Positions 1-32,000 of a DNA stretch of 32,000 nucleotides are shown one piece after another. Origin of the DNA: Cenarchaeum sp. (GTDB lineage: Archaea > Thermoproteota > Nitrososphaeria > Nitrososphaerales > Nitrosopumilaceae). The notes under the pieces were generated by a model that worked only from the letters and a program-made list of their open reading frames with translations, made no database searches and was not told the DNA's origin. Position 1 is the stretch's first letter, and each line of letters begins with the position of its first letter. The position numbers were made by a program, and so were the translations under genes. The stretch covers positions 166,690-198,689 of the forward strand of contig OZ242221.1 of the NCBI GenBank assembly GCA_965206845.1. Reading direction: 5' to 3'.

Positions 1-3000
1 CTTCTACTTGTCACAAGAGCGTACACAAAGTCGCCGATCCTTGCGGTGGCGACGCCGCATGCGCCGTCAAGCTCCATAAAGCCGTCTTTTCCGTCTCCTA
101 CTGACGAGGCAGCAGCCGGACTGGAGGGATCCGTGATGTTGATTATCTGGACACCGTCGTCGTTTCCGCTTGCCACGAGCGCGTACATAGATCCGCCGAT
201 CCCTGCGATGGCGATGCCGGCGGCGCCGTCAAGCTCCGTAAAGCCCCCCTCCCCGTCGGTCATGGCGGCCACGGCTACTGGGCTAGAGGGGTCCGTAATG
301 TCGATTATCTGAACGCCGTCGTCGTTTCCGCTTGCCACGAGCGCGTACATAGATCCGCCGATCCCTGCGATGGCGATGCCAGCGGCGCCATCAAGCTCCG
401 TAAAGCCCTCCTCCCCGTCGGTCATGGCGGCCACGGCTACTGGGCTAGAGGGGTCCGTAATGTCGATTATCTGAACGCCGTCGTCGTCTTCGCTTGCCAC
501 GAGCGCATACGCAGAGTCGCCGATCCTTGCGGTGGCGATACCGCACGCGCCGTCAAGCTCCGTAAAGCCCTCTTCTTCATCGCTAGCAGACGAGACGGCG
601 GCAGGGGCAAAGGGATCTGTGATGTTGATTATCTGGATACCGTTGTCAGTGGAGCCGGTGACGATGGAGTATGTGCCGGAACCAATTCCAATGATGGCTA
701 CGCCGCATGCGCCGCCAAGATTAGTAAAGCCAGCATCTGCGTCATCCACGGCGGATGCCGGAGTCGGAGATATCGGAATGGTAGTGTCAGTGACGGTTAT
801 GTCAATTGCACGATCAGGAGAGGCGTCAATCGGGTTGTCGTCGGTGCCCGCTACGGCCGATGACGCAATGTCCAGCTGCGCCGTATCCAGCGTGATAACA
901 GACCGGCGTTGCAGCTCGGTCAACCTGACGGTAATTGTGGCAGGGTCACTAGACGCGATCGTTGCCGCCCCTGCCAGCGCAATCCGGTCTGTCTCTCCCA
1001 CATCACTGATGAAAAGTTTGGCCAGATCAACGCCTGTGGAACTGATTGGCTTTGAGAACGTAATCGCAAGGATGCCCGTTACCTCGTCTAGAGTGGCCGA
1101 CAGGAACTCTGGCGGGGATGGGTGGGCAATATCGATTATCTGGATGGCATTGTCCATCTCCGATGCAACAAGGGCGTACAATTTGGTTCCGATTGCCACG
1201 GTGGCTATGTCAGACGCGCCGCCGAGTCCGTCAAACCCGTCCTCGCCGTCGATCGCAGACGCCACGGCAGTCGGGCTGAAAGGGTTTGTGATGTCTATTA
1301 CCTGCACGCCCCCGTCAGTGGCCGATGCGACAAAGGCGTACGTGGAGGAGCCGATTGCAACAGCAGCGATTCCGCGCGCTCCGGCAAGCTCGTCAAACCC
1401 GTCCCTGTCGTCGCTCACAGACGAGACGGCGACCGGATCTGAGGCATTCGTGATGTCGATTATTTGGACGCCGCTATCATACTCCGACGCGACAAGGGCA
1501 TAAGTGGAGGAGTCGATTGTGACTGTGGTGATTCCGGACGCGCCGGCAAGCTCGTCAAACCCACCAATTCTGTCACTCACAGACGAGACGGCGGCCGGGC
1601 TGGAGGGATTCGTGATGTCGATTATCTGGACGCCGTCATCGGCGTACGACGCGACGAGGGCGTACGTGGAGGCGCCGATTGTAACTGCAGCGATTCCGCG
1701 CGCGCCGGCAAGCTCGTCAAACCCGCCTTCCCCATCGGTGACAGACGCGGTTGCCGCCGGGCTGGAGGGATCCGTGACGTCGATTATCTGGACGCCGTCA
1801 TCGGCGTACGACGCGACGAGGGCGTACGTTCTGGCGCCTATCGTAACTGCAACGATGTCGGCCGCGCCGTCAAGCTCGTCAAACCTTCCCATTCCATCGG
1901 TGGCAGACGCCACGGTAGCGGGGTTGAAGGGATCCGTGACGTTGATTATCTGGACGCTGCTGTCCCAGTACGACGCGACGAGGGCATAGGTTAAGGCGCC
2001 GTCTGTGACCGTGGTGATGCCCCTGGCGCCGACAAGCCTTGTGAATCCAGCTATGTCGGCAACAGACGCGGTAGCGGCCGGGCTGGAGGGATCCGTGATG
2101 TCGATTATCTGAACGCCATCGTCGTAGACCGACGCGACGAGGGCATACGTCCCAGCTCCTATTGTGGCAACGGCAATGCCCCTAGCCCCGCGAAGCTCGT
2201 CAAAGCCATCCCGACCATCGGTTGCAGACGCCACGGCGGCCGGTGGAACAAACATGTACTCCAAGGCGTCGTCATATGCGGCCGGGATAACCGGTAGCCC
2301 GACAGGCGACAGTGGGTTGCCTGCAGCATCGGTAATGCCGTGGTCGGCAGAGACGTTTATGACAACCGGGAGGTTCGCGGGCACGGGATCGAAGATAAGG
2401 GTAACGGTGCTGTCGTTGTTGTCGGTTGCCGCTCCCACTGTCACGGAAGATCCGCCCGAGTCGGTGACGGCAAAGTCATCTCGGGTAATCCCGCCGAGGT
2501 GTTCGGAGAACGTCAGGACGACCCTGGACGGGGATCGGGCAACCGCAGAGACTAGTGCCGGCGCCTCGCCGTCATGGGCAAGTGAGATTATCTGGATGCC
2601 GTCACCTGTGGATGATGCGACAATGGCGTACGCTGCAGAATTTACTGTGACAGCGGTTATGTCAGCCGCGCCGTCGAGCCTGTCAAACCCACCCGCGCCG
2701 TCGGTCGCAGACGCAACGGCGGACGGGTCGGATGGATCCGTGACGTTGATCATCTGTACACCGTCGTCGTGTAGCGATGAGACTAGAACATACGTCAAGG
2801 AGTCGATTGTGATTGTGGCAATGCCGTGCGCCCCGTCAAGCTCGTCAAACCCGCCCTCGCCGTCGGTTGCTGATGCCACGGTGGCCGGGCTGGCAGGATC
2901 CGTGACGTTGATTATCTGGATGCCGTCGTCCCAGTGTGATGCGACAAGGGCGTACGTTGAGAGGCCGACTGCGACAACGGTAATGTCGTGCACGCCGTCA

Positions 3001-3797
3001 AGCCCGTCAAATTCACCTTTACCATCGGTTACCGATGCCACGGCGGCCGGACGGGTAGGATCCGTGATGTTGATTATCTGGATGCCGTCGTCGGTAAACG
3101 ACGCGACGAGCGCATAAGTCTTGGCGCCGATCCTTGCGGTGGCGACGGCGCTTGCGCCGTCAAGCTCGTCAAACTCGCCCACACCATCGGTGGCAGACGC
3201 TACGGCGACCGGACGGGCAGGATTCGTGATATCGATTATCTGGATGCCGTCATCGGTAAACGACGCGACAAGCGCATAAGTTCTGGCACCAATTTTTGCC
3301 GTGTCGATGCCCCGCGCGCCGGCAAGCACGTCAAACCCGTCCACACCATCGGTGGCAGACGCTACGGCGACCGGACGGGCAGGATTCGTGATATCGATTA
3401 TCTGGATGCCGTCATCGGTAAACGACGCGACAAGGGCGTACGTTCCGGCGCCGATCGCAACAGTAGCAATATCTGACGCGTTGTCAAGCTCGTCAAATCC
3501 ATCCACACCATCGGTGACAGATGCGGCGGCTACCGGGCGGGCAGGATCCGTGATATCGATTATCTGGATGCCGTCATCAGCGTATGATGCCACAAGGATG
3601 TACGTCTTGGTGCCAACCGTGACGGTGGCAGTGCCCCACGCTCCATCAAGCTCGTCAAACCCACCTTCCCCGTCGGCTGCGGACGCCACAGCCGACAGGC
3701 CTGGGGGGTCGGGTGTGGCAAACGCGCCACCCGGCAGTCCCGCCAGCATCAGAGCAGACGTTAGCAGTAGACAGGCCTTTGCTGTTATGATCTGCAT
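1..3797 (-). CDS. Giant secreted cell-surface protein, partial (C-terminus beyond the window start). Signal peptide, then LVIVD-like beta-propeller repeats interrupted by two Ig-like (SbsA/Big_5-type) linker domains.
   Basis: Hand translation of the minus strand from the ATG at 3797-3795 gives MQIITAKACLLLTSALMLAGLPGGAFATPDPP..., followed by units such as GTYILVASYADDGIQIIDITDPARP and GTYALVASFTDDGIQIIDITNP. An in-frame stop lies at 3837-3839 and there is no other start between it and 3797. The track lists no complete minus-strand ORF in 1-3797, as expected if this frame stays open to the window edge. 'gattatctgg' (the QII(D) codons on the minus strand) recurs with a ~162-nt period. Linkers translated by hand: ...PALVSAVARSPSRVVLTFSEHLGGITRDDFAVTDSGGSSVTV...ITDAAGNPL and ...LSATLDEVTGILAITFSKPISS...AVAGTDDNPI. 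Confidence 0.85.
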   Translation of the reverse strand, partial: MQIITAKACLLLTSALMLAGLPGGAFATPDPPGLSAVASAADGEGGFDELDGAWGTATVTVGTKTYILVASYADDGIQIIDITDPARPVAAASVTDGVDGFDELDNASDIATVAIGAGTYALVASFTDDGIQIIDITNPARPVAVASATDGVDGFDVLAGARGIDTAKIGARTYALVASFTDDGIQIIDITNPARPVAVASATDGVGEFDELDGASAVATARIGAKTYALVASFTDDGIQIINITDPTRPAAVASVTDGKGEFDGLDGVHDITVVAVGLSTYALVASHWDDGIQIINVTDPASPATVASATDGEGGFDELDGAHGIATITIDSLTYVLVSSLHDDGVQMINVTDPSDPSAVASATDGAGGFDRLDGAADITAVTVNSAAYAIVASSTGDGIQIISLAHDGEAPALVSAVARSPSRVVLTFSEHLGGITRDDFAVTDSGGSSVTVGAATDNNDSTVTLIFDPVPANLPVVINVSADHGITDAAGNPLSPVGLPVIPAAYDDALEYMFVPPAAVASATDGRDGFDELRGARGIAVATIGAGTYALVASVYDDGVQIIDITDPSSPAATASVADIAGFTRLVGARGITTVTDGALTYALVASYWDSSVQIINVTDPFNPATVASATDGMGRFDELDGAADIVAVTIGARTYALVASYADDGVQIIDVTDPSSPAATASVTDGEGGFDELAGARGIAAVTIGASTYALVASYADDGVQIIDITNPSSPAAVSSVSDRIGGFDELAGASGITTVTIDSSTYALVASEYDSGVQIIDITNASDPVAVSSVSDDRDGFDELAGARGIAAVAIGSSTYAFVASATDGGVQVIDITNPFSPTAVASAIDGEDGFDGLGGASDIATVAIGTKLYALVASEMDNAIQIIDIAHPSPPEFLSATLDEVTGILAITFSKPISSTGVDLAKLFISDVGETDRIALAGAATIASSDPATITVRLTELQRRSVITLDTAQLDIASSAVAGTDDNPIDASPDRAIDITVTDTTIPISPTPASAVDDADAGFTNLGGACGVAIIGIGSGTYSIVTGSTDNGIQIINITDPFAPAAVSSASDEEEGFTELDGACGIATARIGDSAYALVASEDDDGVQIIDITDPSSPVAVAAMTDGEEGFTELDGAAGIAIAGIGGSMYALVASGNDDGVQIIDITDPSSPVAVAAMTDGEGGFTELDGAAGIAIAGIGGSMYALVASGNDDGVQIINITDPSSPAAASSVGDGKDGFMELDGACGVATARIGDFVYALVTSR
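154..477. repeat. Two near-identical 162-bp tandem units (154-315 and 316-477) inside the giant repeat gene.
   Basis: Direct alignment by eye shows only 3 mismatches in 162 nt (g/a, g/a, c/t). Flanking units (1-153 and 478-640) are clearly more diverged. Confidence 0.9.
3181..3434. repeat. A 92-nt segment repeated identically at a 162-nt offset (3181-3272 = 3343-3434) inside the giant repeat gene.
   Basis: acaccatcggtggcagacgctacggcgaccggacgggcaggattcgtgatatcgattatctggatgccgtcatcggtaaacgacgcgacaag occurs twice without a mismatch. Confidence 0.9.
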
Positions 3798-4360
3798 GGC
3801 ATCACCCGTTAGACGGATCCCGCGATCCTGTCGGCACTAGGTGCGGTGATGCGTCTTGAATGCCTGCGCGTTCCTGTTGTGGCCGCCCACCTGGATCCTG
3901 CAGGATCCATTCCGATACAACCAGGAAATGCAAGACAGAGCCAGCTCTGATCTGGTCTGTGCTGCCCTGCCAGAACCCGTGAAGGCCTGTCCCAAGAGTA
4001 GAGAATGTGCAAAACAATGGGTGCTGTGTACAATACTGCAAGGCCGGATCAATCATGCGTTGTATAATACGCATATGACTCTTGTGTGAGTGGAAGCTCA
4101 GATGACGGCCCTTGGACGCCATTTGTGTATTTTGCTGCCTACAGCATTCCGATCAAAGATCCGCAGAGCTGATCCGACAGATCGTCGCACATGCCAAGGC
4201 CCAGTGTGAAGCACTCGGCTTGGCCAGAAGGCGCTCTGCAGTCTTTTGATCTCCAACCATATCGCTGCCCAGGCACAGAACGCAGCTCGCTTTCACAGCT
4301 GAAAACGGCATAGACAGCGCTCAGCACACACCAGATGGTTCGGCGGCTGGCAAAGGTGTT

Positions 4361-4445
4361 GTTTCTAAATTCGGGTTTAGAAACATGTGAATATTTGACT
4401 GGTTGCCAGTGTGGATGATATTTCTAAATTCGGGTTTAGAAACAT
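4361..4445 (+). repeat. Two copies (A 4361-4386, B 4420-4445) of a ~25-nt palindromic repeat, TTTCTAAATTCGGGTTTAGAAACAT, separated by a ~34-nt unique spacer.
   Basis: The shared 25 nt are identical (4362-4386 and 4421-4445). Internal dyad GTTTCTAAA/TTTAGAAAC gives a 9-bp stem and 6-nt loop. Copy B ends 6 nt from the stop of the minus-strand gene at 4452. Confidence 0.85.
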
Positions 4446-4451
4446 ACCGGG

Positions 4452-4856
4452 TTATCGGTCATTTGGCTTCGGCTCGGGCAGCACAAAGACACTGCTTGGC
4501 TTGATCCTTAAAATGATCCTTTTTTCGCCATCGCGCCTGAACGGATAGTCACGTCCCATATACTGCTGCGCAAGCCTGTCTGCATGTTTGTAGTCATAGT
4601 CTGGGATTATCTCCTCAACCGTTCCACGAACCGCCACCGTGTCAAGTGAGTTGCCACTTGATACCACGGAAACGGCCACCCTGGGATCCCGCACGACGTT
4701 TCTGTGCTTTATCCTTCCCTCGGCAGTATTCACCAGAATGTGTCCGTCCTCGTAGTCTGCCCAGACCGGAGTGACCTGTGGGGAGCCGTCTTTCATGACA
4801 GTTGCGATAAAGACAAGGTTCTTCCCAGAAAACAACTTTACGGCCTTTTCATCCAT
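4452..4856 (-). CDS. Pyridoxamine 5'-phosphate oxidase-like (PPOX-class, FMN/F420-binding split-barrel) protein.
   Basis: The ORF 4452..4901 translates to ...MDEKAVKLFSGKNLVFIATVMKDGSPQVTPVWADYEDGHILVNTAEGRIKHRNVVRDPRVAVSVV..., the typical PPOX split-barrel pattern. I prefer the internal ATG at 4856 because the first 15 residues (MDPLQAWRGCCTVNP) lie over an A-rich promoter-like stretch. The longest form starts at 4901. Confidence 0.8.
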   Translation of the reverse strand: MDEKAVKLFSGKNLVFIATVMKDGSPQVTPVWADYEDGHILVNTAEGRIKHRNVVRDPRVAVSVVSSGNSLDTVAVRGTVEEIIPDYDYKHADRLAQQYMGRDYPFRRDGEKRIILRIKPSSVFVLPEPKPNDR

Positions 4857-4997
4857 TGGATTCACCGTACAGCAACCGCGCCATGCCTGTAACGGATCCA
4901 TGTTTTTTATTACTCTTTCTTATGCACCTGCCAGAAATACGCAACTGCGGGGCTCTTCGACATGTGTGCCAGTGTCCGTACCCATGCTTCATTACAA

Positions 4998-5007
4998 GTA
5001 TATATAC
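4998..5007 (+). promoter_or_regulatory. TATA box (GTATATATAC) for the gene starting at 5031.
   Basis: Centred about 28 nt upstream of the TTG start at 5031, the archaeal TATA-to-TSS distance. This implies a leaderless mRNA. Confidence 0.45.
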
Positions 5008-5030
5008 AGATGCCATAAAGCTACGCACTA

Positions 5031-5516
5031 TTGGTACGCATAGGACTCATTATAGTCGTCGGTGTACTCATGGCATCCATGGGAAGCGCCCTATATGCGT
5101 ACACTATCTACCAGCCCGTCATCAAGACTGTAGACTATGGCAAACCTGTACGTGTAGGTCCTGTAGAGTACGTTATCACGTACGAGAAGCAGTTCGACGG
5201 GGACAAGGACATCAAGCCGGAGCATACCTTTTTCCAGATACGAATCGATGCAAAGAACCTAGCCCAGGAGCCTACCCCGATCAGCGGAATACAGTTTGTC
5301 CTGATCGATGAAAACGGAACCAGGAGCAGTCCCGTTCACGGCGGTTTCTCCAGCGAGGATCTGCTGTTCCACACGCTTACCCCGCAGAACACTGCCACGT
5401 TCACCACCCAGTTTGACATCCCAATCGACGAAGATGCCACATACTACGTGGGAATCCAGCCAAGAAAGGAGCAGTCCTCACGGGACATTGGCAATATCTG
5501 CGTCCTCAACTGCTAG
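5031..5516 (+). CDS. Membrane-anchored hypothetical protein (N-terminal TM helix plus beta-rich extracellular domain).
   Basis: 161-aa ORF with a TTG start. N-terminus is MVRIGLIIVVGVLMASMGSALYAY (hydrophobic anchor), followed by a beta-strand-like domain (VEYVITYEKQF...FFQIRIDAKNL...IQFVLIDENG...ATYYVGIQP). TATA box at -28. Confidence 0.7.
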   Translation: MVRIGLIIVVGVLMASMGSALYAYTIYQPVIKTVDYGKPVRVGPVEYVITYEKQFDGDKDIKPEHTFFQIRIDAKNLAQEPTPISGIQFVLIDENGTRSSPVHGGFSSEDLLFHTLTPQNTATFTTQFDIPIDEDATYYVGIQPRKEQSSRDIGNICVLNC

Positions 5517-5686
5517 GCCTACCGCCAGTTGTACAGTATGACGGCAGCGGCCAGTCCAAGAAGCACAAATCCGATCCACCAAGGCACGTTTTTTGGCTTG
5601 CCCGACGAAAAGATGGAGCCTTTTCCACTGTTCGGGCGCATGCCACACAATACACGCCAAATGATTTAACGGTTGACATAAACACC

Positions 5687-5879
5687 ATTTCTAAACTCGA
5701 GATTAGAAATGTTGTAAACACCATCCTGGCAAGCTGCTGGCGCGGGCAATATTTCCAAACTCGAGACTAGAGGCATCGCTGCGTCATACGGGACCCCACC
5801 AGACATGAATGGCACCCCACACACTAGGATCAGGAGCTGCTGGCGCGAATAATATTTCCAAGCTCGAGATTGGAAACAT
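5687..5879 (+). repeat. Three further, diverged copies of the palindromic repeat: C 5687-5712, D 5751-5776 and E 5854-5879.
   Basis: C is ATTTCTAAACTCGAGATTAGAAATGT, D is ATTTCCAAACTCGAGACTAGAGGCAT and E is ATTTCCAAGCTCGAGATTGGAAACAT. All run in the same orientation as copies A and B. D and E also share the upstream flank AGCTGCTGGCGCG(G/A)(G/A)(C/T)AAT. They lie between two convergent gene ends (5516 and 5927). Confidence 0.8.
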
Positions 5880-5926
5880 TACGGAATCGTGCTACATTAC
5901 TGGACGTGCTGCGCTTCGGCATTTCC

Positions 5927-8900
5927 CTATTCGGGTGCTATGGCCACGTAAGCAGGAGGTATGTCTGCAACATTTACCGGGGATGATGGATCAGATATGT
6001 CAACTATTGGGGAGTTGATGCCATCCCGCATCAGGGACAGTACAAGAGTGTAGGAGTCCGTCTGCACTACATCGACGTCGATTACTCCGTAGATGGTGGT
6101 ACCGCCAAGACCAGTACCCGTCACGCTCAGGCCTACGGGGGATTCTGGATCTGTAATGTCGATTATCTGGAAGCTGTCCTTCTTACTTGAGGCCACTACG
6201 TACGCGCCGTCTCCTATGAGCACAGTATGCACGCTCTCGACTGCGTTCATGTAAGTGCCCGTCTCATGCCCCTGCAGGCTGGAGAGCCGGACCGGGTTGT
6301 ACGGATCCGAGATGTCCACTATGATGACGGCATCCATCCGGTAGCCCACCGCTACCAACAGTGTCTGCTCACCCACCTTTATGGTGTCCGAGTCCGTAAC
6401 AGAGTACAGTAGATCGTATCCCCCCTCCCCGCCTCGGATTATAGATGCAGGTCGTGGGTCTACAGGGTTGGTGATGTCGATTATCTGTACGCTGCTGTCT
6501 CCAAAGCTTGACACTACGGCAAACGTTCTGCTCCCTATTTTCACAGTATCGACATCCTCGGCACCGATAAGCTCAAAGCCATTCTCGCCGTGTCCGACAG
6601 TGGCGATCGAGAACGGCGCCGTTGGATCGTTCATGTATATCACGTGAAACGTATTGTCAAACGGTGACGCCGTTACGGCATACCACACATCGGAGATCTT
6701 GACCAGCTCCACATCCACCGGACTGGCAAGCCTGTCAAAGCTCCCTTCCCCGTCCCGTATGACAGATACCGGCACCGGCCTTGCAGGGTCACTCACATCC
6801 ACCACCTGTATCACGCTGTCCCGGAACCCGGCCACCAATGCGTACTGCCTGCCGTCTATTGCCCCCACATCGATTGCAGCAGGCCCTGCCACCTCAAATC
6901 CATCGTGTCCGTCCCGGATCGTGTATACCGGAACGGGCCGGGTCGGGTCGGTGATCTCAGTTACGCGGATCACGTCCTGCGAGTATACAGACGAGAGCGC
7001 GTACGTCCGGCCATCCGCCGTCACCGACTCTACTCCCTCAGGCCCGAATAGCTGCCATACGCTGTCCGGTCCTGAGACCAAGGCAGATACGGATATGGGA
7101 GATGACGGGTTCGTTATATCCACTATCTGCATGCTGTCCCCAAACGTGTTGATCACCACAGCATAGGCGCGCCCCTCCGTCGAGACGACCGATACGTCCA
7201 CCGGACCGGACAGATCCTCAAAGGTGTTGGGTCCGTTTACCATCGCAGAGACTGCCACCGGCGATGCCGGATCCGAGATGTCAATTATCTGCACAGAGTT
7301 GCCGGGCTCGCTTGTTACCAGCGCGTAGGTGCTGCCGGCGATGGCTGCCACATCCAGACTCTTTGAGCCCACCATGTGGACTATGCCGCCTTGGTCGTTT
7401 TGGAGCTGGGAGGCCATAACCGGCGAGTAGGGGTCAGATATGTCTATTACAGTAACCGTGTCGTCATAAGATCCCACCACCACTGCATAAGTGCCGTCTC
7501 CGATCCTGGCCGTCTGGACATCCTGGATCCCGCCGATCTCGTAGCCGTCCTGTCCATCAAATATGGAGGCTGCCGGAACAGGAGAGAGTATATCAGTAAT
7601 GTCTGTTATCTGTAGCGCCTCGTCGTAATAGCCAGTTGACAGGATGTAGGTGGAGCCGTCGATGGAAGCTGTATCGATTCTGAGGGTACCTGTGAGTGCA
7701 TCAAAGCCGTACTGGTCGTCGTGCATGGATATCACAGGTTCTGGAACATGCGGATCGGTAATGTCGATTATCTGTATGCCGTTCTCATAGTGGCTCGATA
7801 CGACAGCATACGTACTCTGACCCATCTCCACGGCGACAATGTGAGCAGGCGCAAACAGCGTTTCAAGGTCGCCCACACTGCTGACCAGCGCTGGTTTTGC
7901 GGGCTCGGTCACGTCCAGTATCGCCACGGTGTTGCTGCGGATGTTTGGGATCAGGGCATAGGTGCTGCCGCCGATCTCCGCTATCTCCACATCGTTTGGA
8001 CCGTAAAACTCCCCATACCCGTACTGGCCCCCGGTTATGCCGGCAACCGGTGTCGGGCTTGATGGATCCGTAATGTCGACAATTTCAATGGCATTGGCTG
8101 CAAAGTTTGCAACCATGGCATACAGGCGGCCATCTATGGTAACAGTGTCCATACCAACCGGGTCGTAGAGGCCCGTGCCGTCCCGCACATATGCTGGGAT
8201 CGGGGATTGCGGGTTGGTGACATCCAGCATGAACATGGTCTTGCCTGCCAGCATTACCCAGAGTCTGCCGTCTGATGACACTCCGCTTATGCCGTCAAAG
8301 CTGTTGGCATCAAACAGATCGGTGCCTGACAGGTAGAGTGGGGAGGCCGGATCGGCGATATCCACCACGTGTATCCGCTGGGAGTCCAGTATCAGGGCAT
8401 AGGATCTTCCGTCTGCGGCAAGTATGTCCATGTCAGTTATCCCGGCAAACCCGTACTCCATTACAGTTATCGGGGCCGGAGCGGAGGGATCCGAGAGATC
8501 CGCTACCTGTACGGCGTCGGTGCCGGCAATGAGTGCAAGGGCGCTCTCCCCGGTCACCAAGATCTCGATATCCACCAGATCGGTAATCGCCTCAAAGCCG
8601 TACTGGCCGTGCCTGATGACGGACTTGGCAGACGGGTCGAGTGGATCGGTAAAGTCTGCCACTTGGACGGCATCGACGCTTGAGACCAACACGTATGTCC
8701 TATCGCCTATGGAAAACTGCTCTATCTCCTGTCCTTCCTCTAGAGCAAAGAAGCTCCACACTCCGTCCCTGATCTCTCCTACAGGCGCCGGGGCTTTCGG
8801 ATCCGTCACATCAACTATCTGAACCGTGTCACCTGCAGTCAGCAGTGCATACGAGCCGCCGCCGGTCTGGATGACCTCGATGTCTGACACGGCAAGCTCC

Positions 8901-9236
8901 CCTGCCGTCCCAGGCAGAACCGACACGGTTGCCGGCCAGTATGGCTCTGCGATGTCCACTACGTGCAGGGTGCTGTTTTCTGAGCTGACCGCAAGCAGGT
9001 AGGGGCGTCCGTCTATGTATGATATCTGCATGTCTGCTGCCTCGAACCCGGATATCTCTGCCACCTTCAGGGGGGTGTGTGGCAGCGTGACATCCATTAC
9101 CCTGATCGGCCCGTCGCCTGCAAGGGCGTAGGTGCGACCATCTGCCTCCAGCACGGTCTCGGCGTGGGCCGCTGCCGGCATCGCGGCGACTGCCAGCAGC
9201 AGGATCGCAGCAACAAAAGTCCTCACGGGTATGGGT
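5927..9236 (-). CDS. Giant secreted LVIVD-like beta-propeller repeat protein (21 repeat units).
   Basis: The ORF 5927..9334 has 21 cores of the type VQIIDITDP(S/A)xP by my count (IRVMDVTLPHTP ... SPIVDISDPSSP). Signal-peptide-like RTFVAAILLLAVAAMPAAAHA|ETV follows a GTG at 9236, which I take as the likely start. The longest ORF begins at a GTG at 9334. AT-rich TATA-like boxes lie at 9241-9303. Confidence 0.9.
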
Positions 9237-9317
9237 TGCAGATATAATGCTATTATATTTGTCGGCTCTGTCGCATTATTTGTCTCCGCCAGGTAATTAT
9301 ATCCCCGGCGATCCCGC

Positions 9318-9689
9318 GTGTGTGAACCGCACACTAGTTGGAATCATTGCTGGCCTGGTGATAGCAATCGCAGGGCATACTTTGTTGAAGCCACAGAGGA
9401 GCTGCTTGAAGAACAGGGCATGGTTAAAGGCCCGCTCTTTTTGATTGCAGCGATAGCGTATGTTATAGTCGCGGTTTGGCTGCCCGTAAAAAGGAGCATC
9501 GCGCCAACAGTTGTAGCGCTGGCCGGAACCATGGGCCTAGCAGTGCCGTATGCTATAACAAGAGCCGATCCGGCTGCGGCGTTTGGAATGGAGACAGAAT
9601 GCATCGGACACCCCGGAATGGCCTCAAAGATCATTCAAGTTGGAGTTGTCCTAAGCACTGCGACAGCATTGCCTCAAGGAAAAAAATAG
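9318..9689 (+). CDS. Possible small integral membrane protein.
   Basis: The ORF contains three hydrophobic segments (GPLFLIAAIAYVIVAVWLPV, IAPTVVALAGTMGLAVPYAI, IIQVGVVLSTATAL). An internal ATG at 9420 (MVKGPLF...) is an alternative start. No homology recognised. The antisense ORF 9344..9634 is less protein-like. Confidence 0.4.
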   Translation: MCEPHTSWNHCWPGDSNRRAYFVEATEELLEEQGMVKGPLFLIAAIAYVIVAVWLPVKRSIAPTVVALAGTMGLAVPYAITRADPAAAFGMETECIGHPGMASKIIQVGVVLSTATALPQGKK

Positions 9690-10137
9690 GCGCAAGACTG
9701 CTTCCGTGAAGCTGCCTTGAATGCAAGTACGGGAGTGTGCGCAACCGACCAACTCACAGCGGGCTGCAAAGTCTTTTCTTGAAAACCGGCCCAGCTGAAG
9801 CATGTTGTACACAAAATTCCATTCAATGCGGTCCCGGACGCGTCTCACTCCAGAGACTTGGTTCGTAATTAGCGCTCGGGCATAAAATAGCGCAATTTTC
9901 GGCATAATCGCGTAAAATTTGCTTATTTGAAAATGCACCTCTGTAAGAGTTGGACGAAAAAGACTTGGTTTTTAACTGCGGATCGTGCCTCAGGCAAGCG
10001 AGCCATTCCTGGATTAAATCACCGAATCGTGTGTGGGGCTTGGGTACCGTACGCAGCCTCGGATCAGCCGGCCCGGAATCGGGACGGTTGGGAATGTGTG
10101 CTTGGCGCAGGTGGGGCTTGGCAGAAACCGGATGCCC

Positions 10138-10674
10138 TCAGGAGGTAGACCGCTTTGCCGCCTTGGGCTTTGGGTCACGCTTCTCAATTAGGCTTGTCAT
10201 TGCTCTGTTGACTATCTCCATCATTACATACTGGGAGTAGGCCTTGTCTGCCTTTTTGCTTCTGGTGCCGCGCGCCGTCTCCGTTGCAAGTGTCTGGAAC
10301 ACGTTCTCCAGCCTCTCGGCGGTACTCTTGATGGTCGTTGCATACTTGACGCCAAAATCCTTTGGTGTGCCGTATTCTAATAATTTGATCGAGGTGCCAT
10401 AGTACTTTGTTATGGCACCCCGAGTCTCCTGTATTTTTACTATTTCGATCAGACCAGTCTCCTTTAAAACTTCCAAATGATGTCTAATCGTCGTGGTTGC
10501 CTTTTTGTAACCTGATTTGAGTAGATTGTTTGCAATCTGTTCGGTCGAAAGGGACTTTCGGTACAGGACTTCGAGTATTTTTACACGCACAGGGTCTTCC
10601 AACGCGTGTGCGTGAACTAGACTAGTCGTCACAGTTCTGCATACTTGGACTGGTCTGTCTAGCAGGGTCGACAT
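10138..10674 (-). CDS. ArsR-family winged-helix transcriptional regulator with a C-terminal helical extension.
   Basis: MSTLLDRPVQ...ALEDPVRVKILEVLYRKSLSTEQIANNLLKSGYKKATTTIRHHLEVLKETGLIEIVKIQETRG matches the ArsR/SmtB HTH pattern. I chose the ATG at 10674 because CTTTAAAAC lies 20-28 nt upstream of it. The longer ORF (to 10824) adds 50 non-conserved-looking residues. Confidence 0.8.
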   Translation of the reverse strand: MSTLLDRPVQVCRTVTTSLVHAHALEDPVRVKILEVLYRKSLSTEQIANNLLKSGYKKATTTIRHHLEVLKETGLIEIVKIQETRGAITKYYGTSIKLLEYGTPKDFGVKYATTIKSTAERLENVFQTLATETARGTRSKKADKAYSQYVMMEIVNRAMTSLIEKRDPKPKAAKRSTS

Positions 10675-10733
10675 TGTCCATACCTCCTTGGGTGTTTTAA
10701 AGTGGCCACTTGTCACATTTTGTTGTCCAAAGA

Positions 10734-10749
10734 GATCAAACTTTTGATC
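10734..10749. promoter_or_regulatory. 16-bp palindrome GATCAAA-CT-TTTGATC upstream of the ArsR-family gene. Candidate operator.
   Basis: 7-bp perfect arms with a 2-nt spacer, located about 60-75 nt upstream of the proposed start at 10674. ArsR-family regulators typically bind inverted repeats near their own promoters. Confidence 0.3.
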
Positions 10750-10970
10750 GAACTGGAGCATGGCCGTCGTAGCGATACAGGCGCCATAGGGGCCCTGCAA
10801 CCTGCACTGGACGGCGCCAGCCATCTTGTTGTGTGATATGGTGCAAACACCTGCCGCTGTAGCGGCACTGTGCAGATACAGAACCGGAGCCCACGCCTAT
10901 GCGAATCCGTCATGCCGGCACAAATGCACCAGTAACGGCGCTGCTCGTATAGCTGCAAAACAGCGTGCGC

Positions 10971-11150
10971 TGTACCGGTATGACACATGTTGTACCGGTA
11001 TGATGCACGCTGCGCCCGTACGGGTTTTATCATACCGGTGCATGCCACATCATATCGGTACAGGCTACATCATACCGGTACAGGCTACATCATACCGGTA
11101 CAGGCTACATCATACCGGTACAGACCACGTCACACCGGTACAGGTTCCAT
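10971..11150. repeat. Tandem array of nine 20-bp units, consensus CATACCGGTACAGGCTACAT with a palindromic TACCGGTA core.
   Basis: The phase is exactly 20 bp from 10971 to 11150. Three units are perfect (11061-11120: caggctacatcataccggta x3) and the units on both sides are progressively degenerate. ORFs called here (10826..11155, 10987..11220) are repeat artefacts (YRYRLHHTGTGYIIPVQATS...). Confidence 0.9.
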
Positions 11151-11168
11151 TGTAAACGGCGGAAAAAC

Positions 11169-11200
11169 GGGCGGATCGGGGGCGCCGGGGGGGCCGGGGG
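11169..11200 (+). other. G-quadruplex-type G-tract (GGG-N6-GGGGG-N4-GGGGGGG-N2-GGGGG).
   Basis: The sequence is gggcggatcgggggcgccgggggggccggggg. It has four runs of 3 or more G with loops of 7 nt or less, immediately next to the 20-bp array. Confidence 0.4.
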
Positions 11201-11351
11201 CCGGATCACGGGCATTTTGAGCCATTTTGGCGATCCTGTGAATTCGAGTTGTACCGTAGGCTCATTTGATGCCGGTGATGCAACCAAAGAAACCAGAGAT
11301 GTTGGCAGACACTACAGAGGTGCACGGAATCCCATAGATATTGCCTGGGGA

Positions 11352-12182
11352 CTATACCCGTAGGCTCTGGCCGGTTATCCGTTCGTAGGCCTCGATGTAC
11401 CTAGATGTCATCCTTTGAACTATCTCCGGGGGAATTACAGGGGCCGCCGGATCCCGTCCTGCATCGCGGTCACGCTCGAACCTCTCCTGATAGCCTGCCG
11501 CAGTAAGCCAGTCGCGCAGAATCTGCTTGTCGTAGGCATCCTGCACGCTTCCGATGCTGTGGTTCTGCTTCAGCCAGAGTCGGTACTCGTCAGGCCCAAT
11601 CGAGTCGCCTAAGACAATCCGCCCGTCCAGCCTGCCAAACTCCAGCTTTAGATCCGCCAAAATAAATCCTGCATCATCTGCAATACCTGCCATCTGGCGG
11701 TATATCAGGACAGACGCCTCCTCAAGCCAGTCGTACTCACTGCTGGTGGCGAGCCCCGCCTGAACCGCCTCCCGTCTTGTTACTGGAGTGTCGTGGGTCG
11801 ACTTTGTCGTGGGATCAAACACTGGTTCTGGAAGCCTTGCCGCCAGCCGGGTATCGGTACCCTCTGCAAGGGATACACGGCCGGCCCTAAAGCGGTCCGC
11901 CAAGCTTCCGTAAAAGTATCCGCGTACGACGCACTCTAACGGAAGCATATCCATCCTTCTCACGACAATCTCAGTATCAGACCGCCTCTCCACAAAGTGG
12001 CTCTCCGCAGGCAGTCTGTCAAACCAGAACTCGGCAAACCTGCAGAGAACCTCACCCTTTTTTGGAATACTCTCCTGAAACTTTACGTCGTACGCTGATA
12101 CGCGCTCGCTGAACCGGAAGAGCAGGTGTCCGCCGTCCAGTTCGTATATGTCCTTGACCTTGCCAGAGCCCAGAAATTTCAC
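11352..12182 (-). CDS. purC: Phosphoribosylaminoimidazole-succinocarboxamide (SAICAR) synthase.
   Basis: 276-aa ORF with a GTG start. [27 protein letters not shown]..., [14 protein letters not shown] and [10 protein letters not shown] are the characteristic SAICAR synthetase motifs. Confidence 0.92.
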
Positions 12183-12319
12183 GCGCTGACTACCTCGCGG
12201 TTGGATTTAACTTGTGGTGTTCAAGATCCCAAACCCACGGGCGTGCAGCCACAAAGCACCTGTAAAGATGGCTCTGCAGGCAACCGGCTTGCGCTGGCAC
12301 ATGCGGTACGGCAGTCTGG

Positions 12320-12706
12320 TCAGGAGCCCATCATGCCCACCATCTTTGGCAGTTCCCGGTATGCCTTGCTCACAAATACGCCCGGGTCTGCCGACACCTG
12401 GACAAACTCCATCGAGTTGTTCGGTGGGGGCGAGACGATCACCTTTTGCCGGGGCTCCATGGTTCCCAGATCCAGCGTTTCGCCGCCGCCAAAGTTTACC
12501 CTCACATTGGACAGGGGCTGGAATCCTGTATTTTGAATGGTGATGCGGCCGGTAGTGAACAGGTTTTGCTTGTCGATTATCGGATCCACAAACAGCTCAT
12601 AGTCCTGCCCCCCGATGGTCATCTTTGCAACATCCATCCCAAAGACGACCGCCATTATGACTATGGCCGCCACGCCAGCAATGACTAGCCCGGTGTAGGT
12701 ATTCAC
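12320..12706 (-). CDS. Small membrane-anchored hypothetical protein.
   Basis: 128-aa ORF with a GTG start and an N-terminal TM segment (GLVIAGVAAIVIMAVVFGM) followed by a beta-rich domain. TTAATTATTATAAG lies about 20-30 nt upstream. Confidence 0.65.
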   Translation of the reverse strand: MNTYTGLVIAGVAAIVIMAVVFGMDVAKMTIGGQDYELFVDPIIDKQNLFTTGRITIQNTGFQPLSNVRVNFGGGETLDLGTMEPRQKVIVSPPPNNSMEFVQVSADPGVFVSKAYRELPKMVGMMGS

Positions 12707-12864
12707 TGTAGCAGGGTGGTTCTTATAATAATTAAGAATGTTGACTGCACTGCTCAGACAGCAGAGTAAGGCCGAGACGGGCAGTCAGAAGGGCGCCGAA
12801 ATAAAAGAACCAAGCCGTTGATCACCGACTTGGCCGATGGTCGCTTGCCTGACACCTGTCACGC

Positions 12865-13143
12865 CTAGCTGAACATTTGTCCCGGGGGCATGGATCTCTT
12901 CTGAAGCGATGTCTTCTCTACAGAGAACGTCCTGTTGGATGGAATTATGGACAGTTTTACCGACGTGTTGATTGCATAGTGGGTGGTCCCATCAGGATTT
13001 TTGAAGTTGGTTGCCTTGCCTACCCGGTCAAGATCCACCTTGACCTTTACAACCGTTCCGTCTTCCAGCTTGAACGACACGTACTCGTTCTCCAGCCTCT
13101 CATAGTCCAGCACCTCAAATTCGATCTTCTCTTTGCCGCTCAT
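12865..13143 (-). CDS. Small hypothetical protein (92 aa).
   Basis: The ORF is 12865..13206. I prefer the start at internal Met 22 (MSGKEKIEFEVLDYERLENEYVSFKLEDGTVVKVKVDL...) because the upstream 21 residues are Cys-rich and atypical. Composition is protein-like; no family recognised. Confidence 0.55.
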   Translation of the reverse strand: MSGKEKIEFEVLDYERLENEYVSFKLEDGTVVKVKVDLDRVGKATNFKNPDGTTHYAINTSVKLSIIPSNRTFSVEKTSLQKRSMPPGQMFS

Positions 13144-13274
13144 ACAGCATGCTACAATGAGGAAATATTTGGTTGTTTCCCGGCAGGCCGTGCAGATACC
13201 GTGCAACAGGCCTCCTGCCAGGTCGCAATACGGACAAGCCGACCCACGGAGGATGTTCTAAAACGGAATAGAGC

Positions 13275-14822
13275 CTAATACAGGTGGCTTGCGAGCTTGA
13301 TCTGATCCTGTGCAGAGATTACGTTCTTCTCGGCGAGCAAGTCCAACAGCTCCTCCAGCATCTTTTTGTGGGTAGAGGATAGCTCCACTACGGCCTGCTT
13401 GTCGTCGTCGGCGCTGCCAGGCGGGCCGCTTGGGCCAGGCGGACCCGTCGGCCCTGTAGAGCCGCGCTTTCCCTGCGGACCCTGAATCCCCTGTGGGCCA
13501 TGTGGTCCCGGTTCGCCAGGAGCTCCCTCCGGTCCGCGCCCTCCTTGTGGACCGGGCTTGCCGGCGGGACCTCTCACTCCAGGCTCCCCCTGCCGGCCAG
13601 GCATGCCAATGGGGCCACTTGTGCCTATCTCACCCTGCGAACCGCGGGGCCCTTTCTCGCCTGACGGGCCAACTGGTCCCTTGTCGCCTGAAGGGCCAGA
13701 AGGCCCTCTCCCTCCCAGTGCCCCGATGTGGCCTTTGTCACCGCGATCCCCCTTGTCCCCGGTCAGCCCCTTGGGTCCGAGGGATCCCTTGTCACCCTGG
13801 GAACCCATAGGCCCATCAGGGCCCTTGTCGCCCTTGGCCCCAGCAGATCCGCGCTCTCCCAGGGGGCCCTTGTCGCCGCGATCCCCTTTGTCGCCTGTCA
13901 GTCCCTTGCGCCCCGGAGGACCCTTGTCTCCCTGAGGCCCTGCTGGTCCATTCTCGCCCTTGTTGCCAAGGGGTCCGCGCCCGCCTGTGGCGCCCTTGTC
14001 ACCGCGATCCCCAATGCCACCAGTCAGTCCCTTAGGACCTATGTTTCCCTTGTCACCTGTTGGCCCCCTGAGGCCTGCGGAGCCCTTGTTGCCCCGCAAA
14101 CCTGGAGAGCCGACGGGGCCCTTATCGCCTGTCTGACCCCTGCGGCCTGCGGAGCCCTTGTTGCCACGAGGGCCAGGATGGCCGACGGGGCCCTTATCGC
14201 CTGCCTGACCCCTGCGGCCTGCGGAGCCCTTGTTGCCACGAGGGCCTGGTGGGCCTGATGGGCCCCTGTCGCCACGGAGGCCAGGAGTATCTGTTAAGTC
14301 CATGTCATCTGCAGATCCGGCAGGCTCCCCGTCATCTGCAGATCCTGATCCGGCACCTTCTGATCGGCGCGGCTCCTCGTCTACGGCGAGGCCTCCCGGA
14401 TCACCCTCTGTGCCATCCACATCCTCTGACGGTTTTGGAGCTCTAGTCTTACCGGGTGCATCCTGATCATCGGGCTGGCTCCGGACAATGGGTTTTGATT
14501 TTTTACCAGACCGGGATGCAGCGTGCACATCCACATCAAAAACGGAAAACAGTGGAGAGAACTGATCGATTGCCACTATCCAAGCCTTCGTCAGAGCAAG
14601 GACGCCCTTGGGCAAAGGATTCTCCGGGCTGCCCAGAACCTCAGAGTACATCCCATCGGTGATGCTCAAGTGGAAGTCCTGTTTCCAAAGGGATGAAATC
14701 TTGCCTGAAATGATATCAAGACCGTCGGGCTCGGATCCGACTATATGTATGGTTATCTCATATATTCCCGGATTTTTAAACGGCGCAGGTCCACGTACCG
14801 GTATTTGTGGGATGGACATCAT
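13275..14822 (-). CDS. Collagen-like triple-helix repeat protein: ~105-aa N-terminal domain, acidic linker, ~96 G-X-Y triplets, 46-aa C-terminal helical tail.
   Basis: 515-aa ORF. G-X-Y runs uninterrupted from [19 protein letters not shown]... to ...[13 protein letters not shown] (96 triplets by my count, roughly nt 13416-14283). It is rich in GDK, GDR and GPx triplets. The C-terminus is ...[30 protein letters not shown]. No N-terminal signal peptide is evident. Confidence 0.9.
14109..14252. repeat. Two 72-nt (24-aa) tandem units within the collagen-like region, with a third diverged unit at about 14037-14108.
   Basis: Units 14109-14180 and 14181-14252 differ at about 4 of 72 positions. They encode [15 protein letters not shown](A/T)GDKGPVG(H/S). 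Confidence 0.85.
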
Positions 14823-14864
14823 ACTTTACTTGCAAAACAGCTATTTCTGCATTTAGACGAAGTA

Positions 14865-16096
14865 GGCTGTGTCCCACGGACATATACTCCCTCAAAATCG
14901 CAAGGCATAATGATCCAATGATCGCGGCTCGACCCAATGAAAAAAATAAAACGCGATCAGCGACCATACGAGCTGGTCCAGCAGCATCTGTCGGGCCTCA
15001 TACTGAGCACGATACTGGGGATAGTTGAGGATCTGGGCGACCCATACCGGGCCAAGCCCGGACTGGGCGGCATGACCGCCTACCCGCCAAAGGCCATGGC
15101 CGTCGTCTGCATTCTCATGGAAGCAGAGGCGCGCACCTACCGAAAGATGGTGGGCCACCTCAGGATGAACCGGGGCCTCGCCATGAAGATAGGGCTGCCC
15201 AAGATACCCTCAAAGAGCACCATATGGCGCGCCTACGGCATGATCCCCGAGCCATACCTGCGTGAGGTCCACACGAGGATCATCGGCGACGTCATGGTGA
15301 CCGGTTCGGTGGCCGGGGACAGCACCGGCTACTCCGGCAACAGGTTCGTTCGGTGGTTCAGCATCCGCCACGGCCAGGTCAGGCTCAAGCGCGGCTGGGT
15401 CAAGCTGCACAGCATCGTCGATGTCTCCACCAGGACCGTCCTAGACTACCTAGTCACCGACGGGTACGCCTCCGACATCACAGGATTGTGGCCGATGCTG
15501 GGAAGGATCGAAGAAGGCGCCGACTTCTTCTGCCTGGACTCGGCCTACCTGGCCAGGAAGATCTGCGACGCCATATCCGACAAGGGCATGGTACCGCGCA
15601 TCCGGCCCAAGTCCAATACCGTCTGCAAGAACGGGGGCAGCCAGGCCTGGGGCGATATGACCAGAACGCACAGGGACGAGCTGGCCCGGTTCATGGACGA
15701 GTACCACCAGCGCAGCATCATCGAGGCCGTCTTTGGCGCAATCAAGAAAATGTACGGAAACCATCTTCGGAGCCGTAGGCGCGCCCGGCAGAGCCGGGAG
15801 ATAGCAATCCGGGTCATCTGCTACAACATCGAGGTGGTCACGCGATCGCACGTAAAAAGCGGCAGGCTCACGCACGAGTCGCTCACTGCAATGGCTGCCT
15901 GACTGGCGCGGTGACCGCCGCGCCGTCCGTGGGGGAGCCTGCGCACCACCCCTTGGATCGGATGAGATTTTACGGTTTCGGACAGACTTTGAAGCCGGTG
16001 ATATGCGAAAAATGCCACAATCCCAAGAATTCGGATAATGCCGTACCGGCACGGCATCAGCGGATGATTGTGGGGTTATGCCTCTAGGACACAGCC
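14865..16096 (+). mobile_element. Intact IS element (IS4/IS5-type DDE transposase), 1232 bp, with terminal inverted repeats and a 9-bp target-site duplication.
   Basis: The left end GGCTGTGTCC (14865-14874) is the reverse complement of the right end GGACACAGCC (16087-16096). A further subterminal match exists (AGGCATAA...CAAT.ATC). The element is flanked by the direct repeat GACGAAGTA at 14856-14864 and 16097-16105. Confidence 0.85.
14937..15902 (+). CDS. DDE transposase, IS4/IS5 superfamily.
   Basis: 321-aa ORF with candidate catalytic residues in GDSTGY and CLDSAY, and a Y-x2-R-x3-E-x6-K signature in YHQRSIIEAVFGAIKK. Confidence 0.88.
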   Translation: MKKIKRDQRPYELVQQHLSGLILSTILGIVEDLGDPYRAKPGLGGMTAYPPKAMAVVCILMEAEARTYRKMVGHLRMNRGLAMKIGLPKIPSKSTIWRAYGMIPEPYLREVHTRIIGDVMVTGSVAGDSTGYSGNRFVRWFSIRHGQVRLKRGWVKLHSIVDVSTRTVLDYLVTDGYASDITGLWPMLGRIEEGADFFCLDSAYLARKICDAISDKGMVPRIRPKSNTVCKNGGSQAWGDMTRTHRDELARFMDEYHQRSIIEAVFGAIKKMYGNHLRSRRRARQSREIAIRVICYNIEVVTRSHVKSGRLTHESLTAMAA

Positions 16097-16172
16097 GACG
16101 AAGTACCAGAATGGGGTCGCCTGCCGCCTCGTACCAGTCGTGAAGACTCTTCCGAATATGCGTTTTCGTACC

Positions 16173-17241
16173 TGGGCAGAAGTGTATTGTAACAAAACTA
16201 TGTCCTCCCCAGATCAGACGCACTCTGCGCGAATTTATTAGGTTACACTATCCAAGACGCCTGATGCCGGTCAAGCTGGATGACGACAAAATCAAGTACG
16301 TCATTCGCGAGAAGGAGAAAGGGACCCTCAACGCCACAATAGCTGAAAGCATGAAGATCAGCTCACGACATGTGCGACGCCTTTGGGCCAAGTACAGGAG
16401 TACCGGCTCGTTGCCGACGATCAGCAGTGGCGGCCGACCTGCCACCAAGACAATATCTGATGAGGAAGTCGAGATGGTGCTGGCCGAGTGCAGGAGAGGC
16501 TGTTCGGGGGTGGGACGGGTCACCAAGGCATTGGCGGACAAAAACATAAGCGGCCGCACCGTATACAACATAATGAAAAAACATGGGCTGGTGGAGTCGT
16601 GCCCCGCAAAGGCAAAAAAACGCAAATGGGTGAGATTTGAGCGGCAGTACTCTAACGCCATGTGGCATACGGACTGGCATGTCATGAAGGACTTCCGCGT
16701 GAGGGATCTGAACCTGATCACGTACCTGGACGATGCCTCGCGATGCGTCACCGGATACGGCGTGTTCAAAGAAGCAACCGGCCTGAATGCCGTGGAGGTG
16801 CTCAGGCAGGCAATTCTGGCGTTTGGCACCCCGGCATCCATCCTGTCGGACAACGGATCCTGCTTTGTGGGCGTGCGAAGCGGCACGCCGAAGGGAACAT
16901 GGACGCCTACTATCTTTGAGAGCGAGCTTCTGGATCGCGGCATACAGCTGATAAACTCAAGGCCGTACCATCCCCAGACCAACGGTAAGCTGGAGAGGTT
17001 CCACAGGACACTGGAGACCGAGGTGGGGCGGCACGACAGTTTGGACGACTTCGTCACGTACTACAACGAGAGGCGGCTGCATTGGTCGCTTGACATAGAC
17101 AACCACCAGACGCCGCTCAAGGCGTTCCATGATAAGGGGACGTATGAAACTATAAGAGTAGACAATCCAAACTGGATGGAGGTTGACATCCATGGATGAC
17201 CGGCGGACAAAGGGGGGAGGACATAGTTTTGTTACAATAGA
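16173..17241 (+). mobile_element. Intact IS481-type element, 1069 bp, with 28-bp terminal inverted repeats (1 mismatch) and 15-bp flanking direct repeats.
   Basis: The left end TGTATTGTAACAAAACTATGTCCTCCCC (16173-16200) matches the reverse complement of 17214-17241 (TCTATTGTAACAAAACTATGTCCTCCCC). The direct repeat GTACCTGGGCAGAAG lies at 16158-16172 and 17242-17256, abutting both ends. Confidence 0.85.
16264..17199 (+). CDS. Integrase-core (rve) DDE transposase with N-terminal HTH, IS481-like.
   Basis: 311-aa ORF. HTH region: TLNATIAESMKISSRHVRRLWAKY. DDE candidates: WHTDWH, LSDNGSCF and HPQTNGKLERFHRTL. Confidence 0.88.
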   Translation: MPVKLDDDKIKYVIREKEKGTLNATIAESMKISSRHVRRLWAKYRSTGSLPTISSGGRPATKTISDEEVEMVLAECRRGCSGVGRVTKALADKNISGRTVYNIMKKHGLVESCPAKAKKRKWVRFERQYSNAMWHTDWHVMKDFRVRDLNLITYLDDASRCVTGYGVFKEATGLNAVEVLRQAILAFGTPASILSDNGSCFVGVRSGTPKGTWTPTIFESELLDRGIQLINSRPYHPQTNGKLERFHRTLETEVGRHDSLDDFVTYYNERRLHWSLDIDNHQTPLKAFHDKGTYETIRVDNPNWMEVDIHG

Positions 17242-17369
17242 GTACCTGGGCAGAAGGGGACACGATCTCACACATGCACAGAGCCATGCCACAGCTCATT
17301 TGAGCGCAGGCGCATGTGTTTCAGACTGGCCATTGCGCCCTGTCTTGTGGGGAACGCAGCGATCTGCAT

Positions 17370-17858
17370 TCAAGCAAACTTTCCCATCTGCCTGATCCGC
17401 CTCTCCCTTAGAAGCCGGTACGCGCTCAGACCGTTAAAAGAGAATATCACCACAAGGCCCACATACGCTAGGGACTGGCTGTGCTCGATGAGCACCGCCG
17501 AGACGCCGCTTCCAAGAACACTGGGCAGAAGTGACAGGATGTAGAGCCACCAGCCGCAGCATCCCAACGGAACCAGCGAAAAGAACGAGAAGAATGACGT
17601 CGCAGCGGTGCTGCCGGAGCTCCCGCCGATTCTCTTCTTTCTGTCAATCCGGCAGCCAATCTTCTTGCCACTTTCTGAGATAAGCACCTGGAGTCCGACA
17701 CCGACACCCATTCCCAGGATCACTACGGTGTTCAGCTCAAAGGCGGCAGTTACGGCAGATGCTGCCGGAAGTGCAGGGGTCGTGGCGACTACCACCACCA
17801 AGTAGACTGCGATCGTGGCGGCTCCTGCCATCAGCGACTTGGCTACGGGCCTCATCAC
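17370..17858 (-). CDS. Integral membrane protein (~4 TM) with an intramembrane vicinal Cys pair (GCCGWW).
   Basis: 162-aa ORF with hydrophobic segments AGAATIAVYLVVVVA, TVVILGMGVGVGLQVLI, FFSFFSLVPLGCCGWWLYILSLLP and LAYVGLVVIFSF. Its ATG overlaps the stop of the upstream DUF3179 gene by 4 nt (17855-17858). Confidence 0.7.
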   Translation of the reverse strand: MMRPVAKSLMAGAATIAVYLVVVVATTPALPAASAVTAAFELNTVVILGMGVGVGLQVLISESGKKIGCRIDRKKRIGGSSGSTAATSFFSFFSLVPLGCCGWWLYILSLLPSVLGSGVSAVLIEHSQSLAYVGLVVIFSFNGLSAYRLLRERRIRQMGKFA

Positions 17859-19000
17859 GTATCACCGTATAGCCCCGTATCAGGATGAAATGACACCCAC
17901 TCGAACCAAAATCCCGGACTGAATCCGAGCCGTGGCAGCTGCTCGCCCTCAAGCGGGCCTGCCACCGCAAGACCGTCATAGCTCCACTCAGAGCCTGTGT
18001 CGGTATCCGTAAGCGTGCCGTCCCGATACACAAACTCTAGCACGTGGCCATCCACCGCGCGCTCAAACGCTCTAGCATTCTGCTCGTATGCAGAAACCAG
18101 CAGAACCGGCACCCCGGCAAAGTCGTCATTGATTGTGCCTGCGGCCTCCACGTCTGACTGCGTATACGCCTTGTAGCTCACGCCTGAACTAAATCCAAGT
18201 ATGATCTCCTTTGGGCCGAGTCGATCATCTCGATGAGCCACCGGGAATATGATCCGATCCGAAGCAAAGTACCTTTCGTAAGGGTCCACACCATACGCCC
18301 GACTGTGGCCCGTATCTGTAGTCAGGACGACGGTATCCGGGTGAAGATCCCTCCAGTCGCCCCATCTGATTACATCAAAGGGAACAATGTCCAGCTGTGC
18401 CCCGGTCAGCTCGCCTACCACCGCCTCCCCCAGGGCTTGGCTCCAGTAGCTGTCAGTCTGCCTGTCGTACATCAGCAGATTGCTATTGTACAGCTTGCCA
18501 GATACCCCAAACTCCAGAACCTGGCCGCCAGATGTCCTCTCAAAGACCTGGTTGGTATAGCACAGTGGGCAGTACGTCACTGATATCGGAACACCGCCCA
18601 CCACGTCATTGACGATCTCGTGCCATACCAGGATAAAGCTCGGATATGCCCTGGCTTCGCCGTTTATCGCAAGGCCAACCACCACATCAGAGTCGGACAT
18701 GAACTCAGCATCTACAGCGGCAAAGACAGGGTCATCTATTGACGGAATGCCGTCCTTGGGCGGTCCGCCACTGAGGATCCTATCCAAAGGGATCGTATGC
18801 CTTACTCCATCGGTAACCATCACAGGATCGGATTGTGGCTCCTCTACAGATTGTGGCTCGGTCTGGGGCTCCTCTACAGATTGTGGCTCGGTCTGGGGTT
18901 CCTCTGCAATCTGCGATCCCGCAAGGCCGTCGCTCAGAATAATCACAGCAAGTATTGCCACTGCTATCGCGCCTGCGGCCACATAATATTTAGAGTTCAA
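17855..19000 (-). CDS. DUF3179-family protein, membrane-anchored, with a tandem EEPQTEPQSV linker.
   Basis: 381-aa ORF with a TTG start and an N-terminal TM (YYVAAGAIAVAILAVIIL). GGPPKDGIPSIDDPVF, YPSFILVWHEIVND and VTYCPLCYT are the hallmark DUF3179 motifs as I recall them. Confidence 0.85.
   Translation of the reverse strand: MNSKYYVAAGAIAVAILAVIILSDGLAGSQIAEEPQTEPQSVEEPQTEPQSVEEPQSDPVMVTDGVRHTIPLDRILSGGPPKDGIPSIDDPVFAAVDAEFMSDSDVVVGLAINGEARAYPSFILVWHEIVNDVVGGVPISVTYCPLCYTNQVFERTSGGQVLEFGVSGKLYNSNLLMYDRQTDSYWSQALGEAVVGELTGAQLDIVPFDVIRWGDWRDLHPDTVVLTTDTGHSRAYGVDPYERYFASDRIIFPVAHRDDRLGPKEIILGFSSGVSYKAYTQSDVEAAGTINDDFAGVPVLLVSAYEQNARAFERAVDGHVLEFVYRDGTLTDTDTGSEWSYDGLAVAGPLEGEQLPRLGFSPGFWFEWVSFHPDTGLYGDT
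18841..18900. repeat. 30-nt tandem duplication (two full copies plus partial flanks) encoding the EEPQTEPQSV linker.
   Basis: cctctacagattgtggctcggtctggggct (18841-18870) and cctctacagattgtggctcggtctggggtt (18871-18900) differ by one nucleotide. Confidence 0.9.
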
Positions 19001-19020
19001 ACATGTGTCATGTCGCAGAA

Positions 19021-19032
19021 AATTATTAAAAA
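19021..19032 (-). promoter_or_regulatory. TATA box (TTTTTAATAATT on the minus strand) for the DUF3179 gene.
   Basis: Centred about 26 nt upstream of the TTG start at 19000, in the 45-nt gap after the DHH gene. Confidence 0.4.
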
Positions 19033-19045
19033 GTTATTTCCACAT

Positions 19046-20059
19046 CTAGTCCAGTTCCTTATTGAGCGCCCGGATAAACTTGCCCATCTGCTTCTTTGGA
19101 ATCACGGCACCGCAGGCCCTGTCGTGTCCACCGCCAGATCCGCCCACCATGGACGCAAGCCGGTTTGTCAGCTTTCCCAGATGCGTGGTGCAGGATTTTG
19201 AGCCGCGTATGGACACTGCATAGATGCCATAGTCCACCCTCTCCTTGTATGCGATCCCCACATCCTTTCCCGAAAGCCCTAGAACAAAGTTTACCGCACC
19301 ACTGGCGCCGGCATCTGTAATCTCCATGTACCCTAGGTTCCGCATCGTTTTTAGCTCCTCCTTTACCTGGGCAAATACCTGTGCCAGCTTCTCCACCTGT
19401 ACCTGAGCAAACTCGAATGCATTTGGGATGTTGTGCGGATATTTGGAGTCAGCCAGCTCGTCAACTAGGTACAGCAAGTAGTCAGGATCCCTCTGGTGGC
19501 CCACGATGTTGTACGTGAGAACGGTGGCGTTGATCAGCGCAAACTGCCTGTCAAAGATCTGCAAAAGACATGATCCCTGCGGCCTGTCCTCCATATAATC
19601 GGTTATTGCGGCGCATGCGGCGATAAATGCGGAGTGATCCGAGAGTTTGGATTTGAACTTGCCGTACACCTGCACTGTCGTGCATTCGTTTATGTCGTGT
19701 ATCATCTTCACATTGATCCCCACTAGAGCCTCTGCTATTGTGGGATCGATATCATGGTGATCAATATAGGTCACCACAACATGCCTCTTCCGCAGCGCCG
19801 TCAGGATCTCCACAAAACGGTCCTGGTTCTTCCTGCTCAGGCCTAGATCACATATGAACAGGCGCTTCAGCTCCATGTCTTCGGCGATCTCCTCAAGGGT
19901 CGCCATCTGCCCCGGATAGTCCACCAAGACAGAGTCTCCCCCGAATGCCTCCCGAATCAGCGCCGCAGAGCATATGCCGTCGGCATCCTCCTTGTGTGAG
20001 AGACAGACCGTCTTTGTCTTGATTGGTTTTGCTTCGGATGTCACGCTCATACGGTTCAT
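19046..20059 (-). CDS. DHH/DHHA1-family phosphoesterase (NrnA/RecJ-like).
   Basis: SHKEDADGICSA (DHH motif I), FICDLG, YIDHHD (DHH motif) and GGSGGGHDRACGA (DHHA1 GGGH motif). The longest ORF (to 20284) has an unlikely Arg/Cys-rich leader. TAAATTTAAAT at 20075-20085 favours a start at the ATG at 20059 or 20050. Confidence 0.88.
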   Translation of the reverse strand: MNRMSVTSEAKPIKTKTVCLSHKEDADGICSAALIREAFGGDSVLVDYPGQMATLEEIAEDMELKRLFICDLGLSRKNQDRFVEILTALRKRHVVVTYIDHHDIDPTIAEALVGINVKMIHDINECTTVQVYGKFKSKLSDHSAFIAACAAITDYMEDRPQGSCLLQIFDRQFALINATVLTYNIVGHQRDPDYLLYLVDELADSKYPHNIPNAFEFAQVQVEKLAQVFAQVKEELKTMRNLGYMEITDAGASGAVNFVLGLSGKDVGIAYKERVDYGIYAVSIRGSKSCTTHLGKLTNRLASMVGGSGGGHDRACGAVIPKKQMGKFIRALNKELD

Positions 20060-20234
20060 CCCGAGATCAGCCTCATTTAAATTTAGAATGGCCGTGCGGC
20101 AAGTCCCCCATACCCGCACCAAGCCCGCCGCGAGTAGCCTGCCCATATGGGACAGGCAAGTAAGATCTGCAGTTGGTTCCTCCTGGCCATCACGGCGCCG
20201 CCCGCATGGATGGAGACATGCTGCACCTGCCGGA

Positions 20235-20471
20235 TCACGTTCTGCGTTCCTGTACCGATGAAAAGCCAGGTTGCACAAATCCACGGGTATAGTTGACCTT
20301 CTGAAGTCCGGACCGCTTCAAGCCGGAGCCATCTACGAGTTTGATGCCTTCAAGCGTAATGTCGGCGGCTGCGACCCCCCGGCAGCCGCAACTCCTGCAG
20401 GTTGCAGTACAGGGAGAAGAGATCCTATCCGGTCCTCTGGTCGTGCGGGTGAGCTGTGCAGTATAGTGCAT
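20235..20471 (-). CDS. Possible small Cys-cluster protein (78 aa), uncertain.
   Basis: The ORF contains C-x3-C-x2-C-x-C (PCTATCRSCGC) followed by ITLEGIKLVDGSGLKRSGLQKVNYTRGF. No family recognised. A 120-aa ORF on the opposite strand overlaps it, so coding status is unresolved. Confidence 0.3.
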   Translation of the reverse strand: MHYTAQLTRTTRGPDRISSPCTATCRSCGCRGVAAADITLEGIKLVDGSGLKRSGLQKVNYTRGFVQPGFSSVQERRT

Positions 20472-20522
20472 CCTGAACCATACCTACAAGCACTTCAAAC
20501 TCGGGCAGATGCCACGCGCATA

Positions 20523-20690
20523 TTAGGATATGACCCGACGACCCTTGTAGTTTGCCCAGGTGTCGCAAAACGACACCCCGTTGAGTTGCTCCCGGCGATC
20601 CAGATCCTGGATCTTTTTCAGCTCTGCCGGTGACGCGTCAAGTATCATCCTGTCAATCTTCCTTAACAGATCCCGTTCTAGCATCAGCAT
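20523..20690 (-). CDS. Possible small protein (55 aa), below the ORF-track cutoff.
   Basis: Hand translation from the ATG at 20690: MLMLERDLLRKIDRMILDASPAELKKIQDLDRREQLNGVSFCDTWANYKGRRVIS, with a stop at 20523-20525. TTAATTAC lies about 25-30 nt upstream. Composition is protein-like. Confidence 0.35.
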   Translation of the reverse strand: MLMLERDLLRKIDRMILDASPAELKKIQDLDRREQLNGVSFCDTWANYKGRRVIS

Positions 20691-21017
20691 TGCTTAAGAG
20701 TGCGATCTGTAATTAAGCCAGTGTGAAGTTGTTATTTTAGACACAATACTCAATTAATCCTAATTGTGGTGCCCCCCACGAAATCTGCCAAGAACGGCGC
20801 CATACTATCCCCGCAGGGAGTGGCTCGCATGGATGCCCTCGCAGCGCCGAGCCTGTGCTCATAGGCAGATATGACAGTCAGGCAGCGCCGGCGGTACGCC
20901 CTCAGGCTCCTCCCTGCCTGCTTCCTCTGCCCCGTCCCGGAGCGCTCCCAATGCCGGCCAAGCCTGCGATCCTGGGTATTGGTGGCGACTTGGCTGAGAC
21001 GCCACATGTCCGTTCAA

Positions 21018-21026
21018 GTTATAATG
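21018..21026 (+). promoter_or_regulatory. TATA box (GTTATAATG) for citrate synthase.
   Basis: Centred about 27 nt upstream of the ATG at 21049. Confidence 0.4.
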
Positions 21027-21048
21027 TCCCGATGCGATATACCCACAA

Positions 21049-22215
21049 ATGGATACCAAGAACATCGGCCTGCGCGGAATAGAGGTTGCCGACACCAGGA
21101 TCTCAAACATTGACGGCAAGCAAGGCAGGCTGATCTATCGCGGGTATGACATCCTGGATCTGACCAAGAACTCCAGCTTTGAGGAGACGGCGTTTCTGCT
21201 GCTCCATGACGACCTACCATCAAAGCTTGAGTACAGGGACTTTGTAGGCCGCCTCAATGGTGCCCGGTGGATTCCGAGGCGCATGCAGATCAACATGGGA
21301 AACTGGAGAAAGGACGCAGACCCAATGGATATGCTACAGGCATTCGTGGCAGCACTAGCAGGCTACTACGACGAGGAGTTCTCCACCAAGGAAGCAAGCT
21401 ATGACCGCGCCATCAACCTAATTGCCAAGGTGTCGACCATTGTGGCTAGCTGGCAGAGAATAAGAAACGGTCTGCCCCTAGTGGATCCGGATCCCAGTCT
21501 CAGCCATGCAGCAAACTTTCTACACATGCTCACAGGTGAAAAACCCGATGACGAGACCGCAAAGATATTTGACGTGTGCCTGATTCTTCACGCAGAGCAC
21601 ACGTTTAACGCATCGACGTTTACGGCAAGGCAGGTGGCATCAACTCGGGCCCACATGTACTCAGCGGCCAGCGCAGCCATCGGCGCCCTCAGCGGCGAGC
21701 TCCATGGAGGAGCAAACTACGAGGTGATGAAGATGCTTCAGGACATCGGCACCATGGACAAGGTGGAGCCGTGGATCAACCGCAACATAGACATGGGCAA
21801 GAAGATCATGGGTATGGGCCACGCAGTATACAGGACACACGATCCCAGGGCCGTGATACTCAAGGAGATGTCCCGCAAGCTTGCATCAAAGCTGAACGAG
21901 CCGTGGTTTGACATAACAGAGAGAGTCGAGCAGATCACTCAAAAAGAGATGGCGCACCGTAAGAACATCAGCATGTATCCCAACGTCGACTTGTACAGCG
22001 CATCAGTCTACTACATGCTGGACATTCCCACAGATCTCAACACGCCCATATTTGCAATATCCCGGTGTGTGGGATGGGCTGCCCACATCATAGAGGAGAA
22101 GTTTGCCGAGGCGGCTCCCAAGCCGGCGCTGTACCGACCAAAGGCCACCTACGTCGGCAAGTACTGCGGGCCGGAGGGCTGCGAGTACAAGCCGCTGAAC
22201 CTGCGGGCAGACTAG
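21049..22215 (+). CDS. gltA: Citrate synthase.
   Basis: 388-aa ORF. GLRGIEVADTRISNIDGKQGRLIYRGYDI, ILHAEHTFNAST and GMGHAVYRTHDPRA are classic citrate synthase motifs. Confidence 0.93.
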   Translation: MDTKNIGLRGIEVADTRISNIDGKQGRLIYRGYDILDLTKNSSFEETAFLLLHDDLPSKLEYRDFVGRLNGARWIPRRMQINMGNWRKDADPMDMLQAFVAALAGYYDEEFSTKEASYDRAINLIAKVSTIVASWQRIRNGLPLVDPDPSLSHAANFLHMLTGEKPDDETAKIFDVCLILHAEHTFNASTFTARQVASTRAHMYSAASAAIGALSGELHGGANYEVMKMLQDIGTMDKVEPWINRNIDMGKKIMGMGHAVYRTHDPRAVILKEMSRKLASKLNEPWFDITERVEQITQKEMAHRKNISMYPNVDLYSASVYYMLDIPTDLNTPIFAISRCVGWAAHIIEEKFAEAAPKPALYRPKATYVGKYCGPEGCEYKPLNLRAD

Positions 22216-22418
22216 TTTCTAAAATGATCCTGGCCCACGGACCCGGGCGTCCTGTCGGCGTTGTACAGCACGTCAAATACTGCGTCATAAAACGAGATGC
22301 CCTTCTCCCGGGCCTGGTCGTCAAGCCACCTTATCCCGTCGGCCAGTTCCCTGTCTCTCTCAGCCGACTGCACCAGCTCGTCTACTACACTCGTAAAGAA
22401 GGCGCCGGGCTTGATCAT
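22212..22418 (-). CDS. Small hypothetical protein (68 aa).
   Basis: The ORF is 22212..22556. Internal Met 47 gives MIKPGAFFTSVVDELVQSAERDRELADGIRWLDDQAREKGISFYDAVFDVLYNADR..., which is protein-like. The upstream 46 codons cover an AT-rich promoter-like region. Confidence 0.5.
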   Translation of the reverse strand: MIKPGAFFTSVVDELVQSAERDRELADGIRWLDDQAREKGISFYDAVFDVLYNADRTPGSVGQDHFRN

Positions 22419-22501
22419 GGTACAATCTGTACGGGTCTGATCATAAAGATAGAATTCAAAATAAATAAACAAAGTAGGTAGTTTTTTAGAGCCACGTTGG
22501 A

Positions 22502-22969
22502 GTGTCGCAGTCAGAGGGTCGATTGTTATATAGACAGTCAGGCAACCACGATGCATTGGAGCACAGGCTGTACTTTGACGGGGATACGGATGGAATCGCG
22601 TGGTGCCTCGAAGGCAATTCCGGGAGCTGCCAGGTCAGGAAGCATGCGGGGATATACCTTGGCAGGGTAGCAGACGAGCAGTCGCGATACATTGCTCTGC
22701 ATGTGGGAATCTTCTGGTGCATAGGAACGTCCAGGATCAAGAACTCTGATGCGGTCCGTGTCATGATCACGTCTAAGACCATGTTTGATCACTTGGGGCG
22801 CGGCAGACCCCCTGCGGATCCCTTTATCGCAACCAGGACTGCGTTTATTGATCAGATGGTGCGGCAACGGGGCCTGAAGGTATCATACCATCTGACCCCA
22901 TCATGCCCTGCAACTGCGCTTCTCCGGGACATCAGGCTACATTCCGACCAAGGCACGCCGGCCACATAG
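22502..22969 (+). CDS. Hypothetical protein, possibly a degenerate RNase H-like fold.
   Basis: 155-aa ORF with a GTG start. LYFDGDTDGIAWCL..., EQSRYIALHVGIFW..., VRVMITSKTMFDHL and VSYHLTP loosely follow the order of archaeal RNase HI motifs (FDG / E / DS / vP..N..AD). The 3rd and 4th acidic residues appear to be missing. Competing minus-strand ORFs look non-protein-like. Confidence 0.45.
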   Translation: MSQSEGRLLYRQSGNHDALEHRLYFDGDTDGIAWCLEGNSGSCQVRKHAGIYLGRVADEQSRYIALHVGIFWCIGTSRIKNSDAVRVMITSKTMFDHLGRGRPPADPFIATRTAFIDQMVRQRGLKVSYHLTPSCPATALLRDIRLHSDQGTPAT

Positions 22970-22988
22970 CCCGCACAGTCCAGCCGTG

Positions 22989-24254
22989 CTACGTGAGAAC
23001 TAGGCCGATATCCATCAGGTTTGTTCCGGTGTGTCCCGTGAGGACAAGTCCGCCATGTCTTTTGAAGAACGAATGCGAGTCGCTGTTTTTGAGCAGTCCG
23101 TCCACGTACATCACGTCGATCTCAAAGTTCTTCATGACCGCCCCCGCATACGGTGTGCTGCCGTCGATCCCGTCGGTTCCAATCGAGGCTGCAACCATCC
23201 TGCGGCCGCGGCTCCTGTCATCACGCAGTATGCGCAGCACGAGCTCCTGGTTGCGCCCCCCGGCCCCGCTTCCCTGCACGCGAACAGTCGTCTCGCCACC
23301 AAATATGATGCACCTCCCTCTACCGGACACCATTCCGGCGATCTTGCCTGCCGCGGCAGCCACATCCCCGGACATTCTACAGATGGTAGCAGCATGCCCC
23401 AGATCCTGCGCCCTGCGGGCCATGGCTGCGAGGCAGTCCTGGTTTGACGCGATTATCTGGTTTGGGATCACGGGCGCGCTCGGCATCTCTGGAATGCCGC
23501 CTGCGGCGCCGGTCTCCAGCCTCCGGTATACCGATGACGGCACCGTACCTGCTGGATCATACCTTCGGACTATTCTGAGCGCATCGCCAAAGGTCGAGCC
23601 ATCACAGTACGTGGTACCTGACGCAATGGAGGAGAGGTCGTCCCCCGGCACGTCAGACATTATCAGGGATGCGGCGCCGCACCGCATACCCGACACCAGC
23701 TGCCCCCCCTTGATTCCAGAGAGGTGCTTACGGACGCAGTTGAGCTGGTGTATCGGTGCGCCCGACTCCAGGAGCAGCCGGCTGACGAATCTCTTCTCCT
23801 CCAGTGAGATCCCGGCCGGCTGGCACAGGAGAGACGATGACCCCCCGGAGACCAGAAACACGACAAAGTCAGAACTGCTCCTGCGGGCCAGAAACCTGGC
23901 CACCTCCAAGGCCGCATCAACACTGGATTGATCCGGGACCGGGTGTGATGCCCTTACAGTACGCAGCGATCCTGCACCATCAGCCCCATGGGGGACCACT
24001 ACTATTCCACCGGAGACGTCCAGTATGTCACAGGTCGCGTTTGCCATCAGTCCGGCGGCCTTGCCAAATGCCACGACCTGCACGTTGCGTCCCGCAAGGC
24101 TTACCTGCCTGCCGTCTGCACGAATCGCATCCCTCCCTACGAACCGCCGCACCGCAGAGCCTGGCAGAGCGGCGCCCAGGCCGGCTTGCAGTATCTCCAG
24201 CGCCAGACGACAGTCCGCGTCGGCTGTCAGCTCCCCAAGGTTGCGGATCAACAC
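22989..24254 (-). CDS. Glycerate 2-kinase / hydroxypyruvate reductase-like protein (DUF4147 + MOFRL family).
   Basis: 421-aa ORF with a GTG start. VVAFGKAAGLMA, FLVSGGSSSL, KHLSGIKGG, IFGGETTVRVQGSGAGGRNQE, GTDGIDG and TGHTGTNLMDI match the MOFRL-type glycerate kinase pattern. Confidence 0.88.
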   Translation of the reverse strand: MLIRNLGELTADADCRLALEILQAGLGAALPGSAVRRFVGRDAIRADGRQVSLAGRNVQVVAFGKAAGLMANATCDILDVSGGIVVVPHGADGAGSLRTVRASHPVPDQSSVDAALEVARFLARRSSSDFVVFLVSGGSSSLLCQPAGISLEEKRFVSRLLLESGAPIHQLNCVRKHLSGIKGGQLVSGMRCGAASLIMSDVPGDDLSSIASGTTYCDGSTFGDALRIVRRYDPAGTVPSSVYRRLETGAAGGIPEMPSAPVIPNQIIASNQDCLAAMARRAQDLGHAATICRMSGDVAAAAGKIAGMVSGRGRCIIFGGETTVRVQGSGAGGRNQELVLRILRDDRSRGRRMVAASIGTDGIDGSTPYAGAVMKNFEIDVMYVDGLLKNSDSHSFFKRHGGLVLTGHTGTNLMDIGLVLT

Positions 24255-24280
24255 GGATGGTACCGACTCAAGATATAATA

Positions 24281-25249
24281 ATGCTAGAAGATTCCAACCA
24301 ACCCATGCACACGGTGCGCATTCCCAGCGTCATCAAGTTCGGCCAAGACGCGCTGGGCCAGACAAAATACCCCAAAAACGCGCTGGTCGTAACCACCGCC
24401 CAACCCAGCCTGTCAGACAAGTGGCTTGGGAAGATGGGAATCAAAGACTACATGCTCTTTGACACGGTCACGCCGGAACCGTCCATCGACGACGTAAACG
24501 CCGTAATCTCCGAGTACAGCTCAAAGAACCCTTCGGTTATCATCGGGCTGGGAGGAGGAAGTTCCATGGATGTAGTAAAGTACGCCGCACCAGAGATGGG
24601 CAAGAAGAAGATTCTCATTCCAACCACCTTTGGCACCGGTGCCGAGATGACCACCTACTGTGTGCTCAAGTTTGACGGAAAGAAGAAGCTGCTCCGCGAG
24701 GACAGGTTTCTGGCCGACATGGCAGTAGTGGACTCGTACTTTATGAACGGAACACCGCAGCAGATCATCAGCAACTCCGTATGCGATGCCTGCGCCCAGG
24801 CCACCGAAGGGTACGACAGCGGGCTTGGCAACGACTTTACAAGAACCCTCTGCGAGAAGGCCTTTGGCATACTGTACGACGCAATCATGAACGACCACAC
24901 CGAGAACTATCCCTACGGCTCGATGCTGTCAGGCATGGGATTTGGAAACTGCTCCACCACACTGGGACACGCGCTCTCCTACGTGTTCTCAAACGAGGGG
25001 GTTCCCCACGGGTACTCACTGTCCTCATGCACCACGGTGGCGCACAAATTCAACAAGTCAAAGTTCTACGACCGCTTCAAGGAGATCACAGAGAAGCTGG
25101 GCTTTGAGAGGCTCAAGCTTGCAGCAGACGTCTCTGAGGCAGCAAGCGTAGTGATGACTGATCGCGGCCACCTTGATCCAAACCCCCTGCCGGTAACAAA
25201 GCAGGACGTGATCAAGTGCCTTGAGGACATCAAGGCAGGAAACCTATAG
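24281..25249 (+). CDS. Iron-containing alcohol dehydrogenase family oxidoreductase (short form, 322 aa).
   Basis: GLGGGSSMDVVKY (the GGGSxxD nucleotide-binding motif), IPTTFGTGAEMT and LGHALSY...GVPHG (metal-binding His cluster). The track ORF (23804..) has a 159-aa Pro/Arg-rich leader antisense to the glycerate kinase gene. The real start is the ATG at 24281, or at 24305, which lies about 25-30 nt after ATATAATAA. Confidence 0.85.
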   Translation: MLEDSNQPMHTVRIPSVIKFGQDALGQTKYPKNALVVTTAQPSLSDKWLGKMGIKDYMLFDTVTPEPSIDDVNAVISEYSSKNPSVIIGLGGGSSMDVVKYAAPEMGKKKILIPTTFGTGAEMTTYCVLKFDGKKKLLREDRFLADMAVVDSYFMNGTPQQIISNSVCDACAQATEGYDSGLGNDFTRTLCEKAFGILYDAIMNDHTENYPYGSMLSGMGFGNCSTTLGHALSYVFSNEGVPHGYSLSSCTTVAHKFNKSKFYDRFKEITEKLGFERLKLAADVSEAASVVMTDRGHLDPNPLPVTKQDVIKCLEDIKAGNL

Positions 25250-25450
25250 GACGGCACTCGCGCCGGCCTTGTCGCATATCTAGTAGCTTTCAGAAGGAGG
25301 AACTCCATAATACACTGCGGGTCGGGTTGTCATAACCTCTGTCTCCCTGTTGATCCGCCCCAGCCTGGATCCTCAAAGGCGCATTTAGTAAGATAAGGGA
25401 CAAGACTATACTTATTATCTTCCAGATATTACACCACATGTAGAAAACAG

Positions 25451-26530
25451 ATGAGCGAGATAAAGTTTGGAATACAGAACGGCCTCAATGTGGCTAGGGC
25501 AGGTTACACAGAAGATCAAATCCTAACTGCCTGCAGGCTGGCAGACACAACAGGGTACGACTCGGTATTCTACATGGATCACACTAACGTGCCACAGTGG
25601 AAGAAGGCCACGGTTCTTGACCCATGGGTCATGCTGTCTGCCATAGCGGCAGTAACGGACAAAGTGGAGATTGGAACGTGTGTGACTGATGCCATCAGGA
25701 GGCACCCGTCAAACATCGCACTAGCAACCGTCACACTGGACAGAATCTCCAAGGGAAGGGCGATCCTCGGAATAGGCGCCGGCGAGGCCCAGAACCTCAA
25801 GGAGTTCTGCATTCCGTTTGAGAAGCCGGTCTCAAAATGGGAGGAGCAGATCCAGGTCATCAAGGCGCTGTACGGTTCCTCGCCGGACAACACGGTAGAC
25901 TTTGACGGCAAGTATTATCAGCTAAACGGGGCATGCCTGCAGGCCGAATCCGTAAGACAGCCATACCCGCCCATATACATGGCATCGGGAGGCTCGCGGA
26001 CGCTGCGGTTGACCGGCAAGTACGGCAACGGCTGGCTGCCCATAGGATACACGCCGGAGCTCTTCAAGGATCACGCGGCCCAGATCAAAAAATCCATGAA
26101 GGACAACGACAGGACGCAGGAAGACAGGGACAACTTTCAGTTTGCGCTGGACGTCGATGTGTATTTTTCAGAGGACGCAGAGGAGTCTTGGGCAAGAATG
26201 AAGGAGGCCGTAAAGGTGAGTCTCTTCAAGTCCGAGATTCTCAGGGTCCACCACCTCAAGGAACTGGAGGGCTTTGACTTTAGAAAGTACTTTACCGAGT
26301 ACTCGATGTCAGACGCCAGCTGGATTGTGGAGATGAGAAAGGCCGCAACAAAGATCCCCGACAGTGTGGCCCGCTCCTCGACTGCCATCGGCACGCCCGA
26401 GGACATGATCCCCATATTTGAGAGGTTCAAGGAGGCAGGCGTCAACCACTTTGTGGTCAGGTTCTGGGGCAAGAACTACTTTGGGAGCATAGACAGGTTC
26501 TCAAGCCAGGTAATGCCACACATCAGGTAG
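25451..26530 (+). CDS. Luciferase-like monooxygenase (LLM) family, probable F420-dependent oxidoreductase.
   Basis: 359-aa ORF. IKFGIQ..., GYDSVFYMDH, RRHPSNIALATVTLDRISKGRAILGIGAGE and IYMASGGSRTLRLTGKYGNGWLP are typical of LLM and Mer-like enzymes. Confidence 0.85.
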   Translation: MSEIKFGIQNGLNVARAGYTEDQILTACRLADTTGYDSVFYMDHTNVPQWKKATVLDPWVMLSAIAAVTDKVEIGTCVTDAIRRHPSNIALATVTLDRISKGRAILGIGAGEAQNLKEFCIPFEKPVSKWEEQIQVIKALYGSSPDNTVDFDGKYYQLNGACLQAESVRQPYPPIYMASGGSRTLRLTGKYGNGWLPIGYTPELFKDHAAQIKKSMKDNDRTQEDRDNFQFALDVDVYFSEDAEESWARMKEAVKVSLFKSEILRVHHLKELEGFDFRKYFTEYSMSDASWIVEMRKAATKIPDSVARSSTAIGTPEDMIPIFERFKEAGVNHFVVRFWGKNYFGSIDRFSSQVMPHIR

Positions 26531-26548
26531 GCGCCAACTCGTGCGGCG

Positions 26549-27223
26549 TCACAGGTAAAATTCTGATTTGAGGTTTCGGTAGAACATTCTCATGTTGGAT
26601 TCAAGTACAGGTATCTTCTGCTCCATACCCTGCAGTATCGCATCGGACTGGCTATGCGGAATGGATTCTGTGGCCGCATCAAGCCAAAACCTTATCATAT
26701 CCCGATCCACCTCCAGGTGAAACTGCAGGCCCACTGTCGTGCCTATCCGGAATGCCTGGTTTGCATACAGTCCGGAGCGGGCAAGACGAACAGCCCCCTC
26801 GGGAAGGTCAAAGGTGTCACCGTGCCAGTGAAATACGGTAAAGGGATCACCAAACCCCGAGAGGAGCGGGTCTGATCCAGCCACATGCAGATCATCAAAG
26901 AACCCGATCTCGCTTCTGGGTCCCCGGTACACGCGGGCCCCAAAGGCCTTTGCAACAAGCTGGGAGCCCAGGCAGACTCCCAGCAGCGGAGTCCCCTCCC
27001 TTGCAAACCTGCGGATGAGATCCATCTCTTCCCTCAGGTACGGCAAGTCGTCGTTTGCGCTCTCCGGCGCGCCAAGGATTACCCCCATGGCGTACCTGCC
27101 GCGTGGAATCCCCTGCCGCTTTGCGTGGATCACGTCAACGCCAAACCCGTCCTCCCGAAGCAGCCTTCCCAGAAGCCCCGGCCCCTCGGTCCGGGCGTTC
27201 TGCACAATCAGGACATCAGGCAC
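26549..27223 (-). CDS. Class I glutamine amidotransferase-like protein (GATase1).
   Basis: 224-aa ORF with a GTG start. PLLGVCLGSQLVA (nucleophile-elbow Cys) and LQFHLE (His-Glu of the triad). Confidence 0.85.
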   Translation of the reverse strand: MPDVLIVQNARTEGPGLLGRLLREDGFGVDVIHAKRQGIPRGRYAMGVILGAPESANDDLPYLREEMDLIRRFAREGTPLLGVCLGSQLVAKAFGARVYRGPRSEIGFFDDLHVAGSDPLLSGFGDPFTVFHWHGDTFDLPEGAVRLARSGLYANQAFRIGTTVGLQFHLEVDRDMIRFWLDAATESIPHSQSDAILQGMEQKIPVLESNMRMFYRNLKSEFYL

Positions 27224-27383
27224 TGCACGGATGCGCCGCCGCCTCCTAATATGTCAAGCCTCAAAGCGGCCCAGGACGGATGGCGAGCAGAAGAGGGGAC
27301 GCGCCCAGCCGCATCAGGGCAAACCACGCGGCCAGGCACCGGCATGGAAAGATGTAAAGGCTGCCGTGCCGTTATCTGCGCCG

Positions 27384-27764
27384 ATGCAGGTATCAGAGTC
27401 TGAGATAAGCGGCCTCCGGGACTTTGTCGCATTCCTGAACCTGCAGGAGAACAGTGCTGTCGCAGTGGAGGGAATGCGGGATGTTGCGGCCCTCAGGTGC
27501 ATAGGGTACCGCGGAACAATCCTTGAGTTTCACAGGTTCTGCGGCCTGGCAGAGTTTGCAGATGCGGCAGCCGGGTACGGCACCGTGATAATGCTCTTTG
27601 ATCGGGACAGAAAGGGCATGTACCTGACCAGGCGGCTGACAGGCATGCTGCAGCGCAGAACCAAGGTCGACACGGCATCCAGGCGAAGGCTTGGGGGGAT
27701 CACCTGCGGCAGGATAAGATGCACCGAGCAGCTGATGTGCTACCTGCCGCACCTAGGGCAATGA
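27384..27764 (+). CDS. Small Toprim-domain protein (126 aa).
   Basis: From the ATG at 27384: MQVSESEISGLRDFVAFLNLQENSAVAVEGMRDVAALRCIGYRGTILEF...GTVIMLFDRDRKGMYLTRRL. This carries the Toprim E...DxD pattern (VEG and FDRDRKG). The upstream part of the track ORF (27015..) is antisense to the GATase gene. Confidence 0.6.
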   Translation: MQVSESEISGLRDFVAFLNLQENSAVAVEGMRDVAALRCIGYRGTILEFHRFCGLAEFADAAAGYGTVIMLFDRDRKGMYLTRRLTGMLQRRTKVDTASRRRLGGITCGRIRCTEQLMCYLPHLGQ

Positions 27765-27951
27765 CACGTCTCCGGGTTTAGCTTTGTCCCGTCTGTCCTG
27801 CGTTGTGAGTGCTTAAGGGCTGCCACCGCACCTTGTGCCACATGGGGGTGCCGTGCCACACAGATGTGAATTTTGACCTTGAGTCAGCCGACCTGCCTTT
27901 CCTTCTTGCCGGGATTCGCAGCCAATCCAGGCGTTCCAGACAGGGCCGAAA

Positions 27952-29229
27952 TTAACTGGTCCAGATGCCCTTGTGGTTGAAGGCGATGACCACCCTCTCA
28001 ACTGCAACCACCATGGCGGCCTTTCTCATATCAATGCCGTGCTTTTTGGCCAGGTCGTATGTGTCCTTGAAGCCGCGAGTGATGTTTGCCTCCATCTTGC
28101 CTGCAACCTCGTCAAATGTCCAGTAGTAGCCCATGTTGTTCTGGACCCACTCCAAGTATGATATGCAGACGCCGCCGGAGTTTGCCAGTATGTCGGGAAT
28201 TACGAGTATGCCCTTGTCGTAGAGTATTGGATCGGCGTCGGGCAGTGTCGGGCCGTTTGCCGCCTCGCCGATTATCTTGCAGTCTATCTTTTCTGCAATA
28301 TCCTTGGTAATTGCGTTCTCCAGTGCCCCGGGAACAAGCACGTCGCACTTCATGGTAAGGAGTTCCTCTGTGGTAATCTGCCTGCTTCCGGGGAATCCCA
28401 CAACCGTGCCGCTCTCCTTCTTGTACTCCATCAGCTTGCCTACGTCAAAGCCACCGGGAACCGTGATGGAGCCCTTTGAGTCGCTGGCTGCAATCACCCT
28501 TGCGCCCATCTTCTCCAAGTATACGCCTGCAAAGGTTGATGCGTTTCCGAATCCCTGCAGAACCACCTCTGCTCCGTTTAAGTCCAGATCGATTAGCTTC
28601 GCCGCCTCCCGGACGCAGTATGCCGTCCCCAGCCCGGTTGAGACGTTTCTTGCCAGCGAGCCGGCCATAGAGACCGGCTTTCCCGTAATGACTGCCGGGC
28701 AGTATATGTTGCCGTTCATCTTGCTATATGTATCCATTATCTGCACCATCTCACGTCCTGCCGTGTAGACATCCGGTGCAGGAATGTCCTTCTGCGGGCC
28801 GATCACCTCTGCGATCTTGTAGGTAAAGCCACGGGTCAGTTTCTCCAGCTCGGCATCGCTGAGTTTCTCCTTCTTCGGGTTGACGAATATGCCACCCTTT
28901 CCGCCGCCCATCGGAATGTCGACTATGGCGCACTTCCATGTCATCCAAGACGACAGTGCCATCACCTCGCGCTCCATGTACTCGACGCCGCCCTCGGGGT
29001 CAAAGTACCGGATACCGCCCTTGTACGGTCCCCTGTCGTTGTTATGCTGGCATCGAAATCCTGTAAATACTCTGAGGCTGCCATCGTCCATCTTTACGGG
29101 AATCTTGACGCGCAAGAGTCTGTCCGGCATCACTAGATAGTCGCGCAGTCCCCTGTCCTGGATTCCCAGTATGTCGCATGCGTCGTTGACCTGTTTCGCT
29201 GCGCTCTCAAAAGGATCGTGGCCTGACAA
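27952..29229 (-). CDS. gdhA: Glutamate dehydrogenase.
   Basis: 425-aa ORF with a TTG start. GPYKGGIRY, MTWKCAIVDIPMGGGKGG and VVLQGFGNAS (Rossmann) are canonical Glu/Leu/Phe/Val dehydrogenase motifs. Confidence 0.93.
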   Translation of the reverse strand: MSGHDPFESAAKQVNDACDILGIQDRGLRDYLVMPDRLLRVKIPVKMDDGSLRVFTGFRCQHNNDRGPYKGGIRYFDPEGGVEYMEREVMALSSWMTWKCAIVDIPMGGGKGGIFVNPKKEKLSDAELEKLTRGFTYKIAEVIGPQKDIPAPDVYTAGREMVQIMDTYSKMNGNIYCPAVITGKPVSMAGSLARNVSTGLGTAYCVREAAKLIDLDLNGAEVVLQGFGNASTFAGVYLEKMGARVIAASDSKGSITVPGGFDVGKLMEYKKESGTVVGFPGSRQITTEELLTMKCDVLVPGALENAITKDIAEKIDCKIIGEAANGPTLPDADPILYDKGILVIPDILANSGGVCISYLEWVQNNMGYYWTFDEVAGKMEANITRGFKDTYDLAKKHGIDMRKAAMVVAVERVVIAFNHKGIWTS

Positions 29230-29253
29230 TATGCTTGAAATTTTTTATAAACA

Positions 29254-29262
29254 CTATATTTA
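29254..29262 (-). promoter_or_regulatory. TATA box (TAAATATAG on the minus strand) for gdhA.
   Basis: Centred about 29 nt upstream of the TTG start at 29229. An A-rich tract (29241-29251) lies between the two. Confidence 0.35.
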
Positions 29263-29518
29263 GGTTTTGACATGGCAGGCACGATTACTCCCCTGAAGGC
29301 GTGCATCCACGTGCATGAATGTAGGGGGCGCGACGCTATGCTTGCGCGCTGCGCCCCGCTTGCCGCCTGTATGCGTGCCTATGTGGCGCCCGATCCTTTA
29401 TCCGGATGTACCCCGTCGCATGTGGCGCCATAGGCATGCCGACATATCTTTTGAATGGACGGCGCGTCTGGCCGCCTGCCAGGCAGAGGCAGGATGATCA
29501 CGGTAGTCCGGGATGAAG

Positions 29519-30394
29519 TCATGTGGCAGATGCCAGGATCTCGTTTGCGGCGCCTTGCAGGATCCGGCACTGCCCGAGTGCCCGCTCCGTGCCACCCTCC
29601 AGATCAAGGGCAATCCTGAGGACGTGGGCCAGCTCCGGCCTTGAGGGCATCATGTCTTTTGCCGCGACCATGATATTCTTGCTGGTGTACCCGAGGTAAA
29701 AGTAGCAGTCAGGTATCTGCTGGTGCCCTGCCATGTAGTCGTGCTTCCTGCCGATAATCCCCGAGTGGCCGTTGCCCTCCACCATGTCTGAGAGTCCCAT
29801 GGTAGACTTGGACATCCTCTCCAGCAGTACCGGTGTGGCCCGGTCGATTCCAATGCACGAGTGCACCACGGCAAGCTTTTCGCTGATGGGATCCCTGTCC
29901 AGCTGGCGCAGGGCGCCAAGCATGTGGGCAGGGCTGGGTCGGATCCCGTTTGAGAAGCAGATGGCATCGGCAAGGTAGAATGCGGCGCACTTGAGCCATG
30001 CCGGTGCCAGCATGTCACCTGCCGCCAGGCCATGCCGGGCCCTAGCAGTGCAGAACAACGAGTCTAGCAGGGAGTTCCTTGCCGAGTCGCGAAAGAGATC
30101 CCCGCGCCTCTCCCGAAGCGTGGACAAAAGCATGCGGATCTCCCACCGGTCGTCCCGGAGTATTTGCAGATCACAGAGCTGGGCCAAGATGTTTGAGTGG
30201 TACTCGTTGAAGGACCCATGGTGCACCCTTACAAAGTTCCCGTCCTGCTCCACCACCAGCTCGCCCTCCACCCTTCCGTCAAAGACAGTGATGTCGTGTT
30301 CGCAGCATTCCAGCGGGCTCTGGTTCTGGCACCCACCGGCGCCCACGGCAAAATCGGTCAGCGAGTACTCTTCCAGTATGCTCTCCAGATCCAT
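29519..30394 (-). CDS. Hypothetical protein (291 aa), no family recognised.
   Basis: Long ORF with balanced composition. The N-terminal segment (ECCEHDITVFDGRVEGELVV...VRVHHG) is followed by a mostly helical region. Overlapping ORFs in other frames are Arg/Pro/Ser-rich shadows. Confidence 0.65.
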   Translation of the reverse strand: MDLESILEEYSLTDFAVGAGGCQNQSPLECCEHDITVFDGRVEGELVVEQDGNFVRVHHGSFNEYHSNILAQLCDLQILRDDRWEIRMLLSTLRERRGDLFRDSARNSLLDSLFCTARARHGLAAGDMLAPAWLKCAAFYLADAICFSNGIRPSPAHMLGALRQLDRDPISEKLAVVHSCIGIDRATPVLLERMSKSTMGLSDMVEGNGHSGIIGRKHDYMAGHQQIPDCYFYLGYTSKNIMVAAKDMMPSRPELAHVLRIALDLEGGTERALGQCRILQGAANEILASAT

Positions 30395-30503
30395 ACGCCA
30401 TACTGGGCAGGCCCGTCTATAAAACGGCCAAGCTGATAATATTTACCAGGCGCGCAGCTGCCAAAACATTCCTTTAAATTGAGATCCGGCAGAGCACCAT
30501 CGG

Positions 30504-30579
30504 GCTCCTGTGGTGTAGTCCGGCTAAGCATACTGCCCTCTCAAGGCAGTGATCCCGGGTTCAAATCCCGGCGGGAGCA
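30504..30579 (+). tRNA. tRNA-Glu (anticodon CUC), no encoded CCA.
   Basis: Cloverleaf folded by hand. Acceptor GCUCCUG/CGGGAGC (one G-U pair), D-arm with GG in the loop, anticodon stem CUGCC/GGCAG with loop CU-CUC-AA, T-arm CCGGG-UUCAAAU-CCCGG, discriminator A. CCTTTAAATTGAG lies about 27 nt upstream. Confidence 0.92.
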
Positions 30580-30775
30580 TCTCTCATGCCAGGCTATTTG
30601 AGGTGACAGTGTAATCATGGCAGCAAAGCTAGCAGATGCTACACGCACCATCTAGAACCGAACCACAAACACCAAGATCACGCAGGGCTCATCTGCCTGC
30701 AATAAGAGACGGCATGTCGGTCGCCAGCAGGCATCCTGTTTCTGCTGCGCCCGGCATCACCCTGCCGCCGGTACG

Positions 30776-30876
30776 ATAAGAAACGCCGCCTGTACGGATG
30801 TGGTGGTGGCATCCCCGCTGAGCGTTACCTTAGAGAACAGGTGGCGCAATAAGAAACGTCACCTGTACGGATGTGG
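30776..30876. repeat. 28-nt direct repeat (26/28 identical) at 30776-30803 and 30849-30876. The second copy is the 3' coding end of the SIMPL gene.
   Basis: ataagaaacgccgcctgtacggatgtgg versus ataagaaacgtcacctgtacggatgtgg, 73 nt apart. Confidence 0.85.
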
Positions 30877-31600
30877 CGACCGTTTGATCAGGCGCGAAGA
30901 GCTGCGTTGAGGATCTGTCAGTGTCAGCTCGCGCGAATGCAAAAGACTCCTGCGCGTACGGTTTGCCATCAAACATCGATACCGTCTTGACCCCCGCTAT
31001 CTCATGGCCAAGCGGCTCCAGAATCTCTTGCGCCCTGTCCATTGCATTAAGCACGGCGTCCTCGATGAGGTCGCGCTGTATCGCGGTCTGCCTGTCAGGC
31101 GAGAGTGTAAAGTATATCGTATCTATCCGGTTTGCCCCGGCGCCAACGGCACCGTCAACAATGTCCGCTGCCGAGTCCAGCATTGCCGTCTCAACGGTGA
31201 CCGTGTTGGTCACGCGGTACCCCACAAGCTCCTGCGTGTATAAGCCGTCCACCTCAAACCCCTGATACACTGGACGGATGTCAAACCGGGACGTGCTAAC
31301 ATCTTCCTGCGGTATCCCCGCCTCAAGTATGGCGCCTATCGTGCCGTCCATCAGATCCGAGTTGGACTCGAGGGCGCCACGGGCCGTATCCTCCTGCGTC
31401 TCAACGCCAATCCGCACCACCAGCAGGTCCGCTGCCACGCTCTCTGACGCGGTTCCCACCACGCTGATCTCGTGCTCGTTTGTCTGAGCCGGTATCGCTG
31501 GAAACTCTTGCCGCGCATTGTCAGACAGACTCAAGGTCGCAACGGCTATTCCAAACAGCACAACGGCTACTGCTATAGCCAGCTTGCCGTCTGTAACCAT
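30830..31600 (-). CDS. SIMPL/DUF541-domain protein, membrane-anchored.
   Basis: 256-aa ORF with an N-terminal TM (LAIAVAVVLFGIAVATL). ISVVGTASESVAADLLVVRIGVET...ARGALESNSDLMDGTIGAILEAGIPQEDVSTSRFDIRPVY fits the SIMPL family pattern. Confidence 0.85.
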   Translation of the reverse strand: MVTDGKLAIAVAVVLFGIAVATLSLSDNARQEFPAIPAQTNEHEISVVGTASESVAADLLVVRIGVETQEDTARGALESNSDLMDGTIGAILEAGIPQEDVSTSRFDIRPVYQGFEVDGLYTQELVGYRVTNTVTVETAMLDSAADIVDGAVGAGANRIDTIYFTLSPDRQTAIQRDLIEDAVLNAMDRAQEILEPLGHEIAGVKTVSMFDGKPYAQESFAFARADTDRSSTQLFAPDQTVATSVQVTFLIAPPVL

Positions 31601-31692
31601 GCTTTTGGCCTTAGTCTATTATATTTATAGATTCTATTAAAAAATCTGATCTTTGTTATCCAATTACTCTAGGCAAGAAATACACTGGGAAT

Positions 31693-32000
31693 ATGGCACT
31701 TCGGGACGTTACGCTGAGGGAGGAGTATAGATCAGACAGGAATGACCTGATCACCGAGTTCTTTGAGCCGTGCCTCAGGAACTGCGCCGAGTACTCCAGG
31801 TGCATCGAGTCGGTATCCATCAGGAATCTCTCAAAGCTGGCCCTGGGCCTTGACAACTTTACGGAGAGACGGGTCAAGATGCGCGTCGTCTGCGGCCACA
31901 GGTTCGATGCGTCCGAGCTGGATCTGCTCTCCAGGCTGTTTGGCCACAGCAAGGCCAAGGGCTTCCTGGGCGGTTCGATCATCAAAGACGCCAAGATGGC
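31693..32000 (+). CDS. 5' end of a larger protein (partial, continues beyond the window). It resembles the N-terminal module seen in PLD-like/SF2-helicase fusion proteins.
   Basis: Hand translation from the ATG at 31693: MALRDVTLREEYRSDRNDLITEFFEPCLRNCAEYSRCIESVSIRNLSKLALGLDNFTERRVKMRVVCGHRFDASELDLLSRLFG..., with no stop before the window end. A very AT-rich promoter region (31601-31692) precedes it. The listed minus ORF 31656..31994 is Ser/Arg/Leu-rich and looks like an antisense shadow. Confidence 0.6.
   Translation, partial: MALRDVTLREEYRSDRNDLITEFFEPCLRNCAEYSRCIESVSIRNLSKLALGLDNFTERRVKMRVVCGHRFDASELDLLSRLFGHSKAKGFLGGSIIKDAKM

Follow-up and report, generated by a model that had tools for sequence, protein, structure and literature searches.

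The collagen-like protein gene occupies positions 13275–14822 on the reverse strand of the window, by which we mean the whole 32,000-nt stretch of Cenarchaeum sp. DNA that was analysed. According to the open reading frame list it comprises 515 codons, with an ATG start and a TAG stop at 13275–13277; since an in-frame TAA is located two codons 5′ of the ATG, the N-terminus cannot be extended. A conserved motif, CTAAATGCAGAAATAGCTG, lies upstream at 14838–14856 (reverse strand, −34 to −16 from the ATG). The same motif was found at the same distance (CCAAATCCTGAAATACTTC) in marine homologues from 32–36% GC contigs and is common to the GC classes; it probably serves as the BRE/TATA core promoter of an mRNA with a short leader or none.

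The gene is surrounded by purC, citrate synthase, GDH and similar housekeeping genes. An IS5-family element (14865–16096, forward strand; transposase at 14937–15902, Pfam DDE_Tnp_1 and NCBIfam IS5) with inverted repeats is located 42 nt upstream of the ATG, and is bordered by a 9-bp target duplication, GACGAAGTA, at 14856–14864 and 16097–16105. It is followed by an IS481-family element (16183–17241, forward strand; transposase at 16264–17199), whose 26-nt inverted repeats are perfect and which is flanked by 15-nt direct repeats (16168–16182 and 17242–17256). Both elements are context lying outside the gene, and both are missing from the two assemblies (L165 and L166) of a relative with ~95% identity, which identifies them as recent insertions. 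Two giant secreted LVIVD-repeat proteins are also encoded near the gene; the initial annotation had pointed to giant adhesin-like proteins and a pair of IS elements in this region, and giant proteins with repeats and both elements are indeed there.

The 515-aa product scored above the gathering threshold of the Pfam Collagen family (PF01391, E = 2.9e-43, 145.9 bits against a cutoff of 27.2), the only Pfam family matched by the whole protein. The four-part layout initially described for this archaeal ORF (head, acidic linker, Gly-X-Y run and helical tail) was recovered in full. Residues 1–105 (14508–14822, reverse strand) constitute a conserved N-terminal domain, predicted to be a small beta-sandwich, with an AlphaFold2 model (pLDDT 86.9, pTM 0.79) of six strands of at least three residues plus short helices. 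This domain matched no family in Pfam, NCBIfam or PHROG; comparison with PDB structures yielded no informative neighbour (best TM 0.51, E = 0.16), that with viral predicted structures gave no significant match (best E = 0.018), and sequence searches of solved structures with the head and with the tail returned chance-level matches only. No match was obtained in a word-indexed search with the domain alone or in a first genome scan, exact look-ups of the window protein and of purC gave no record, and an exhaustive search produced 46 cluster representatives, 34 of them at E ≤ 1e-10 and reaching down to 5.9e-63. Columns G19, E22, H51, L52, G64 and D86 were invariant in both alignments A1 and A2, while W46 was invariant in A1 and conserved at 90% or more in the larger A2; the window protein, itself the query, carries the complete family set (G19, E22, W46, H51-L52, G64 and D86). 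Against L165 the domain had a dN/dS of 0.03. With so low a ratio, the head would most likely dock onto a conserved cellular partner.

The head is followed by an acidic low-complexity linker (residues 106–180, 14283–14507, reverse strand; 19 D+E versus 9 K+R); the linkers of homologues differ from it in composition, being Ser/Thr/Lys/Pro-rich, and in length. Homology between the window gene and the L084 fusion gene ends at the start of the linker, around codon 117. Residues 181–471 (13410–14282, reverse strand) form the collagen-like domain of 97 uninterrupted Gly-X-Y triplets (291 aa; the first count had been ~96 triplets and 288 aa), a run far beyond chance, which would extend for ~83 nm if triple-helical. 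GDK occurs 12 times among the 97 triplets, GDR and GNK four times each, GPx is common, and there are four KGD/KGE motifs, in agreement with the charged-pair-dominated usage plus GPx first reported; the accompanying idea that charge pairs stand in for hydroxyproline chemistry is supported as well. Proline fills the X position in 32 of 97 triplets (33%) and the Y position in 11%, Lys and Arg together account for 39 of 97 Y positions (40%), and the overall imino-acid content is modest (43 Pro per 291 residues). Composition changes along the rod, the 20 C-proximal triplets being Pro-rich and charge-poor. Four RGD motifs were located at residues 183, 273, 315 and 360, compared with 0–1 in ten marine homologues. 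A 72-nt (8-triplet) tandem repeat lies within the domain at 14065–14267 (reverse strand; 2.8 copies, 87% matches, TRF score 306). The near-identical 72-nt repeats of the initial annotation are thus real, while the recent expansion read from them is weakly founded, because L165/L166 (~95% DNA identity) contain them too.

Both independent assemblies of this relative carry the gene in the same synteny. Their scaffold gaps fall inside the repeat, short-read assemblies often break here and many database entries of the family are fragments, as might be expected of an assembly artefact or of non-coding low-complexity DNA. The probability of such an explanation is nevertheless negligible: the same gene is present at ~95% identity in two independent assemblies, the L165 copy keeps its reading frame to either side of its gap, and to these are added the pattern of purifying selection and hundreds of intact homologues. 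Absence or frameshift in independent assemblies, which had been named as grounds for rejection, was not seen. The ORF at 13275–14822 is a genuine gene under selection.

Comparison with L165 revealed 14 synonymous and no non-synonymous changes in the 97 Gly codons, against 34 non-synonymous changes at the X and Y positions, where dN/dS was 0.61 and 0.88, respectively. Such absolute Gly conservation gives indirect support for triple-helix formation, and the region, as read from its sequence, likely folds in this way. A flexible, charged and disordered spacer or gel-forming region with no triple helix would be compatible with the moderate proline levels (at X and at Y alike) and with near-neutral evolution of X and Y (dN/dS 0.6–0.9). 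That reading is unlikely, given zero Gly interruptions across 89–148 triplets in ~74 homologues and the complete lack of non-synonymous change in Gly codons; to our knowledge, a constraint on glycine this strict is demanded only by close triple-helix packing. In its charge-pair triplets and its Pro-rich clamp at a folded C-terminal domain, the protein also matches triple-helical Scl2 and BclA.

The non-collagenous C-terminal tail spans residues 472–515 (44 aa; 13278–13409, reverse strand), and its last ~33 residues form a conserved helix-turn-helix ending in SHLY. AlphaFold2 and alignments A4/A5 place this element at residues 483–513 (nt 13284–13376, reverse strand); with a 31-sequence alignment, AlphaFold2 predicted a helix at 483–498, a 5-residue loop and a helix at 504–513, with block-mean pLDDT of at least 90 over roughly the last 35 residues, in keeping with the helical tail foreseen in the initial annotation. 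Columns I42, Q47, I48, L50, L54 and Y55 of alignment A5 were invariant, and the window protein conforms to the family pattern ...LL(D/E)(L/I)L..K.(I/V)I(S/T)..(D/E)QIKL.S(Y/H)LY-stop derived from A4/A5. A profile of the tail returned 69 matches, which were thaumarchaeal collagen-like fragments wherever the organism was named, and the tail alone had no match in PHROG. A short C-terminal oligomerisation domain of SHOCT type, considered as a candidate identity for the helix-turn-helix, was rejected, as four family C-tails gave no SHOCT match even at E ≤ 10. Beside the collagen-like domain there is, in sum, a C-terminal helix-loop-helix predicted with high confidence and an adjacent Pro-rich clamp. 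The modelled hairpin may serve as a trimerisation or nucleation module, a proposal to which we give slightly better than even chances.

Screening for export signals gave a uniform picture. The window protein lacks both a signal peptide and a membrane segment (its highest Kyte-Doolittle mean over 19 residues is 1.31), its N-terminus is not hydrophobic (residues 1–20 average 0.05) and it carries neither an LPXTG (LP.TG) nor a PGF anchor motif, and the missing secretion signal noted at the outset was thereby upheld by hydropathy and motif scan. Signal peptide, membrane segment and anchor were likewise lacking in the marine homologues. These absences suggest that both the synthesis and the assembly of the protein occur in the cytoplasm.

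A scan of marine metagenomes identified 287 loci of the family. In about 74 of the 80 loci inspected the gene was complete (ORFs of 436–616 aa) and carried the same C-terminal ending as the window protein. The architecture is fixed: a ~100-aa beta-sandwich head beginning at Met1, a variable low-complexity linker, one unbroken Gly-X-Y run and a ~33-aa C-terminal helix-turn-helix whose last residues are S-[YH]-L-Y. The single run ranged from 89 to 148 triplets with zero Gly interruptions in the ~74 complete homologues, corresponding to rods of 76–127 nm across the family. The N-domain profile yielded 61 matches, and all organism-named N-domain and C-tail matches were ‘collagen-like protein’ entries of Nitrosopumilus, Nitrosopumilaceae or Thaumarchaeota. 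Very probably, therefore, the gene is this genome’s orthologue of a vertically inherited, Nitrosopumilaceae-wide collagen-like family, which is apparently present in all Nitrosopumilaceae sampled, planktonic low-GC types included. Rarity in archaea, as first asserted, does not hold for the Nitrosopumilaceae, considering the 287 marine loci and the conserved neighbourhood in low-GC, free-living-type members. Of the second ground for rejection, close homologues widespread in free-living archaea and with an assigned function, the first half proved true; no function has been assigned, and we found no characterisation of this family in the literature.

In the 32–36% GC contigs, synteny is conserved in the order Thi4, sulfite reductase, rhodanese, TPR protein, collagen-like gene, DRG-type GTPase and ArgRS, whereas the window copy and that of the ~95% relative are both situated between purC and DUF3179. 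No collagen-like ORF was found in the purC neighbourhoods of 80 Nitrososphaeria species (mostly Nitrosopumilaceae), and linkage to purC is specific to the window’s lineage. No partner gene travels with the family, and the window copy does not have beside it the divergent TPR gene that neighbours the marine-clade copies. The TPR part of the P0001 fusion aligned to the marine TPR neighbour at 28% over 104 aa, which is the level of generic repeats, and no specific TPR link was drawn from it.

The initial annotation had named a viral or horizontal origin as an alternative. A collagen-like tail-fibre or virion protein of a provirus, or a gene captured from a bacterium or an animal, would be in line with the strong PHROG tail-fibre matches of the whole protein (phrog_5073 at E = 2.3e-69, and others) and with the adjoining IS elements. 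The best-scoring stretch of the PHROG matches shown, however, lies in the collagen repeats (one match begins in the linker), the N-domain and C-tail on their own match no PHROG, and viral predicted structures contained nothing significant. When 2.9 million viral contigs were scanned once with a 5-sequence marine-clade N-domain alignment in the form of two short peptide patterns, nothing matched. The gene has housekeeping neighbours with synteny conserved in relatives, and the IS elements are absent from a ~95% relative that already possesses it. Codon usage, compared with the flanking genes as had been recommended, pointed the same way: GC3 and Gly codon usage were host-like, with somewhat different Pro and Arg preferences. 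We consider a viral or horizontal source very improbable and vertical descent within the Nitrosopumilaceae the better account.

Host-matrix mimicry, also raised at the outset, would have a symbiont display an RGD-bearing collagen-like fibre in order to bind sponge matrix or integrins. The excess of RGD motifs over the marine homologues speaks for it, as do the giant secreted LVIVD-repeat proteins nearby and the genome itself, which is ~56% GC and IS-rich, features typical of sponge-associated Nitrosopumilaceae; a related IS-rich genome of 2.47 Mb exists. Yet planktonic-type Nitrosopumilaceae of 32–36% GC have this architecture throughout, so that it did not arise for a host, the protein has no signal peptide or anchor, and RGD appears automatically when GDK becomes GDR in a higher-GC genome. 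Mimicry found no support here and is, in our estimation, improbable. Because the family is widespread in planktonic-type Nitrosopumilaceae and has a conserved neighbourhood, neither mimicry nor a virus nor horizontal transfer is needed, and the story of symbiosis or viral capture gives way to one of ordinary vertical inheritance.

Taken as a whole, we are fairly confident in an explanation by which the gene encodes a vertically inherited, Nitrosopumilaceae-wide, collagen-like rod protein of fixed architecture. In the proposed assembly, the C-terminal helical hairpins of three chains would set the register, adjacent Pro-rich triplets would nucleate the triple helix, and the helix would then zip from the C-terminal towards the N-terminal end; with no hydroxyproline, its stability would come from Pro at X positions and from pairs of Asp/Glu with Lys/Arg (GDK, GDR, KGD, KGE). 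The product would be a stiff homotrimeric rod of ~83 nm (76–127 nm across the family), bearing at one end three strongly conserved heads on flexible acidic linkers and at the other the conserved aromatic C-terminus. Such a rod could act as a spacer or fibre of strain-variable length. A role in the cell envelope or at the surface is possible at somewhat less than even chances, and an intracellular role may be entertained with appreciable doubt. All bacterial collagen-like proteins that have been studied well act at the surface, and the missing export signal does not go well with this.

Nearly all prokaryotic collagen-like proteins known so far are adhesins secreted by bacterial pathogens, hairs on spores or fibres of phages. 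In the Bacillus cereus group, the exosporium hair protein BclA resembles the window protein in having no signal peptide and a collagen-like region that varies in length between strains, which in BclA sets fibre length. Its short N-terminal attachment region and its C-terminal domain, by which the chains trimerise and the helix is nucleated, follow the logic, also proposed here, of a rod that docks by one conserved end. The two differ in that the C-terminal domain of BclA is a C1q/TNF-like beta-jellyroll, in place of a 44-aa tail with a ~33-aa helix-turn-helix, and the protein is consequently not of BclA type; the N-terminal part of BclA is a short targeting peptide instead of a 100-aa beta-sandwich, and there is zero sequence similarity outside the Gly-X-Y region. 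BclA is moreover deposited on the spore within a mother cell bound to lyse, a route with no equivalent in an archaeon. Collectins and C1q combine, as is proposed for the present protein, a collagen stalk with a short helical oligomerisation element and globular heads on a trimeric rod. Collectins run from collagen through a coiled-coil neck to a C-terminal lectin head, whereas the window protein has its head at the N-terminus and its helical element at the extreme C-terminus, with no match in either sequence or fold.

Collagen-like phage tail fibres (phrog_5073, phrog_1806) share with the proposed rod the build of a trimeric fibre that has a collagen-like shaft and is made in the cytoplasm, and the PHROG matches are strong. 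They differ in that head and tail here have no PHROG or viral structural counterpart, and the window gene, unlike phage-fibre genes, is chromosomal, syntenic and core, which sets it apart from the phage-fibre class. The likeness of the proposed rod to streptococcal Scl1/Scl2 lies in a hydroxyproline-free triple helix with charged triplets and in the need for a non-collagenous trimerisation domain for folding. The best NCBIfam matches were indeed Scl1/SclA (NF038330, 138.3 against 400 bits) and Scl2/SclB (NF038329, 217.1 against 325 bits), both below cutoff and covering the repeats only, and the marine homologues fell below these cutoffs as well; the Legionella Lcl adhesin model (NF046116) was also well short of its cutoff (159.6 against 500 bits). 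Scl proteins have a signal peptide and an LPXTG sorting signal, neither of which occurs in the window protein, their globular V domain is N-terminal, helical and itself the trimerisation unit, unlike the arrangement here, and the present organism is an archaeon without sortase-type wall anchoring. Expressed collagen-like adhesins, described as LPXTG-anchored, have been reported in Ca. Nitrosotenuis chungbukensis MY2 (PMC13037477) and could not be linked to this family, whose members score below the SclA/SclB cutoffs.

What distinguishes the family is the combination of a strictly unbroken triple-helix motif, a head under very strong purifying selection, two flanking domains without a described family and no export signal. 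If characterised, it could bring to light an unrecognised structural part of ammonia oxidisers in the sea, be it intracellular or in their envelope, and could supply a very small natural trimerisation or nucleation module for recombinant hydroxyproline-free collagens. Rather speculatively, and with the odds against it, the protein might be a core structural element of this abundant marine archaeal lineage: a cytoplasm-made rod of 76–127 nm, intracellular or exported by an unrecognised route, with a head fold and a minimal helix-turn-helix trimerisation unit that would both be new. Were that so, an intracellular ruler, tether or cytoskeleton-like spacer would be the first for a cellular collagen. 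RGD gains in the sponge-associated, higher-GC branch could have co-opted the rod for host contact, and in this particular genome the IS5 insertion may alter expression of the collagen-like gene.

The collagen-like gene (13275-14822, minus strand) is real and conserved, and less exotic than the initial annotation proposed, being neither rare in its lineage, nor host-specific, nor viral. It encodes a protein of 515 aa from an ATG, and the N-terminus is fixed by an in-frame TAA two codons upstream. A single uninterrupted run of 97 Gly-X-Y triplets (residues 181–471; 145.9 bits against Pfam Collagen) follows an acidic linker (residues 106–180, net charge −10). The most frequent triplets are GDK (12), GPS, GSA, GDR, GPP, GNK and GPQ, with Pro at 33% of X positions and Lys/Arg at 40% of Y positions; the 20 triplets adjoining the C-tail are Pro-rich and charge-poor, while the remaining rod is charge-rich. 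Part of the run is encoded by a 72-nt (8-triplet) tandem repeat at 14065-14267 (2.8 copies, 87% matches). The first 20 residues had no hydrophobic character, the highest 19-residue hydropathy anywhere in the protein was 1.31, and a search for LPXTG and PGF motifs returned none. The initial description of the ORF, Gly-X-Y run, acidic linker, 72-nt repeat and missing signal peptide proved accurate on re-measurement; its interpretation was borne out in part.

Comparison with independent assemblies, suggested initially as a check for an artefact, recovered the gene in both L165 and L166, scaffolds of a close relative from different samples that are 94–95% identical to window positions 9.5–25 kb and alike in gene order. 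Both have a scaffold gap inside the repeat (L165:9404-9503; L166:9265-9364), and the L165 copy is in frame on either side of its 100-N gap. Between the window and L165, dN/dS was 0.03 in the N-domain (9 synonymous changes, 1 non-synonymous), 0.61 at X positions and 0.88 at Y positions, and the 97 Gly codons carried 14 synonymous and 0 non-synonymous changes. The absence of any Gly hit among 34 non-synonymous changes in the collagen domain has a chance of ~1e-6 if changes fall randomly over the three triplet positions. This substitution pattern indicates purifying selection on the head domain and on the glycine register alike; together with the L165/L166 copies, the sparing of glycine therefore excludes an artefact.

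The N-terminal part drew no match in a word-indexed search; 1.84 billion cluster representatives searched exhaustively with HMMER yielded 46 N-domain homologues (34 with E ≤ 1e-10). All sufficiently long homologues share one layout: a ~100-aa N-domain from residue 1, a low-complexity linker, GDK-rich triplets and a common C-terminus (...KKLIKELLELLASKNIISTEEQIKLTSYLY in database homologues P0027 and P0008, comparable to that of the window protein). In profile searches the N-domain had 61 matches and the C-tail 69, and every organism-named match was a 'collagen-like protein' of Nitrosopumilus, Nitrosopumilaceae or Thaumarchaeota. The family gene was present at 287 loci in a metagenome scan, so that the supposed rarity in archaea does not hold for Nitrosopumilaceae. 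Complete ORFs of 436–616 aa were found in ~74 of the 80 metagenome loci retrieved, almost all with one unbroken run of 89–148 triplets, and the C-tail was near-invariant (GGMSSEQKAIFKELLEILTTKEIISTEEQIKLMSYLY). A rod motif ending (E/K)RG is common to the window protein and marine homologues, and gene length is polymorphic even among near-identical strains.

Short-read assemblies and gene callers often break or frameshift the gene inside its repeats, most public entries for the family are 35–200-aa fragments, and frameshifted copies occur in long-read contigs L081–L083; such breakage probably explains why the family escaped notice. Public records already call the fragments 'collagen-like protein'. 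Our literature search found no characterisation of the family; expressed 'collagen-like adhesins' were reported in a Nitrosotenuis strain (PMC13037477), and a connection to the family could not be made.

Profile searches of the non-collagen parts, as initially advised, placed neither the N-domain nor the C-tail in any Pfam family. The N-domain also lacked matches in NCBIfam, PHROGs and PDB sequences. Its AlphaFold2 model (50 sequences; pLDDT 86.9, pTM 0.79) predicts a compact 6-stranded beta-sandwich plus short helices. Residues G19, E22, H51, L52, G64 and D86 were invariant in two alignments; W46 was invariant in one of these, the first, and ≥90% conserved in the other. Among PDB structures, Foldseek ranked the SgrA ligand-binding domain highest (TM 0.51, E = 0.16); judged from the model, the fold class is generic and uninformative on function. 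For the C-tail, AlphaFold2 (31 sequences) predicts a helix at 483–498, a 5-residue loop and a helix at 504–513 (block-mean pLDDT ≥ 90). A SHOCT identity was rejected for this tail, as Pfam gave no match even at E ≤ 10.

In contigs of 32–36% GC, the gene has a constant chromosomal neighbourhood: Thi4, sulfite reductase, rhodanese, divergent TPR protein, collagen-like gene, basic repeat protein, DRG-type GTPase, hydrolase and ArgRS. Directly downstream of marine collagen-like genes, on the opposite strand, is a small and strongly basic protein of Lys/Ala/Pro repeats (MATKRKAATKRR...KAAPKRKA...; L143:7663-8049, L161:6617-6913 and L108:4129-4401, all minus strand) that had no Pfam match. GC of the window is 50–63%, and its purC is at most 69% identical to that of Nitrosopumilus metagenome-assembled genomes, which places the organism among the Nitrosopumilaceae. 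The housekeeping neighbours include purC, an ArsR-type regulator, DUF3179, DHH phosphoesterase, citrate synthase, MOFRL kinase and glutamate dehydrogenase, and the region is not a provirus. The proposed codon comparison with flanking genes found GC3 (0.59) and Gly codon choice similar, and Pro and Arg preferences somewhat different. A viral or horizontally transferred origin, raised initially, is disfavoured by the synteny and by GC3 and Gly codon usage, as well as by a viral contig scan with a marine-clade N-domain alignment, which gave no match, and by the fold search (best E = 0.018 for the N-domain against viral predicted structures). The PHROG matches shown lie in the repeats; the gene is not viral.

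By analogy with bacterial collagens and BclA, the C-terminal hairpins of three chains may associate, GPP-type triplets beside the hairpin would nucleate a triple helix, and this would zip toward the N-terminus, stabilised by X-position Pro and Asp/Glu–Lys/Arg pairs. A rise of 0.286 nm per residue would give a rod of ~83 nm in the window protein and 76–127 nm across the family, with three conserved heads attached through flexible linkers. Length polymorphism and fast X/Y evolution fit a spacer role in which exact sequence has little weight, and docking to a conserved cellular partner would suit the strong constraint on the head. A disordered spacer lacking a triple helix is a less likely reading and would leave the absolute glycine register unexplained. 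For the triple-helical rod, BclA would be the nearest working likeness (cytoplasmic synthesis, length-variable collagen-like region, C-terminal nucleation), and Scl2 offers a parallel in its hydroxyproline-free, charge-stabilised helix. Unlike BclA, the window protein has no C1q-like domain, and unlike Scl2, neither LPXTG motif nor signal peptide; with NCBIfam scores of the family below cutoffs, it stands outside both families. It varies the prokaryotic collagen-like theme: both domains that flank the rod are undescribed, and the archaeal family is conserved throughout its lineage.

RGD is a classic integrin-binding motif. RGD tripeptides occur at residues 183, 273, 315 and 360 (nt within 13410-14282), all in the collagen-like domain; the ~95% relative has RGD tripeptides as well, and ten marine low-GC homologues have 0–1 each. 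These four motifs are the sole point in favour of the host-matrix mimic envisaged initially, and a Lys-to-Arg shift in the higher-GC genome probably accounts for them, GDK becoming GDR as GC rises. The family is moreover older than any host association and has no export signal. No export or anchoring signals were found in the window protein or the marine homologues examined, and this complete lack is the main puzzle of the family.

Two IS elements have inserted into the promoter-proximal 232-nt region upstream of the gene: an IS5-family element (14865-16096; intact transposase, 10-bp terminal repeats GGCTGTGTCC, 9-bp target duplication GACGAAGTA) and an IS481-family element (16183-17241; intact transposase, perfect 26-nt inverted repeats, 15-nt direct repeats GTACCTGGGCAGAAG). 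Both are recent insertions, since they are absent from the 94–95%-identical syntenic L165/L166, where the flanks join exactly. The motif C[CT]AAAT.C.GAAATA.CT at −34 to −16 from the start codon (14838-14856, minus strand) is common to the 56% GC window genome and 32–36% GC homologues (L086, L115, L143, L081–L083), and is probably the core promoter (BRE/TATA) of a short-leader or leaderless mRNA. The IS5 insertion point lies 42 nt from the ATG, and the motif is still intact because of the target duplication.

On a relative's 2.47-Mb circular contig, the 1767-aa fusion protein P0001 (L084:9996-15304) opens with the N-domain's initial ~116 codons (against window 14471-14824; 91% nt and aa identity), homology ending exactly at the linker start, and continues in frame with TPR repeats, DUF4011, an SF1 helicase (AAA_11/AAA_12) and an MTES_1575 nuclease domain. 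Its ATG is preceded, at 5 nt, by an IS5-type terminal repeat (..GGACACAGCC), and ~115 nt further upstream the 5' end of the collagen-like gene recurs in a second copy of 58 nt; this looks like IS-mediated capture of a gene fragment.

The window also encodes two giant LVIVD/choice-of-anchor-B repeat proteins (3-3836 and 5927-9334, both minus strand). The latter has 1135 aa; the former, of >1278 aa, extends past the window start and has a signal-peptide-like N-terminus (MQIITAKACLLLTSALMLAGLPGGAFA), and plus-strand ORFs at 532-3840 resemble its antisense shadows. Two small ORFs between the collagen-like gene and purC (12320-12706 and 12865-13206, both minus strand) matched no family and are both kept in L165; in the 128-aa one, a short polar stretch at the N-terminus precedes a hydrophobic segment (MNTYTGLVIAGVAAIVIMAVVFG), which recalls the pilin-type signals of archaea.
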